NCBI GenBank assembly: GCA_965217115.1
Contig: OZ244239.1
Coordinates: 352,001-416,000 of the forward strand
Origin: Bdellovibrionales bacterium
GTDB lineage: Bacteria; Bdellovibrionota; Bdellovibrionia; Bdellovibrionales; CAYMLA01
Direction of reading: 5' to 3'
DNA length: 64,000 bases
A program made the position numbers and the translations under genes. Positions 1 to 64,000 of the stretch are shown here, in pieces; the first letter of the stretch is position 1, and each line of letters begins with the position of its first letter. The notes beneath the pieces are model-generated. The model saw only the letters and a list, made by a program, of their open reading frames with translations. It did no database searches and was not told the origin of the DNA.

Positions 1-469
1 TTTTGCTTGAAAGCTTCTGGGACTGGGAACAACGGGGGGCTTTGGCAAGGAACCGCCTTTAGGTGGAACTTTATCGTATAGCTCAGACATCGTTTGGCAG
101 CGGCGCTCGCTGAAGCGAGCATCGCGCCAAGCCGAACTCGCTTTACGATAGAGTTCCATCTAAAGGCTTTTGCTTGAAAGCTTCTGGGACTGGGAACAAC
201 GGGGCGCTTTGGCAAGGAACCGCCTCTAGATAGGACTCTATCGTATAGCTCAGACATTCGTTTGGGCAGCGGCGCTCGCTGAAGCGAGCATCGCGCCAAG
301 CCGAACTCGCTTTACGATAGAGTTCCATCTAAAGGCTTTTGCTTGAAAGCTTCTGGGACTGGGAGCAACGGGGGGCTTTGGGTAAGGGAACCGCCTTTAG
401 GTGGAACTCTATCGTATAGCTCAGACATCGTTTGGGTAGCGGTGCTCGCTTTAGCGAGCACCGCACCAA
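1..469. repeat. Tandem array of ~168 bp structured repeat (units 1-167, 168-336, 337-469 truncated); may continue upstream of the window
   Basis: TTTTGCTTGAAAGC recurs at 1, 168, 337 and GCTCAGACAT at 81, 248, 419. Full units contain a long hairpin (55-167, 222-336). Confidence 0.95.
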
Positions 470-506
470 AGATCGTTAGTTTCTTGAGTTAAATACGGGT
501 GGGTAA

Positions 507-875
507 TTAGTTAGTCTCTTTTAAAAATTGAAGCGCTTCTTGTTTTTTCTTAAGAAGGTATTTATTACAATTTTTTAATTGAGTGTTTCGTCTAATTTCA
601 GCTGGGCTTAGTTCACCAGCGAGAGCAGAAACGTCAGGAAAACCTAGGCTTTGTATTCTACAAAAGCTAACTCTATTTTTTAAAAGTACTTTTCTAAGTG
701 CTAACTGTCCTATATATAATTGTGCTATAATTTCGTCCTTAGACATTTTTGTAATTTCGTTTTTTATGTTATCAACATCATAGAATTCACTATTTACTCC
801 AGAAAAGAGTAATACTTCATCAGCAAATGCTGATACAGAACCTAAAAGGACTAAACTTAATAATATTTTTTTCAT
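507..875 (-). CDS. Small secreted hypothetical protein, AT-rich
   Basis: ATG at 875 with AAGGAG SD; signal peptide MKKILLSLVLLGSVSAFA. Confidence 0.8.
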   Translation of the reverse strand: MKKILLSLVLLGSVSAFADEVLLFSGVNSEFYDVDNIKNEITKMSKDEIIAQLYIGQLALRKVLLKNRVSFCRIQSLGFPDVSALAGELSPAEIRRNTQLKNCNKYLLKKKQEALQFLKETN

Positions 876-973
876 ATTTTTTCTCCTTATAAATAAGTTT
901 ATTGTGAGTTTTGCTTGCAACTTGTCTTACTAGACAAATAATAAAAAGAAATATTTGTCCTCGTTTTTAGAGC

Positions 974-1261
974 CTAGTGGTTTATGAGAGTGTTACACCT
1001 CATTGATTTCTCAATGATTAGTTCTGTTATTGCTAAATCAAACTCTGCCATTTTTTCTTGTGAAACTGATAGTCCAACAGCAAGATTTGCGATCGCATTT
1101 TTATTTAGAGATAATGCAGCTCTCATTTCACTTAGTCGATTAGTACAAAATTCTAGTCTTGTTTTCTCTGAAGCCAGTTTTCCAGCTCTGCTCTGATTTA
1201 ATGCAAAAACCGAATTACTTAACATTAAGATGCTGATCGTTCCAAGTAATAATTTTTTCAT
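974..1261 (-). CDS. Small secreted hypothetical protein, AT-rich
   Basis: GGAG SD; signal peptide MKKLLLGTISILMLSNSVFA; two Cys. Confidence 0.8.
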   Translation of the reverse strand: MKKLLLGTISILMLSNSVFALNQSRAGKLASEKTRLEFCTNRLSEMRAALSLNKNAIANLAVGLSVSQEKMAEFDLAITELIIEKSMRCNTLINH

Positions 1262-1479
1262 AATATTCTCCGTTTTTTGAGTAATGACTCTTAACCTTAG
1301 ATGAATAGGAACTATAGTCGAAAAAAGTATACATCTCTAGAGCTATAGTCATTTGTGCAAAACTTACAAAAAAATGTGGCCTGTCACTTTTTAATGGAAA
1401 TTACACCCCCTAGGGCATCTTTTTTATTAAAATGAGCCTTAAGCTGCTTTGAGGAACATATCCAGATACTCACGGATTT

Positions 1480-1679
1480 CATCTAAAGGCTTTTGCTTGA
1501 AAACTTAGGGGGCGCTTTGGCCAATGGAACCGCCTTTAGCTGGAACTCTATCGTATAGCTCAGACATTCGTTTGGCAGCGCCGCTCGCTTCAGCGAGCAG
1601 CGCACCAAGCCGAACTCGCTTTACGATAAAGTCCCATCTAAAGGCTTTTACTTGAAAGCTTAGGGACTGTGAACAACGG
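1480..1679. repeat. Continuation of the ~168 bp repeat array (end of split unit, one full unit, start of next)
   Basis: CATCTAAAGGCTTTTGCTTGA resumes at 1480; full hairpin 1532-1645 with GCTCAGACAT at 1558. Confidence 0.95.
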
Positions 1680-1758
1680 AGTTTAGGGGGGAAACAACGG
1701 AGCTCAACGGGAACAACGGGGCGGCGTTGTTCACAGTTAAGTGCACTTTTAGATAAGA

Positions 1759-1871
1759 GTGGTCCAAAGGGGGTTTGTCTTCAAATGAGTTCGGATTGGT
1801 GCGATGCTCGTGAAGCGAGCGGCGCTGCCAAACGCATGTTTGAATTTGAAGATAAACCCCCTTTGGACCAC
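1759..1871. repeat. Inverted copy of the structured element with different 28-bp arms
   Basis: Arms GTGGTCCAAAGGGGGTTTGTCTTCAAAT / ATTTGAAGATAAACCCCCTTTGGACCAC enclose the reverse complement of the array core. Confidence 0.9.
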
Positions 1872-1891
1872 GGCTTACCTACCCAAAGCAA

Positions 1892-2605
1892 CTAAGCGGT
1901 TTGTGTTTTTTTAAACCAACCCAACATAGGATCTTCCCCTATAAACTCAAGCACCTCAACATTGAAGGTTTTTAAATATTCTTTTTGCATTGAATTTAAA
2001 ACAATATCTCCCGATCCAATATGAATAACTTTATGGCCCTTATTTTTCTCTGCTACCATAACCGCTAATTTAGTTAAATCCATTTCACAAGTCTTCAGAG
2101 AGGTCAGTCCATCATCTGAAAAATGATAGGCTCCGTATTTCTTCAAACTCTTGCCCACTAAAAAAGGAACACCCTCATCAATAGGAACTAGTTGCAAGTG
2201 TCTTTTTTCCTTTAGTTTCTTTATATGGGCGTTCACCCACTCTTCCATATTCTCTTTTCCAGTATAGAAACTCAAAGCAGAGACATCGGCACAATCACCA
2301 ATCAAATAAGACGGGGTCCCGTGCAAGCGGCAATAACGACGGTACAACCCTATTTGCACCAACTCCATGATCATATCTCGCCAAACACCCTCTTTCATAA
2401 TCTGGTTATCATCGGCTGTCATGGCATTCAACAGATCCCAATGCTTTTGGGCAGAGGTTGAATATTTAGCATCCAGACACGATTGGGCCTCTCTAAAACA
2501 CTGGCGAATCTCTGGAATACGTTGCACACCCATGCACAAATCCTCATCACCTAACTGATAACTTCCCGAAAAAATAACAATTGCCATAACTTCCCGCCCC
2601 TTCAT
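1892..2605 (-). CDS. Divergent FabD/acyltransferase-fold protein (alternative start 2641)
   Basis: Resembles malonyl-CoA:ACP transacylase N-half (IFSG..., P.IR..F.EA...L, Q.GLYR, P..LIG); the GHSxG position reads GDCAD; GGAGGAG SD before 2605. Confidence 0.55.
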   Translation of the reverse strand: MKGREVMAIVIFSGSYQLGDEDLCMGVQRIPEIRQCFREAQSCLDAKYSTSAQKHWDLLNAMTADDNQIMKEGVWRDMIMELVQIGLYRRYCRLHGTPSYLIGDCADVSALSFYTGKENMEEWVNAHIKKLKEKRHLQLVPIDEGVPFLVGKSLKKYGAYHFSDDGLTSLKTCEMDLTKLAVMVAEKNKGHKVIHIGSGDIVLNSMQKEYLKTFNVEVLEFIGEDPMLGWFKKTQTA

Positions 2606-2684
2606 TTTTAACTCCTCCTCCATATAAAGTAACTTTTCCATGGTTACTTAATTGAAAGATTTCATTTTCTTAACAACATACCTG

Positions 2685-2700
2685 AGCAACAGATATGCCA
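2685..2700 (-). promoter_or_regulatory. sigma54 -24/-12 promoter
   Basis: Minus strand TGGCATATCTGTTGCT matches TGGCA-N6-TTGC, upstream of the FabD-like gene. Confidence 0.7.
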
Positions 2701-2943
2701 GCCAAAAACAGTTTTAAATAGAACTGACCCCCTCGGCCTTATAGACTTTTCTCAAAGCAGTGTATTTATTTTTTATGCAGCGCACATACGCTAAGCGTCA
2801 TTTCCCTTTTAAATGCCGGCCTCTCCTAGACTTTTTACATATTTTCCTGCACCTAAGTCCTTTGTTTTGCTAGCATGATTGGGATGACCTTTTTTTAGGA
2901 CAACCAGCTATTGTCTTAAATTTGCAACCAAGGACTGGCAGCA

Positions 2944-3828
2944 TTGAAGTTCAAATATCTTATCGCTATTATTTTAGGTGCAGCCGTCGCTGACATCACT
3001 ATCTTAAACGTCCATGATCTCATTCTTCCTAAAAAAACTCTTTCAATTAAATCAAAGCAGAATCAAAGCACTCGCCTTCAACTCTCTGAGTATAACTCTA
3101 TAGTCAGCAGAAATATTCTTAGTGCCGATGGATTTATGCCCAAGGCCCTTGTCTCTGACTCAGAAGGAGGCCAAAACGGCAAGTTTCTCTCCAGTGCAAA
3201 ACCCGTTCTGTCTCAACTCCCAATAAAGCTTATCGGCACGATTGTCCACGCCAACCCTGAACGCTCCGTAGCCAGTGTCGAACTTAAAAGCAAAAATAGA
3301 ATCTCCCCTTTCTCCAATAACGACGTCATTGATAATATTGCCCGTGTTAAAAAAATCACCCGGCGACAACTCATATTTCAGAACCTCAATAACAATCGTT
3401 TGGAATATATTGAAATGGTCATCAATGCTAAAATATCCTATGAACTTACAAAGAAATCCTCTGACAAAAAAAGCTCCTTCGTTGATGGCATCTCAAGAAA
3501 CGGCAATAAGTTTTCTATTAAACGCTCTACTCTGGAGAAACATCTTAAAAACCTGCCTAAACTATTACAAGAAGCACGGGCCGTTCCTAACCGCGACCCT
3601 CTCACTGGAGAAATTAACGGTTTTCGTATCTTAGATATTTTGCCTGGTAGCCTCTTTGAGTCCCTTGGCGTCAAGAGGCTTGATGTTATCAAGGGAGTTA
3701 ACGGAGAAAATATCGACAACCCCTCCAAGGCTATGGAAGCGTTTAATCGACTCAAAGGCTCAAACAATATAAAAATAACAATTAATCGAAGTGGCAAAAA
3801 CGAAGAGTATGATTACTCTGTCGAATAA
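2944..3828 (+). CDS. gspC: Type II secretion protein C (HR + PDZ domain)
   Basis: N-terminal TM, KLIGTIV motif, C-terminal PDZ (GFRI..I.PGSLF..LG); first gene of gsp operon; start uncertain. Confidence 0.9.
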   Translation: MKFKYLIAIILGAAVADITILNVHDLILPKKTLSIKSKQNQSTRLQLSEYNSIVSRNILSADGFMPKALVSDSEGGQNGKFLSSAKPVLSQLPIKLIGTIVHANPERSVASVELKSKNRISPFSNNDVIDNIARVKKITRRQLIFQNLNNNRLEYIEMVINAKISYELTKKSSDKKSSFVDGISRNGNKFSIKRSTLEKHLKNLPKLLQEARAVPNRDPLTGEINGFRILDILPGSLFESLGVKRLDVIKGVNGENIDNPSKAMEAFNRLKGSNNIKITINRSGKNEEYDYSVE

Positions 3829-3840
3829 ACGAGGTTTTAA

Positions 3841-6207
3841 ATGGTAAGACGACAAAACAAGACAACGGCATCACACTGTAAGAATTTGCATTGTAAGAGT
3901 TTGCACTGTAAAAAATTACACTGTAAAAATTCACCCTGCGGGAAATCACTGTCCCCCACTCACAGGCTTTGTCTCCTGTTGGGGTTTCTTGTTCTCCCAT
4001 TCTTTCTCTCCACTCACGATTCCCATGCTCAACGGGGGAAAAATCGTTTTAACAGTCTCTCAAGCAACTCTGCATCCAGTTCCAAAACAGGGAAGGGCAT
4101 TGTTGCTCAACCTCTAAGCCCAGAGGCTAAGAAGAAATTTGCTAAAGCTCAACCAGAAGACATCACCTCGAAAAATTTTCCACAAACCATTGAAAGTTTC
4201 GATTATCAGAACGCTGAAATCACAGATTTAATCAAGGCCATGGGAGAGCTCACTGGGAAGAATTTTATTATTGATGGCAAGGTTCGCGGCAAAGTCACCA
4301 TCATTGCGCCCTCAAAAATAACTGTGGCAGAAGCCTATAAAGCCTTTCTCTCAGCACTGGCTATTAACGGCTTCACCGTTGTTCCCAGTGGACCTTTCTT
4401 GAAAGTTCGTCAATCAAGAGCCGACGCCAACCGCGACAGTATTGAAACTTACTCAGGAGATTATTTCCCTAACTCAGACCAACTTATCACCTACATCATG
4501 CAGCTTAAACATATCTCTGCCGCACAGGTTAGAAAAGATATTCGTATCCTCAACTCCAAAGATGGAGAGATCTCGGCCTACGAACCGACCAATTCATTAA
4601 TCATCACTGACTACGGTTCAAACGTGGAACGAGCTGTAAAGATACTCTCTCGCCTCGACACGCCTGGGTTTCAAGATCAAATGGAAGTCATGCCCGTCAA
4701 ACACGCCAAAGCCAAAGACATCGCCGAGCTCATTGATCAGATTGTTTCTAAAGGGACTGGGAAGAAATCTCGCTCCTCTCGCAGAGGTTCTTTCTCCTCT
4801 TCACGCCTTCGAAATAACCAGGCTAAATCAGTGAACCAACCTCGGTTTAACGTCATCCCCGATGGCCGAACCAACTCTCTTATTGTTGTTGGCAACAATT
4901 CAGGAATCGGCCGCATTCGCAAGCTTGTTAAAAAATTAGACTTCCGCCTAAATCCAGAGGATGCTGGTGGAGTTTATGTCTACTACGTCAAACATGGCTT
5001 GGCCGTAGAAATTGAAAAAACCCTACAAGGTATCACCAAAGACACCAAGAAAAAGAAAACAAGTTCTCTGCTCAGGGCGAGATCATTTTCTCCTCCCAGC
5101 CCAACAGAGCAAATATTTGGTGGAGATGTTAGAATTAAAGCCGACAAACAAACCAACAGTCTTTTAGTCACATCGAGCAAACAAGACTACCAGGCTGTTC
5201 TCAATCTTTTACAAAAAATTGATATCCCAAAGGATCAAGTCTTTGTGGAAGCCATCATTATGGAAATGAGTCTCGATAACAGCAGATCATGGGGAACAGG
5301 GTTTTATAAATTCAACAAAGAAGGGACAGGGAAAGTTGGTTTCAACACCATTAAAGACTTTGTCAGTCTTCTTAGCCCTACTAGTAATACCCAAGGAGCT
5401 GTTCTCGGATTTGGTTCAGGGGATATCATCGAAGTTGCTGGGACGTCCATTAGCTCTACTATTGGTTTAGTTAATTTCTTAAAATCTAATGCAAACACCA
5501 ACGTTTTATCTACGCCACAAATAATGACACGGGATAACGAAGAAGGTGTGATAGAAGTGGGAGACAAGGTTCCCATCGCAAGTGAAACCACTACCGCAAA
5601 CAACGGAAGCACAACTAACAGTGTTAAGTTTGAAGATGCCACTATTAAGCTCAAAATAAAACCTTTTATTAGCCCCAATAGGACGAAGGTGCGCTTAGAG
5701 GTGGACCAGAGAGTTCAACAACTCTCCAATCGTCAACCACCTGCGGGAGTCACGACTGTGTTTCTTCAAGCAATTTCCAAACGATCTATAAAAACACAAA
5801 TTGAAGTGAACAACAAAGACACGGCAGTTCTGGGTGGTTTGATGAGTGACAGGATCACCGAAAGCGTCTCTAAAGTTCCCGTATTGGGGGATATCCCCAT
5901 TCTCGGATGGCTTTTCAAATCGAATGTAAAAACAACAACAAAAGTTAATCTCTTGGTTTTTATAACTCCTACTATTATTCAAAATTCAGATGATAATTCA
6001 AAACTCCTAGGTGATAAACTCAATCAACGCATTGATTTTGTTAAATCCACCGGTGGCAAAGACTCTTTTGGAAAATACATTGACCGCCTTCCTCGACAAG
6101 CGACTCTTAATGACAATGACTCTGATGGGGAAGATGACGACGAGAATGACTCTGATAAGGAAGATAACGACGAGAATGATAGCGAAGAAGTGATTGAGGA
6201 TGAATAA
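3841..6207 (+). CDS. gspD: Type II secretion secretin
   Basis: N0 domain (GKNFIID..VRGKVTI), TNSL repeats, secretin motif KVPVLGDIPILGWLF. Confidence 0.97.
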   Translation: MVRRQNKTTASHCKNLHCKSLHCKKLHCKNSPCGKSLSPTHRLCLLLGFLVLPFFLSTHDSHAQRGKNRFNSLSSNSASSSKTGKGIVAQPLSPEAKKKFAKAQPEDITSKNFPQTIESFDYQNAEITDLIKAMGELTGKNFIIDGKVRGKVTIIAPSKITVAEAYKAFLSALAINGFTVVPSGPFLKVRQSRADANRDSIETYSGDYFPNSDQLITYIMQLKHISAAQVRKDIRILNSKDGEISAYEPTNSLIITDYGSNVERAVKILSRLDTPGFQDQMEVMPVKHAKAKDIAELIDQIVSKGTGKKSRSSRRGSFSSSRLRNNQAKSVNQPRFNVIPDGRTNSLIVVGNNSGIGRIRKLVKKLDFRLNPEDAGGVYVYYVKHGLAVEIEKTLQGITKDTKKKKTSSLLRARSFSPPSPTEQIFGGDVRIKADKQTNSLLVTSSKQDYQAVLNLLQKIDIPKDQVFVEAIIMEMSLDNSRSWGTGFYKFNKEGTGKVGFNTIKDFVSLLSPTSNTQGAVLGFGSGDIIEVAGTSISSTIGLVNFLKSNANTNVLSTPQIMTRDNEEGVIEVGDKVPIASETTTANNGSTTNSVKFEDATIKLKIKPFISPNRTKVRLEVDQRVQQLSNRQPPAGVTTVFLQAISKRSIKTQIEVNNKDTAVLGGLMSDRITESVSKVPVLGDIPILGWLFKSNVKTTTKVNLLVFITPTIIQNSDDNSKLLGDKLNQRIDFVKSTGGKDSFGKYIDRLPRQATLNDNDSDGEDDDENDSDKEDNDENDSEEVIEDE

Positions 6208-6239
6208 CACGGCGGGTGCAATAGGGAGCTTATTGTAGT

Positions 6240-7934
6240 ATGACCAATACAAATATTGATCTTCTTTTATATAAAAACACCAAAATGTCTGAAGACCAGG
6301 TGAGGAGCCTTCTGGATTCACCCGTCATTGGGACGACAGATAGTATTGGACAGAAGCTCAGTCAAAAAAAATACGGCACCGTGGATGAAATCATCATTGA
6401 TCTTTGTAAAGAGTTGGGCGTGGATTTTATTAAAGATATTCCTGTTAATGATATTCCTGTGGATCTCATTCGTCATATCCCTATCAACTATGCAAAAACC
6501 CATGAGATCATGCCCATTCGTGAAGAGAGCAACCAGCTGCTCGTCTTAACCAGCAATCCCATCAACACCCGATCCATGGATGATCTTCGGGTTATCTTTG
6601 GAAAAAAAGTCGTTCCCGTCATTAGCACCAGTGAGCGTGTGCAAGATGCCATTAACCGTGTTTATGAGAAAAGCACCGCCGCGCTTGAGGGATTAGACAC
6701 GATCGAAGGGGAAGACTACGATCTCGACGATCCCATTGTTGATCTTCTCGATGCGGCCGATGACGATGCTCCTGTTATCAAATTGGTAAATACACTTTTA
6801 TTCCGTGGCGTTAAAGAAAAATGCTCTGATATTCACATCGAGCCCTACGAAAAAGATATCTCCGTGCGTTTCCGCATTGACGGACTCCTCTACGAAATTT
6901 TTAAGCCGCCTAAGAGACTTCAAAATGCCATAACCTCGCGTATCAAGGTGATGGGCAATCTCAACATCGCTGAAAAACGTCTTCCCCAAGATGGCCGTAT
7001 TCCATTAAAGGTCGGAGGTAAAGACATTGATATTCGTTTGAACACCATCCCCACTTCCCATGGTGAAAGAATTGTTATGCGTCTACAGGACAGATCCAAC
7101 GTCATTCTTGAACTTGACCAATTAGGATTTTCCAAAAGATCCCTCACGATCCTTGAAGACAATCTCTTAACTAAAACTTACGGTATCATCCTTGTTACGG
7201 GACCGACAGGAAGTGGTAAATCCACCACTCTCTACGCTTGTTTACAAAAAATCAATGCTCCCAATCGTAACATTATCACCATCGAAAATCCTGTCGAACA
7301 AAACATACATGGTATCGGACAAATTCAAACTAATTCCAAAATTGGACTGACTTTTGCCTCAGGATTGCGAGCCATCTTACGTCAAGATCCCGATATTGTT
7401 ATGATAGGGGAAATTCGTGATTTAGAAACCGCTGAAATTTCTATCAACGCATCTTTAACGGGTCATCTCGTTCTCTCAACCATTCACACCAACGATGCCT
7501 CTGGGGTGTTTCCCCGTTTGATTGATATGGGTTGTGAACCATTCTTGATAGCCACTTCTATTATGGGAGTTTTAGCACAGAGATTAATCCGAGTTCTCTG
7601 CCCCCACTGTAAAGTTCCCTATGAACCCACAGATATTGAACTCGCCAGTATTGACATGACACGTCAGCAAGCCAAAAAAGGCAATCCTTGCAAACCTATG
7701 GGTTGTCACGAATGCAATCAAAAAGGTTACATCGGACGAACCAACGTTCAAGAATTACTCGTTGTCACCGATGAAGTTCGCTCTATGATAATGCAACGAG
7801 TGGACTCTGGACAAATTAAAGCCAAGGCGATCGAGCAAGGCATGCTCACTGTTCGCGACCACGGTGTTGAGAAGGTCCTCAATGGCGTGACATCTATTGA
7901 AGAAATACTCAGTAGCACACAGGTAGATAATTAA
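6240..7934 (+). CDS. gspE: Type II secretion ATPase
   Basis: SDIHIEP, RLPQDGR, Walker A GPTGSGKS, LRQDPD, CPHC/CHEC zinc motif. Confidence 0.97.
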   Translation: MTNTNIDLLLYKNTKMSEDQVRSLLDSPVIGTTDSIGQKLSQKKYGTVDEIIIDLCKELGVDFIKDIPVNDIPVDLIRHIPINYAKTHEIMPIREESNQLLVLTSNPINTRSMDDLRVIFGKKVVPVISTSERVQDAINRVYEKSTAALEGLDTIEGEDYDLDDPIVDLLDAADDDAPVIKLVNTLLFRGVKEKCSDIHIEPYEKDISVRFRIDGLLYEIFKPPKRLQNAITSRIKVMGNLNIAEKRLPQDGRIPLKVGGKDIDIRLNTIPTSHGERIVMRLQDRSNVILELDQLGFSKRSLTILEDNLLTKTYGIILVTGPTGSGKSTTLYACLQKINAPNRNIITIENPVEQNIHGIGQIQTNSKIGLTFASGLRAILRQDPDIVMIGEIRDLETAEISINASLTGHLVLSTIHTNDASGVFPRLIDMGCEPFLIATSIMGVLAQRLIRVLCPHCKVPYEPTDIELASIDMTRQQAKKGNPCKPMGCHECNQKGYIGRTNVQELLVVTDEVRSMIMQRVDSGQIKAKAIEQGMLTVRDHGVEKVLNGVTSIEEILSSTQVDN

Positions 7935-9154
7935 TGCCTATCTTTGAGTACAAAGGCCTCAACAAAAAAGGGGCTCATGTTCGCGGTTCCATTGACGCTG
8001 AAAATTCACGAGCCGCACGTAGCAAATTAAAAGCTAAAGATATTTATGTCACTCAACTCAAAGACAAAAAGAAAGATCAAAATAAAAAGGATAAAACCCA
8101 TAAAACTCATAGCCAAAAAGTCTCCGTAGAAGATCTCTCAATGATGACTCGCCAACTAGCCACTCTGATAAGGGCAAATATTCCGCTGGTAGATTCTCTA
8201 ACAGCCGTCTCCGAACAAGTTGAAGAACCTGTTCTAAAAGAAGCTATTTCTGATATAAAAAACATGATCAATGAAGGTACGAGCTTCCATAAAGCTCTGG
8301 GCAAGTACCCTAAAATTTTTAATACAATTTACATCTCCATGTGTGAAGCTGGTGAAATGTCAGGAACCCTTGATTCCATACTCATTCGTTTAGCAGAATT
8401 CACTGAAGCCCAAGCTGCTTTAAAAAGTAAAATTAAATCTGCCATGCTCTATCCCGCTATTATGATGTTCGTAACAATGGGGCTTCTCGGTTTTCTCTTT
8501 GTTTATCTCATTCCAAAAATGGTTGTCGTTTTTGAATCTGCTCCAGAGTTAGTCTTGCCTTGGTATACAAAAATGATCATCGACACCAGTGATTTTATGG
8601 TCGCTTACTGGTATGTTTTACTTATCAGTCTCGTTGGAGTCTATTTTATATTTAACAATTGGAAAAAAACACCCAGTGGACGCGTTCAATGGGATCAAAT
8701 CTCGCTGACACTACCTGTGTTCGGAGCACTCACGCGCATAGTTGCAGTCAGTCGTTTCACTAGAACTTTATCCACACTCCTCGAAGGTGGTGTCGATATG
8801 TTAACCTCGATGAATATTGTGCGTAATGTGGTCAACAATGAAATCATTGCCAAGGCCATAGATGAGGCTCGCGATAATATCAGCGAAGGGGAATCCGTCG
8901 CTGGACCTTTAAAAAAATCAGGACAATTCCCTCCCCTTGTTATACACATGATTAATATCGGTGAAAAAACAGGAGAGCTAGAAAACATGCTCCTACAAAT
9001 CAGTGATGCCTATGACTTTCAAGTGAAAAACAAAGTTGACGGTATCACCAGTATTCTTGAGCCCGTTATGATTGTCATCATGGGTGGAGTGGTTGGCATT
9101 ATTGTTCTCGCGATTATGGTGCCTATGTTTGAAATGACCAATCTTGCTGGGTAG
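7934..9154 (+). CDS. gspF: Type II secretion inner-membrane platform protein
   Basis: TRQLATL, GE.SG.L, AMLYP, GEKTGELE motifs. Confidence 0.97.
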   Translation: MPIFEYKGLNKKGAHVRGSIDAENSRAARSKLKAKDIYVTQLKDKKKDQNKKDKTHKTHSQKVSVEDLSMMTRQLATLIRANIPLVDSLTAVSEQVEEPVLKEAISDIKNMINEGTSFHKALGKYPKIFNTIYISMCEAGEMSGTLDSILIRLAEFTEAQAALKSKIKSAMLYPAIMMFVTMGLLGFLFVYLIPKMVVVFESAPELVLPWYTKMIIDTSDFMVAYWYVLLISLVGVYFIFNNWKKTPSGRVQWDQISLTLPVFGALTRIVAVSRFTRTLSTLLEGGVDMLTSMNIVRNVVNNEIIAKAIDEARDNISEGESVAGPLKKSGQFPPLVIHMINIGEKTGELENMLLQISDAYDFQVKNKVDGITSILEPVMIVIMGGVVGIIVLAIMVPMFEMTNLAG

Positions 9155-9334
9155 TGACAAGAAAACCAGTGAGCCAAGACGAATGTATGGTTTTGCCTAC
9201 GATAAATCAAGCACCACCAATGTGACTCAAAAAATTCTTTCCCATACTGGAATATATTGCCAAAAGCAGGCATGATATGTTGAATTATTCTAATTACAAA
9301 CTATAATGAGCTTTGTCTTTTAAACTTATTTCAC

Positions 9335-9859
9335 ATGGATGCCTCGATAATGGATAAGAACGCAATGAATAAGAACACGAAGAGTAAAACCGATCATGAA
9401 TATGCCAGCAATGATCCCTCCCCTTTTCTAAAAAACACGGAAGTGCTTAGTAACCAAAGAGGGATGACTCTTATAGAGATTATGATTGTTATTGCAATTA
9501 TTGGTGGTCTTGCGGCCATGCTCCTTCCTCGGCTCGTTGGCTCTCAAGAGAAGGCCAAAGCCAAACAAGCTAAAATACAGGTGGCACAAATTATCAGCTC
9601 CTTAGAGCTGTATTACAGCGATTGTGGTGTTTATCCCAGCCAAGACTCTGGCCTCAACGCCCTTGTCGAAGCTCCACCTGAAGATGAGTGTGATAACTGG
9701 GGGCCATCTCCCTATATGAAAAAAGAGCCCAAAGACCCCTGGAAAAGGGACTTTGTCTATGAAATTGATGACGGGGAGCCCGTCGTTATTTCCCTCGGCA
9801 AAGATGGCCAAGATGGGGGATCTGCCTATGATAAAGACATCTCTTCTGAGGATTTTTAA
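9335..9859 (+). CDS. gspG: Major pseudopilin (start uncertain)
   Basis: G|MTLIEIMIV prepilin site; W.GPY-like, DPW and SLG.DG motifs. Confidence 0.93.
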   Translation: MDASIMDKNAMNKNTKSKTDHEYASNDPSPFLKNTEVLSNQRGMTLIEIMIVIAIIGGLAAMLLPRLVGSQEKAKAKQAKIQVAQIISSLELYYSDCGVYPSQDSGLNALVEAPPEDECDNWGPSPYMKKEPKDPWKRDFVYEIDDGEPVVISLGKDGQDGGSAYDKDISSEDF

Positions 9860-9949
9860 AGAGACCTCTCTAGAAATCCACTTTTGGCTACAAACATCAA
9901 AGCCCATGGCCTTTGCAACAGACTCAATTTAACGATACAATGATGCAGT

Positions 9950-10558
9950 ATGCAGCTGCGTAGATTAAAAAATCAGTATGGTTTTACTCTCATAGAAATC
10001 ATGATTGTTCTAGCCATCATCGCTGGTGTTATCACTGTTGCAGCTCCCCGTCTTTTTAAAAACAAAATCAAAGCACGGCCTGCTGTAAGAAAAATGGAGC
10101 TTCTCTCCAAACAACTGCATCAAATATCCCGAGTGCAAAATAAAGTTTTTCGATGGGTCATCCAAATTGGTGGTGCCGAAAAACTCTCAAGTTATTGGGT
10201 GGAGTCAGCTCCTGCCAACACACTGTTTCTCACAAATAAAGATGCTGAAGACCTTACCCCTGAACAATTTAAAGAATACCAACAGCAATTCAAAATGGAC
10301 ACTTCTTTTTTTAAAAAGAAGATAACGCTGCCTGAAGGCCTTTTCTTTTTCGAGATAGAATCTACCTACCGCAGAGATTCTGTCACAGAGGGCAGAGGGT
10401 ATATTCACTACTTTCCCAACGGCTTATCCGAAGAGTCAGCTCTTCATATCAAAAACCAAGAGAAGCTCAATTGGACCATTGCCATTCACCCTCTAACAGG
10501 CCATGCTCATCTTATCAGAAAATATATTTCCCTCGAAGATTTAGCTAACAGAGACTAA
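9950..10558 (+). CDS. gspH: Minor pseudopilin H
   Basis: G|FTLIEIMIV; I.YFPNG motif; operon position. Confidence 0.8.
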   Translation: MQLRRLKNQYGFTLIEIMIVLAIIAGVITVAAPRLFKNKIKARPAVRKMELLSKQLHQISRVQNKVFRWVIQIGGAEKLSSYWVESAPANTLFLTNKDAEDLTPEQFKEYQQQFKMDTSFFKKKITLPEGLFFFEIESTYRRDSVTEGRGYIHYFPNGLSEESALHIKNQEKLNWTIAIHPLTGHAHLIRKYISLEDLANRD

Positions 10559-10560
10559 TT

Positions 10561-11124
10561 ATGAAACTAATAACACCCTTGCGTAAAGAATCTAATTCCA
10601 CTCATAGGTCTGTTAACGGTTTTACCTTAATTGAAACGCTCATTGCTATGGCGATTCTCACCGGGGGCATTATCTTAATGGCCAATAGCTGGGGAGGGAA
10701 TCTCCTGCGTATGCGAAAATCAAAAATAGTTTTCGAAATATCCACCCTTATCGAAAGAAAAATGGTGGATATAGATAATCAATATCGCGACAATGTCTCT
10801 AGTATACCAGAGAGTGATGAAGGTGACTTTGAAACTGACGATAAAAACTTAAAAAAATATCGTTGGAAACTCGAATCTAAACAAATGGTCGTTCCTAACC
10901 TCTCAGACCTTCTTGGCACAGAAGAAAATGATCAGATCTCAGTTGCCATGGTGAAAACTCTCACTAAAACTCTCGAAAAATCCATAAAAGAAGTAAAGCT
11001 CACCATCATTGGTGATTTTGGTAAACGTGAACTCAAACAATCCATTGTGACTTACTTTGTTGATTTTGATCAGAGGTTAGAAGTTCAAGGTCTCCCCTCA
11101 TTTAGCGGAGCACCAACAAAATGA
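10561..11124 (+). CDS. gspI: Minor pseudopilin I
   Basis: G|FTLIETLIA; G.F...Y.W motif; operon position. Confidence 0.8.
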   Translation: MKLITPLRKESNSTHRSVNGFTLIETLIAMAILTGGIILMANSWGGNLLRMRKSKIVFEISTLIERKMVDIDNQYRDNVSSIPESDEGDFETDDKNLKKYRWKLESKQMVVPNLSDLLGTEENDQISVAMVKTLTKTLEKSIKEVKLTIIGDFGKRELKQSIVTYFVDFDQRLEVQGLPSFSGAPTK

Positions 11125-11972
11125 ATCTTCGCTATTTGAACTCTCGCGGCATGACTCTGATTGAACTTATGATTTCCATTGCAATTCTAAGTACACTCAC
11201 TATTATGACGACCCAAAGCATTCGCCAAGGACTTAAAGCAAAAAAAAAGGTGCAAACCAATATTGATAGTTTTTCCATCGTGCGAGATACGCTTAATATT
11301 CTGCGGCAAGATATTGAAAAATCTTTCCACTACCGTGACCTCAATATCATTCTTAATTCTCAAATCGATCTTGAGACAAAGCCCCAACCAGGAGATAAGT
11401 CCAAGCCAGGAGACGAACCCAAACCGGGGGACAAGCCCAAGCCGGGGGACAAACCCAAACCAGTGGTCAAAGCCAAACCTAAACCTAAACCATTACCTGA
11501 AGATAAGGCTGCCACACATTTTATTGGTTATGAAGACAAGCTTCATTTCGTCACTCTTAATCATAAAAAAATTTACTCTGACACTCCCGAAGCCAACTAT
11601 GTTGAAGTCGGTTATTATCTAAATCGTTGTCGCAATCAAAGCAAAAAAGGAAAAACCAGTCAGTGTCTGTGGAGACGAACAAATTCCTTGGTGGATGACG
11701 ATGTAGAAAAAGGAGGTCGGTCTATTGTCCTCCTTGAATATATCAGCGAATTTGGCTTAAGGTACCTTGGCAAAGGCAAACAAGACTGGGTCAGTACCTG
11801 GCATTCAGATAATAGAGGAGATGCGGCAACAAAAGATCACTTCCCAGATGCTGTGGAAATTTCACTGACAATCAAGAGTAGTGGCGATGACAAAGCCAAA
11901 AAATACTCCTTTCAAATAGTGGTTCCTATTCGTTTCCCTAATAATCAAAGAGACGAAGATAAAGGAGGATGA
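11121..11972 (+). CDS. gspJ: Minor pseudopilin J with Pro/Lys-rich repeat insertion
   Basis: G|MTLIELMIS; W...W and P.AVEI motifs; (KPKPGD)n insertion at about 11379-11493. Confidence 0.88.
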   Translation: MNLRYLNSRGMTLIELMISIAILSTLTIMTTQSIRQGLKAKKKVQTNIDSFSIVRDTLNILRQDIEKSFHYRDLNIILNSQIDLETKPQPGDKSKPGDEPKPGDKPKPGDKPKPVVKAKPKPKPLPEDKAATHFIGYEDKLHFVTLNHKKIYSDTPEANYVEVGYYLNRCRNQSKKGKTSQCLWRRTNSLVDDDVEKGGRSIVLLEYISEFGLRYLGKGKQDWVSTWHSDNRGDAATKDHFPDAVEISLTIKSSGDDKAKKYSFQIVVPIRFPNNQRDEDKGG

Positions 11973-11976
11973 ATTT

Positions 11977-13200
11977 ATGTTAAGGGAGATAAAGACACTC
12001 ATCGCAAAACCACTCAGAAATGAACGGGGCATGGCTCTCATCATAGCCCTGGCTGCTGTGTCTCTTATCTTCTATTTAGTCACTGAAACAACCTATGAAA
12101 CTGTCATAGAATACAAACTCTCGTCTTCTATGGTTAATGATTTAAAAGCCCACTACGCCGCACGGGCGGGAATTGAGATGAGTCTACTGCGCCTCCAAAT
12201 TTACAAGAAAGCTGTCCATCAATTTGGTAAAACTCTAGGACCCAACAGCTCAGTCCTCAATCAGATTTGGCAAATGCCATTTGTCTGGCCTCCAGTCATA
12301 CCTAATGAGGCGCAACGTATTGACCGCGAAGCAATCAAAGAAATCGTTAAAGAATCTCTAATGAAATCAAGTTACATAACCACAATCACTGATGGGGGGT
12401 CCAAAATAGATTTAAGTGACCTCGATTCACCTTCCAAAACTTTAAAACAGAGCATCCATAGACAGTTGCTTAATGTCTTGTATAACAAAATTGATAATGA
12501 CCCTGATTGGTCCGATAACAACAGTTTTGACCCTGAACAAATCGTAGACAATATCCAAGATTGGGTGGATAAAGATGAACAAACCACCGATGGCGGCAGT
12601 GAGTCCTCTCTTTACACAGATTACAAAGAGGGGCAGTGGCCTCCTAATCGAACATTTCGCACCATCGAAGAGCTACGCCTCGTCTCTGGGGTCACAGAGA
12701 ATATCTACCAGCTTCTCGCACCACAAGTGACCATCTATGGGTTCAAAGGCATTAACGTCAATTTAGTAGCAAAAGAAGTTTTCCAATCATTTAGCTCCGA
12801 AATCACCGATGAATTAGCCGAACAAATCGTCGAGTACCGTGATGATCCACAACTCCATGGGCCCTTTAAGAGCGAAAAGGACTTTCTCCAGTTCATGTCC
12901 GAGCAAATAGGTGTCACCCTCAACCAGAAGGATGACAGCAAGATACCCATCGTTGTTGATGCTGTGCATAATTTTATCATTAAAAGCACGGCTTCTTTTG
13001 CTAATTCCACTAAAGAGATCACGGCTGTAACCTACAATATGAGTAAAGTCCGAAAACGCTTACAGCACTTTGTAGACAAGGAGAAAACTCCCACTGCAGC
13101 TGATGGGGCCTCCGCCCGAAAGACTGGAAAAGGCACTTCAGATAAGAGAGGACTTCCCCCAAAAGGTCGTCCAAGAGTTGTCTTTTGGCTTGAAAAGTAG
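11977..13200 (+). CDS. gspK: Minor pseudopilin K
   Basis: RG|MALII without Glu5; DWVD.D, EL..V.G and INVN motifs. Confidence 0.93.
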   Translation: MLREIKTLIAKPLRNERGMALIIALAAVSLIFYLVTETTYETVIEYKLSSSMVNDLKAHYAARAGIEMSLLRLQIYKKAVHQFGKTLGPNSSVLNQIWQMPFVWPPVIPNEAQRIDREAIKEIVKESLMKSSYITTITDGGSKIDLSDLDSPSKTLKQSIHRQLLNVLYNKIDNDPDWSDNNSFDPEQIVDNIQDWVDKDEQTTDGGSESSLYTDYKEGQWPPNRTFRTIEELRLVSGVTENIYQLLAPQVTIYGFKGINVNLVAKEVFQSFSSEITDELAEQIVEYRDDPQLHGPFKSEKDFLQFMSEQIGVTLNQKDDSKIPIVVDAVHNFIIKSTASFANSTKEITAVTYNMSKVRKRLQHFVDKEKTPTAADGASARKTGKGTSDKRGLPPKGRPRVVFWLEK

Positions 13201-13212
13201 AACAATATCTCT

Positions 13213-14889
13213 ATGAAGTCAGTCGGTATAGACATCGGAAGTTCTAGCATCAAAGTCGCCGAAATAACCCCCACCTCCAAAGGGGTTACTATCGATCAGC
13301 TCTTTGAGTATCCCCTCAATCCAGATCCAAATCACGATTCCGAATTAGATATCTTAGAATTTCTGCGTGATCTGACACGGAAGTACGACTCTTCTAAAGT
13401 TTATTTTATTTTAGGCATCAAACAGAGGCTTATTAGTGGACGGCGTAAAACCTTTCCTTTCAAAGAAAAACAAAAAATTCTACGCAGCCTTCCCTTTGAA
13501 CTTGAAGAAGATATTCCCTTCTCTCAAGACGATAGTATCTTTGATGCTAAAATCATACAAACCCAGGGAACTTCTACAGAAGTTTATGCCTGCTCTTGCT
13601 CTAAGGAAGTGATAGAGCAATCTCTCAACTTCTGCCAAGACATTAACATCATTCCCCATATTCTTAGTGCCGATGGCTTGTCTTTGGGGAATCTTGTCGA
13701 AAATTGGCAGAGCCCCCCTGTCACTAATACGGCTTTCTCCGATGATCTCGCCGATAAATCAATCAACGACTCGGTTAAAACACTCGATGCTATTTTAAAC
13801 ATCGGACATCAACGTTCTCTCATTGTTTTTTACGATAACATCACGCAAGCCCCCGTAGGCGCTAAGTCTATTTTATGGGGAGGGCATAATATTATTGAGG
13901 CGATTGCAAAAGTCTATGAACTCCCCTATGTGGAAGCGAGTAACGAAACAAAACTACAATCTTTTCTGCTGTTGACCGACGAAGGCGCCACCTCAGATCA
14001 AATCGCTTTTTCTAAAACCATAGGCAAAGTCATCGATGATCTTGGACGTTCCCTGCGCCTCGTCTTCATGGATATTCAAAGTGAATTTCGATCCAAAGTA
14101 AAAGAACTACATTTTACAGGTGGATCGAGCCAAATTCGCAATTTCGGCCCCTATCTTACACAACAATTAGAAGTCCCTTGTAACAGATTCCAGTATTTAT
14201 CCAAATTCGCCAGATTGAGTAAAAATATAAATGTCTCTCCTGAGAGTGAAGCAAAATACTCGTTGGCTCTCTCTCTAGCTATTGAAGGCTTAAAAACCCC
14301 TCGCAATCCAGCCGTTAATTTTTTAAAAGGAGAATTTGCCCAACAGAGCCAAGCCTTTAGGGTATTTTGGAAAAAGTGGCGTCCGACCATTACTCTTGCA
14401 GCATCTATCACAGGTATTTTCTTTGTGTACTCAACACTTCGACATGTCTCGACTGAATCTTTAGATCGAAGAACTGAAACACTCATGAAAGAACAAGCCA
14501 AATCTGTGGCTAAACTCTCACGACGAAAGGCATCCATAACTAACATACGTAAATTTATTGATAATAAAAAATCCATAGCCAAAAAAAGACTGCACATCCT
14601 CTCTCTTGTTCAATTGCCTTCTGCACTCGATGTCTTTAAAAAAATCAATGATGCTCTACCCAGTAAGAAACTAACACGGCTGAGTGTCACGCATCTCAAA
14701 ATTAAAGATAATAATATCGCCATTCAAGGGTTAGCACGCCGTCAAGACATTCCACATATTAAACAAGCGTTGAAGAGAATTTCTTCTAATCAGAAGATAA
14801 AAGTATTTAACTCTTTTGAAAAACCAGCTTCAGGCAAAGCTGTCTTCGCTTTTAAATTCAAGTACAACAGGAAAAAAAATAAGCTATGA
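13213..14889 (+). CDS. gspL: GspL (PilM-like actin-fold domain + TM + periplasmic domain)
   Basis: GIDIGSSSIK, FTGGSS, VNF.KGEF then a TM segment; position after gspK. Confidence 0.88.
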   Translation: MKSVGIDIGSSSIKVAEITPTSKGVTIDQLFEYPLNPDPNHDSELDILEFLRDLTRKYDSSKVYFILGIKQRLISGRRKTFPFKEKQKILRSLPFELEEDIPFSQDDSIFDAKIIQTQGTSTEVYACSCSKEVIEQSLNFCQDINIIPHILSADGLSLGNLVENWQSPPVTNTAFSDDLADKSINDSVKTLDAILNIGHQRSLIVFYDNITQAPVGAKSILWGGHNIIEAIAKVYELPYVEASNETKLQSFLLLTDEGATSDQIAFSKTIGKVIDDLGRSLRLVFMDIQSEFRSKVKELHFTGGSSQIRNFGPYLTQQLEVPCNRFQYLSKFARLSKNINVSPESEAKYSLALSLAIEGLKTPRNPAVNFLKGEFAQQSQAFRVFWKKWRPTITLAASITGIFFVYSTLRHVSTESLDRRTETLMKEQAKSVAKLSRRKASITNIRKFIDNKKSIAKKRLHILSLVQLPSALDVFKKINDALPSKKLTRLSVTHLKIKDNNIAIQGLARRQDIPHIKQALKRISSNQKIKVFNSFEKPASGKAVFAFKFKYNRKKNKL

Positions 14890-15581
14890 ATTTAGAAGAT
14901 ATTAAAGAACAGCTGAAGGACCATACACAAAACCTCTGGAACTATATTCAAGAGCATCCCGTCTATGTTTCCTCTAAAGAGCGTTTTCAGAGTTTTCCGC
15001 CACGAAGGCAGAAATGGGTTTTATCAGTCAGTCTGACGCTTATTATTTTGCTTATCCTCTCCATCCCTCTTAGTGAATTGAGTAGCTCGTTTGACTCAGA
15101 AAACGACTTCAAGGAAAAGCGTCAACTTATTAACGACCTCCTCAAACCTAATCAGGCAAATGGCCCGAATATACCTCCCCCTATGTTATCTTCTGCTCTT
15201 CAAAGCAGAGCTCAGAACATACTTCAATCTGCTGGCCTGGTTGCTAAACAAATTAAAGGAGTGAGAAACACAGCCTTCACTATAGAGAAGTCACCATTGA
15301 TCCCTAAATCCATTGAAGCTCAATCAGTGGAAATCTCTGTGGTTAAGGTAAATTTAAAACAAGTCGTTAATATTGCCCATCGTCTTTCAAGTATGAATCG
15401 CTATGTTAAGTTAAAAGATATGGCTATCTCTCCTAACCATGAAGACAGAAACTATTCAAATGCCACCTACACTCTTGTCGCAGTAGGTTTAACTCCATCG
15501 AAAATCGCGGCAGAAAAACCTTCTTCACGTCGCTCCCGTTCAAAACGGTCAAAACGTTCAAAACGTCGAGGGCGTAAATAA
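14886..15581 (+). CDS. gspM: GspM-like protein
   Basis: Single TM after F..F.PR.Q; coupled to gspL; basic RSK-repeat tail. Confidence 0.7.
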   Translation: MNLEDIKEQLKDHTQNLWNYIQEHPVYVSSKERFQSFPPRRQKWVLSVSLTLIILLILSIPLSELSSSFDSENDFKEKRQLINDLLKPNQANGPNIPPPMLSSALQSRAQNILQSAGLVAKQIKGVRNTAFTIEKSPLIPKSIEAQSVEISVVKVNLKQVVNIAHRLSSMNRYVKLKDMAISPNHEDRNYSNATYTLVAVGLTPSKIAAEKPSSRRSRSKRSKRSKRRGRK

Positions 15582-15582
15582 A

Positions 15583-16557
15583 ATGCTATCATCAATTATA
15601 GGGAATCTTAAAATCCCCTTCCTACTACTTCGCCAAAATAAAAAAGTCGTTTTTATTTTTTTAATCTCTACTCTCTTCTTTGGCTTTGTTTTACTCCCTA
15701 TAAACGATTTAGGTCGTCTTGCTTCATCTAAACTCTCAGAGCTTACAAAGGGACAAGTTTCAATACAGTTTGATAATTTTGGTTTTTCTCTCCTCCCCCT
15801 AGGAATTAAATTCACCGGTCTTTCCCTTGAGACAGAACACTTCCCAACTTTTAAGAGTGATCAAGTCATCCTTTCTCCCAATATACTTGGACTACTAACC
15901 TTTAATCTTGGAGCTTCGATCCAAGCCAAGGGCTTTATGGGAGGAGCGCTTACCATCTCAACAGAGGGCGCTGGTAAAACACCAGAGGGTGATAAAAAAC
16001 AAGCGGTTAAAGTTTCGGCTAAAAAGCTTAATTTATCTTTATCGAAGATATATTCTATGCCTTTAGAAGGGGAAGCTTACCTAAAGGCGAATGTGACATT
16101 AGACACTAAATTCAAGGAACAACCTAAGGGCGACGTCACTGTCTACATCGAAAAGTTTGTCTTACCTTCGGCTAGCATCAGCAGCCCAATGGGCCCCCTC
16201 ACATTGCCCTATCTAAATCTCTCTAAAATATCTATGACAGGAAAATTAAAAGATGGACAGCTACAGATTTATAAAACACAAATTGGTGACCCCCAAGGGG
16301 AGCTCTACGGCAATATCAAAGGAAGTCTAGCTATAAAATTTATACGTCGTGGACGAAGTTTTATTCCTGTCCCAGGCTCCTACAGCTTTAATGTTGATCT
16401 CACTGTAAAGGATAGCCTCTCGAAGAGGGCGAGGCTGTTTCTCTCCTTTGTCGATCAATACAAATCTAGAACACAGAGCGGAACGGGGCAGAGATATGCC
16501 TTAAAGATATCTGGAGTGAATTTCCACGCTTTTCCTCGTATCAATCCACTCCGTTAA
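15583..16557 (+). CDS. gspN: GspN-like protein
   Basis: N-terminal TM followed by beta-rich domain; last gene of operon. Confidence 0.75.
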   Translation: MLSSIIGNLKIPFLLLRQNKKVVFIFLISTLFFGFVLLPINDLGRLASSKLSELTKGQVSIQFDNFGFSLLPLGIKFTGLSLETEHFPTFKSDQVILSPNILGLLTFNLGASIQAKGFMGGALTISTEGAGKTPEGDKKQAVKVSAKKLNLSLSKIYSMPLEGEAYLKANVTLDTKFKEQPKGDVTVYIEKFVLPSASISSPMGPLTLPYLNLSKISMTGKLKDGQLQIYKTQIGDPQGELYGNIKGSLAIKFIRRGRSFIPVPGSYSFNVDLTVKDSLSKRARLFLSFVDQYKSRTQSGTGQRYALKISGVNFHAFPRINPLR

Positions 16558-16602
16558 GAGTTAAGTCACTGTTTTTGAAATTTTATCAATGTGGGTGCAT
16601 AA

Positions 16603-18246
16603 TTAATCTAGTGCAATCCCTTTGATAAACGACTTAGGAATTTGTTTTAAAAAATCCTTCACTGTTTTCACACCTTTGCAAGAAAACCTCAAATCCATCG
16701 TTGGGATATTAACAGTCATTTTATCTAATTCTCGACTAAATTTTGCAGGATAGCCTATCAATGCAGAAGAGCTTTCATCCCCTTCACTTTCAACGACAAC
16801 CCCACGGATTTTTTCTGTGTTCTCCTGCAAGTCATCCCGCTTTCCCTTACGCAAGAGGCAGCCTACATTGGCTTTCTCGTAACTTTCATATGCATCTAAA
16901 CTACTTATCACACGTCCATCTTTTTCCATGAAAGTCATCTTATCAAGAGAAGATAGTTTAAAATCAAGACTTATAAGGGCATAAATATCTGCACTCAGGT
17001 GAGCGCCTCCCATAAATGGGTTCACGTACTGCTTCTTAACCTTTTTACACTCAAATTTTAGAAGATCACAACCATAATTGTAATCAAACCATAGATCAGA
17101 ATTCATTTTCCTGTTCTTAGTTAAGTGTTCCAAAGAAGCATTGCCTTTTAAAACATTTAAATCTTCTTCTTCCTCAACTCTCTCTTCTATGTCTTCAATA
17201 TCAATATCGCGAACATTCGTTTCGTCCATTATCTGCAAGTAAATCGTCTCTCCAGATGGCCTTATAAATGTTTCAAAAGGCTGGTTCTTTCCAAAAGCAG
17301 AACCTTCATTTAAATTCAGAGATCCAAATCTAAAAGGCTCCCTTGTCGTCCATTGGCGATAGTAGCCGTCATTTTCTAGAACCTTGTTTTCAGTCTTCTC
17401 AATAGGGATGTTAAAATCCTTTGCTGTGTTCTGTAGCGCTTTACCTTCAACGGTGTTTATATTTAGAATACGATGACTCAAACCACGAATAGACAAATCA
17501 TCCATCAGTCTGACAACTCGTATGGCACGATCGAGTTGACGACTTAGTCCGTAGTCATTAACACGGGCTATTCTATGAAGAAGAGATTCCTCAAAACCGT
17601 ACAATCGCCAATCTTTACCAACCTTAACCATGTAACCCGGAATTCTTCTTCCTTTCTCATAAATAACTACAGTGTGGATTGTTTCCATCTTCAAAGATAA
17701 CATCAACGTCAACTCCGTCATTGCCTCTTTATTATAGATACCGTCATACAAAAGTTTTTTCATGAATTTATTTAGGTAACCAAAGCGTCCATCAATACTG
17801 TTAAATCTATCTTCATGCCTTATTCTTTCACCTCTAAACAGTTCCTGATAAATTAATCTGTTCAAATTCTGCAAAGAACCTGCCGTTTTTGCATTTGCCT
17901 CCAAACGACTTAATCGATCTCTCACTCTTTGTCCATTTGGCGAATTATCCTGACTAGACACAATTCTTTCACGCAAAAAACTATACAGATCTTTACTAGA
18001 AACTTTATTTTTAGTCAGTTGCTCAGCAACTTTGTGCTCACTGGCTATAAACCCACCTTGATTTAGATCTATAACTGCATTGACCGGAGAACTTTGTGAT
18101 CCATTATTACCCTTCGGAGAATGGCTCACAGAACTTCCCTTCGAACACCCAAACATCACTAAAGGGAGAAACACAAAAATAATCAAAAAATGAATCATGA
18201 AAAACACAACTGGCTGTCTCTTATTTGTTCTTTTATGGGCACTCAT
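16603..18246 (-). CDS. Hypothetical lipoprotein
   Basis: 547-aa ORF, GAGG SD, hydrophobic leader ending MFGC, Ser/Gly linker. Confidence 0.75.
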   Translation of the reverse strand: MSAHKRTNKRQPVVFFMIHFLIIFVFLPLVMFGCSKGSSVSHSPKGNNGSQSSPVNAVIDLNQGGFIASEHKVAEQLTKNKVSSKDLYSFLRERIVSSQDNSPNGQRVRDRLSRLEANAKTAGSLQNLNRLIYQELFRGERIRHEDRFNSIDGRFGYLNKFMKKLLYDGIYNKEAMTELTLMLSLKMETIHTVVIYEKGRRIPGYMVKVGKDWRLYGFEESLLHRIARVNDYGLSRQLDRAIRVVRLMDDLSIRGLSHRILNINTVEGKALQNTAKDFNIPIEKTENKVLENDGYYRQWTTREPFRFGSLNLNEGSAFGKNQPFETFIRPSGETIYLQIMDETNVRDIDIEDIEERVEEEEDLNVLKGNASLEHLTKNRKMNSDLWFDYNYGCDLLKFECKKVKKQYVNPFMGGAHLSADIYALISLDFKLSSLDKMTFMEKDGRVISSLDAYESYEKANVGCLLRKGKRDDLQENTEKIRGVVVESEGDESSSALIGYPAKFSRELDKMTVNIPTMDLRFSCKGVKTVKDFLKQIPKSFIKGIALD

Positions 18247-18708
18247 AATTTAACCTCTTGTTTTATAGTTTTAAAAAGCTTCTACTCTCAATATATGATA
18301 ATTCAATTTTTAGGCCATAGTATCTACCTGTATTCAGGTACTTACGAGCCATTAAACTCCACGGCAAGGGCCTTTAGACGGTAATTGTCCTTCACTGTCA
18401 AAAAGAATGACTCTTTATTAGTTCTTTCCCTTTTTTGTGGGAGGGCTAAATCACAGGCATCTCCTGCTTATGGAAGGTTGAGTTCAGACGACATGTTACT
18501 ACGTACTTTTTTGCAAACTTCCCATTTACGCTTTTCACGAAAAAATATGACTTCCACCTGCCAACCCATCATCTTTAAATGCTTTGTCCGAAGTTGATAT
18601 TGATCGTGATAATTTCCTAACTCGTTATCAAAGACAATTTTAAAGATTCTTTATGACAAACATATGACAAAAAAAAATAGTGGAGCCAGTTTTTTTCTGA
18701 TGAGCTGG

Positions 18709-18858
18709 TTTTTTTCTAGAGTTCTCCCAAAAGAATCCAGCCCTTTTCTTGCTCAAACATTCGTTTGTCACCTTCCATTGCAGGGAAATGCAATGGAAGT
18801 CGCCAAGCCAAACTCGCCGAAAAGAACTGGACTCTTTTGGGAGAACCCTAGAAAAAAA
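18709..18858. repeat. Dispersed copy of the structured element with unrelated arms and inner hairpin
   Basis: GCTCAAACATTCGTTTG (18751) ... GCCAAGCCAAACTCGC (to 18817) inside 40-bp inverted arms. Confidence 0.88.
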
Positions 18859-19031
18859 GGCCCTATTCAATCAATGGGTCAATGGACCTCTTTCTATGAC
18901 TGGCCTCCATGTATAACAACGCTGTTATCCATGGATAGTTTTAGAAAGAGAGCCCTCAAGATGGGTCTCTTGGGAATAGTTCCACTATTTATCACAAAGA
19001 ATCACTTTAAAAGACGAGCTTTCTCGAACCC

Positions 19032-19060
19032 AAAAAAAAAGGCGACTCAATCGTCGCCTT
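19032..19060 (-). terminator. Rho-independent terminator
   Basis: GGCGAC/GTCGCC stem plus A9 tract, downstream of 19112-19531. Confidence 0.8.
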
Positions 19061-19111
19061 CTCACCATCCCCTAGCTTTGTCGGCTGAGGGCTAATCATT
19101 TATCTAGTGTT

Positions 19112-19531
19112 TTAGTTTGTTGGCTGAAACATCTCACTCAAAAACATCTCACTGAAATCACAAGAAACAACACTTAACCCCTGGCTATCAGAAATTCTAC
19201 CTATTTTATCCATAACATGAACAAGTACATTGTTTGCATCGTCATCATAAAAACTAAAATTTAGAATATTATTGATTGCTGCTATGATTTTAATATCTCG
19301 AATAACGGTAATGCCCCCAAGCTCTATCAATGCTCTGACGACCCCAGATCCTGTATTGCGAGTATTCGTCCAATCTTTAAGATTAAAATGTGCATTGAAG
19401 ACCAAACCATCAAAGTTTTCAAATCCAGTGCAAGAAACTGCTTTGAAATAAAAATTTTCATTCATCTCTGCCTCAGGCTCTGCTGTTGCCTGTATAGACA
19501 AGCTTGCTAAAATAATTAGTATTAATTTCAT
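19112..19531 (-). CDS. Small secreted hypothetical protein, AT-rich
   Basis: AGGAG SD; signal peptide MKLIILILASLSIQATA; two Cys. Confidence 0.8.
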   Translation of the reverse strand: MKLILIILASLSIQATAEPEAEMNENFYFKAVSCTGFENFDGLVFNAHFNLKDWTNTRNTGSGVVRALIELGGITVIRDIKIIAAINNILNFSFYDDDANNVLVHVMDKIGRISDSQGLSVVSCDFSEMFLSEMFQPTN

Positions 19532-19856
19532 TTCTATCTCCTACCTAGAAGGTTAAATTTACTCCATTTAATTTATCTGAATGATTATAACAAAAAAAAG
19601 GAGACCTGAAAGATTTTATTACAGAACTCAACCATTATATGTAAAAAATACATTTTCTTGAAGAATGGTTTATTTATTCGATTCGTTTATAATTCCTGAT
19701 TGAAGGCTTGTGGAATATATAATCTGGGTCTCATAATGGCTCCTATTTGATGAGGTTTTTAGCAAACAAAATCAAATCAGGTTTTTTACATTATGAGGCC
19801 CACTCTAGGTTTTTAACTCAGTGCTTTCCCACAAATATTACCTAGAGCCCTCTTTA

Positions 19857-21680
19857 TTATTTTACTAGATTTTCCAGATTTTCCCGCACTTTTCCTAATT
19901 CTTGCTCCAGCTCCATCCACTTTTCCTCAGATTTCTCCAATAATATCTGAGACTCAGACAGGTCATCTAATATCTCTCTATGACCCCCCGCCATCGCCCT
20001 CTTATTTAATTCTTTTATCTGATGGTTCAGATGCTCCATTTCCCTGTTAGTCATCTTTAACTCTTTTTCTAATTCTCGCCGTCTCTTCTCCCATATCTTT
20101 TTCGACTCTTTGTAATTAAATTTTTTATCCATGGGATGACTCTCCCTTTCAGCCGTCATCTCTGCCTCTTCTGATGAAAGGGATGACAATAAACCCATAG
20201 CTCCCTTCTGCACGCTCCACACATATTCATCATAGTTCCCAGGGTAAAGACCTACTTCCCCGTCTCGTATCTCTAAAATTTTTTTCGCAACTCTCTTAAT
20301 AAAACTGCGGTCATGACTCACCACAACCACTGTGCCTTTATAAGCTTGTAGAGCCTGAGTCAAAGCCTCCACCGTGTAAAAATCTAAATGATTTGTCGGT
20401 TCATCGAGTAATAGAACTGGAGTTTTCTGTGCCAGTATTTGACCCAGAGCCACACGCGCTTTTTCTCCTCCAGACAGTAATACTATTTTTTTCTTCACAT
20501 CATCGCCAGAAAACATAAGAGCCCCTGCCAGATCTTTTAAGTCCTGTAACGTCATGTCAGTCGCGGCATAAGTCCCCAGAGACTCCAGTACAGTGTCTTC
20601 ACCTAATAAATATTCACTCACATGTTGTGCAAAGTATCCTACTTTCATTCCCTCACTTATTTTCACGTCGCCCTTTAATGGTTTTAATAACTGGGCCAGG
20701 GACTTTAACAATGTGGATTTACCTGCACCATTGAAACCCACAACTCCAATATGATCTCCTTTTTGAATTTCAAGGGAGACGTTTGAGAGGACCACATTCT
20801 GATCGTAACCGAGGTCTGTACTGTTTAATTTTATAAGGATTCGACCAAAATGAGGTGGCTCTGGTAAATTGATTCTCGCCTTAACTGATAAGGGCCTTAC
20901 CTCTACTTTTTGCAATTTACCCATTTGCTTTAACCGCGATTGCACTTGTTTTGCTTTTGTCGCCTTCGCTCCAAATTTAGCCGCAAAATCCTGAATCTGC
21001 TTGCGCTTTGCCTGAACCTTAAGTGCTTTTTTTTCTATGAGCTCTCTCAACTGAGATTTTTGCTCAAAGTAATCATCAATATGTCCGCTAAATTTACAAA
21101 CATCCCCCTGTTCAATTTCTAAAATATGATCTGTCGTTCTTTTTAAAAATTCACGGTCGTGGGAGATGAGCAAAAATGCACCTTGAAAATCAATTAAGAA
21201 ACTCTCAAGGATTATTAATGTTTCCAAATCCAAATAGTTTGTCGGTTCATCCAAAAGCATCACATTAGGTTCCTGACCAATTAACGCCAGCAACTTGCAA
21301 CGCATACGATAACCGCCACTGAGACTTTGCACGGGTGAAGAAAACATCTCTTCACTTAATCCCAAGCCCTTACCTATTTTTTTCAAATTCCAAACAGGAA
21401 GAGAGCTACCCTGAACAATATAATCTTCCACTGTCTCCCTTGGTCCCCAGTTAACCTCTTGGGCTAAATAACCCAGGCGCAGTTGACGGGATTGGACCAC
21501 CTGTCCGACATCCAACTCTTCTTCACCAATAAGAATTTTAAATAAAGTTGTTTTTCCTGCTCCATTGGGGCCGATGACACCAATGTGCTCCCCTTCATTG
21601 ACAGAAAATCTAATATCTTCAAACAAATATCTTCCACCATAAGCTTTGCTTCCATTTTGCAGTTGAATCAAATTAGACAT
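19857..21680 (-). CDS. ABC-F family ATPase (Uup/YheS-like)
   Basis: Two ABC domains (GPNGAGKT, GFNGAGKS, LSGG, LLDEPTN), no TM, C-terminal coiled coil; start set at MSNL. Confidence 0.95.
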   Translation of the reverse strand: MSNLIQLQNGSKAYGGRYLFEDIRFSVNEGEHIGVIGPNGAGKTTLFKILIGEEELDVGQVVQSRQLRLGYLAQEVNWGPRETVEDYIVQGSSLPVWNLKKIGKGLGLSEEMFSSPVQSLSGGYRMRCKLLALIGQEPNVMLLDEPTNYLDLETLIILESFLIDFQGAFLLISHDREFLKRTTDHILEIEQGDVCKFSGHIDDYFEQKSQLRELIEKKALKVQAKRKQIQDFAAKFGAKATKAKQVQSRLKQMGKLQKVEVRPLSVKARINLPEPPHFGRILIKLNSTDLGYDQNVVLSNVSLEIQKGDHIGVVGFNGAGKSTLLKSLAQLLKPLKGDVKISEGMKVGYFAQHVSEYLLGEDTVLESLGTYAATDMTLQDLKDLAGALMFSGDDVKKKIVLLSGGEKARVALGQILAQKTPVLLLDEPTNHLDFYTVEALTQALQAYKGTVVVVSHDRSFIKRVAKKILEIRDGEVGLYPGNYDEYVWSVQKGAMGLLSSLSSEEAEMTAERESHPMDKKFNYKESKKIWEKRRRELEKELKMTNREMEHLNHQIKELNKRAMAGGHREILDDLSESQILLEKSEEKWMELEQELGKVRENLENLVK

Positions 21681-21880
21681 CGATACAAATTGCCAGTCTC
21701 CCACCTTTTTGACCACTACATCTTTAAGTCTTTTAAAAAAATGGCGCGTTAAGTTATCTCCCCTCTTCACTTTGTCTTGAGGCTTTTACGTTGACTTATT
21801 TGGGCCAGGCTGCGATTCATTATAAACTTTAGTTTGTGGGAGTCTATGTGGGCTCTATATCTTTTAAAAAGGAGTTATTT

Positions 21881-22309
21881 ATGTCTGGAGTGAACAAAGT
21901 CATTATTGTAGGACGCTTAGGTGTTGATCCTGAAGTTAAGACTGTTACAAGTGGGCAAACCGTTACCCGTCTAAGTGTCGCTACAAGCGAAAACTGGACA
22001 GACAAAGAAGGCAATCGCCAGGAACGCACTGAGTGGCATCGTATTGTCGTTTGGGGAAAACTCGCTGATATTTGTGGCAAGTATCTCGCCAAGGGAAGAG
22101 AAGTCTATGCCGAGGGTCGTTTGCAAACACGTTCTTGGGAGGACCAGCAAGGACAAAAGCGTTACACAACAGAGATCGTTGCCAATACGATTCAGTTTAT
22201 CGGTGGTAAATCCGATTACCGTGAAGATTCTAATACTCAAAGTACAAATGACGTTGGTGATTTTGGCCCCGAACCAACTTTTAATACCACTGAAGAAATT
22301 CCATTCTAG
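21881..22309 (+). CDS. ssb: Single-stranded DNA-binding protein
   Basis: [19 protein letters not shown]-terminal EIPF; AAGGAG SD. Confidence 0.98.
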
Positions 22310-22411
22310 GTTTTACGATTCAACTTATATCATAAAATGTTTTCATTTAATTGCGACGACCACTCACTGTTTGAGTGGTCGTGGTGATTGATGACATTAC
22401 TTTCAATATGT

Positions 22412-23296
22412 CTAGTGACTCGCCTCGTGGGACACTTCATCGGCTTGTAGATTCTCGCCATGTCGATAACGGTCGACCAGAGATTTATCCTTCGTGGGAA
22501 ATGAGAAGAGAAGGGCATGCATATTCGACTCCTCATCTTCTTGAGTCACAACAATATAATGAAGATCCTCAACCCCCTCATCTGGGTGTTCCTTAATAAA
22601 AGACACTAAAATATTACCACTTAAATCTGTGTTACGCCAAATCTCATCCGCCGCTTCTATGGTCTGATGACGGAGGGATGAAAATTGACGGTAATCTTCA
22701 TCAGGGATATCACTCTCACTACGCAGAGTGAGCATTGCTTTAAAAAGACCGACAGATAGAAAATCACCCTCTCCCAAAGCATCCCCTTCAAGGGAGGCAA
22801 ATTCAATTTGTTCAAAATCTTGATCAAATATCAATTCACCGGCACAGTATGTATCTAAAAATTCAATGTCTTTTGTTGGGAAATGCAAATAGACAAAAGT
22901 TGGAAGGTCATTGGTCAAATAAGCCGTCACGACATAAGAAAATTTCTTTCCATTAACTTCACACTTAGAGACAAAATGATTTAAAATTTCCCCTTCAACA
23001 GTGAAAGTATCTTCCCATACCTCATCAGGATAATCTAAAGTCGCATTCAAGTATTTCTCATACTTTTCATGATCTTCAACAGAGATATCTGTATCAGAGC
23101 GTAGGGAAAAGAACTTCTTCTCCAGTACGTCAACAACGGGTCTAAAGTATTCAAGTAAGTCTTCCTCTGTAGAGAAGATCAACCCTTTGCCTTCATCAAT
23201 CACAATGGTCTCTGCGTCTAGATCAACCACAGAATTGCTAGCCTTCTTTTTTGCTTTCATCTTTAACTGTGGAGGTTTCTTTTTAGGGGGCGACAT
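22412..23296 (-). CDS. Hypothetical protein with two tandem homologous domains (PBECR2-like fold suspected)
   Basis: TLDYPDEVW...FPTKD...Y..GE repeated as TIEAADEIW...FPTKD...YRHGE. Confidence 0.7.
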   Translation of the reverse strand: MSPPKKKPPQLKMKAKKKASNSVVDLDAETIVIDEGKGLIFSTEEDLLEYFRPVVDVLEKKFFSLRSDTDISVEDHEKYEKYLNATLDYPDEVWEDTFTVEGEILNHFVSKCEVNGKKFSYVVTAYLTNDLPTFVYLHFPTKDIEFLDTYCAGELIFDQDFEQIEFASLEGDALGEGDFLSVGLFKAMLTLRSESDIPDEDYRQFSSLRHQTIEAADEIWRNTDLSGNILVSFIKEHPDEGVEDLHYIVVTQEDEESNMHALLFSFPTKDKSLVDRYRHGENLQADEVSHEASH

Positions 23297-23367
23297 AGAC
23301 GCTAACTGTACTGATAAACAATCAACATTCCACGTCCTGCCATGTCATTTATAGAATGCTTAAGCTT

Positions 23368-23556
23368 TTATTCCTTAGTTTCAACCGAGGGCTGAATCTC
23401 TCTTAGCATAAAGGTCAAACGACCTGTGAGGTCTTCTAGATGTTCAACTGTCTGGGTGAAACCCTCAAGAATATCTATGACAGGCTCAATCTGAACAGAA
23501 GTTTCTATTCTATCAGCAACTGTCGTCTTATTTATCAATCCATCCGTTAAATCCAA
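23368..23556 (-). CDS. Small hypothetical protein
   Basis: GAGGTG SD before TTG; amphipathic helix LEDL..RL.FMLREI. Confidence 0.55.
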   Translation of the reverse strand: MDLTDGLINKTTVADRIETSVQIEPVIDILEGFTQTVEHLEDLTGRLTFMLREIQPSVETKE

Positions 23557-23699
23557 AGTTCACCTCATCAAGATTTAGACCTAGTCTATACATACTCGGC
23601 CAAGCAACAACTTAAATTATCTTACAAACTGAGTTTTTATGTCGTTTTCCTCCTGGAAAGGGCTCAATTTGTAAAATTGACACTTCCTTTTAAAAAAAA

Positions 23700-24350
23700 T
23701 CAGTATTCACAACTCAGAGACTCCCTATCCCCTTCTGGGATATTCCTACGAATCTCACCTTTTTCCAGTCTCCAGCTCATCACACTGCCAATCAATGAAT
23801 CATTGTGGGCTAAGCCCAATACATGGCCCAATTCATGGACCATCAAACTCTCAAAATCGACCTTTTGAACATCCACAGACTCTCCAAAAGAGTACCGATA
23901 GTTCCTGCCATTGACTTTAATATCAGCCTCTTTTATCTCGTCTCCCCGCCAATGTGTGCCTGTCACAGCCTGTTTGCTATCACTGCTGTCCCAATTAAGG
24001 AGATAATAGATGACTGAGTACCCATCTTTGCGAGGGCGATTCTCTCCTTCCACATAGCCAGAAATAGTAAATATCTGACGACCAATAACCTCTTTCCATC
24101 TCTCCATAGCACGTTCCAAAGCTGGTATGAGCACCCTAGGAAAGCTCTCATGCATGTACAGTTCAATAGGAGCACCTGAATTCCAGGACACTCTCTCATC
24201 ATAGTTATTCAAAACAAAATTACAGGGCTCCTCACCACGCTTCTGCCCACAGGCCTGTACAAGAAGAGTGATCACCATCACAACTCCTAAGACCCATTTC
24301 CCCTTTAGAATTTTTATTCCACCTATCCTCATAGGCATATGATAAGGCAA
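23700..24350 (-). CDS. Matrixin/M10 family zinc metalloprotease, probable lipoprotein (true start likely downstream)
   Basis: HELGHVLGLAH zinc motif, SVM Met-turn, EADI motif, LVQAC lipobox. Confidence 0.9.
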   Translation of the reverse strand: MPYHMPMRIGGIKILKGKWVLGVVMVITLLVQACGQKRGEEPCNFVLNNYDERVSWNSGAPIELYMHESFPRVLIPALERAMERWKEVIGRQIFTISGYVEGENRPRKDGYSVIYYLLNWDSSDSKQAVTGTHWRGDEIKEADIKVNGRNYRYSFGESVDVQKVDFESLMVHELGHVLGLAHNDSLIGSVMSWRLEKGEIRRNIPEGDRESLSCEY

Positions 24351-24361
24351 GGACGATACCA
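24346..24361 (-). promoter_or_regulatory. Candidate sigma54 promoter
   Basis: Minus strand TGGTATCGTCCTTGCC (GG-N10-GC). Confidence 0.5.
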
Positions 24362-24988
24362 GTTAGATTTGGCCCATGGAAAAGCCCCCAAGCTACTGAT
24401 TATAATTGCCTTTTATCAAATTCAAAATAACCCAGCTAAAACGACCATTTGTCATAAAATAACACTGATCTAGATAAATAAACCTCAAAAACACTTCAAG
24501 TGCTTGATTTTAAAGTGTTTTCCATGTGTCTATTTTCTAATCATGGCAGTAACAAGATAAGACCCCCGCCATCCAGAGTGGTATTTACCATAAGACATCC
24601 TAATAGTAGTGCCTATATGTCCCTAAAAAATAGCTCTCCCCAGATAATCCCCCGTTTTATTTATTTAGAGAGGGTCTCATTGCAGCTCAAGAACTATCAT
24701 GACACCAAGAAACATGGCCCTATCCTTGCTCAAGTTATAAAGCAACATACCAGCTCACCCACGATCGTGGATTTCTAGAAGAGCTACACGGCCCACCAAA
24801 CCATCCCACCACCACCGGATGAAGCTAAAAAGCTTCCTCTCCGGCCTCGTCTGATGGTCAGTCATATATTAAGCCTTTGAAAAGCATGGAACCTTCTAAG
24901 TCTCTTTACCAACCCATAAACCCATGGTAATGACACATACAAACACATCCTTTGTGAATTGTAACAATTGCCCTCCAGGAGAATCTTA

Positions 24989-27934
24989 ATGGATGATTTT
25001 CAAAAGCAAATTCTTCAATACGGTCAGGGCATTTTTAAGAGAGCTTCGGAACAATCATCAGGCTCCATCTTTAACAGAGACTGGTGGTATGGAAAGGTCA
25101 TGGAATGGAGCATGAAGAATGGGCAGTTTAAAACACAAATGTTTCGTTTTGTTGATGTGCTCCCCTATCTCAACTCCAGTTCTGAAGTTGCCAAACATTT
25201 AAAAGAATATTTTGGTGAAGGCGGCGAAGAGTTTCCCGCTATCTTTAATAAGGGCGTTGCCCTTGGTTCACTCACACCTGGTCTTATGGCAGGAGCCATT
25301 CGTAAAAATGTCACTCAAATGGCTAAACTCTTTATCACTGGAGAAACACCCAAGAAAGCTCTCCCTCTTCTTAGAAAACAACGGCAAGATCATATCGCCT
25401 TTACCGCCGATCTTCTTGGCGAAGCGACTCTTTCAGAAAAAGAGGCCACTGATTATCAAAACCGTTACCTCGAACTAATCTCATGCCTCAGTAAAGACGC
25501 AAAAAACTGGGCCCATCTTGAACAAATAGATACTGACCACCGAGGAGATATTCCCAAGGTCAACGTCTCTATCAAAATCAGCACCCTCTATTCACAAATA
25601 AATAGTAAGTCATGGGCCGAGTCTAAAAAGCATATTAAAGAACGCCTCCGACCTATCATGAACATGGCTCTTGAGGAGAATGTCTTTATCAATATAGATA
25701 TGGAAGATTATTCTCTTAAACACATCACCATCGAAATTTTTAAAGAACTCATCAATGAAGAAAAATATCTTCAATATCCCCATTGGGGAATCGTGATACA
25801 AGCTTACCTAAGAGATTCTTTGACAGACATTCAAGATCTCTGTGTTTTTGCCTCTCAAAGAGGGACTCCATTCACTGTTAGGCTGGTCAAAGGAGCCTAT
25901 TGGGATTATGAAACTATTCACGCAGCTCAACAGAATTGGCCAACCCCTGTCTACACTATCAAAAAAGAGTCTGATGCTAACTATGAAAGATGCGGTCGCT
26001 ATCTGTTAGATCAACATCTCCATATTAAAGTCGCTTTTGGCTCTCACAATATCAGATCTCTGGCAGCCATGATGGCCTATGCTGAAAACAAAAAATTAGA
26101 GAAATCCAGTTTTGAAATTCAAATGCTCTACGGAATGGCCGATCATTTCAAAAAAAGTATTTCTGACATGGGCTATCGTGTGCGCGAATACGCAACCATT
26201 GGTGATCTCATTCCTGGTATGGCTTACCTTGTGCGAAGACTTTTAGAGAACTCCTCTAATGAGTCTTTCTTAAGACATAATCTCTCTTCTGATCACTCCA
26301 GCCAAGAACTCCTCGCATCTCCCGAAGAGAACCTCTCTGTGTCATCGGAGAAAACAACTCTTAATTTAGAACAATTCTACAATGAGCCTCTCCTTGACTG
26401 GGTTATTGAGGAAAACAGAACATCCCTGACCCATGCTTTAAATAATTTCCAAGCCAAAGAGTTTCAACTTGTTATCAACAATAAAAACATCAAAACCTCA
26501 CAAATCATTGATCGCCTGAACCCCTCACATCCACAGGAATCTGTGGCTAAAATTCATTTTGCAGACACAGACAATGCAGACTTGGCAATACAAACTGCAA
26601 AAGAGGCTCTTTCCACTTGGAAGAGAACAACCATCGAGGAACGAGCTGAAATCATTGAAAAGCTGATCCAACAAATAATAGAAAGACGTTTTGAACTCAT
26701 TGCCCTAGAAATTAAAGAAGTGGGTAAGCCCTGGGCAGAAGCCGATGGCGACATCACTGAGGCCATTGATTTTTGTCGTTATTATCTTAAAGAGATGAGA
26801 AAACTCTCACAGCCAAAACGAGTCGGTCACGCACCTGGAGAATTGAGTCATTATATCTATCAGGCAAGAGGTGTGACCGCCGTCATCGCCCCGTGGAATT
26901 TCCCTCTAGCAATCCTCACAGGAATGGTCTCGGCCTCTATTATTACTGGTAACACTGTTGTTATGAAACCCGCCGAGCAAAGCTCCGCCATTGCTGGTGA
27001 ACTTATGAATATGCTTATCGCGGCGGGACTTCCCCCAGGAGTCGTTAATTATCTGCCTGGCTACGGAGAGACAGTGGGTGAATATTTAGTAAACCATAAA
27101 GACATCTCTCTTATCACTTTCACTGGTTCAAAAGATGTCGGCCTGCGCATCATTAAACAAGCAAGCCGAGTGCAGCCAGGACAAGAACACGTCAAACATT
27201 GTATCACCGAAATGGGCGGTAAAAATGCTCTCATTATTGACTCTGATGCCGATCTTGATGAAGCTGTGGCAGCCACTATATATTCTGTTTTTGGTTTCCA
27301 GGGACAGAAGTGTTCAGCATGTAGCCGTGTCATTGTTCTTGCTGATAATTACGACCGCTTCCTTCAGAGACTCTTAGAGGGAACCAAAAGTATCAAAGTG
27401 CGCTCTGCAGAAGACCCTGAAGCCTTTGTCGGTCCAGTCATCGATCAACAAGCCAAAATAAATATCTTAAAATTTATCGAGCAGGGGAAAAAAGAAGCCA
27501 CTCTACTCTATCAAGGGGAAACACCTAGCGAGGGTTACTTCATCCCTCCGACTATTTTCACTGACGTTAATCCTAAATCTTACATTGCTCAAAATGAAGC
27601 TTTTGGCCCTGTGCTGGCTATAACTCAAGCTCACTCAATAGAAGAAGCTGTCAATATTGCCAATGGCAGCCAGTACGCCCTTACTGGCGGTGTCTTCTCC
27701 CGTAGCCCATCTAATATTGAATATGTAAAACTTAATTTAGAAGTCGGTAATCTCTATATCAATCGCAGTATCACAGGGGCCATGGTTGATCGACATCCTT
27801 TCGGTGGATACAAGATGTCGGGAATCGGTCATAAAACAGGTAGCCCTGATTATTTACAACAATTCCTAGAGTCCAAAGTCATTATCGAAAACACGGTCAG
27901 AAGAGGTTTTGCCCCTGAAGAGGAGGTTATTTAA
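24989..27934 (+). CDS. putA: Bifunctional proline dehydrogenase / P5C dehydrogenase
   Basis: RLVKGAYWD, YLVRRLLEN, PWNFP, EMGGKN, GQKCSAC; AGGAG SD. Confidence 0.97.
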   Translation: MDDFQKQILQYGQGIFKRASEQSSGSIFNRDWWYGKVMEWSMKNGQFKTQMFRFVDVLPYLNSSSEVAKHLKEYFGEGGEEFPAIFNKGVALGSLTPGLMAGAIRKNVTQMAKLFITGETPKKALPLLRKQRQDHIAFTADLLGEATLSEKEATDYQNRYLELISCLSKDAKNWAHLEQIDTDHRGDIPKVNVSIKISTLYSQINSKSWAESKKHIKERLRPIMNMALEENVFINIDMEDYSLKHITIEIFKELINEEKYLQYPHWGIVIQAYLRDSLTDIQDLCVFASQRGTPFTVRLVKGAYWDYETIHAAQQNWPTPVYTIKKESDANYERCGRYLLDQHLHIKVAFGSHNIRSLAAMMAYAENKKLEKSSFEIQMLYGMADHFKKSISDMGYRVREYATIGDLIPGMAYLVRRLLENSSNESFLRHNLSSDHSSQELLASPEENLSVSSEKTTLNLEQFYNEPLLDWVIEENRTSLTHALNNFQAKEFQLVINNKNIKTSQIIDRLNPSHPQESVAKIHFADTDNADLAIQTAKEALSTWKRTTIEERAEIIEKLIQQIIERRFELIALEIKEVGKPWAEADGDITEAIDFCRYYLKEMRKLSQPKRVGHAPGELSHYIYQARGVTAVIAPWNFPLAILTGMVSASIITGNTVVMKPAEQSSAIAGELMNMLIAAGLPPGVVNYLPGYGETVGEYLVNHKDISLITFTGSKDVGLRIIKQASRVQPGQEHVKHCITEMGGKNALIIDSDADLDEAVAATIYSVFGFQGQKCSACSRVIVLADNYDRFLQRLLEGTKSIKVRSAEDPEAFVGPVIDQQAKINILKFIEQGKKEATLLYQGETPSEGYFIPPTIFTDVNPKSYIAQNEAFGPVLAITQAHSIEEAVNIANGSQYALTGGVFSRSPSNIEYVKLNLEVGNLYINRSITGAMVDRHPFGGYKMSGIGHKTGSPDYLQQFLESKVIIENTVRRGFAPEEEVI

Positions 27935-28619
27935 TAACCATTGAGAGAAAACGTCCCTCAGTGTCCATATTAAATTCCACTTCAGCTATCACTTTCTCTC
28001 CATTATTTCTTAACTCATAGACCTCTTGAATTTTATTACCTACAACCAGATTCTCCTTCAACCGAACATCAGAAAAAGACACTGGCAATAGACTTTTATA
28101 TTTTCCTATGAACGCCTGACGATTAACAACATAATTAGGCGTTCCTATTCCAGAACTATCATTGAAATTAATCTTTTTGATTTTATTCCTCTCATAAGAT
28201 ATTGCGTATTTTCCCTCTAAATATCCAAATTGCAGCATTTCTTTCAGGTTTGGCTTACGACCAATACTGGCTATATCGCGCCCCGCTGCCACACGAGAAA
28301 CTCTCTCCGCAATTTCGTGTTCCCAACGTAGGTTTTTAATTCTCTGCTCAGAAGTTTTTGACAGACTCGCTAATGTTCTTCCAGGTTTTACACCGGCATT
28401 TAAATTATCCTCAAAACTTGAATTTAACACTGCCGTTCCCACGATAACAAAAGCCAATGATATCCCAGCTAAAATGCGTGTTCGAGTCAAATTTTTCTCT
28501 GTCTCTTCAACGAGCTCATTACTCGTCTTGCTTCGAGATGTTGGAAACAACAATAACTTTCCTTTTTCTTTAGAAACTTTCCTACTCACAACAAACCTCC
28601 AAAAGTAACACTCAAACAA
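27927..28619 (-). CDS. Hypothetical membrane-anchored protein
   Basis: One TM segment, R..AS repeats; start uncertain. Confidence 0.7.
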   Translation of the reverse strand: MFECYFWRFVVSRKVSKEKGKLLLFPTSRSKTSNELVEETEKNLTRTRILAGISLAFVIVGTAVLNSSFEDNLNAGVKPGRTLASLSKTSEQRIKNLRWEHEIAERVSRVAAGRDIASIGRKPNLKEMLQFGYLEGKYAISYERNKIKKINFNDSSGIGTPNYVVNRQAFIGKYKSLLPVSFSDVRLKENLVVGNKIQEVYELRNNGEKVIAEVEFNMDTEGRFLSMVIK

Positions 28620-28674
28620 GGGGTCTTCATCTCATACCTTATCAAGTTATTTTAAAAACGGATAAACCCCTAGC

Positions 28675-29100
28675 TTAAGCCGCCCTACGACGACGTGCCT
28701 GTGTGTGATCAATTTCGTACTGCTTCACTTTGCGATACAAGGTTGCCCGTCCAATTCCCAATGCCTTGGCGGCTTCAGTCAGATTTCCTCTAAACTCATA
28801 AATAGCCTCTTCTATTGCTACGCACTCCAATTGATTGATCGTTCTTACACGCAGATCATCTGATGATTTAAGAGGTTTAAATTGCAGAACCTTTGCCTCT
28901 TCATTCAAAGGGCTTGAACCTAGAGCCAACGATGGAACGCCAATCTTAACTTGATAACAAAATTCTTCTGTATCCAATCCTCTATTCCACTCTAGAGGAG
29001 AAAATACTTTAACAGACACTCCCTTAGGCTTCCAGAACTCTCGCGCATCATGTATTATCTTAGCATCATCTGAAACCAAGTAAAAAACTGAATATGACAT
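28675..29100 (-). CDS. Fis-type HTH protein without AAA+ domain
   Basis: C-terminal GNLTEAAKALGIGRATLYRK; GGAGG SD before 29100. Confidence 0.85.
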   Translation of the reverse strand: MSYSVFYLVSDDAKIIHDAREFWKPKGVSVKVFSPLEWNRGLDTEEFCYQVKIGVPSLALGSSPLNEEAKVLQFKPLKSSDDLRVRTINQLECVAIEEAIYEFRGNLTEAAKALGIGRATLYRKVKQYEIDHTQARRRRAA

Positions 29101-29156
29101 CAAAAACCTCCAAAAGTGGGACAAACTATATCTCAAAAAGATATACGCACATCTTC

Positions 29157-29183
29157 CTATCGGTGGATCAGACTGAGAATTTA
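29157..29183 (-). promoter_or_regulatory. Candidate sigma28 (FliA) promoter
   Basis: Minus strand TAAA-N15-ACCGATAG upstream of the Fis-HTH gene. Confidence 0.65.
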
Positions 29184-29301
29184 AGAAAAAAATATTTGAA
29201 TCTTGATCTCAACCCCAGGGGGGGAAGAGACTGTAAACTGTCGAACTTATATACAAAGGTCCGACCGGAGAGGCATGAAGTCGAATATACTGGCTAATAA
29301 A

Positions 29302-29793
29302 TTAGCGGCGACCAGATTTAATTTTAACCTGTATCTTAGCAATAAGATGGACGGCCATTTTTTCTTGAACACGACACATCTTTAACTCATCCTTGCGATA
29401 AGCTCTCTGACTAGGAGTCAAAGTACCCATTTCCAATTCCATTTCATAGTCTAACTTATTAGAACGAATTCCCTCTAGCTCCTTAGACTGTTGCTTAAAT
29501 ACTTTTTTAGCCATGCTTAGAGGTGCCACCTCAATCCATTCTTCCTTCGCCCTATACCAACTCACCATCCGTAAAAAACGGGCCTTGTTCTTAGCCAATG
29601 TGAACTTAGGAAAATCACCTTCTTCTAAGCTCAATATATTATCAATAGCATCTAGCTCAAAAGCATCCTCAACATCAGGGGTCGCCACTTCCGACAATAT
29701 CTCCTCAGTGGTGCCTAGACTAGTGGTACCTAGACTCTGTCCATCTAATTTATCTTCTAACTCTTCTTCATGATTAACAGTGTTGATTTCCAT
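29302..29793 (-). CDS. Hypothetical protein
   Basis: 163-aa ORF with acidic N-terminus and helical C-terminal domain. Confidence 0.75.
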   Translation of the reverse strand: MEINTVNHEEELEDKLDGQSLGTTSLGTTEEILSEVATPDVEDAFELDAIDNILSLEEGDFPKFTLAKNKARFLRMVSWYRAKEEWIEVAPLSMAKKVFKQQSKELEGIRSNKLDYEMELEMGTLTPSQRAYRKDELKMCRVQEKMAVHLIAKIQVKIKSGRR

Positions 29794-29980
29794 GGTGAGT
29801 CTATCTCCTCTTCTCTAAACTGTTCAACAAATGAGCAAACTATAGCACAAAGGTTATGTCCTTATATAATATTCCATTTTAAAATGCAATGAGTCACTTG
29901 TTTCGTCTTAGAACTACCTACTTTTTACCATTTGGTTTTATATAAAATACAGAGCCCCTATAAAATCAAATGAAGACTAT

Positions 29981-30361
29981 TTATTTTGATAAATTCCAAC
30001 CTAGCCAACAAAAGGCGATACTCAGGGTATTATTGAGTAGGATATTTAGCAATGCTTTTACAACAACACCCTCTTGCAACAGTCTTAAAGTCTCAAAACT
30101 AAAACTGGAAAATGTTGTTAGAGCCCCCAAAAGGCCAATCATTACAGCCCACTTCCACTCTGAGTTCTCAACTGTTGCTCTCTCAGCCAAGGGAAAGAGG
30201 AATCCTATGGAAAAGGCCCCAATAACATTCACCAACAGAGTTGACACTGGGAACCCACCAAAAGCAGGAACCCATCTGCCCATCACGTAGCGGAGAAGAA
30301 CTCCCACACCACCTAAAATAAAAAGCAATACATAAAAGCTTAGACTGCCTCTCAAGCCCAT
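29981..30361 (-). CDS. crcB: Fluoride channel FluC/CrcB
   Basis: GG.G..LRY, TL.VN.IG.F and G.LGALTTFSSF motifs. Confidence 0.95.
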   Translation of the reverse strand: MGLRGSLSFYVLLFILGGVGVLLRYVMGRWVPAFGGFPVSTLLVNVIGAFSIGFLFPLAERATVENSEWKWAVMIGLLGALTTFSSFSFETLRLLQEGVVVKALLNILLNNTLSIAFCWLGWNLSK

Positions 30362-31603
30362 CTACTTATCGCCAGAGACACTTTGATCAATCACCGCAGC
30401 ACCCACAGAGTCTGACCATACATTGGTTGCCGTACGAGCCATATCGACCACTCGATCCACAGCCCAAATCATTCCCGTCGCCTCCAGAGGCAAGCCAACG
30501 GCCTGCAAGATGATAACCATCATCACCAATCCCGCATGGGGTATTCCCGCCGCTCCAACCGAAACCAGCAGAGCTGTAAATAATACCAGTATCTGTGAAC
30601 CCAATGACAAATCCACATTCATCACCTGGGCAATAAAAAGAACTGCCACGCCCTCGTACAGTGCAGTGCCATCCATGTTCACCGTCGCTCCCAAGGGCAA
30701 GACCATTGAAGAAATCTTACGGGACACCTTTCCCTTCTTCTCCACACATTCCATGGTCAAAGGCAAAGTCGCAGCACTCGATGCCGAAGAAAAGGCCGTC
30801 AAAAGAGCTGGAGACATTTGGCTCATGTAAGAGTAGCTATTCCTGCCAGTGAATATTTTGTAAATAAGTGGCAGAACAATAAAGAAGTGAATCGCCAACG
30901 CCGACATAACTGCAATCATATATTTAGATAAAGGAATAAAAGCTTCAAATCCAGTATTGGCAACCAATTTACTCAACAAACAAAAGACCCCAATAGGTGC
31001 CAAATTAATAACTGCATCAACAAGCTTCATTATTATCTCATACACAGCTTGAAAGAAATTGCTCATCGTCTCCTGAGGTTTCCCTCCGACCTTTAAAGTA
31101 AAGACAGCAAAGATAATTGTAAAAAAGATAATTCCCATCATGTCCATAGAAGCTAAGGCTTGAAATGGATTTGTCGGAACGATGCGCGCCAAAATATCAA
31201 AAATAGAATCTGGAGGAGTCACTTTTTTTACCGCATCCCCCAAGGAGATATTAGCACCAACACCAGGCTGCAATAAATTCACAACCAAAAGACCCACTGA
31301 AATTGAAATCAAGCTCGTAAATAAATAATAAATAGCTGTGCGTCCACCGATTCTTCCCAGGTCTTTTGTCGAGGAGATATTACAGACACCCACAAATAAC
31401 GAACTCACAACCATCGGCACAATACACATTTTCAAAAGTTTAATAAAGACCGTTGCTCCCAGAGAAAGGGCATAGATAATTTGCTCCTTTGCTCCTCCTA
31501 AAAAACCACTCTGGGCTAATCCTCCAACCACAACTCCCAATACAAGGGCTATTAATATTTTCCAATGAAGAGCCAAACCTGATTTACCTAAGCTGTTACC
31601 CAT
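30362..31603 (-). CDS. Dicarboxylate/amino acid:cation symporter (GltP/DctA family)
   Basis: AFSSASSAATLP, LGATVNMDGT, DMARTATNV.SD. Confidence 0.95.
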   Translation of the reverse strand: MGNSLGKSGLALHWKILIALVLGVVVGGLAQSGFLGGAKEQIIYALSLGATVFIKLLKMCIVPMVVSSLFVGVCNISSTKDLGRIGGRTAIYYLFTSLISISVGLLVVNLLQPGVGANISLGDAVKKVTPPDSIFDILARIVPTNPFQALASMDMMGIIFFTIIFAVFTLKVGGKPQETMSNFFQAVYEIIMKLVDAVINLAPIGVFCLLSKLVANTGFEAFIPLSKYMIAVMSALAIHFFIVLPLIYKIFTGRNSYSYMSQMSPALLTAFSSASSAATLPLTMECVEKKGKVSRKISSMVLPLGATVNMDGTALYEGVAVLFIAQVMNVDLSLGSQILVLFTALLVSVGAAGIPHAGLVMMVIILQAVGLPLEATGMIWAVDRVVDMARTATNVWSDSVGAAVIDQSVSGDK

Positions 31604-31703
31604 ATACCCTCACTCCTTTCCGCCCATGCGTTCGTTTAGCATTAAGACTAAATTATAAGAAAGGCTTGGACAAGAAAAAACAAAAAAGAGAGAGCCGAAC
31701 GCT

Positions 31704-32810
31704 TCATTCTCCAGAGCTTGAGGACCATCGGCCAATCTCAATTTCAGGACCTAAAACAGTTCCTCTAAGGGAAAAATTGACGCCATTTCCATTCCCATTA
31801 ACAGCTGCACCTGGCAATCCTCCGTAGGACCCAGAGCCTTTTTGCCCTAAATTCCCACCCGGGTTTCCAGGACTGTAACAACTGGACTGATCATCCCTAT
31901 AACCACAGGTCTCTTCCACCCACTGGGCAGTCCCCCCACCTGAACTATTGGTGCCACTCACCCCAGAAGTGCGACTCGTAAAGTTATTTTGATCACCACA
32001 ATTATCTAATATTGCACCACCACCAGCGCCGCCAGGATAACCTGCTCCACCACTGCCGCCATGGCCTCCCGTTGTGCAGGAAGAACTTCCCTGGCTAACA
32101 GCCAAGCCTCCGGTGCCACCACCGCCACCGCCATAAATACGCCCGTAATTATTAATTGTCAGAGGGACAGAGGTTTCAATCGCAACTCCTCCATCGCCCG
32201 GTTTTTTTAAATTGCTCGACGTGTAGGCAGCACCACCCTGGCCGCCTTTACCAGAAATTGTTCCTAGATTGACAATGTTCACTTCAGAACCCCTCGGAAG
32301 ATCCCCCGTCGCAAACGCCGCAACACCGGTGCTCTCTGAACCTAGGTTCACATCTACACCCACAATAATCGTGTATCTAGCTTTTAAGCTATGTCCAAAA
32401 TGATCATGTACATTGAAGTTTTGTGTGTGGGAATCAATTTGGTACTGGTGATAATCTTGCTGTCCATAGTTGTTCTCATACCCAGAGCGTTCACCACTCC
32501 CACTCGATGAATCGCCAAACGATGAACCACTCCCACTCGATGAACTGCCAGACGATGAATCGCCAAACGATGAACCACTTCCACTCGATGAACTGCCAAA
32601 CGATGAATCACCAAACGATGAATCACCAAACGATGACCCACTTCCCCCTGATGAGGACGCAGACGACAAATAGGAACAGCCACTGCCCTCACATTCATCC
32701 AATAATTCCTCAGGGACATAAGACCCACAGTTCTCAAATAAAACGACACAAACCGACATTCCTAGCAAAATAAAGAAGATTCGAATATTATGTCGCTTAT
32801 TTATACCCAC
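31704..32810 (-). CDS. Exported Gly/Ser-rich protein with polyglycine (gp38-like) C-terminal domain
   Basis: Leader ending LFENC, Ser/Gly tandem repeat (about 32490-32650), then GKGGQGG...GG.AI...INNYGRIYGGGGGG. Confidence 0.75.
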   Translation of the reverse strand: MGINKRHNIRIFFILLGMSVCVVLFENCGSYVPEELLDECEGSGCSYLSSASSSGGSGSSFGDSSFGDSSFGSSSSGSGSSFGDSSSGSSSSGSGSSFGDSSSGSGERSGYENNYGQQDYHQYQIDSHTQNFNVHDHFGHSLKARYTIIVGVDVNLGSESTGVAAFATGDLPRGSEVNIVNLGTISGKGGQGGAAYTSSNLKKPGDGGVAIETSVPLTINNYGRIYGGGGGGTGGLAVSQGSSSCTTGGHGGSGGAGYPGGAGGGAILDNCGDQNNFTSRTSGVSGTNSSGGGTAQWVEETCGYRDDQSSCYSPGNPGGNLGQKGSGSYGGLPGAAVNGNGNGVNFSLRGTVLGPEIEIGRWSSSSGE

Positions 32811-32916
32811 TAAATCCCCTCCCCACAGCGAATCACTCTCTATTATATCGCGACTAATAGGAGATAAGAAAATCTATTTGTTGCTTTGTTGCAAAATGAA
32901 ACACTTAAGAGTGTTT

Positions 32917-34263
32917 TTAGAGGGTAAAGGTGAAGTCATCCACCAACATGCCAGGGCAACGACTGCCACCAATTCCCCTCTCACCATAGGTCATGTTTTC
33001 GGGGTGTGTCTCAGAAAAATGAGTTAAGTCCACTAATTTTTCTCCCCAAAATTGAAAATAACTCTCATCAAAACGGAGATCTTTGATAGGAGCGATAACT
33101 TCTCCATCTTCAACCCAAAAACAAGCGTAACGAGTCATGCCCGTAACCCGTGCTCCCATAATATTAGACCAATTCAGGTAATGTAAATTAGACAGATACA
33201 ACCCCGTCCCTAATTTATTTAGAATATCATCTTTACTCAAACTCCCCGCACCTAAAACAGGGGAGCGCATCATCTCTCTAGCATTGGCATAATTGGTTTC
33301 AATACTAAACTCTTTGGCTGTTTTTCTAGAAGTGAGTAACTGTAAGTTTCGTCCTTTTTCAATCAGAGTCGTTTTTTCATTAAACATTTCTCCGAGTTCA
33401 TTAAATCTCTCACTCATACCAAGAGAGAAGTCCTCATAAATATTTATTCTACTATTAAATGTCCTATTCCCCTTGAAAATATCTGTTAGCGCGCAGTGCC
33501 CCTGCTCATAGGCAGATCGACTCATTCCGCCCCAAGATAATATTCGAAGTAGGTCATTAACCGCACTCGGGGTAAAATAAGTTTTATAATTTCCCCGAGG
33601 AATTTTCATCCTAGGTCGCTTCATTAACTGTAATGACTCACTCGTCTCCTTGATCTTCTCTCTATAAATATCTTGTTCCCAGTTGGTCCCTGCATAGGCC
33701 CCTTTAGCCGCATTTTGCGAAGAATCATAGAGAGAATAATCCACGGAGAAATTCTCTGATTCAAACCAATGATACTGCCCCTCACTATTTGCACTGCCTC
33801 TAAATACAGGGCCTGATGTGAATATTCCAGCTGCATCTTCGTCTTTCATCTCTGAAAGGACACTGTGAATTATCTCTTCAGTCTCAAGGAGCTGACCTGA
33901 ATAACTCTCCCGACTATGATCGTTGTTCTTTGGGCGAATTAAAAATAAGTCCTCAGGTAAAGACTGGGCCCTCTTTCTCAAATCAAATAAAGCTTCCTTC
34001 CATTTGTTTTTATTTTGTTCAATACTCTCGGTAAAAGGAATTGCCATTCTCACTGTTTTATTGCCCTTAATAAACTCTATACTCAGTGAGCCCTGCTCCA
34101 CAAAAGTTGCTTGACGAACCTTAGAAGAGTTAAAACGCATGAAATAAGTTTTCTCAGCACTCAAGAACAGAGTACACATCTCATCTGCAATTAAATCAGA
34201 AAAAAAGGCTTCATGACATTTTTTAAACGTCTCTTCAATTCCTGTTAACTGAGATAGGCTCAC
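32917..34263 (-). CDS. tldE: TldE/PmbA family protein
   Basis: RFNSSKVRQ, GSANSEG, TGMTR...FWVEDG; coupled to tldD. Confidence 0.85.
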   Translation of the reverse strand: MSLSQLTGIEETFKKCHEAFFSDLIADEMCTLFLSAEKTYFMRFNSSKVRQATFVEQGSLSIEFIKGNKTVRMAIPFTESIEQNKNKWKEALFDLRKRAQSLPEDLFLIRPKNNDHSRESYSGQLLETEEIIHSVLSEMKDEDAAGIFTSGPVFRGSANSEGQYHWFESENFSVDYSLYDSSQNAAKGAYAGTNWEQDIYREKIKETSESLQLMKRPRMKIPRGNYKTYFTPSAVNDLLRILSWGGMSRSAYEQGHCALTDIFKGNRTFNSRINIYEDFSLGMSERFNELGEMFNEKTTLIEKGRNLQLLTSRKTAKEFSIETNYANAREMMRSPVLGAGSLSKDDILNKLGTGLYLSNLHYLNWSNIMGARVTGMTRYACFWVEDGEVIAPIKDLRFDESYFQFWGEKLVDLTHFSETHPENMTYGERGIGGSRCPGMLVDDFTFTL

Positions 34264-35699
34264 TCTGCACCACCAAAGATTTCTATATTCTTAAATAAAC
34301 AAGTTGGCGTGGCATGACCCACACGTATAACCTGATTCGGTTCCCCCTTCCCACAATAGGGTGAACCGTAGACTTTAAAAGTTTCACGATCTCCAACCAT
34401 TGAGAGGTTATTCCAAAATGGATTACTCACACCTCGATAATTAGGATTCTTAACAACCTTTGTTATTTCCCCGTTTTCAATCAATCGTCCATACTCGCAA
34501 CCAAATTGAAATTTATTACGGTAGTCATCGATAGACCAAGATTTATTCCTCATCATATAAACACCTCTTTGGATGGATGAAATCATTTCATCAAAAGAAG
34601 ATTCCCCTGGTTCAATATTGATATTCGCCATTCTATCTATAGGGGGACGATTCCAGAACTCTGTACGAGAACTAGCGACACCCGCAATCTGAGAACGGGC
34701 TTGACTCTCTAACCCCCCTATACCTCGTAAGAGTTTTCCTTCTTTAATAAGATATTCTCTCTTTGCGCGATCACCAGTATCATCAAATAAATAACTCGCC
34801 ATCTCGCCCTCAACAGTTGGGTCAAAGGTGACGTTGAGCAAGGGCGAACCATACTGTAGTTTTCCAAAGTCCTCTTTTTGCACAAAAGACCACCCTGCGT
34901 AATTTCTTTCATCACCCAGTATGCGATCCAACTCCAAGGGATGCCCTATGGACTCATGAATTTGTAAATAGAGTTGATCTGGGTGAAGCAAGAGGTCACA
35001 AGTCTCTGCCGGACACTCTTGAGCCTCAAGAAGTTCCACCGCCTCCTGGCCGACCCTTTTAGCTTCATCTGTCCACAAGGAGCGATCATAAACTTCCAAA
35101 CCCACTTGAGCCGTTCCATTACCGCCTGAACGAATTTGATTATCCACCCCATCGGTTGCGGTCGCTGAAATATTTAAATCATGCATTAAAAATCTCTGTT
35201 CAAAACAAGAACCACTGCTTGATACAAATTGAACTCGACGGTCAATTTCCATGGCGGCAGCCGCTGTTTCTTTAATGGCACTTCCGACTTTGAGCTGTCC
35301 ACTCACATCCATTAAGACATCAAATATCTCAGCCTCAGATAAGGAATCCACATCCTGTTTATAGGTCGAATTAAATTCTCCCTGAGCAGAAGGTCTCTGC
35401 CTCCCATCAAATTTGAACAGAGAGTATTTAGAGGCTCTCTTAGCTAATTGGCTGGCCTTTTCTGCAATATTCTTAATTCCATCGAAATCATCACTATCGG
35501 TCGCCCCGTAAGCAATTTGACCGTTGAGCATCACTTCAACCATTAGCCCTTGGCTATAGTATTTATTAAAATCATCCATCCGTTGATTACGAGCCACTCT
35601 TCTTGTCACGGTATTGTCGATCTTTCTTATGGAGAGCCAATCAGCTTCAACTTCGATCTTATCCAAGGTTTTTTTCAGGTGAGTCAGTTCTAAAGACAT
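34260..35699 (-). CDS. tldD: TldD metalloprotease
   Basis: HESIGHPLELDR motif, FDD.G, RMAN, CGKG. Confidence 0.93.
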   Translation of the reverse strand: MSLELTHLKKTLDKIEVEADWLSIRKIDNTVTRRVARNQRMDDFNKYYSQGLMVEVMLNGQIAYGATDSDDFDGIKNIAEKASQLAKRASKYSLFKFDGRQRPSAQGEFNSTYKQDVDSLSEAEIFDVLMDVSGQLKVGSAIKETAAAAMEIDRRVQFVSSSGSCFEQRFLMHDLNISATATDGVDNQIRSGGNGTAQVGLEVYDRSLWTDEAKRVGQEAVELLEAQECPAETCDLLLHPDQLYLQIHESIGHPLELDRILGDERNYAGWSFVQKEDFGKLQYGSPLLNVTFDPTVEGEMASYLFDDTGDRAKREYLIKEGKLLRGIGGLESQARSQIAGVASSRTEFWNRPPIDRMANINIEPGESSFDEMISSIQRGVYMMRNKSWSIDDYRNKFQFGCEYGRLIENGEITKVVKNPNYRGVSNPFWNNLSMVGDRETFKVYGSPYCGKGEPNQVIRVGHATPTCLFKNIEIFGGAE

Positions 35700-35735
35700 C
35701 CAAGGTTTCTAACAGAATAAAAGCACTAAATCAAC

Positions 35736-36131
35736 TTAATGGACTAAATAACGTGGTTGAAAAACAGCTAGCTGGAGCCCATTATAGGGAAGCATCTCTC
35801 TCGTATTACTTTCACACTGAACATCGAGTTTCTCCATCTCATCAGTCTCAAGATTTGTAATCTCTAATCCCCCATTCAAATCTTCTAAAAGGGACAACTT
35901 CATTTCAAAGGATTTAGAGTAATCAGACGTCACTCCCTCTATGATCAGATCAGAGCCTAACTTATAAACTTCAGAGATACGAAATCGATCTTTATTAATT
36001 TTAAGCGCGCTATTAACATATAAGAGCCCAGCAATAGAACTCTCCTCTTCATCTCCTGACCAACAATCTATGGCCAAAGAAGTATTGGATACAAGCATCA
36101 CCATCAAAATCGTTCCCATAAAATTTTTCAT
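35736..36131 (-). CDS. Small secreted hypothetical protein
   Basis: GAGGA SD; signal peptide MKNFMGTILMVMLVSNTSLA; two Cys. Confidence 0.75.
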   Translation of the reverse strand: MKNFMGTILMVMLVSNTSLAIDCWSGDEEESSIAGLLYVNSALKINKDRFRISEVYKLGSDLIIEGVTSDYSKSFEMKLSLLEDLNGGLEITNLETDEMEKLDVQCESNTREMLPYNGLQLAVFQPRYLVH

Positions 36132-36164
36132 ATCATTCCTCACTACGTTAATGTTTGTAGTAAA

Positions 36165-36180
36165 AGCATATTATGTGCCA
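36165..36180 (-). promoter_or_regulatory. Candidate sigma54 promoter
   Basis: Minus strand TGGCACATAATATGCT (GG-N10-GC). Confidence 0.6.
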
Positions 36181-36328
36181 ATTTCATATTAGACTGTCTT
36201 AGTTTGTATTGCCCCTGGGGCAGAAAACCTCTGCAAGACGGTTCCAGACTGTGTCCACGGGTAGTTCCAAAAGAGAACCAGAAGGAGAAAACCTAAAAAA
36301 AAACTCTTTCTTATATCCCTAGCCGAAC

Positions 36329-37633
36329 CTATTTCTCACTTGGGCTTTGATCATGACCCCTTATTTCTTCCATACCTGAACTCAGGTTCTTAAGGCGCTC
36401 GTGGAGCTTCTTCTTGAAGCTGTCATTTTCTTCTCCCGATTGGTGGGATTTCATAAAGTCATACTGTTCCTGATCAAACTGAAACAAACTCTGACCATCC
36501 TGGGATTTTATCAAACCCTTCTGCCGATGGGCCTTTATCTCCAATTTCAAATGGGCCATCTCCTTTTGAAGCTCTTCATTATGATCAGACAACTGTTTCT
36601 GAGAGACTGAGAAACTCTCTATCTTGGCCTGTAATTTTTTATTCTGAACAGAGATCCCTTCGAATTTTTCCTGCAATTCGAGAAAACCCTTCTTTTCCAG
36701 ATTTTGCTGATGGGAGAGTTCTTTTAAATTCTGACACTCATTGGTCATCTTTTGCAGACGACCTAAAACCAAATCTCTCTGCTCAACCAACTCTGATTTG
36801 ACATCGGCCCACTGTTTCTGACGCTCTCTAAGAACAAGGGTTCCTGCCTTTTTAGACTCTAAAGCAGCATTGAAATTATTACGACTCTCTACTGATTCCC
36901 TCTCTGTCTGTGCAAGACTCGAAGAGAGGAGACTGTTTTGCTCCTCAAGTTGCGACTTTGTCTCATTCCACTGTCTCTGTTTCTCTTCTAAAATAGCCAA
37001 GCCCACTTTTTTAGATTCTAATGCCGCCTTGAAGTTATCTTTACTCTCTAATAACTGGTTTTGTACCTCCGATAGACGACTCGATAATTTAGCCTTTTCC
37101 TCAACCAGATTTGTGCGCTCTCCATGGAACTTCAAATTTCTCTGGCTGTCATTTTCCCTCTCTTTTCTGATGCTTTTCATGTACTGAAAAATTCTCTGGC
37201 GATGCTTCCTAAGTCTTTCAAGCTCACCCTCAAGAGTCTTTAACTCTCTGGCATGGCGAGTCTCTTGACTATTTAAATCCTCTCGCAATGTCTCGCACTC
37301 CTTAGTGCGCTCCTCAAGTTTTTTCTCTTCCAGACGTAGAAGACTTAACGAATCCCTAAGACTATTATTCTCAGTCTCAATAGAGCTATAACGATTTTCA
37401 GCATGGTTCTTCTTCTCAGTCAGATTTCCCATCTGCATCTTAAGATCACAAACCTCTGTCTCCAGCTGTCCCAAACGCTTAATACTGCGATGGTAGGCCT
37501 GGGCCATATCCTTGGATCGCTGGATAAATTCACCCAAAAACGGAGGAGGTGTCTCCATGTCCAAATCTGTATTTTCTTCTTCTAAATTTACCTTGTTGTC
37601 CATCACCGCTCCATCGTTATTCACGCCCAACAA
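36329..37633 (-). CDS. Long coiled-coil protein with internal duplication
   Basis: E/K/Q/L-rich heptads; ES..NF.AALESKK.G...L.E.Q.QW occurs twice. Confidence 0.8.
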   Translation of the reverse strand: MLGVNNDGAVMDNKVNLEEENTDLDMETPPPFLGEFIQRSKDMAQAYHRSIKRLGQLETEVCDLKMQMGNLTEKKNHAENRYSSIETENNSLRDSLSLLRLEEKKLEERTKECETLREDLNSQETRHARELKTLEGELERLRKHRQRIFQYMKSIRKERENDSQRNLKFHGERTNLVEEKAKLSSRLSEVQNQLLESKDNFKAALESKKVGLAILEEKQRQWNETKSQLEEQNSLLSSSLAQTERESVESRNNFNAALESKKAGTLVLRERQKQWADVKSELVEQRDLVLGRLQKMTNECQNLKELSHQQNLEKKGFLELQEKFEGISVQNKKLQAKIESFSVSQKQLSDHNEELQKEMAHLKLEIKAHRQKGLIKSQDGQSLFQFDQEQYDFMKSHQSGEENDSFKKKLHERLKNLSSGMEEIRGHDQSPSEK

Positions 37634-37732
37634 ATAACCTCTGGAATAATAGTCTCGTAAATACCGATAAAGGTCCAGTTTTGATGCAAGCCTTCCGTGC
37701 GACGCGTCAACGCCGTCTGACCGCCCCTCTCT

Positions 37733-38122
37733 TTATTTGTCTGTAAAATCCCAAATATGAAATCCCCTCTCAGAAGCCTCATCCACACGATCTCTTTTAA
37801 TCAAGTAGACATTTGCATCCCCCGTGGAAATCCCACAGCGTGCTATTCTTATAAGACCATCATGTCTTCTCTCCGACTTAAACACTTTAATTCCCTCAAG
37901 CTCTTTCTCCATGGATTTCAAGGTCGATTCCTTCCCACTGTCAGAACAGCCGATCTTACCAGTGTATTTATAGATCCAAACACTTGCAGAAGAGTTGTCC
38001 AACACCTTTTGAGAAATAGCTCTACTCTTTTTTTCATAGCAATTCCCTGAAACACAGGACGTCGAAACAATCACGAGATACACAAGAAAGATAACTCTTT
38101 GAAAGAACATGGTTCGTGTCAC
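37733..38122 (-). CDS. Hypothetical lipoprotein
   Basis: Hydrophobic leader ending STSC; further Cys residues. Confidence 0.7.
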   Translation of the reverse strand: MTRTMFFQRVIFLVYLVIVSTSCVSGNCYEKKSRAISQKVLDNSSASVWIYKYTGKIGCSDSGKESTLKSMEKELEGIKVFKSERRHDGLIRIARCGISTGDANVYLIKRDRVDEASERGFHIWDFTDK

Positions 38123-39243
38123 CGGCCAGCAGATTTCTTTTTATGCAATAACTTCAGAGAAAATAAATTCCCTCCATTGGACATCAGGTAAACACTTCCA
38201 CCCTTTAACGCAGGAGTTGCCACTAGACCAAGTCCTGGAGAAAAACTCCCCCTCAAGGCTCCATTTGTTTTATCCATAAGGAGTAGACCTCTCTGAGAGC
38301 TTCCCACTAAAAGAAAAGACTTAAACAGCACAGGGGAAGTCAGCAGCCCCCCCTTCGTCTTCACTTCCCAATTTATCTTCCCCGTTTTTTTATTAGCACT
38401 TAAAACTGATCCTTCATTAGAAACCACATAAATCAGCTCACCTGAAAGGACAGGGGGGGAGTAAATACCTCGATGAATTTTCCACACAGTCGCACCTGAG
38501 GATGCCTTTAACTTGTACAGGCTACCATCAAAACCTCCAACATAAACAAATCCACCTTCAAGGAGAGGTTTTGCATCTATATCACGAAATTTATTTTGAG
38601 AGCCCAGACTCTTTTCCCAAATCACATCACCTGTTTCCTTATTCAAGGCGAGAAGATAACCATCACTAAAACCAATAAAGAGCTGCGCCCCCCAAATTGT
38701 TGGTGAGCTTGAACCGCGAATGGAAAAGAATGAGGGATCTTTTCGCGCATACACCCATCTCTTCTTTCCAGTTTTTTTATCTAAAGCATAGAGAACGCGG
38801 GCACTCGATTGAAAATAAACAGTCCCCCCTTCAATCAACGGCGCCGAAAACCCCTCGGCTCTCGTTAAAAAGCTCCATACCACTTCCCCTGTAGAGGCAA
38901 TAAGGCAATAAAAGAGACCATCATTTGCAGAAAAATACAGGCGATCTTCTGACACAACTCCCCCGCCTTCAACTCCTCCTGCAACGTTTTTTCTCCAAAC
39001 CTGAGAGCCGGACCGTCGGTCATAGGCAACAATTCCGTCGACTCCATTCCCCTGAATCACCAGGTTTTGATAAAACACGGGGCTCATATGATGGATGCCC
39101 TTGGTAGCCCTCCCCTCAAGAGTCGTTTTGCGCACCCAATTCTTATGAAAAGAGAGGGCCGATTCTGACAGGGGAAGCCCCTGGGAGATTGAACCTAAAA
39201 ACAGACAAAATAAAACTGTCAGCAACTCAAGTTGTCGTGTCAC
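38119..39243 (-). CDS. PQQ-like beta-propeller protein (BamB-like)
   Basis: Repeated AL...TG...W propeller motifs; directly follows the yfgM-like gene. Confidence 0.88.
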   Translation of the reverse strand: MTRQLELLTVLFCLFLGSISQGLPLSESALSFHKNWVRKTTLEGRATKGIHHMSPVFYQNLVIQGNGVDGIVAYDRRSGSQVWRKNVAGGVEGGGVVSEDRLYFSANDGLFYCLIASTGEVVWSFLTRAEGFSAPLIEGGTVYFQSSARVLYALDKKTGKKRWVYARKDPSFFSIRGSSSPTIWGAQLFIGFSDGYLLALNKETGDVIWEKSLGSQNKFRDIDAKPLLEGGFVYVGGFDGSLYKLKASSGATVWKIHRGIYSPPVLSGELIYVVSNEGSVLSANKKTGKINWEVKTKGGLLTSPVLFKSFLLVGSSQRGLLLMDKTNGALRGSFSPGLGLVATPALKGGSVYLMSNGGNLFSLKLLHKKKSAGR

Positions 39244-39261
39244 AAATAAACCGCCTTTCCA

Positions 39262-40059
39262 TTAGAGGGGAAGAGTTCTCAAATACTTATCCGCCATTTT
39301 ACTCATAGCCGAATCTTTTTTTTCACCCTTCACCTCTTCGTATAATTTTTTTGCCATTCCAAACTTTTTTAGAGACTCATAGCAAACACCCATCTTAAGA
39401 CGTGTCTGAGCCTGTAGAAACTTCCAATTCACTCTATTTAAAACTTCCTGCCATTGGGCAATAGCCTTATTGCACTGACCCCCTTGAGCGTAGAGATTAC
39501 CAACTTGAGCTGTCAATAACCCGTTAAAAAGCCCTTTGCCCTTTTTTTGCTTCTCAAAGAGGTTTATTTTCTTAAGACCAACCCCAGCCTGGCTATACTC
39601 GTTATATAAATCTATCATATTAATCGCTGCCAACTGGCTCGCCACAGTGCCTTGATGTTTTTTCATTAAATCTTCTAGCCGTGTCAGTTCACGGCCATAG
39701 TCTTTTTGCAAATCCCCAGAGGCCGACACAAACTTTTTCTCTGCCTTGTTTTTCTTTAGCTTGTTTTTCTTTGGTTTGTTCTTCTCTGCCTCTTCCTGCT
39801 GAAGTTTTGCATTTAAGAAGCCAGATTTTTTCTTGATAAGACTCTTCTCCACTTGAAAGTAATCTTCTTGCGCGCTCTCTTCGATACTGCTTTGATAAAA
39901 ATCATTGCCAGTAATAAAGACGCCTGAAATAACAAGAATGGCACCCACAGCCTTAACCAATCCAGAGTTCTGCTCTATCTTCTTCCCCAAAAAACCCATG
40001 AGTCTTCTAAAAACATCAGGCTCTCTGATCTCTTTTTTTGTTAGTTTTTTTTTACCCAT
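39262..40059 (-). CDS. YfgM-like membrane-anchored TPR protein
   Basis: K.I.EPD.F N-terminus, one TM, C-terminal TPRs. Confidence 0.8.
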   Translation of the reverse strand: MGKKKLTKKEIREPDVFRRLMGFLGKKIEQNSGLVKAVGAILVISGVFITGNDFYQSSIEESAQEDYFQVEKSLIKKKSGFLNAKLQQEEAEKNKPKKNKLKKNKAEKKFVSASGDLQKDYGRELTRLEDLMKKHQGTVASQLAAINMIDLYNEYSQAGVGLKKINLFEKQKKGKGLFNGLLTAQVGNLYAQGGQCNKAIAQWQEVLNRVNWKFLQAQTRLKMGVCYESLKKFGMAKKLYEEVKGEKKDSAMSKMADKYLRTLPL

Positions 40060-40169
40060 AACACACCTCACTTTTCTAAAGAAATGCTATAAAGATGTCA
40101 GGGCTAAGTCAATCTTACATAAAACCGCTGGCGGGTTTAAATCAAGAACCTCAGCTGAACTCTTTTTGA

Positions 40170-41285
40170 TTAACGCTTAAAGACCTCTCGCAAATTTGTA
40201 AAAGAACGGGTGCTGCGACCAGGGTGTCGCATGTGGAGCTTACCGATCGTGGAAATTCTCTCTTCAGCCAACAAATCAGCCGCTTTATGGGTTCCCAGGT
40301 TTCTCTCCTCTGCTATTTTAAATATACTCATCAAATGATGGTAAACTTCTATTGTTTTGTCTTTTGCACGGGAGCCCGAATACCCTTCTAGTTCGACAAC
40401 GACATTCATTAATCCCCCGGCGTTCACCACGTAATCAGGAGCGTAGAGAATACCCCTCTCTCTGAGCATATCCCCGTGACGGTCTTCCTCAAGTTGGTTG
40501 TTCGCACCGCCACAAACCACTTTGCACTTGAGATTCTCAATCGTTTCATCGTTTATAACCGACCCCATGGCACAAGGAGCTAATATATCACAACTTGTCG
40601 TTATCACTTCACTGGGATTAACGACCTCCAAATCATGTTTCTTAGAGTAGAGCGTCACTCGCTCTTTATCAATATCGGCAATTTTAACTTTCGCCCCTTC
40701 TTCCACCAAATAATCCACCAAGTAACCGCCCACACTTCCCAAACCTTGCACGGCAATTTTTATCCCTTTGAGGCTATCTGCTTTAAACTGATACTTGGCC
40801 GAGGCCTTAATTCCCTGAAGAACTCCATAGGCCGTATAGGGACTTGGATCACCTGAGCCTCCAAAAGCCTTTGGAATTCCTGTGACATAGGGAGTCTCTG
40901 TAAAAGCATACTCCATATCACGAACAGTCGTTCCCACATCTTCAGCAGTAAAATAACGACCATTCAAAGAGTTTACAAACTGACCAAAAGCTCGAAACAG
41001 CCCCTCTGTCTTCTGGGTCTTAGGGTCGCCAATGATCACAGCTTTCCCCCCCCCTAAATTTAGACCGGAGGCCGCCGCCTTATAAGTCATTCCCCTTGAA
41101 AGACGCAAGACATCCACCAGAGCGTCCTCTTCACTGGCATAATCAAACATTCGACAGCCACCAAGAGCTGGCCCGAGATTTGTGTTGTGAATAGCTATGA
41201 TCGCTTTAAGACCTGTATCCCTGTCATTGCAAAAAACAACTTGCTCGTGGTCACCATACTCTTCAATTATTTTAAATGTCGACAT
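40170..41285 (-). CDS. ldh: Glu/Leu/Phe/Val dehydrogenase (leucine dehydrogenase-like)
   Basis: LGPALGG.R, GMTYK, GGGKAV, AEDVG, GLG.VG, GGANNQL; GGAGG SD. Confidence 0.93.
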   Translation of the reverse strand: MSTFKIIEEYGDHEQVVFCNDRDTGLKAIIAIHNTNLGPALGGCRMFDYASEEDALVDVLRLSRGMTYKAAASGLNLGGGKAVIIGDPKTQKTEGLFRAFGQFVNSLNGRYFTAEDVGTTVRDMEYAFTETPYVTGIPKAFGGSGDPSPYTAYGVLQGIKASAKYQFKADSLKGIKIAVQGLGSVGGYLVDYLVEEGAKVKIADIDKERVTLYSKKHDLEVVNPSEVITTSCDILAPCAMGSVINDETIENLKCKVVCGGANNQLEEDRHGDMLRERGILYAPDYVVNAGGLMNVVVELEGYSGSRAKDKTIEVYHHLMSIFKIAEERNLGTHKAADLLAEERISTIGKLHMRHPGRSTRSFTNLREVFKR

Positions 41286-41672
41286 AACACCTCCACTATC
41301 AAGAACAGCTATGGAGGGCAAAGGGAATTTGACATTGACCTTATTTGAGAAGTGCGTCATCACGGGGAACACCGCTGGTAAAGTCGCTGTACTCTCCATG
41401 GTTTAGGGTAAAAAAAAAGGATACAGCCCCAAACCATATCCTCTATTCCATTTGAACCACCAGGAGAGAATCCCAGACAAGCTCAGTATAGCCTAGATCT
41501 TGCTATTATGCCACTTTTTGTTACACCCATTGAAAAAATTATAACTTTGACGTGAGGCCACTAAAACTATAGTAACGTTCCAAGCTAGATAAATTCTTAA
41601 AAACAATTCTTCCCTCAGCTGGGAACTCTGGTTGGTGGATGTTTTGTTCTTAACCAATTCAGTCGTTAACAG

Positions 41673-42572
41673 ATGCCTCTACCTATAGCAGTGACCGCTA
41701 TTATTCCCACGCACAATCGTTCATGGATCTTGGAGAGATCTATCCTGTCTGTGTTCTCACAAGAGTATCCCCACCTAGAATTAATTGTCATTGATGATGG
41801 TTCAACAGACCAAACCGATGGAGTCATTGAAAATCTTCAAAGCAAATGTCCCTCTCACATCGACTTTCAATACTATAAACAGACAAATCAAGGTGTTAGT
41901 TCCGCCCGCAATTTTGCCGCTCGTAAAGCTCGAGGAGAACTCTTGGCTTTCCTTGATTCCGATGATGAGTGGTTACCAGATAAGACAGCCCGCCAAAGTC
42001 AGTTCCTCAAAGAGGCCCCCCACATTCCCCTTGTCCATGGAGAAGAGATATGGGTGCGAGACGGCAAGCGCGTGAACCCTAAAAAGAAACATCGAAAATC
42101 TGGGGGGAGGCTCTTTCAAGAATCTTTAAAACTCTGTCTGATCAGTCCCTCCTGCTCAATGATAAGAAGAGAAAGCTACTGGGAGCTGGGTGGGTTTAAC
42201 GAAAAATTCACAGTCTGCGAAGATTATGACTTTTGGTTGCGCTTAACTGTGCAACAGGAAGTGGGATTCATTCAAGACCCCCTCATTATCAAGTACGGTG
42301 GTCACCACGATCAACTCTCCCAGAGATACAAGGCCATGGATTACTGGAGAGTTTTATCCATGTGGAATCTTATCAACTCCCAAAGCATTGACAGCAGAGA
42401 GGATCACAGAGCTTGCCTCGACGAAATTCTCCACAAATCTCAAATTCTTATGAAGGGGTACAAGAGACATCAAAACTTGACCCATTTGCAGGAGATCGAA
42501 AATATTCACAGGCAAGCAACTGCACAGAGAGATGGCCCAAATCACCAGACAATGGAACCCCCCACAAAATAA
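41673..42572 (+). CDS. Glycosyltransferase family 2
   Basis: IIPTHNR, IDDGSTD, GVSSARN, FLDSDD, EDYD. Confidence 0.93.
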   Translation: MPLPIAVTAIIPTHNRSWILERSILSVFSQEYPHLELIVIDDGSTDQTDGVIENLQSKCPSHIDFQYYKQTNQGVSSARNFAARKARGELLAFLDSDDEWLPDKTARQSQFLKEAPHIPLVHGEEIWVRDGKRVNPKKKHRKSGGRLFQESLKLCLISPSCSMIRRESYWELGGFNEKFTVCEDYDFWLRLTVQQEVGFIQDPLIIKYGGHHDQLSQRYKAMDYWRVLSMWNLINSQSIDSREDHRACLDEILHKSQILMKGYKRHQNLTHLQEIENIHRQATAQRDGPNHQTMEPPTK

Positions 42573-42638
42573 ATCATACTTCTTGATATTTACCGTATTT
42601 TTTGTAATCTCGTCAGAACGATCGAATAAGGATAATCT

Positions 42639-43805
42639 ATGGCAGCTTATACTTCTCTTAATTTTATGGACTCTGATGACCTCTTCACAGAAGAGGAGAT
42701 TATGGTTCGCGACACTGTTCGCGACTTTGTCAGCAAAGAAATTATTCCAACCCTACAGACAAGCAACCGAACCGAGCGATTTCCCACCCAACTCATCCCC
42801 CGCTTTGGTGAATTAGGGCTTATGGGTTCGACCATACAAGGTTACGGATGCCCTGGTATTAGCGCCGTTTCCTACGGACTCGTCATGCAAGAGTTAGAGC
42901 GGGGCGACTCAGGCATACGCTCTTTCTGCTCTGTGCAGGGGGGATTGGTGATGTTCCCCATTTACACCTACGGTTCAGAAGAACAAAAAGAAAAATATCT
43001 CCCTCGATTGGCAACAGCAGAGATCATTGGTTGTTTTGGTCTCACAGAACCCGATGCAGGCTCCAACCCTGGAGGAATGTTAACTCGAGCTGAAAAAGTC
43101 AAAGGTGGCTACAAGCTCAACGGCAACAAGATGTGGATCACCAACGGCTGCATCTCTGATATCGCCGTTGTCTGGGCAAAACTAGACGGAGAGGTCAGAG
43201 GTTTTATTATTGAAAAAGATTTCAAGGGGTTCTCCACCAGTAAAATGGAGGGCAAGTTTTCCCTCAGAGTGAGTGTCACTTCAGAACTTCACATGGAGGA
43301 TTGCTTCGTCCCTGAAGAAAATATCTTACCCAAAGGCATTGGCCTAAAAGCGCCCCTATCCTGTCTCTCACAGGCAAGATATGGAATCGCCTGGGGAGTT
43401 CTCGGCGCAGCCAATGCCTGTTACCACCAAGCCCTTAACTATTCCAAAGAGAGAACAATCTTTGATAAACCACTGGCCGCCTATCAATTGGCCCAAGCTA
43501 AACTGGTTAAGATGGTTCAAGAGATCACCAAGGGGCAACTCCTGGCTCTACAACTGGGCCGTCTTAAGGAAAAAGGCTCCCTGCAACACCATCAAATATC
43601 CTTAGCTAAAATGAACAACTGTAAAATCGCTCTAGAAGTCTCCAGAGAGGCCCGTGATATGCTCGGAGCCAATGGAATTATTGACGAGTATCCCGTCATT
43701 CGACACATGATAAACCTAGAGACAGTCAACACCTATGAAGGCACTGAGGATATCCATCGGCTCATCATTGGCCGAGAGATCACTGGCGAAAACGCCATTA
43801 TGTGA
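42639..43805 (+). CDS. gcdH: Acyl-CoA dehydrogenase (glutaryl-CoA dehydrogenase-like)
   Basis: ELER.DSG.RS, GCFGLTEP..GS, TYEGT.DIH. Confidence 0.88.
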   Translation: MAAYTSLNFMDSDDLFTEEEIMVRDTVRDFVSKEIIPTLQTSNRTERFPTQLIPRFGELGLMGSTIQGYGCPGISAVSYGLVMQELERGDSGIRSFCSVQGGLVMFPIYTYGSEEQKEKYLPRLATAEIIGCFGLTEPDAGSNPGGMLTRAEKVKGGYKLNGNKMWITNGCISDIAVVWAKLDGEVRGFIIEKDFKGFSTSKMEGKFSLRVSVTSELHMEDCFVPEENILPKGIGLKAPLSCLSQARYGIAWGVLGAANACYHQALNYSKERTIFDKPLAAYQLAQAKLVKMVQEITKGQLLALQLGRLKEKGSLQHHQISLAKMNNCKIALEVSREARDMLGANGIIDEYPVIRHMINLETVNTYEGTEDIHRLIIGREITGENAIM

Positions 43806-43847
43806 ATTTTTTAAGCCGTCTGCCGTTGGCGTAGCTACTGACAAAAT

Positions 43848-45458
43848 CTAAAGCCGCTCTTTTTTACTTATAAATGAGATGGGAACTTCTTCAAGGGTTT
43901 TCAAAACATCCAAGTAAAAATCTAAGAAATCCTTATTATCCAAAGAGTAACGAAGCATTTTTCTCACCTGTGCCTGAGGGATCACACCTATACGATAACC
44001 ATCGTAGAGCTGCTCTCCCATCAACCCACCTAGAAGTTTAGCCACCTGCCAATAACTTATTTTAAGCTTTGGTTTAAATAACTTCTTTTTTCTCTTCTTC
44101 CCCTCCAACAAATAGAGGTCATCCATACGGCGATCTAGAGCTAGAGAAAAAACTTCCTTCTCTTCATCTGAACCAGAATCCATCAATAAAAAACTACGGA
44201 TGTCTTGCAAGGTTTCTGTCTTGCGACGATGGTTAATTAATTTACTACAAAAATAAGCTATCACCTCAAGCCAGACGAGCCGCCTAAAGTCCCGTGGTAG
44301 ATTCCAACACAACGAGCTCTGCTTAGACAATCTTGCATGGATGTAATAACCCGCCAGAGTCGCGCCATGATTTATCGTGTGTTGGGACAAATAGCCCACG
44401 CCTGTTTGTGGGATAAGGAATGTTCTGTTCATCTCTGCCAATTTACACGCCAGGAGAGCTTCTTTTTTTTCTAAAGATTTAACAAAAATCTCCATTATCT
44501 TCTCATCTTCAGCCCCATAAACTGACAGCGTATTTAAGTTTAAGCGTAAATTCAGATCATCCATTATCCAACGGCACAGACCTGTCACACGGTCTGTGTA
44601 ATCCGTCTCTTCTTTCATCTCACGGTCATAGGCGCTCTCAAGGTGTAAGAGGTAGCTCTGCCACTTAACCCACGGCGGTGACCCCAGAACACAGTACACA
44701 TCATCACGCAAACGAACCAAATCCACCTGATTCTCTAATCCTAATCGAGCCAATTGAAAATAAATTTTCTCGGAATTCTGATGAATCGTTATCGTTTGAC
44801 AACTCTTCTTAAGACGCTTTTCAACCTCTTTAGGCAAGTGGTCCTGTGCTAAATGAAAATCACCAAAAATGATGAATAACAAATTTCCATCATGGCTCTC
44901 TCTGAGTTTAGCGATACACAGAGCCGCATGGGAATCCCGCTGACTCAAGCTGCCTCCATCCTTGCTACGAAAACGCTTATTGAGGCCATAGACTTGAATT
45001 CCATTATTGCGGGCATAATTTAATATGGGCCGATAATGGCTCCAATTAAATCCCCATCTCTTCTCCCATTGAATTTTCTGCAGAAATTCAGTTTCTGAAA
45101 GCTCTCCTTTAAGAAACTCGTCTAACTCCTTTTGAAACGCACTCTCTAAGAACTCCACACCCAGAGTCAGCTTGCGCTTTTTACCCACAGATCTCAACAG
45201 ACGCAGGTGAAGCCTTTGGGATTGATTCAGGGCGTGAAAGTCACTGACATAGGCAATATCACAAGTTAAAAAGCGATTGACCAACTCAACCTTCGTCGAA
45301 GCTCGCCATTTACTTGTAAACTCTTTTTTATAGTGTTGTTGATAGTGCAGAACTTCTTCGGATAAATGCCCCAAGTGCAGTTTAACCCTCTTTTTTATAT
45401 CTCTAAGAAGCCTCTTACGCATTGCCAACCACTGTGCTTCTATTTTTAAAGAACTCAT
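43848..45458 (-). CDS. ChaN-like (heme-uptake family) domain protein
   Basis: DFH...Q, LGVEF...Q..LD.F..G, W...W..Y.PI, RD, G..H motifs. Confidence 0.7.
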   Translation of the reverse strand: MSSLKIEAQWLAMRKRLLRDIKKRVKLHLGHLSEEVLHYQQHYKKEFTSKWRASTKVELVNRFLTCDIAYVSDFHALNQSQRLHLRLLRSVGKKRKLTLGVEFLESAFQKELDEFLKGELSETEFLQKIQWEKRWGFNWSHYRPILNYARNNGIQVYGLNKRFRSKDGGSLSQRDSHAALCIAKLRESHDGNLLFIIFGDFHLAQDHLPKEVEKRLKKSCQTITIHQNSEKIYFQLARLGLENQVDLVRLRDDVYCVLGSPPWVKWQSYLLHLESAYDREMKEETDYTDRVTGLCRWIMDDLNLRLNLNTLSVYGAEDEKIMEIFVKSLEKKEALLACKLAEMNRTFLIPQTGVGYLSQHTINHGATLAGYYIHARLSKQSSLCWNLPRDFRRLVWLEVIAYFCSKLINHRRKTETLQDIRSFLLMDSGSDEEKEVFSLALDRRMDDLYLLEGKKRKKKLFKPKLKISYWQVAKLLGGLMGEQLYDGYRIGVIPQAQVRKMLRYSLDNKDFLDFYLDVLKTLEEVPISFISKKERL

Positions 45459-45557
45459 AACTACATCTTAAAGGAAGTTTTAAAAAGGAACAACTCTGTT
45501 GGTCCTGCTTGATTTTTAAGAATTTATTATATTTAATGTTATCATTTAAGAATTCTA

Positions 45558-46874
45558 ATGAACTGCACTAATAACAACACTAATAACAAAACTGTGGAGC
45601 TTTTACCTATGAGTGATCAACACCAGAATGACCAACACCAGAGTGACCAACATCAAAATGACCCGCACCAGAGTGAAAAAGCATCGACCAGTCTCTGGGT
45701 CTCCTGCCTCTCCGCTCTCTGCTCTGCCGGGGTTCATCTCTATCTCACCCTTCACTATTATCAGCTTAAAGCGGGGGCCTTCACTGGACAAAGTGCCTGC
45801 AATATCAATCAGACCTTCAATTGCGATGTCGTGAGCCTCAGTTCCTACGCTCAAATTTTCACCACTCCCATAGCCCTCCTTGGAATGGTCACGGCTCTGA
45901 TGACCATCGTCTTTATTCTTATTTATCAATGGAATATGACCTTCAGTCGCCAGCTACTTGCAAAAGCTATTTCAACACTCACTGCTCTGACTTTATTAGC
46001 TTCCCTCGTCATGGCTGTTATTTCATTTACAAAGCTAAACACCTACTGCCTCTTCTGTCTGATCACTTACGCTCTCTCCATTGTCACATTCATCGGGGTC
46101 TGGAGAGGACTTCAAGGAGTGCACCTTATTACAAGGGATGACCTAAAGAGTTTCATTGGAACCAGTCGTTGGATCACTGTGTGTCTTCTTCTTATTCCCG
46201 GTGCAGGATTACTGGGAAATCAAATGTTTCGCCACCATTACAAGCTAGACAAAATCGAGGAGTTTATCGCCGAAGCTGTTTTCATCTGGCAGGGGAATCC
46301 CGTAGAGAGCTTCTCTAGCAGGGGATTAAAAAGTCAGAAGAACCTTAAAAACCCCAAGATCACCGTTGTTGAATTCGCTGATTTTAAGTGTGGCCATTGC
46401 CAACAAGCCGTTCCCGTCTTTGCTAAGTTCAAGAAATCACACCCTGATGTTCAATTCATTTTTAAAAGCTACGCCCTTGATGGCACTTGCAATAGCGCTA
46501 TCACTGATCGCAACGGCGAGATTTACATAGGGGATGGAACTCGATGTCTACTAGCCCAACTCACCTATTGCGCCGACAAACAAGAAAAAGGCTGGCAGTT
46601 CCATGATTGGATTTTTAATAACTCTAATTCCCTCTATTCTAAAACTGAAATTGAAACTCAAGCCAGGTCTTTTGCTTCTACACAGGGAATCCATCCAGAT
46701 AAACTTATCTCCTGTATGAACTCCCAAGAGGCGTTTGAGGAAATTAAGAAGCAGACCTCAGAGGGTTCAGAGGCGGGGATATCTGGCACTCCGTCTACTT
46801 TCATAAATGGGCGCAAAGTTCCCGGAGGACAGAGTTCTATGACTCTAGAAGCTATTTACCGAATTTTAAAATAA
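45558..46874 (+). CDS. VKOR-DsbA/thioredoxin fusion
   Basis: C.IN..FNC..V..S, YCLFC, FADFKCGHC, GTP..FING. Confidence 0.92.
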   Translation: MNCTNNNTNNKTVELLPMSDQHQNDQHQSDQHQNDPHQSEKASTSLWVSCLSALCSAGVHLYLTLHYYQLKAGAFTGQSACNINQTFNCDVVSLSSYAQIFTTPIALLGMVTALMTIVFILIYQWNMTFSRQLLAKAISTLTALTLLASLVMAVISFTKLNTYCLFCLITYALSIVTFIGVWRGLQGVHLITRDDLKSFIGTSRWITVCLLLIPGAGLLGNQMFRHHYKLDKIEEFIAEAVFIWQGNPVESFSSRGLKSQKNLKNPKITVVEFADFKCGHCQQAVPVFAKFKKSHPDVQFIFKSYALDGTCNSAITDRNGEIYIGDGTRCLLAQLTYCADKQEKGWQFHDWIFNNSNSLYSKTEIETQARSFASTQGIHPDKLISCMNSQEAFEEIKKQTSEGSEAGISGTPSTFINGRKVPGGQSSMTLEAIYRILK

Positions 46875-46996
46875 TCGGGGGAGATTCTGGCTAAAAGTCG
46901 AGTTTTCTGTGTAACAGCACTTATCTTTTTAGCTATTCCAGATTAAAGTGTTGTTTAAGGCGCTCTTAAATTTGAGGCCCTAGTAAGGAGGCTTTA

Positions 46997-48124
46997 ATGG
47001 GAAATGGACTTTCCTCAGAAACTCACACCAAAGAAAACTCCTCTTTAGAAGATGGGCCGTTAGACGCTTCATCAGAGAGTTCCTCTTTTTATTTTAAAGC
47101 ACCAGATCTCTCTGACATCCCTGATAGCATTCTTCACACAGCAACTGTTGAGGCTTTGATTTCTCAAAATGAAGATCTCATGGCACATATTAAGGTCCAT
47201 ATTCGTCGCGATATCCTTTTAGAACAAGAGATACTCACGTTGCAAAAGAGAATCCACCAGCACAACCAGTCACAACAGAATCAAGAAGACCGCTCTTTGA
47301 TCTGGAAAGAAAAAGACCGGGCGTGGAAAGAAAAACTACACAAACTCGAAGTCTCTTTAAAGAACCACCACACACAGAGCGAATTAACTGAAGTCCGTTA
47401 CGCCGAGCTTTACGAAGCCTTTCAACAAAAACAAAAACAACTCTCTGAAGAGAAGAAGACCCTGCGACAAGAGGTTGAAAAAAAGAAAGCCGAAGTAGAG
47501 ATTAAAAAAATTGAACTCTCTGAGCAGAACAAAAAGCTTCAGCGCAATATCACAAGCCTAACGGAGCATATCACCAATCAAAAGAAAAAATATGAACGCG
47601 ATCAAAATGAGCTTACATCCATCTATGAAAAAGAGAGGACTCAGCTCTCAGGCACGGTTAAACAACTCACCTCCGACACGAAATATCTCAGAGAACGGGT
47701 TGATCAATTAGAACCCCTCGTTGAGGAGAAGGTTCTCTTAAACAATCAGATTATTCTCGCAGAGAGAGGCAAGAGCGAAATCACAAAGCAATTAAATGTC
47801 GAAACAAAGAAACTCCAAGAGCAGGTGGCGTTTTATCGAAAAGAGGCAAAAATACAGGCCTTAGAGCTCAATGCCCTTCGAGAAAAGAACTCAGATTACG
47901 AAAAACGTTTCCACGAAATGAGGGATGACCAAGGTAAAAACCTCTCTCAGATCGAAAGCCTACAACTTCTTTGGAAAGAGAAACACGGTGAAATCGAAAA
48001 GCTCCAGGAAAAGAACAAGTCCCTCAATAATATTAATAGTCATCTGAGTAAAAATCTCTCTGATTTAAGAAAAGAGTCGGAATCGTCCTCGAAATCACCG
48101 TCGAAATCACCGTCGAAATCATAG
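46997..48124 (+). CDS. Long coiled-coil protein
   Basis: AAGGAGG SD; 375 aa of E/K/Q/L-rich heptads. Confidence 0.8.
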   Translation: MGNGLSSETHTKENSSLEDGPLDASSESSSFYFKAPDLSDIPDSILHTATVEALISQNEDLMAHIKVHIRRDILLEQEILTLQKRIHQHNQSQQNQEDRSLIWKEKDRAWKEKLHKLEVSLKNHHTQSELTEVRYAELYEAFQQKQKQLSEEKKTLRQEVEKKKAEVEIKKIELSEQNKKLQRNITSLTEHITNQKKKYERDQNELTSIYEKERTQLSGTVKQLTSDTKYLRERVDQLEPLVEEKVLLNNQIILAERGKSEITKQLNVETKKLQEQVAFYRKEAKIQALELNALREKNSDYEKRFHEMRDDQGKNLSQIESLQLLWKEKHGEIEKLQEKNKSLNNINSHLSKNLSDLRKESESSSKSPSKSPSKS

Positions 48125-48158
48125 AGCTTCGAAATCATAGAGCTTCGGAATCATAGAG

Positions 48159-48920
48159 CTAAAGAGTTTTCTTCTCCCATAATTTAGCAAATTTCAAAAA
48201 GAGAGAGTAAGCTGCGCCCACAGCAATAATAAATCCAGGAATCCCATCTAAAAAACCCCGTTTTAAGACATAAACTTCTAAAAATTTAAACGGTGGTTTA
48301 AAAAACAATTTAAACACAGAGGCCTTCTTCCCTCTATCCACTAAATCCTCCGCACCCAGAGATGAATATTCATTATTGGTTCTAACATTATGTGATAGGT
48401 CTTTGAAGACCCAGTGTTTTATATTATTTTCTAATCGGCCAATCTCATCTGCTTGGATATGTTCATGGACATGGCCCGCCGACCAACGAGCCCGTGTTTT
48501 ATCAAAAAGGCGGGTTTGGTAATCAGGATACCACCCTCCATGGTGAATCCACCGGCCTAAATGAAAGGAGATACGAGGAATTCTATAGGCATCTAACTCG
48601 GGAAGCCTATTTGCGAATAAACTCTCTATCTCTCCAGCAAGTTCTTCACTCAGAGCCTCATCAGCATCCAAGGATAAAACCCAAGGGTTTTTCCCTAATT
48701 CCGCCGCTCGGGTTTTTTGATCACGATACCCACGCCAGTGTTCCTCAAAAACCCTTGCTCCCAAGGATCGTGCGATCTCCACCGTTCGATCTTTACTGCC
48801 ACTGTCTACAACCACGATGTCATCTACAAAATCCACAGAACGCAAACAGCGCTCAATATTGTCTTCCTCATTCAAGGTAATTATCGCTAGAGTTAATGGA
48901 TACGTATTTTTCCCATCCAT
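48159..48920 (-). CDS. Glycosyltransferase family 2 (WaaE/KdtX-like)
   Basis: IITLNEE, VDSGS.D.T, LDADE, VHE, GFLDG. Confidence 0.92.
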   Translation of the reverse strand: MDGKNTYPLTLAIITLNEEDNIERCLRSVDFVDDIVVVDSGSKDRTVEIARSLGARVFEEHWRGYRDQKTRAAELGKNPWVLSLDADEALSEELAGEIESLFANRLPELDAYRIPRISFHLGRWIHHGGWYPDYQTRLFDKTRARWSAGHVHEHIQADEIGRLENNIKHWVFKDLSHNVRTNNEYSSLGAEDLVDRGKKASVFKLFFKPPFKFLEVYVLKRGFLDGIPGFIIAVGAAYSLFLKFAKLWEKKTL

Positions 48921-48993
48921 GCTTTAAGTCTCCTTGATCATCATAAGATGCTAAGTTAACCTTAACTTAACCCAAAGAAAAGGAGTCATCAAC

Positions 48994-49611
48994 ATGATCA
49001 AAACACTCTTTGCATTATCTATTTTATTTCTCTTATCACCAGCCCATGGTTATCAATCTGTGTTAGACACAGGGGATATACTGCCGAAAGACAATTACCG
49101 TGCGACCTTGGAGCCTCAATTCGTGCTCTCTGGAGATAGTGGGGTTAATTTTATTGGGCGCTTAGACGCTGCAATAGATGACACTTCGGAGTTTGGCGCC
49201 CTTCTAGGAGCGGGAGCAACAGATTTCCACACGGGATTTTATTACAAAATGGTTCCTTTCCCTGATTACAGGAACCAACCTGCTCTCGCCTTAAAATTTG
49301 GTTTTGAATATGGAAAGCGGGATGAAGAAACTGAGTTCATCTTTCGAGTTGTGCCTATTGCCAGTAAAAAGTTTAAGACAGAGCTCGGTCATTTTAATGC
49401 CTATGTCTCTGCCCCCGTCGGGATAGGCCAAAAGGATCAAGCCACAGCCCTGTCTATGCAACTTGTGGGAGGATCAAAATTTAACGTTCCACAGTTTAAG
49501 AACATTGATTTTGCCGCAGAAGCGGGGTTCAGCGTCAACCAGAGTATCTCGTACATCAGCTTTGCCGCTATTTTTTATATTGATGATGTCAACGGACTCC
49601 TGCTTAATTAA
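48994..49611 (+). CDS. Secreted protein, possible outer-membrane beta-barrel
   Basis: AAGGAG SD, signal peptide, alternating amphipathic strands. Confidence 0.7.
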
Positions 49612-51511
49612 TATCCTGGAAATCAGCATCAATCACATCATCCTCTTTTTTCTCAGACGCTGCTGGAGCTGGCCCCTCTTCTGGCGTCCCACCCTCTTGG
49701 GCTGATTCGGCTGATTGTTTCTTATAGAGTTCTTCACTTAACTTGTGACTAATATTTGTCAGTCGTTCAGTGATCGATTTTAACTCTTCAATACCAGGCT
49801 TTTCTGTGACAGCTTTCTTCGCATTTTCAACCACTTCTTTGGCTGTTTTCACATCTTCGCTTGGCAGGTCCTTCTCGTTTTCAGAGAACATTTTCTCTGT
49901 TTGATAGATGAGATTATCCAAATTATTCAGTGCCGTGATCTGTTCTTTGCGCTGACTGTCTTCTTCGGCAAAGGCTTCGGCGTCTTTCACCATGCGATCA
50001 ATCTCATCATTTGATAATCCCGATTGATTCGTGATTTTGATCTCCTGCTTCTTATTGGTCGCTTTATCTAGAGCGGACACATTCAAGATACCATTGGCGT
50101 CAATATCAAAAGTCACTTCAACCTGGGGAGTTCCACGGGGAGCTGGCGCAATTCCCACCAACTCAAAACGACCGAGGGTTTTATTGTCCGTAGACATCTC
50201 TCTCTCACCTTGAAGAACATGGACATCCACCGCGGGTTGGTTGTCCGCAGCCGTTGAAAATATCTGGGACTTTTTCACAGGGATGGTTGTGTTACGATCA
50301 ATCAATTTCGTCATAACTCCACCCAGAGTTTCAATACCCAAAGACAATGGAGTCACGTCAAGAAGAAGAACATCTTTCACATCTCCTGAAAGAACTCCCC
50401 CTTGAACTGCCGCCCCAATAGCAACCACTTCATCGGGGTTCACACTTTTATTAGGCTCTTTATTAAAATACCCTTTCACCGCTTCAGCAACGGCGGGGAT
50501 TCTTGTCGAACCACCCACTAAAATAATTTCATCGATATCTGATATGTTTAAACCAGAGTCTTTCATCGCCTTCTTGCAGGGTTTTAGACTTCTCGCCACA
50601 AGCTCCTCAGTCATTTGCTCAAACTTAGACCGAGAGAGGCTTATGTTTAAATGTTTGGGACCCGAAGCATCGGCAGTGATAAATGGAAGATTGATCTCTG
50701 TGTCTTGCTTAGAGCTTAACTCAATCTTAGCCTTCTCTGCCGCTTCTTTTAAACGTTGGAGGGCCATATTGTCAGACAAGAGGTCGATCCCTTGATCTTT
50801 TTTAAATTCAGCAATCAAAAACCTTAAAATAGCTTCGTCAAAATTATCTCCACCAAGATGGGTGTCTCCACTGGTCGCCAAAACTTCAACAACATTGTCG
50901 CCGACTTCTAGGATGGAAATGTCAAAAGTTCCTCCACCTAAATCATAAATAGCGATTTTCTGGTCTTCCTTCTTATCCATACCGTAAGCCAGCGCCGCCG
51001 CTGTTGGTTCGTTAATAATTCGTTTAACTTCTAAGCCAGCAATGCGGCCAGCGTCTTTTGTCGCTTGTCTCTGGGCATCATTAAAGTAAGCAGGCACAGT
51101 GACAACCGCTTCTGTCACCTCTTGTCCTAGGTAATCTTCAGCTACTTTTTTCAACTTGGTCAAAACACTGGCAGAGATCTCTTCTGGCGAAACCTTCTTG
51201 CTATCAATTTCAAAGGCACAGTCATTGCCCTTTTTAAGAATAGTAAAAGGCATCAATTCAGTTTCATTGGCCATCTCTTCAAATTTTCGCCCAATGAATC
51301 GTTTGGCAGAGTAGATTGTCTTCTCAGGGTTCGTCACAGCCTGGCGCTTAGCCACCTGTCCCACCAGCTTTTCACCGTCTTTGGTGAAGGCCACGATGGA
51401 GGGAGTTGTTCTTGCCCCTTCCTCATTAACTAAAACTTGGGGGTCTCCGCCTTCCATCACAGACACACAAGAGTTCGTTGTTCCCAGATCGATTCCGATA
51501 ATTTTTCCCAT
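49604..51511 (-). CDS. dnaK: Chaperone DnaK
   Basis: [26 protein letters not shown]-terminal VIDADF. Confidence 0.99.
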
Positions 51512-51880
51512 CTCTTCCACTCCTTTTCAAATAGCTACACCTTTAATATGTGGTCAGAATAACGTCCGTCAAGCCACTGTCTGGATAAAAAAAATATTTG
51601 CTTTTCTTTAGTATTTACAGCTGATTACGGCGACTCCCCCATCTTGACCCAGCCGGGACCTGCCCCGCGATGGAAAAAAACCTGTCCCTGGCCCAGGCCA
51701 GGGGTGTTGTCAAAACGGGCGAATTGGCTCATAAATAATCACACCGAAAAGGCCTAGGGTAGAATATAATTACACCAAATGTCTCTATCTTTTTCTAAAT
51801 TTAATAAACTAGCTAGTTGTTAAATCTAGGCCTTTAGTGAAACTTTTTTAACTTATCTTTAAGGGCATGGTTTTATAAAT

Positions 51881-51913
51881 AAAAAAGATACTGCTCATTA
51901 AAACAGTATCTTT
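51881..51913 (-). terminator. Rho-independent terminator
   Basis: AAAGATACTG/CAGTATCTTT stem with A tract, downstream of 52006-52461. Confidence 0.65.
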
Positions 51914-52005
51914 ATCTTTCCCTAGCCTTGATGAGCTAGTTAGTTATTTAAATCTAGTGACAGAGGTGTAAAACTTTCTTTTTCAGAAAAAGATGGCAAT
52001 AATTA

Positions 52006-52461
52006 TTATATTTCATATTGCACAGTGCATCTAGCCTTAGAATAATCGAAATTACTACCATGTCGACTTATCTCAACCTGCAGCAGGTTATTTTCTTTCT
52101 TTTTTATTGTTAAAATTCTTCTAGCATAATAATAAACCCCACCTGCCTGTAACACTGACACGGTAAGTGTATCACCTACGATTGAACAAGATTCAGTCGT
52201 CTCCGTTGCAAGCTCATCTGTAAGCATAGGTACATAGTGTCGATCATCTAATTCAACGCGAGTATGAGGAACGTCGAAACGTACTTTTACTCTACAGCTT
52301 CTATGTTTATGAACGCTTTCAAAAACAGTGTCTTCAGTTTCACTAATACTGAAATTTGTAAATTGAAGGAATTTATTTGCACAATTTTTTGTAGAACTTG
52401 TGGCTAATGCCGACGTACTAAATGCGAAAAAAAACACTAGCCTTGGTAATAAATTTTTCAT
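52006..52461 (-). CDS. Small secreted hypothetical protein, AT-rich
   Basis: GGAG SD; signal peptide MKNLLPRLVFFFAFSTSALA; four Cys. Confidence 0.8.
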   Translation of the reverse strand: MKNLLPRLVFFFAFSTSALATSSTKNCANKFLQFTNFSISETEDTVFESVHKHRSCRVKVRFDVPHTRVELDDRHYVPMLTDELATETTESCSIVGDTLTVSVLQAGGVYYYARRILTIKKKENNLLQVEISRHGSNFDYSKARCTVQYEI

Positions 52462-52836
52462 TTTTCTCTCCAATCTGTATCGCTCATCTGAGCAATGGCT
52501 TTATCACAAGCTCTACCCATGATTTCTTTAATTAAATAGACTTCTACCCCTCCCCCGCAAATAGTCAATAAAATTATTTGACTTGGACTTTTTTACTTAT
52601 GAGTCAATACGCGGGTCTAAATTCAGGCCTTAATTATTTTTTGATACAAACTAGTACAGTCCAAATTACAGTCCAAATTACAGTCCAAATTACAGTCCCA
52701 TTTCATAGGGTCACTTCAGCTAGTTTTGGCAAAAAAAAGAGGACTCCCATCCGTTGTTTTTCGATCCTAAAAGAGAATCGAAAATGAAATTAAAACTCAC
52801 TGGTTTTTGAACGAATTTAACACAAGAGCCAGCTAT

Positions 52837-52868
52837 TTCTTGACATTTCATGAATTATCAAGAATACT
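52837..52868 (+). promoter_or_regulatory. TA promoter with palindromic operator
   Basis: TTGACA at 52840; palindrome TTCTTGA-N3-TTCATGAA-N3-TCAAGAA (52837-52864). Confidence 0.7.
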
Positions 52869-52874
52869 GTAAAA

Positions 52875-53087
52875 ATGAAAGCTAAAAAATTCGCAACCCA
52901 AATTGATACAGAGGTCTTTGAGAACTTAAAAACCTTCGTTAAGAAAACGGATCGAAGTATCTCAAAAGTAGTTAATGAAGCAATTAAAGACTATATAAAA
53001 CGTTCCCAGGTCAGACCGGCTTTTTCATCATCTATGGATGAGATTATCAATGACCACAGTGAACTTCTTAAACGTCTTGCTAAATGA
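52875..53087 (+). CDS. Ribbon-helix-helix antitoxin
   Basis: KKFATQID....L......RSISKVVNEAIKDY; C-terminal ELLKRLAK; overlaps the toxin start. Confidence 0.85.
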   Translation: MKAKKFATQIDTEVFENLKTFVKKTDRSISKVVNEAIKDYIKRSQVRPAFSSSMDEIINDHSELLKRLAK

Positions 53088-53464
53088 AAATCACGCTTTA
53101 TCCAACATTGAATGAAGTTTTATCTCTTCACAAAAAGCTCATAGAACTTTTTGGAGGGCCATCTGGAGTTAGGGACCTAGGGCTCCTTGAAAGTGCGTTG
53201 ATGAGGCCTCAAACAGGTCACTATGGGTCTCTTTCCCTTGAAGCAGCGGCCTTAATCCAAAGTCTTTGTCAAAATCACTGTTTTATTGATGGAAATAAGA
53301 GGGTCGCTTTTGCAACGACAGCTATTTTTTTAAGGATGAATGGTTACCGTTTAAAGAGCGCTCCAGCTAGCGGCGAAAGATTCATTATCGATGAAGTTAT
53401 AGAAAACAATGTTTCTATTGAAGTCATTGCAGATTGGCTTGAAAAACATATGATCGAAGTTTGA
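53084..53464 (+). CDS. doc: Death-on-curing (Doc/Fic) toxin
   Basis: GVRD.GLLESAL.RP and HCFIDGNKR motifs. Confidence 0.93.
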   Translation: MKITLYPTLNEVLSLHKKLIELFGGPSGVRDLGLLESALMRPQTGHYGSLSLEAAALIQSLCQNHCFIDGNKRVAFATTAIFLRMNGYRLKSAPASGERFIIDEVIENNVSIEVIADWLEKHMIEV

Positions 53465-53701
53465 TCCCATATTGTTGGGATTATTTTTTTGAGTCATTTA
53501 AAACTTCATTCTCTGCTTTTTTGAAATATCCGAAAACTGATTCCACGTCGCCAAATAAAGCAGCTTCTACACTTTGACCACGTAACCCACGCCCAATTAT
53601 ACACTTTTCATCAAGGGTTTCAATTTTATTGGGAACATTAGCTATTGACTGTTTAATTTATATCGCTCTTGGCGACTCACCATACTAAGTCAGGCAGGCA
53701 A

Positions 53702-54808
53702 TCAGACAAATTTATTGAATATTCCGCCCGTTTTAGAGGATTTTGATGGGGGTGGTTCAGTGGTGTTTTTTTCTGCCAACTTCTTTAGGAGTTCTTCCTC
53801 TTCCTTTGAAATCCGATGGGGGATTTTCACCTCGATTTGACAAAACAAGTTCCCCTGACTTTTTCCTTGGAGCGTCGGCAATCCCGCCTTTAGAATTTTC
53901 AAGGTCTGTCCCGGCTGAGTTCCACGGGGAATTTTTAAAGTTTCAACTCCCTGCACATTTTCCACTTCAACGCTGCCCCCTAAAATCGCCTGTAGATAGG
54001 AGATGGAAACGGTTGTTAACAAATGCTCTCCCTCCCGTTCAAATCTCCTGTCCTCTTGGACAATGATTTCCACATAGAGATCTCCATCGGGACCGCCGTG
54101 CAATCCGCCCTCTCCTTCACCATTGACGCGCAACCTTGTTCCCGTGCTAACGCCCTTGGGGATATTGACTTTGATTTTCTTCGGGAGTTTCTCCCGCCCC
54201 TGTCCATGGCAGCTACGGCAGGGCTGTTTGATCTTCTTGCCCTTCCCGTGGCAGCTTGAACAAGTGCTGGCCATGGAGAAAAAACCCTGGGCTCTAACGA
54301 CCTGACCCGATCCTCCGCAGGTGGAGCAGGTCTCTGGTTTTGTGCCTCTCTTAGCTCCACTGCCATCACATTTTTGACATTCCCCATCGGTTTCAAATTC
54401 AATATTCTGTTCGACGCCCTCTAAAACTTCGCTGAGACTTATCTCTGTGCGGTAGCGCAGGTCTGCCCCTTTGCGGGGACCCGTAGAGCGGTGACTGGAG
54501 GAACCCCCTCCAAAAAAATCACCAAAAATATCTCCAAAGCTGGAAAAAATATCTTCGTGACTGCTAAATCCCTGGCTCTGCCCACTCACACCTGCATGGC
54601 CGTATTGATTGTACCTCTGCCTCTTCTGATCATCGCTTAAAATCTCATAGGCCTCCGCGGCTTCACGGAATTTTTCTTCCGCCCCTTGATCGTCAGGATT
54701 TTTATCCGGATGATGCTCCATCGCCAACTTGCGATAGGCTTTTTTAATGGCGCCCTTCTCCGCATCTTGGGAGACCCCTAAAACTTCGTAATAATCACGC
54801 TTGGACAT
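53702..54808 (-). CDS. dnaJ: Chaperone DnaJ
   Basis: HPD motif; four CxxCxGxG repeats. Confidence 0.99.
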   Translation of the reverse strand: MSKRDYYEVLGVSQDAEKGAIKKAYRKLAMEHHPDKNPDDQGAEEKFREAAEAYEILSDDQKRQRYNQYGHAGVSGQSQGFSSHEDIFSSFGDIFGDFFGGGSSSHRSTGPRKGADLRYRTEISLSEVLEGVEQNIEFETDGECQKCDGSGAKRGTKPETCSTCGGSGQVVRAQGFFSMASTCSSCHGKGKKIKQPCRSCHGQGREKLPKKIKVNIPKGVSTGTRLRVNGEGEGGLHGGPDGDLYVEIIVQEDRRFEREGEHLLTTVSISYLQAILGGSVEVENVQGVETLKIPRGTQPGQTLKILKAGLPTLQGKSQGNLFCQIEVKIPHRISKEEEELLKKLAEKNTTEPPPSKSSKTGGIFNKFV

Positions 54809-54859
54809 TTAAATTCACCTTGTTTTTCCCATTTTAATAAACTCGTTGGAATCTAAAGG

Positions 54860-55495
54860 TCAAGGATGTTTAATTCTCTGGCGAACTTTCTTAACGATTT
54901 CAGGATCGTACCCCTCTTTTTCCAGATTTTCCGCCATCGCCTCTCCCAGTTCGGCCTTTCCCGCCTTGGTGTAGAGCCTTGAAGCCAGGGAGAACACCCA
55001 CTTTGGGGCCCCGTGAAGCCCTGCATTCTTTAACAACTGGGCCGCCTTTAATTCATTGGGGCGTTCATAAATATAGTAGTAGGCCGCCTTGTAGGATAAA
55101 TGCCAGTCGTGGGGGAAGTTCGCAATGGCTTTTTCATAGAGCCGCCCCGATCCCTCTTGGTCATCGAGGATGATGGAGAGATACACTGTCCCCAAACTGT
55201 AGATACTCCGGTAATTGGGCAGGAGGTCCGTCGCCTTATCCATCATATGAAAGGCCCACTGGTTGAGACACCCCGCTGTTTTTTTATGGCTTTTCTTTTC
55301 GCAGTAATCCAGATCTTGAATCGTTCTGATCCACATGGTGTGGGCGGCCACTTCTCTATACCCAAAGACGGCGTGTTCTAAAAAATCCGGGGGTTTTACA
55401 AACAGAGGTTCCAGGTTTCTCCGTTGGGTGCTGGCCTCGTGACTTTGAAAAATCGCAAAGCCACCCATTAAGAAAAAAACAAGCCCCTTGATCAT
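54860..55495 (-). CDS. PilG-like (Myxococcus-type) pilin-associated protein
   Basis: GY..V.A...WIR.IQ motif and TPR-like helices; TGATG overlap with the upstream pilin. Confidence 0.6.
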   Translation of the reverse strand: MIKGLVFFLMGGFAIFQSHEASTQRRNLEPLFVKPPDFLEHAVFGYREVAAHTMWIRTIQDLDYCEKKSHKKTAGCLNQWAFHMMDKATDLLPNYRSIYSLGTVYLSIILDDQEGSGRLYEKAIANFPHDWHLSYKAAYYYIYERPNELKAAQLLKNAGLHGAPKWVFSLASRLYTKAGKAELGEAMAENLEKEGYDPEIVKKVRQRIKHP

Positions 55496-56079
55496 CACCA
55501 CTTCTTACCCCAGATGGATGGGTTGGTGTCATTTGCCAAAACATTGCGCTCGTTGATACTCCAGACATCGTCCATCCCCTCACTATCCACGTTCCCCGCC
55601 GCCTTGGCAACAAAGGTTCCCGAACTCCACGTGGCATCGTTGAGCGCCCCCGCAAAAAAGAAATCCTCAGTGCAGCTGATAAATCGAGTGCCACAACCTG
55701 ATGTGCTGATGTGGGTCTCTGTGACCTCCCTCAATTCTGTGGAACTCACGGCCACGGGAACCGCAGGAGCCCCCACCGAGCCTGAAAAACCCAGGCGATA
55801 ACGGAGCTTCCCAAGTGGTTCATAGCCAATCGCTTTAAAATTTCCGTGGTAAACCCCGTGCTCTTGAACAAAAGACTTCATCCCCACGTAGACACCCCCC
55901 AAACCAGCCTTGGCTTCAGTCTGCCTCGCTTTGACGATGTAGCGGGTGTATGTGGGCAGGGCCACGGCCGACAACACACCGATGATCGCCACCACGGCCA
56001 TCAATTCAAGGAGGGAGAACCCCGCTTCTGATGGGGTTCCTGTTGTCCCTTTCCATTTTTCCATGATTTCAGCGGTCAT
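55495..56079 (-). CDS. Type IV pilin paralogue 3
   Basis: G|FSLLELMAVVAIIGVL, KARQTEAK; GAGGAG before ATG 56079. Confidence 0.9.
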   Translation of the reverse strand: MTAEIMEKWKGTTGTPSEAGFSLLELMAVVAIIGVLSAVALPTYTRYIVKARQTEAKAGLGGVYVGMKSFVQEHGVYHGNFKAIGYEPLGKLRYRLGFSGSVGAPAVPVAVSSTELREVTETHISTSGCGTRFISCTEDFFFAGALNDATWSSGTFVAKAAGNVDSEGMDDVWSINERNVLANDTNPSIWGKKW

Positions 56080-56165
56080 CTCCTCACCCTTCTTCCATTC
56101 ATTGCAAAACGGCAGTGATGATGGCTCTAATGACAAACAATATCTCTCCATTGGAGGCCCGCCCC

Positions 56166-56229
56166 GTGACTTTGAAAAATCGCAAAGCCACCCATTAAGA
56201 AAAAAAACAAGCCCCTTGATCATCACCAC
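56166..56229 (-). pseudogene. Duplicated, frameshifted 5' fragment of the pilG-like gene
   Basis: Matches about 55439-55501 except for A8 versus A7 in the homopolymer. Confidence 0.85.
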
Positions 56230-56276
56230 TTCCTACCCCAGGTTACACCAGATTTTACACCAGATTTCATACCAGA

Positions 56277-56873
56277 TTATAGATTACTGGAGTCATTTGC
56301 CAGAACATTGCGCTCGTTGATGCTCCAGACATCCTCCACCCCCTCACTATCCACGTTCCCCGCCGCCTTGGTAACAAAGGTCTCTGAACTCCACGTGGCA
56401 TCGCTGATCACCCCCGCAAAAAAGGCCTCCTCAGTGCAGCTGGTGAACCGAGTGCCACAACCTGATGTGCTGATGTAGGTCGCTGTGATCTCCCTCAATT
56501 CTGTGGAACTCAGGGCCACGGGAATCACGGGAGCCCCCACCGAGCCTGAAAAACCCAGGCGGTAACGGAGCTGCCCATCTGGTTCATAGCCAATCGCTTT
56601 AAAGTTTCCGTGGTAAACCCCGTGCTCTTTAATAAAAGCCTTCATCGCCACGTAGACACTCCCCAAACCAGCCTTGGCTTCAGTCTGCCTCGCTTTGGCG
56701 ATGTAGCGGGTGTATGTGGGCAGGGCCACGGCCGTCAACACACCGATGATCGCCACCACGATCATCAACTCAACCAGAGAGAATCCCGCTTCTGATGGCG
56801 GCTCTGATGACGGCTTTGATGGCAGCATTGCCCCTTTCCATTTTTCCATGATTTCAACGATCATCTTCTCCAC
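56277..56873 (-). CDS. Type IV pilin paralogue 2
   Basis: G|FSLVELMIVVAIIGVL; near-duplicate of paralogue 3; start uncertain. Confidence 0.9.
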   Translation of the reverse strand: MEKMIVEIMEKWKGAMLPSKPSSEPPSEAGFSLVELMIVVAIIGVLTAVALPTYTRYIAKARQTEAKAGLGSVYVAMKAFIKEHGVYHGNFKAIGYEPDGQLRYRLGFSGSVGAPVIPVALSSTELREITATYISTSGCGTRFTSCTEEAFFAGVISDATWSSETFVTKAAGNVDSEGVEDVWSINERNVLANDSSNL

Positions 56874-56997
56874 CTTCTCCCTTCATTGCAAAACGACGGT
56901 GATGATTCCAATGATAAACGGTGATCCCGGGGAAGTTCAAACCTATAAGCCCAACGGCCCATGGGATCAGGCCTTTCGTCCCTTTTGACTCACCCAC

Positions 56998-57037
56998 AAA
57001 AAAAATCCCCTTGGCCGTCTTAAAACATCCAAGGGGA
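56998..57037 (-). terminator. Rho-independent terminator after pilA
   Basis: TCCCCTTGG/CCAAGGGGA stem with A8 tract. Confidence 0.8.
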
Positions 57038-57081
57038 AAACATCACATTCAAAATTTAAGGGTTATACTAGCAAATCAACC

Positions 57082-57657
57082 CTATAAATCTGACGAAGGA
57101 CTGGACAAGACTTTAACATGGGACATTGTCCAGGTGTCAGTAGCATCATCACTATCAATATTACCCGTCGCTTCTACAAGGAATTCGTCACCGGCAGCGG
57201 AATTAGTCCATCCACTACTAACCCCGGTAACCGAGCCAAAATTACTATCAACATTTGTGTCTACAGTATCGGTGCAGTTGGTGTAACTAGTACCACAACC
57301 TACCGAACTTATACTTTCAGCAGTGTCACCATCTTTATGAGTGTCAGGTATTGGTAAAGTAGAGTCAGCACCAGCCGCAAAACCAATTCTATATTTCAAT
57401 TGTCCTTCAGGCTCAAAACCAATGGCTTTAAAGTTTCCATGGTAATTTTGATACTCAGCATGGAACGCCTTCATGCCTGTGTAAACAGCACCCAGATTCG
57501 CTTTTGCTTCCGACTGTTTTGCTTTGGCCACAAACTTTGTGTACTGAGGGACAGCCACGGCTGCCAAGACACCGATAATAGCCACCACGACCATCAACTC
57601 CACCAGTGAGAAACCAGACTCATTTGTTAATTTTTGTTTTCCTTGATTTAATTTCAT
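57082..57657 (-). CDS. pilA: Major type IV pilin
   Basis: G|FSLVELMVVVAIIGVLAAVAVP; AAGGAG SD; own terminator. Confidence 0.9.
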   Translation of the reverse strand: MKLNQGKQKLTNESGFSLVELMVVVAIIGVLAAVAVPQYTKFVAKAKQSEAKANLGAVYTGMKAFHAEYQNYHGNFKAIGFEPEGQLKYRIGFAAGADSTLPIPDTHKDGDTAESISSVGCGTSYTNCTDTVDTNVDSNFGSVTGVSSGWTNSAAGDEFLVEATGNIDSDDATDTWTMSHVKVLSSPSSDL

Positions 57658-57803
57658 AATAACTCTCCTTGAACATCTCTGTTCTTTAAAATTAATCTTA
57701 AACTGCATTTTTAACTTATAAAGACAGTCTAAAAAATAAAACTCCCCTATAAATCTAACATAATTTATTGCAAATAACCAAAAAATCTTTATAATAGTCC
57801 TCT

Positions 57804-58193
57804 ATGGATCACATTGAAACAATACCTTGGTCCTGCCCCGTTTATTTAACTCAGTTTGAGACAGAGCCAGAGACTCAAAATCCCATTGCAGAAGATCAGA
57901 GAGATCAGTCGAAGAATTATCGCCCCAGGAAATACCAAGTCTTTCTTCTCAATGATGATTACACACCCATGGATTTTGTCGTTATCATCCTCCAACAGGT
58001 CTTTTCTAAAACCCTCGAAGAAGCCCAGGTTATTATGCTCTCTGTTCACCACCGAAAAAAGGGGTTGGCGGGCATCTACAGCAGAGAGGTGGCCGAGACA
58101 AAAATAAACAAGGTCCATCAAGCGGCCCGGGAAAACCTGTTTCCCCTCACCTGCTCCATGGAAGTCAACGACGACACGGGGGGAACCCAATGA
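57804..58193 (+). CDS. clpS: N-end rule adaptor ClpS
   Basis: LNDDYTPMDFV, ML.VH, AETK, FPL; TTGCAA-N16-TATAAT upstream. Confidence 0.96.
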   Translation: MDHIETIPWSCPVYLTQFETEPETQNPIAEDQRDQSKNYRPRKYQVFLLNDDYTPMDFVVIILQQVFSKTLEEAQVIMLSVHHRKKGLAGIYSREVAETKINKVHQAARENLFPLTCSMEVNDDTGGTQ

Positions 58194-60532
58194 ACCTCTC
58201 CCCTGAACTCGAAGGCCAGTTTCAAGACATTCACACACAGGCCCTCCAAACGGGTTGTGAACACATTGGCATTGACCATCTCTTTTTGTGCATTCTCAAA
58301 ACCCCCGAAGGACAGAAAACACTCAGCGCCCTCGGCACTCACACCGCCGACCTAGAAAAAAAAATCACAGCCTATCTCCAGGAAAATTCCCCTTCTAGTG
58401 ACACCCCCGGTGAATCCCTTGACGAAGAACTCTTCCCTGAGTGGACTCTGGCCAGCCAGAGAGTTCTGGAACAGGCGGGCCTCCAAGCCCTGAGCTCGGG
58501 AAGAAAAGAAATCTCCCCAGGCCATCTCCTCGTCGCCCTCTTTGAAGAAGACGAGTCCCAGGGTCTCTATCTTCTGAGTCAGCAGGGAATTAGCCAGTTT
58601 GATGTTATCTCCTACATCTCCCACGGAGAGCCATCGGAGGTCACACCCAGCACCCCATCAAAGACGAACCCCCTGGAAGCCTACACCACTGACCTCAACG
58701 GGAAAGCCCAACAGGGCCTTGTCACCCCCCTCATCGGACGGGGCCGAGAGTTCAAACGTCTCGAACAAATTCTAGCTCGACGGACTAAGAACCACCCCCT
58801 TTTGATCGGAGAACCGGGAGTTGGTAAGACGGCGCTTATCGAGGGCTTGGCTCTAAAGATCGTGGAAAAACAAACCTCCCCCCATCTCCGGGGAACGGTG
58901 ATCTACTCCCTTGATATGGGCGCACTCTTGGCTGGTTCTAAGTATCGTGGGGATTTTGAACAGAGGTTTAAATCTTTAATCCAAGGGTTGGAGGAACAAC
59001 ACCCGGCCATTCTCTTTGTCGATGAGATCCACACCATCTCAGGGGCAGGGGCCACGGGTTCTGGCACCAGCGATGCCAGTCAGTTGATAAAACCGCTGCT
59101 CACAAATGGCAGAGTTCGGGTCATCGGTGCAACAACACATAAAGAGTACCGCAGTCACATTGAAAAAGATCAGGCCCTGGCCAGAAGATTTCAAACCTTG
59201 GACATCGCCGAACCGTCGGAGCAAGAGACGTTGGAAATCCTCATAGGAGTGCAAGATAAGTTTGCAGATCATCATCAGGTCAAATACTCCCTGAACTCCC
59301 TGAAAAAAGCCGTGGAACTCTCCAAGAAATACATCAACGACAAACGTCTTCCCGATAAAGCCATCGATGTGATCGACGAGGCCGGCGCCCATGCCAAATT
59401 AGCCCAACCCCAGGAAGTGAAGACGTCTGTTAAAACGTCTACTAAAACGTCTATTAAGACCTCTGTTAAGACACCTATGAAGACCACCATCAAAACCTCC
59501 CACATCTCCAAGGTCGTCTCCGAAATGGTGCGCATTCCCCTTGAGTCCATCTCATCGGATGATCGTCAACTCTTGAGCCGCCTTGAAGGCCAACTCAAGT
59601 CTGTGATCTTCGGACAAGACAAAGCCGTCGATCATGTGTGCGCCGCCATTAAAATGTCACGCAGTGGACTCTCCCGCGAAGAAAAACCCGTGGGGAGTTA
59701 TCTCTTTGCAGGGCCGACAGGAGTTGGTAAAACCGAAGTCTGTAAACAGCTCGCCCACTTCCTAGGAACCACGTTTCTGCGTTTTGATATGAGTGAGTAC
59801 ATGGAGAAACACTCTGTCTCCAAACTCGTCGGCGCCCCTCCGGGGTATGTCGGTTTTGACGACGGCGGCCAACTCACCGAAGCCATCAATAAAAACCCCT
59901 ATTGCGTTCTTCTATTGGATGAAATCGAAAAGGCCCACCCCGATCTTATCTCCATTCTCTTACAAGTTATGGACAGTGGTCGATTGACAGACTCCAATGG
60001 CCGCACCACCGATTTTCGCAACTCCATCTTAATCATGACCACCAATGCAGGGGCCATGGATCGTTCACAAAACATCGGCATCATCCCTGAATCCAATAAA
60101 GGCATCTCTTTGGCCGCCATCAAGAAGACCTTCACCCCCGAATTTCGCAATCGCCTGGATGCTGTCATCACCTTTGATGAACTCAGTGAAGATATTATCC
60201 TCGATGTGATTGAAAAGTTCTTGCAAGAACTCTCCCTCCAACTCAAAAAGAAAAAAGTCCAACTCTCCTACACCGACGAAGTCAAAAAATACCTCCTAAA
60301 AAAAGGCTACGACCCCGCCTACGGAGCAAGACCCCTGGAGAGAACCATCAATGACACCGTAAAACAACCCCTCGTAGACGAACTCCTCTTCGGAAAACTC
60401 ACCCAAGGCGGCAAAGTCCACCTCAATGTCACAGACAAACCCACAGACACACCCACAGACACACCCACAGACACCCCCACAGACACCCCCACAGACACAC
60501 CCACTAAAGAACTCACCTTCCTTTTCTCATAA
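58190..60532 (+). CDS. clpA: ATP-dependent Clp protease ATPase ClpA
   Basis: Two AAA+ modules (GEPGVGKT, GPTGVGKT), no M-domain, IGI loop, coupled to clpS. Confidence 0.96.
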   Translation: MNLSPELEGQFQDIHTQALQTGCEHIGIDHLFLCILKTPEGQKTLSALGTHTADLEKKITAYLQENSPSSDTPGESLDEELFPEWTLASQRVLEQAGLQALSSGRKEISPGHLLVALFEEDESQGLYLLSQQGISQFDVISYISHGEPSEVTPSTPSKTNPLEAYTTDLNGKAQQGLVTPLIGRGREFKRLEQILARRTKNHPLLIGEPGVGKTALIEGLALKIVEKQTSPHLRGTVIYSLDMGALLAGSKYRGDFEQRFKSLIQGLEEQHPAILFVDEIHTISGAGATGSGTSDASQLIKPLLTNGRVRVIGATTHKEYRSHIEKDQALARRFQTLDIAEPSEQETLEILIGVQDKFADHHQVKYSLNSLKKAVELSKKYINDKRLPDKAIDVIDEAGAHAKLAQPQEVKTSVKTSTKTSIKTSVKTPMKTTIKTSHISKVVSEMVRIPLESISSDDRQLLSRLEGQLKSVIFGQDKAVDHVCAAIKMSRSGLSREEKPVGSYLFAGPTGVGKTEVCKQLAHFLGTTFLRFDMSEYMEKHSVSKLVGAPPGYVGFDDGGQLTEAINKNPYCVLLLDEIEKAHPDLISILLQVMDSGRLTDSNGRTTDFRNSILIMTTNAGAMDRSQNIGIIPESNKGISLAAIKKTFTPEFRNRLDAVITFDELSEDIILDVIEKFLQELSLQLKKKKVQLSYTDEVKKYLLKKGYDPAYGARPLERTINDTVKQPLVDELLFGKLTQGGKVHLNVTDKPTDTPTDTPTDTPTDTPTDTPTKELTFLFS

Positions 60533-60548
60533 CCCCTTTTCCCAATAA

Positions 60549-60708
60549 GCCCTTTCTTTTTTTTTCTTTTCTTTTTTTTCCTTTTTTTTTCTTTCTTTCT
60601 TTTTCTTTTTTTCCTTTCTTTCTTTTTTTTCCTTTCCTTACTTACTTACTTTTTCCTTTTTCCCTTTTCCCTTTTCCCTTTTTTTTCCTTTCCCCTTTTT
60701 TTTCTCCT
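60549..60708. repeat. Polypyrimidine low-complexity tract
   Basis: About 160 nt almost entirely C/T, including (CTTA)3 and (TTTTCCC)n. Confidence 0.9.
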
Positions 60709-60721
60709 CACACCCCCAAAA

Positions 60722-60856
60722 AACCCGTCGCCTGGGGGGAGGGGCTCTTTACTTTCACGCGCAGTTCTTTCGGTGCGATGCTCGCAAAGCGAGCGCCGCA
60801 GCCGCAAGCATGTCTGAGCATGAAAGCAAAGAGCCCCTCCCCCCAGCCGACAGGTT
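60722..60856. repeat. Dispersed copy of the structured element with G/C-rich arms
   Basis: GGTGCGATGCTCGCAAAGCGAGCGCCGC...CATGTCTGAGC enclosed by CTGGGGGGAGGGGCTCTTT / AAAGAGCCCCTCCCCCCAG. Confidence 0.88.
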
Positions 60857-60883
60857 CACCAACGTGAGCATAAAAGCCCCCCA

Positions 60884-61546
60884 TCATGTTTGAGTAAAAA
60901 AAAACCCCAACTTAACCCCATCTTGCTCCCAAACACACCCGCATCCCAGTTGCCCCAAGGAGCTTTGGAGAGATTGTGATTCTCTAGATTGTGATTTTCC
61001 AGATTGTGATTTCCCAGATTGTAAGTCCACAGACTGCAGGCGAAACATCTCTAGCCCGCCACTTAATCTATCGTTCATCTCCCAGTCGCCCACCTCTATT
61101 TGTGAGAGAACTCTGATATCATAGATCGAAGAGATCGCCTTGTAGGTTGACTCTTTTGCCACCCATAGGGAACTGGCTGAAGGGGCCTCTCTGTGTTCTT
61201 TCTGCGAGTGGACGACCCTCTCTATATGTGAAGACTTCACTCTCCCTGTCTCCTCCATATCAAAACCCATCAACCCATCACCTTGATGACAGGCGTACCC
61301 CCCGGCTTTTTTACAATGGGACACCGATATTTGAAACCCCTCCACTCTAGGTCTCATGTTTAAATCCAAAAGTTCCTCTTCCCTTCTCTTATCCAGAGAA
61401 GACAACCCCGCTGTCTTGTTGATGTGACGCAGAATTCCCCCACGAATAAGGGAGCGGTGATTTTCACAATCGCTCGCCCACTTAGAGAGCACTTCAAAAT
61501 AAAGACCTGGAAGATCTAGGGCTTCACTGATTTTTTCTATCTTCAT
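60884..61546 (-). CDS. 4'-phosphopantetheinyl transferase family protein
   Basis: ISVSH, MGFDME and WVAKESTYKA motifs. Confidence 0.8.
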   Translation of the reverse strand: MKIEKISEALDLPGLYFEVLSKWASDCENHRSLIRGGILRHINKTAGLSSLDKRREEELLDLNMRPRVEGFQISVSHCKKAGGYACHQGDGLMGFDMEETGRVKSSHIERVVHSQKEHREAPSASSLWVAKESTYKAISSIYDIRVLSQIEVGDWEMNDRLSGGLEMFRLQSVDLQSGKSQSGKSQSRESQSLQSSLGQLGCGCVWEQDGVKLGFFFTQT

Positions 61547-63026
61547 TGGACACTCTCATCTCTTTAATGGCCTGATAAAAATCTTGGGCCAATTTATCTT
61601 GCGCAAAATGCTTGCCCTCTTTGGCGACCACACGTCCACGACTTAAAACCTTGGAGTGAGCACTCCCGTTTAAGGCATAGATCAGCGTTGAGAGTTTATC
61701 ACTATCACTGGACGCATCCATTAGGGGATGATTCACAACCACTCCTGATAACGGTCTTCCTTCACCCGCTGGTGCGTTTAAAACTTGGGCTATCCCCGCC
61801 GCTCTCTCCCCGCCGTTAAAAGCGAATAAAAAAACCTGCTCTCCACTTGAAAACTGTGTCTGCAAATTGTCAGAGCGCATTGGAGGGTTTACAGACGAGC
61901 GCGCCGATAAAACATTTCTCTTCTTATTATTCAACCTCGCCCCATAATCCAACCACCGAAGTTCTTCATAGGGATTCAAACCAATCTGGCTATCAGAACC
62001 CACTGCCCAACTTCCCCGGGCTTTTATATATTCAGAGATCGGAAAAAACCCATCGCCCAAATTCCCCTCCGTCGAAGGACAGAGAATCACATTCACATTT
62101 TTTTCTAAAACCCCATCAAACTCCTCTTTGGTCATGTGGGTGCTGTGAATAAAATTAACGCCGTGGTGGCCGTCATTTAAATGAACTTCGTCCAAAAACC
62201 ACTGGACAGGGCGCTTGCCGTAAAATTCCACGCAATCTTCAACCTCTTTGACCTGCTCAGCAATGTGCAAATGAAACGGTCGGTTCAGACAATGGGAGTA
62301 AATCTTTTTTATGTCTTCCCTATCAGCTGCACGTAGAGAGTGGACACCCATCCCTAAAAAAATCTGCTCCTCTTGATTGATAAGTTTTCCATACCCATCC
62401 ACCAAGTCTAAATACTCGCCCACATCTTCAAATAAAAAACGTCGCTGCTCTTGCAAACCCCTCTGTCCAAAATGACTTTGTTTATAGTAAACAGGAACCA
62501 GGGTCATTCCCATGCCCACTTCTCTGGCGGCCTCTATCAATATCTCTCCCAACAGAGTCGGTGTCCCATAGGGTTTCCCATCCAAGTTTTTATGTAAGTA
62601 ATGGAATTCCACCACATGACTGTAACCAGAACAGAGCATCTGTGAATACAGATAAGCCGCAACGGATTTCAAGGCTTCAGGGGAGATCTTTAATGCCACA
62701 CTGTACATCTTCTCTCGCCAAAACCAAAAATCATCATCCTCTTGATTCATCTTCAGAGAAACACTCTCCGCCAAACCAGCCATTCCATACTGAAAGGCGT
62801 GGGAGTGGGCATTGACTAAGCCCGGAACAAAATGACCTGGGATCGTCTCTTCTTCTTCATAATCCCATGCCGTCACACCCTGGGGATTCTCACTCACAGC
62901 GCAGGTCAACCCCTTCGTGTCTGTCAGAACGTAGTACGGAGAGAACCACCTCTTCTGTGTCACAGAAAAAAAAGCTTCAAACTTCCACTTTTTCTTTTTT
63001 AACACACCTCGAAGCCCCTTTGTCAC
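61524..63026 (-). CDS. hutF: Formimidoylglutamate deiminase
   Basis: NAHSHAFQ, WRE.MY, EFHYLH, HSLRA, HIAEQ..E, CPSTEGNLGDG. Confidence 0.95.
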   Translation of the reverse strand: MTKGLRGVLKKKKWKFEAFFSVTQKRWFSPYYVLTDTKGLTCAVSENPQGVTAWDYEEEETIPGHFVPGLVNAHSHAFQYGMAGLAESVSLKMNQEDDDFWFWREKMYSVALKISPEALKSVAAYLYSQMLCSGYSHVVEFHYLHKNLDGKPYGTPTLLGEILIEAAREVGMGMTLVPVYYKQSHFGQRGLQEQRRFLFEDVGEYLDLVDGYGKLINQEEQIFLGMGVHSLRAADREDIKKIYSHCLNRPFHLHIAEQVKEVEDCVEFYGKRPVQWFLDEVHLNDGHHGVNFIHSTHMTKEEFDGVLEKNVNVILCPSTEGNLGDGFFPISEYIKARGSWAVGSDSQIGLNPYEELRWLDYGARLNNKKRNVLSARSSVNPPMRSDNLQTQFSSGEQVFLFAFNGGERAAGIAQVLNAPAGEGRPLSGVVVNHPLMDASSDSDKLSTLIYALNGSAHSKVLSRGRVVAKEGKHFAQDKLAQDFYQAIKEMRVSNEDRKNQ

Positions 63027-63513
63027 TTGCTTGCACTCTCTTTCTTATTTATTTGTTTGTTTCTTTGTTTTTTTGTTTCTTTGTTTCTTTGTTTCTTTGT
63101 TTTCTTATTTATTTATTTATTTGTTTTCTTGCTTGCTTGTTTTCTTCTTTGTTTTTTATTTGCTTACTTGTTTCTTGGCTTATTTATTTACTTGCTTTTT
63201 ATTTGCTTGTTTTTTATTTATTTCTTTGTTTTTTTGTTTCTTTGTTTCTTTACTTATTTGTTTATTTTTGTTTATTTATTTTCTTACTTATTTATTTACT
63301 TGTTTCTTTTTTTATTTGCTTGTTTCTTATTTGTTTCTTTATCTCTTTGTTTTTTTGTTTATTTGTTTATTTTTGTTTATTTATTTGCTTATTTATTTAC
63401 TTGTTTTTTGTTTCTTTATCTCTTTGTTTGCTTATTCATTTGCTTTCTTGTTTGCTTGTTTGTTTTTTATTTGCCTCTTTGTTTGCTTGTTTATTTGCTT
63501 TTTATTGTTTGCT
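63027..63513. repeat. Degenerate tetranucleotide tract (TTTG/TTTA/TTTC/CTTG/CTTA)
   Basis: About 490 nt of T-rich 4-mers filling the hutG-hutF junction. Confidence 0.95.
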
Positions 63514-64000
63514 CTTTAATAAAGCGATCAACTCTGTAAACATTTCCTTTAATGGCTCACTGATAACCTCTGCCCGTTGCCTATCGTATCTCTTTTGATT
63601 GTCTTCCATATAAACTGATTGGGACATCTCCAATTGCAAACTGTGCACACCCGCATCTGGACGACCAAAAAACCGTGTGAAATGACCGCCCTTAAATGGT
63701 TTATTCACTCCCAAATCCCAAATAATTTCTCCGCTCTCCAAAACAGACTTCGCTTTAAGCAGAACTTCCTCAGCACAGGTTTTACCATCATTGTCTCCCA
63801 ACATAAGATCAGGAAAAATTTCTTCAGATATAGAGGGAATGAAATCTTTAATAGAATGGGCATCAAAGAAGAGAACTTGGGAAAAGTCTGATTGCAGATC
63901 TAATAGAATCTCCTCTATTTTTTGATAATACGGCAAGTAGTACTCATTGTAACGCCGTTCAATCTCACTCTCTCCGGGAGTTTGACCAACACGGTATAAC
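63502..64000 (-). CDS. hutG: N-formylglutamate amidohydrolase (5' part beyond window)
   Basis: PYY, DAHSI, PD..LG, N.PFKGG..TR, LQLEM; frame open to the window edge; upstream of hutF. Confidence 0.92.
   Translation of the reverse strand, partial: LYRVGQTPGESEIERRYNEYYLPYYQKIEEILLDLQSDFSQVLFFDAHSIKDFIPSISEEIFPDLMLGDNDGKTCAEEVLLKAKSVLESGEIIWDLGVNKPFKGGHFTRFFGRPDAGVHSLQLEMSQSVYMEDNQKRYDRQRAEVISEPLKEMFTELIALLKSKQ

Follow-up and report, generated by a model that had tools for sequence, protein, structure and literature searches.

A palindromic repeat family of Bdellovibrio-like bacteria with a covarying fold around an invariant internal loop

REP units are some tens of nucleotides long, carry a conserved 5' tetranucleotide and are paired as inverted doublets. 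ERIC/IRU and Correia (CREE/NEMIS) elements are imperfect intergenic palindromes of 100–160 nt, which are co-transcribed with their neighbours and occur as deletion and mosaic variants; we know of no dedicated transposase for either of them. Part of a preprint on REPINs (bioRxiv 10.1101/2021.07.10.451892) describes genomes that lack the RAYT and still keep repeats, as well as orphaned REPIN populations that shrink and decay. The window analyzed here, a stretch of 64,000 nt from a Bdellovibrionales genome, contains members of a repeat family that we read as belonging to the REP/ERIC/Correia class, although it is of unusual design. In the full-text literature we found no description of such repeats in Bdellovibrio-like bacteria, and the REPIN/RAYT literature retrieved did not mention Bdellovibrio.

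Like the repeats of REP/REPIN–RAYT systems, the elements are extragenic palindromes present in tens to hundreds of copies, keep their hairpin by paired changes, and occur singly or in clusters at the 3' ends of genes or where two genes converge; furthermore, they flank Y1 genes in one relative (genome G020), and some genomes without the enzyme carry them nonetheless, as the cited part of the preprint describes for REPINs. However, the element is three to five times longer (115–165 nt) and has one asymmetric core rather than two inverted short REPs, its arms are nearly unique to each locus and do not cluster around a master sequence, neither this genome nor other copy-rich ones have the enzyme, and G020 carries seven diverged Y1 genes instead of one. 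Y1 genes flanked by the repeats were found only in G020, and not in the genome studied here. The likeness to ERIC/IRU and Correia elements is one of class only, i.e., imperfect intergenic palindromes of similar size: theirs are conserved along their whole length, whereas here only the loop and the inner hairpin are, and Correia elements, unlike the larger of our two families (family B), are bordered by conserved TIRs and duplicate a short target. The ends of IS200/IS605 elements and their ORF-less derivatives are likewise single-strand hairpins with short conserved single-stranded motifs alongside and no TIR or TSD; they are recognized by a Y1 enzyme, and the nearest solved relative of the G020 proteins is the ISDra2 transposase (2XM3), to which their HUH motif and catalytic Tyr align. 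IS200/IS605 elements, however, carry a pair of small subterminal hairpins and use a short target sequence that is fixed, while our elements consist of a single large nested hairpin and showed no fixed target.

The original prediction had placed seven copies sharing a core in the window, and all seven places are real, one of them being truncated (Table 1). The motif GAGTTYG-N(20-50)-ATGTYTGA has five matches in the window where 0.05 are expected, and five were reached in none of 100 shuffles; a covariance model built from 30 copies (R1) also recovers the divergent copy (60731–60847, genome 412731) and, as a partial match (417–478, model 27–91, genome 352417–352478), the truncated copy. The latter, which had been listed at 393, exists, but without its 3' arm and the 3' half of its core on the plus strand. 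Similarly, the copy at 18709 exists but lies as the centre of a 359-bp TIR-bounded MITE, with the nested hairpin at about 18709–18861 and its core at 18753–18815; contigs from four runs of one sample, aligned to window positions 17600–20000, break at the repeat edges 18645 and 19001 and bridge nothing, thus revealing neither empty sites nor variants. The first copy is one of five 169-nt units repeated in tandem, an array whose beginning lies outside the window. At 1757–1873 the right end motif directly precedes the stop codon (1892–1894) of a convergent gene (1892–2641), and a CT-rich low-complexity tract (60600–60720) precedes the divergent copy. The two small orphan ORFs between the element copies have no Pfam match.

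Table 1. Element copies and neighbouring features, in window coordinates
Feature	Position	Strand	Details
Family-B copy	53..169	-	28-bp arms; 57-nt core 83-139
Family-B copy	220..338	-	Core 250-308; arm type as in copy 53-169
Truncated family-B copy	393..478	-	On + strand, left arm and core up to inner hairpin kept, other arm absent
Two small orphan ORFs, 137 and 95 aa	507..1261	-	Signal-peptide-like starts; between element copies
Family-B copy	1530..1647	-	Core 1560-1617; upstream of small-ORF pair
C-rich slippery leader (copies of CCCCGTTGTTCCC on - strand) and P0 strand	1646..1745	-	Between two copies; repeat family D5
Family-B copy, different arm sequence	1757..1873	+	Core 1787-1843
Family-A copy = 359-bp MITE	18645..19003	-	TIRs; 8-bp TSD at 7/8 positions (TTTAAAGT / TTTAAAAT)
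Divergent family-B copy	60731..60847	+	5' motif CAGTT for GAGTT; R1 87.3 bits

Read on the strand that carries GAGTT...TGTYYGA (the GAG strand), the element is a nested hairpin composed of an outer stem of 28–90 bp, an asymmetric internal loop, a helix (P2) and an inner hairpin. In the loop, 5'-GAGTT stands opposite 5'-NN-TGTYYGA, and only 5'-GAGTT and 3'-TGTYYGA never vary across genomes. The sequence of the outer stem diverges freely while its pairing is kept: all 28 outer-stem pairs covary, changing on both sides, 97.7% of the cells are paired, and the observed values were reached in none of 500 shuffles. P2 occurs in at least eight compensating versions across genomes. Because both the outer stem and P2 covary, the proposed selection on a fold is supported, and the fold itself is strongly supported. 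By contrast, the arms, which had been described as four unrelated sequences, align column for column in family B, and their differences are paired changes. Nor is the element confined to the arms: beyond them lie an outer helix, P0 (5' ...TTTCAAAG / 3' CTTTGCC(C)AAA), and a C-rich leader, giving a unit of about 165 nt that matches the 169-nt tandem period. In 24 solo or boundary copies of family B, the ends read CGYTGTTCCCAG... and ...TTTGCC(C)AAA(A)TCAA. In one relative (L044), the element's minimal form is a 35-nt core.

The wobbles in the stems had been thought to point to different strands in different copies; instead, they favour the GAG strand overall (G·T versus A·C: 65 versus 11 cells, 28 versus 8 distinct events). 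Of 51 elements, moreover, 44 are more stable on this strand with RNA parameters and 43 with DNA parameters, the energy gap between the strands being -6.0 kcal/mol with the former versus -2.3 kcal/mol with the latter. The GAG strand is thus resolved as the strand that folds. Replication-strand bias is inconsistent, with the GAG strand leading in 31 of 40 family-A copies and in 24 of 64 family-B copies.

In a kink-turn, a bulge of three nucleotides separates a canonical stem from tandem sheared G·A pairs. The GA/GA juxtaposition that had suggested such a motif is indeed present at the base of the outer stem, within the conserved asymmetric loop, but this loop measures about 5 x 9 nt, the would-be bulge is 4–7 nt rather than 3 nt, the conserved UU faces two bases that are free to vary, and no L7Ae-family protein was found in any of five element-bearing genomes. 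Furthermore, consistent with the earlier failure to recognize an Rfam family, Rfam 15 gave no match at gathering thresholds in the 64-kb window; at E values up to 10, positions 1–2000 gave only weak microRNA-precursor-like matches far below threshold, and no ribozyme or other family. We therefore regard a kink-turn-containing or self-cleaving RNA as extremely unlikely.

A search of the genome and its relatives, which had been proposed together with the seven window copies, revealed a larger family, with at least 104 copies in the 2.17-Mb genome. The strict motif has 96 matches genome-wide, three of which were judged to have an unrelated inner sequence; the curated set holds 97 copies (57 of family B and 40 of the near-identical family A), to which R1 adds seven. 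The core was found in 19 of the 150 other genomes of the order (20 of 151 in all), with a patchy distribution that covers nine families, and in none of 127 genomes from other families in the phylum sample; phage and plasmid collections gave no element match. In genus g11, the four copies compared occupy different loci.

All copies are intergenic and lie at gene 3' ends; copies in regions between divergent genes are rare (3 of 45 for family B, 5 of 36 for family A). In 33 of 45 intergenic regions with family-B copies, and for 13 of the 18 copies that could be assigned in another genome, G142, the GAG strand runs in the direction of the upstream gene. This would be expected of a portable RNA module, with a hairpin that forms part of the upstream gene's transcript at its 3' end and a loop that is bound by a protein. 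Possible roles of such a module are 3'-end protection, long-duplex processing, or Rho-type termination aided by the leader. The strand preference of the wobbles, the larger energy gap with RNA parameters, the C-rich, G-poor leader that precedes the hairpin, the persistence of old copies, still paired in place, in genomes without a Y1 gene, and the occurrence of the element in unrelated mobile contexts all point in this direction, and on this view copies that lie in MITEs or next to transposase genes would serve as insulators. However, copies of the same array are not independent, so that the orientation counts make the evidence look stronger than it is; the elements show neither promoter nor intrinsic-terminator signals, and no U-tract comes after the stem; and perfect stems of 40–89 bp are unusual among functional RNAs. 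Tandem arrays of up to five or six copies are hard to explain by function, the inner loops occur as mutual reverse complements (CTTCAG/CTGAAG, CAAAG/CTTTG), which is a DNA-level signature, and the element is present in only those 20 genomes of the order. On balance, an RNA module is possible but rather unlikely.

Copies occur singly, in tandem arrays, in head-to-head pairs, or as the seams of small islets of orphan and accessory genes (LRR, ankyrin, FG-GAP, RES-Xre, Mrr, LysR). Such islets have copies at their borders and extend as far as the stop codon of a housekeeping gene in convergent orientation; right ends of elements abut stop codons of convergent genes, and no fixed flanking word was seen beside the elements. 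In one array, 87 nt at the 3' end of the neighbouring gene form part of the repeat unit, and a hybrid hairpin at genome position 529640 indicates recombination between copies. These observations, and the conservation of structure rather than sequence, would suit a folded-strand recombination site loosely comparable to attC sites or to Xer-dependent integration, at which a tyrosine recombinase adds cassettes behind housekeeping genes; integron attC sites likewise depend on a one-strand fold over sequence, have unpaired conserved positions and are located behind gene cassettes. Yet attC sites have conserved outer ends and a variable centre, the reverse of what is seen here, and the genome encodes only three tyrosine recombinases (PF00589; two Xer-size, one phage-type), all far from the arrays; no integron-type integrase was seen. 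The arrays themselves look like duplications, their units holding paralogous genes in the pattern expected from tandem duplication of gene plus element, and each array has its own arm type, which argues against cassette exchange between arrays. Most copies in G142, moreover, are single and lie between ordinary genes. A recombination site of this kind is therefore very unlikely.

The elements also form mosaics with other repeat modules. In E. coli BIMEs, too, repeats and further short modules are joined in changing order, as tandem or inverted arrangements, but the modules here are unrelated in sequence and one mosaic is bounded by TIRs and an 8-bp TSD. In G086, one copy is nested in the apex of another, and in G007 the centre occurs in both orientations (four versus three copies) within a larger palindrome, which points to DNA-level rearrangement or mobility of the module. 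The idea that the arms are an inverted target duplication was rejected, as the same arms recur in 40 family-A copies and in about seven copies of G007.

The near-identical family A, represented in the window by the copy at 18709, forms the centre of a MITE with TIRs and 8-bp TSDs, which match at eight of eight positions in two cases (AGATTATT and ATAATAGA) and at seven of eight both in the window copy and across one tandem pair; two other family-A copies, with a left end of type c, have no clear TSD. Neither TIR nor TSD was found in the 24 solo or boundary copies of family B. A match to a described REP or MITE family had been named as a check on novelty; MITE features apply to family A, with one window copy, but not to family B. 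TIRs with an 8-bp TSD are a DDE-type signature for which the hairpin is not needed. In a search for an autonomous parent of the MITE among 151 genomes, its left end was found in this genome only, which contains no multi-copy IS.

These family-A ends, the arrays formed by tandem duplication and the hybrid hairpin could also be accommodated by a passenger palindrome without a sequence-specific partner, spread by the TIR MITE and by tandem duplication, whose arms are kept by template switching or hairpin mismatch repair and not by selection. The arms in G142 are almost perfect (one to four mismatches in 40–89 bp, three mismatches being at conserved positions), i.e., more perfect than selection alone usually makes them. 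Self-correction, however, would not spare the asymmetric core, which is nevertheless invariant in nine families next to a covarying P2, and strand-asymmetric wobbles are not predicted unless mutation itself is strand-biased. We consider a passenger palindrome decidedly unlikely.

The window had been reported to hold no transposase, RAYT or reverse transcriptase. For Y1/RAYT enzymes this extends to the whole genome, which has no PF01797 match and gave a best E value of 0.007 in tblastn with 26 diverse Y1 proteins, but a reverse transcriptase gene is present elsewhere in the genome, far from the copies. As a partner, reverse transcriptase was rejected: G000, G142 and G007 have the gene, whereas none was found in G089 or G008, and here it lies 27 kb from the nearest copy.

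G020, on the other hand, encodes seven paralogous 181-aa proteins that match PF01797 (29.5 and 28.9 bits, cut-off 23). Four of the seven genes have an R1 match within 300 nt, five hairpins in all, which is five of the eight hairpins found in that genome; a fifth gene adjoins a partial remnant detected by blastn. Orientation and distance of the hairpin relative to the gene vary. Besides the Y1 family, the proteins recurring beside elements of G005, G007, G011 and G020 belonged only to large families of housekeeping paralogues, namely sigma-54 activators, flagellins and sigma factors. Beyond G020, PF01797 was not found in G008 and G142 (at least 24 copies) or in G089 (14 copies), a protein of the G020 type was found in none of five copy-rich genomes, and none of the Y1 genes of G139, G121 and G148 lies within 5 kb of a hairpin. 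With filters off, 23 Y1 loci of 16 other genomes had no R1 hairpin alongside; the only matches in the scan of Y1 loci were plain palindromes, by a classical IS200-like gene in G007 and by one G020 gene. Y1 homologues occur in 33 of 60 relatives but in only four of the seven element-bearing ones, so there is no enrichment. The closest relatives of the G020 proteins were the same MAG and homologues of at most 57% identity in the genome collection, and two loci of 55–61% identity in the metagenome collection.

Our preferred reading, tentative and held with somewhat less than even confidence, is that these are lineage-restricted, non-autonomous, structure-constrained palindromic repeats of the REP/REPIN–ERIC–Correia class, whose loop and inner hairpin would be recognized by a trans-acting protein on the folded single strand. 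Since Y1 genes adjoin hairpins in one related genome, the likeliest such protein, and candidate mobilizing enzyme, would be an IS200/RAYT-type Y1 HUH transposase acting on ssDNA. As this genome has no Y1 gene, its roughly 104 copies would be orphans, now spreading by local tandem duplication, by core-to-core recombination and, in family A, as TIR/TSD MITE cargo, and perhaps persisting at gene 3' ends where the hairpin may be tolerated or useful in transcripts. The adjacency in G020 could equally reflect Y1 genes that insert beside hairpins or use them as insulators. Other observations also run counter to a Y1 enzyme: the enzyme is absent from the very genome with the most copies; the movement of family A relies on TIRs with an 8-bp TSD, for which no hairpin is required; and orphaned REPINs decay, at least according to the cited part of the preprint, yet the arms here are 97% paired.

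It is also conceivable, though unlikely, that the loop and inner hairpin are the cis-site of a hitherto unrecognized machinery that does without Y1 and is peculiar to this order of predators, be it a new factor for ssDNA recombination or replication or a new RNA module that binds a protein or processes itself. Such a machinery would keep long hairpins perfectly paired in place and would nucleate the accumulation of accessory genes right at housekeeping stop codons; the copies of this genome do mark sites of accessory-gene build-up behind housekeeping genes. While most bacterial palindromic repeats are conserved in sequence, this family is conserved as a fold around an invariant loop of roughly 12 bases, and its stems, almost fully diverged yet paired, are a rare natural record of covariation for a repeat element. 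The family makes it testable what recognizes such repeats when there is no transposase, and whether selection or self-correction keeps long palindromes perfect, and it provides a practical marker of genome plasticity in Bdellovibrio-like bacteria.

Within positions 1-2000 of the window there are four complete hairpin units and a fifth that is truncated. On one strand, every complete unit has the order arm - GAGTTCG - inner hairpin - CGNATGTCTGA - arm'. Over the whole window the motif is found five times where 0.05 occurrences are expected, a number attained in none of 100 shuffles, and the originally predicted copies at 18709 and 60722 proved likewise genuine. In the whole genome (G000, a single contig of 2,170,531 bp with 39.6% G+C, in which the window corresponds to G000:C1:352001-416000), a strict motif gave 96 matches, of which three were judged by reading to have an unrelated inner sequence, and a relaxed search followed by curation gave 97 copies belonging to two hairpin subfamilies. 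The 40 copies of family A have a 63-nt core and arms that measure about 44 bp and are interrupted by an internal loop. They are dispersed, with a median pairwise identity of 95%. The 57 copies of family B have cores of 57–60 nt and form 18 arm clusters at about 16 loci. The covariance-model search suggested with the original prediction was carried out with R1, a model built on 30 family-B representatives (alignment A1), and yielded seven further copies, so that G000 has at least 104 copies, 150 of the 1041 candidates of the R1 search having been scored.

The proposal that selection acts on a fold is borne out by A1, for which RNAalifold predicted 47 pairs, 30 of them with changes on both sides. 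Pairing holds in 97.7% of the alignment cells, whereas shuffles give 81.2% and sliding the partners gives 40–46%; double changes occur in all 28 outer-stem pairs, and every observed measure was unmatched in 500 shuffles (0/500). The inner part is nearly invariant within G000 and varies across genomes with compensation, P2, the inner helix beside the loop, being found as CGG.TTGG/CCAA.CG, CGGATCGG/CCGAACG, CGGATCGCC/GGCGACCG, CCTTCAAG/CTTGAGG, CTGATGGG/CCCATTCAG, CCGATGAG/CTCAGTCG, CGGCTTTGC/GCAAAACG and TTCTGAGG/CCTCAGAG. Invariant across genomes are 5'-GAGTT and 3'-TGTYYGA. Since the two bases 5' of TGTYYGA vary (AA, GA, CA, AC, TA, GT), the loop measures about 5 x 9 nt, with UU lacking a consistent pairing. 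A kink-turn, which the core had been thought to resemble, is not supported, as its defining feature is absent and no L7Ae-type protein was found in any of five element-bearing genomes. At its smallest (locus L044), the element has a core of 35 nt that includes a tetraloop hairpin of 6 bp. The element continues outward through pairing between its flanks, ...AGRTTTCAAAG on the 5' side and CTTTGCC(C)AAA on the 3' side, in which CC(C) bulges out, and upstream of the element lies a C-rich leader, CCCCGYTGTYCCCAGTC, which in some arrays has grown to 12-nt tandem repeats or CT-rich tracts.

When the 40 family-A copies were aligned with their flanks, conservation extended far past the hairpin and included three alternative left modules. 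At its longest the element measures about 520 bp, from GGTTCTTTGTGATAAATAGTGG at the start to the inverted counterpart ...CCACTATTGTTTGTCATAAAGAATC at the end, and the 8 bp on its two sides form a perfect duplication, AGATTATT. A second copy lies between two occurrences of ATAATAGA, AAGTTTAA and AAATTTAA border a tandem pair, and two other copies are without a clear target duplication. Family A is MITE cargo, and the shorter copies arose by internal deletion. Among 151 genomes of the order, the MITE end is present in G000 only, and no multi-copy insertion sequence was found in G000. Family B has neither terminal inverted repeats nor a target duplication.

It had been suggested that G-U wobbles point to different strands in different copies. 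Instead, the outer stems of 56 family-B copies contain 65 G.T versus 11 A.C cells, corresponding to 28 versus 8 distinct mismatch events, and so favor the strand reading GAGTT...TGTYYGA (the GAG strand). Furthermore, in a folding set of 51 elements (one per arm type in G000 plus 32 from seven other genomes), this strand gives the more stable fold for 44 under RNA parameters and for 43 under DNA parameters, the mean energy differences in its favor being -6.0 and -2.3 kcal/mol, respectively. In G142, another carrier genome, core-adjacent positions have conserved G.T, G.G and G.T, which on the opposite strand are A.C, C.C and A.C. Strand-biased mutation, for example on the non-template strand of transcription, could be an added source of the wobble asymmetry. 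By GC skew, the replication origin of G000 is at about 1.26 Mb and the terminus at about 0.17 Mb; the GAG strand is leading in 31 of 40 family-A copies (27/36 loci, p = 0.004) and in 24 of 64 family-B copies (13/37 loci, p = 0.10). Of genes of at least 200 aa, 59% are on the leading strand. The family-A bias may be a property of the MITE rather than of the hairpin, and we give it little weight.

Using a crude ORF map (2088 ORFs, 89% of the genome), we found all G000 copies to be intergenic. Of the 45 intergenic regions with family B, 33 have a co-oriented upstream gene and three separate divergent genes; of the 36 with family A, five separate divergent genes and 25 have a convergent gene on the 3' side. 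A convergent gene of 150 aa or more lies no farther than 60 nt from 18 family-B copies. For about 13 of these, its stop codon is inside the conserved right end, TTTGCC(C)AAA(A)TCAA, or follows it by at most 10 nt, and in four or five the convergent reading frame enters the element. Sigma-70-type promoter and intrinsic-terminator patterns coincide with none of the elements. The main rival reading would make the element an RNA 3'-end module riding in different vehicles.

A family scan of 70 proteins, 26 of which are without any family, showed that the genes at the boundaries are housekeeping genes (purF-like, cobalamin adenosyltransferase, fused methylmalonyl-CoA mutase, aconitase, RlmL, LipB, RlmN, PfkB kinase, YceG, cyclophilin, LpxC, SIS-CBS protein, PolA) and those between copies orphan or accessory genes (BspA-type LRR, ankyrin, FG-GAP, RES-Xre pair, Mrr, LysR, TehB-like). 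In the array behind the SIS-CBS gene, a 280-nt unit containing leader, hairpin and 87 nt of the gene's 3' end is present four times with 77–96% identity, and the following 258–300 nt are common to three units; this pattern is that expected of a tandem duplication of gene plus element. One hybrid hairpin has as its 5' and 3' arms two arm types of a single locus, pointing to recombination within the shared core. An integron-like site was also considered, and is weakened by the array-specific arms and duplicated units.

Locations of individual elements, genes and repeats (L numbers denote extracted loci)
Feature	Location	Strand	Observation
Family-A MITE copy	window 18645-19003		flanks TTTAAAGT and TTTAAAAT
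Copy among those added by R1	window 60731-60847
Pyrimidine-only low-complexity tract	window 60600-60720		120 nt, T/C runs; directly upstream of divergent copy
CT-rich or 12-nt tandem tracts	L003 3217-3540; L013 1444-1686		precede other family-B copies
ORFs of 294, 788, 564 and 406 aa	window 2944-9154	+	type II secretion-like by reading translations; resemble secretin, ATPase, platform protein (putative)
Hybrid hairpin	genome 529640 (L004 5604-5732)
Xre-type antitoxin and RES-domain toxin pair	L004 7619-8792		within repeat-bounded islet
Mrr-type restriction endonuclease	L009 512-1411		in another islet
388-aa protein	L004 10196-11359		Topo VI-A/Spo11 N-terminal and Toprim domains; end 7 nt from hairpin
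Dispersed duplication, 2.3 kb	genome 12621-14894 / 1589449-1591725		95.7% identity; holds family-A copy and 535-aa protein with proprotein-convertase P-domain
Reverse transcriptase ORF, 319 aa	genome 1868639-1869175	-	PF00078, 48 bits
Nested element of genome G086	L143 (G086:C8:108327-108484)		small complete element inverted at apex of another, replacing usual inner hairpin
Y1 gene of genome G007, 157 aa	L092 1-900 (G007:C62)		classical IS200-like, PF01797 97 bits; three perfect palindromes of 34 nt flank it, in what looks like a textbook REP/RAYT-type arrangement, distinct from this family

R1 was positive in seven of 60 relatives. Of 150 other genomes in the order, 19 were positive, representing nine of the order's 13 families, as against none of 127 genomes from 20 other families in the phylum sample. 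Carrier genomes have from one to more than 24 copies, among the candidates scored in the large runs. The 20 copies inspected in G142 share a common center of about 95 nt within arms of 19–89 bp (at least 40 bp in 19 of 20) that differ almost wholly between copies and contain just 1–4 mismatches, three of them at conserved positions; ten finish no more than 40 nt from a convergent gene's stop codon, and by manual count the upstream gene is co-oriented in 13 of 18 assignable copies. In G007, about seven near-identical copies lie inside a longer palindrome, with the center in one orientation in four and in the other in three, and a variant combines a different loop with the same inner hairpin.

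Clustering of the proteins around the elements of four relatives gave one suggestive family, a 181-aa protein adjoining two hairpins of genome G020, which scores 29.5 and 28.9 bits against PF01797 (cut-off 23) and can be aligned with the ISDra2 transposase, an IS200-type Y1 enzyme, at its HUH motif and catalytic tyrosine. G020 has seven such Y1 paralogues with 80–83% protein identity, their homology being confined to the gene. R1 hits lie within 300 nt of four of the seven, amounting to five of the eight hairpins found in G020, upstream or downstream and in either orientation; a fifth gene has a partial remnant (blastn) and a sixth a plain palindrome. Chance cannot explain this adjacency. It does not generalise among carriers: PF01797 was not found in G008, G142 and G089, nor the G020-type protein in five copy-rich genomes; in G139, G121 and G148 no Y1 gene lies closer than 5.2 kb to a hairpin; and Y1 homologues occur in 33 of 60 relatives irrespective of element presence. 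Other Y1 genes adjoin other hairpins, one in G031 being flanked by a nested hairpin of different sequence. The window had been described as lacking both a RAYT and a reverse transcriptase. The former holds for the whole of G000, in which no Y1 gene was found; as to the latter, the genome has a PF00078 ORF outside the window. A similar reverse transcriptase lies 2.1 kb from a hairpin in G142.

A preprint on REPINs describes smaller, decaying repeat populations in genomes after RAYT loss (bioRxiv 10.1101/2021.07.10.451892); the absence of the enzyme from G000 fits this account, but the size and good preservation of its population do not.

The invariant single-stranded bases beside the hairpin are predicted to be a protein recognition site on the folded single strand, for which the candidate enzyme would be a Y1 HUH transposase, the sole enzyme seen adjoining the hairpins. 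Y1 HUH transposases act on folded single-strand hairpin substrates. We hold this mechanism tentatively, as somewhat less than an even prospect, because Y1 is missing from G000 and several other carriers. We consider it solid that the family is confined to a single order and conserved as a fold, that its folded strand is defined, that its habits are those of REP-class elements, and that the loop and inner hairpin are under constraints not common to the stems. We therefore class the family as a new variety of palindromic intergenic repeat.
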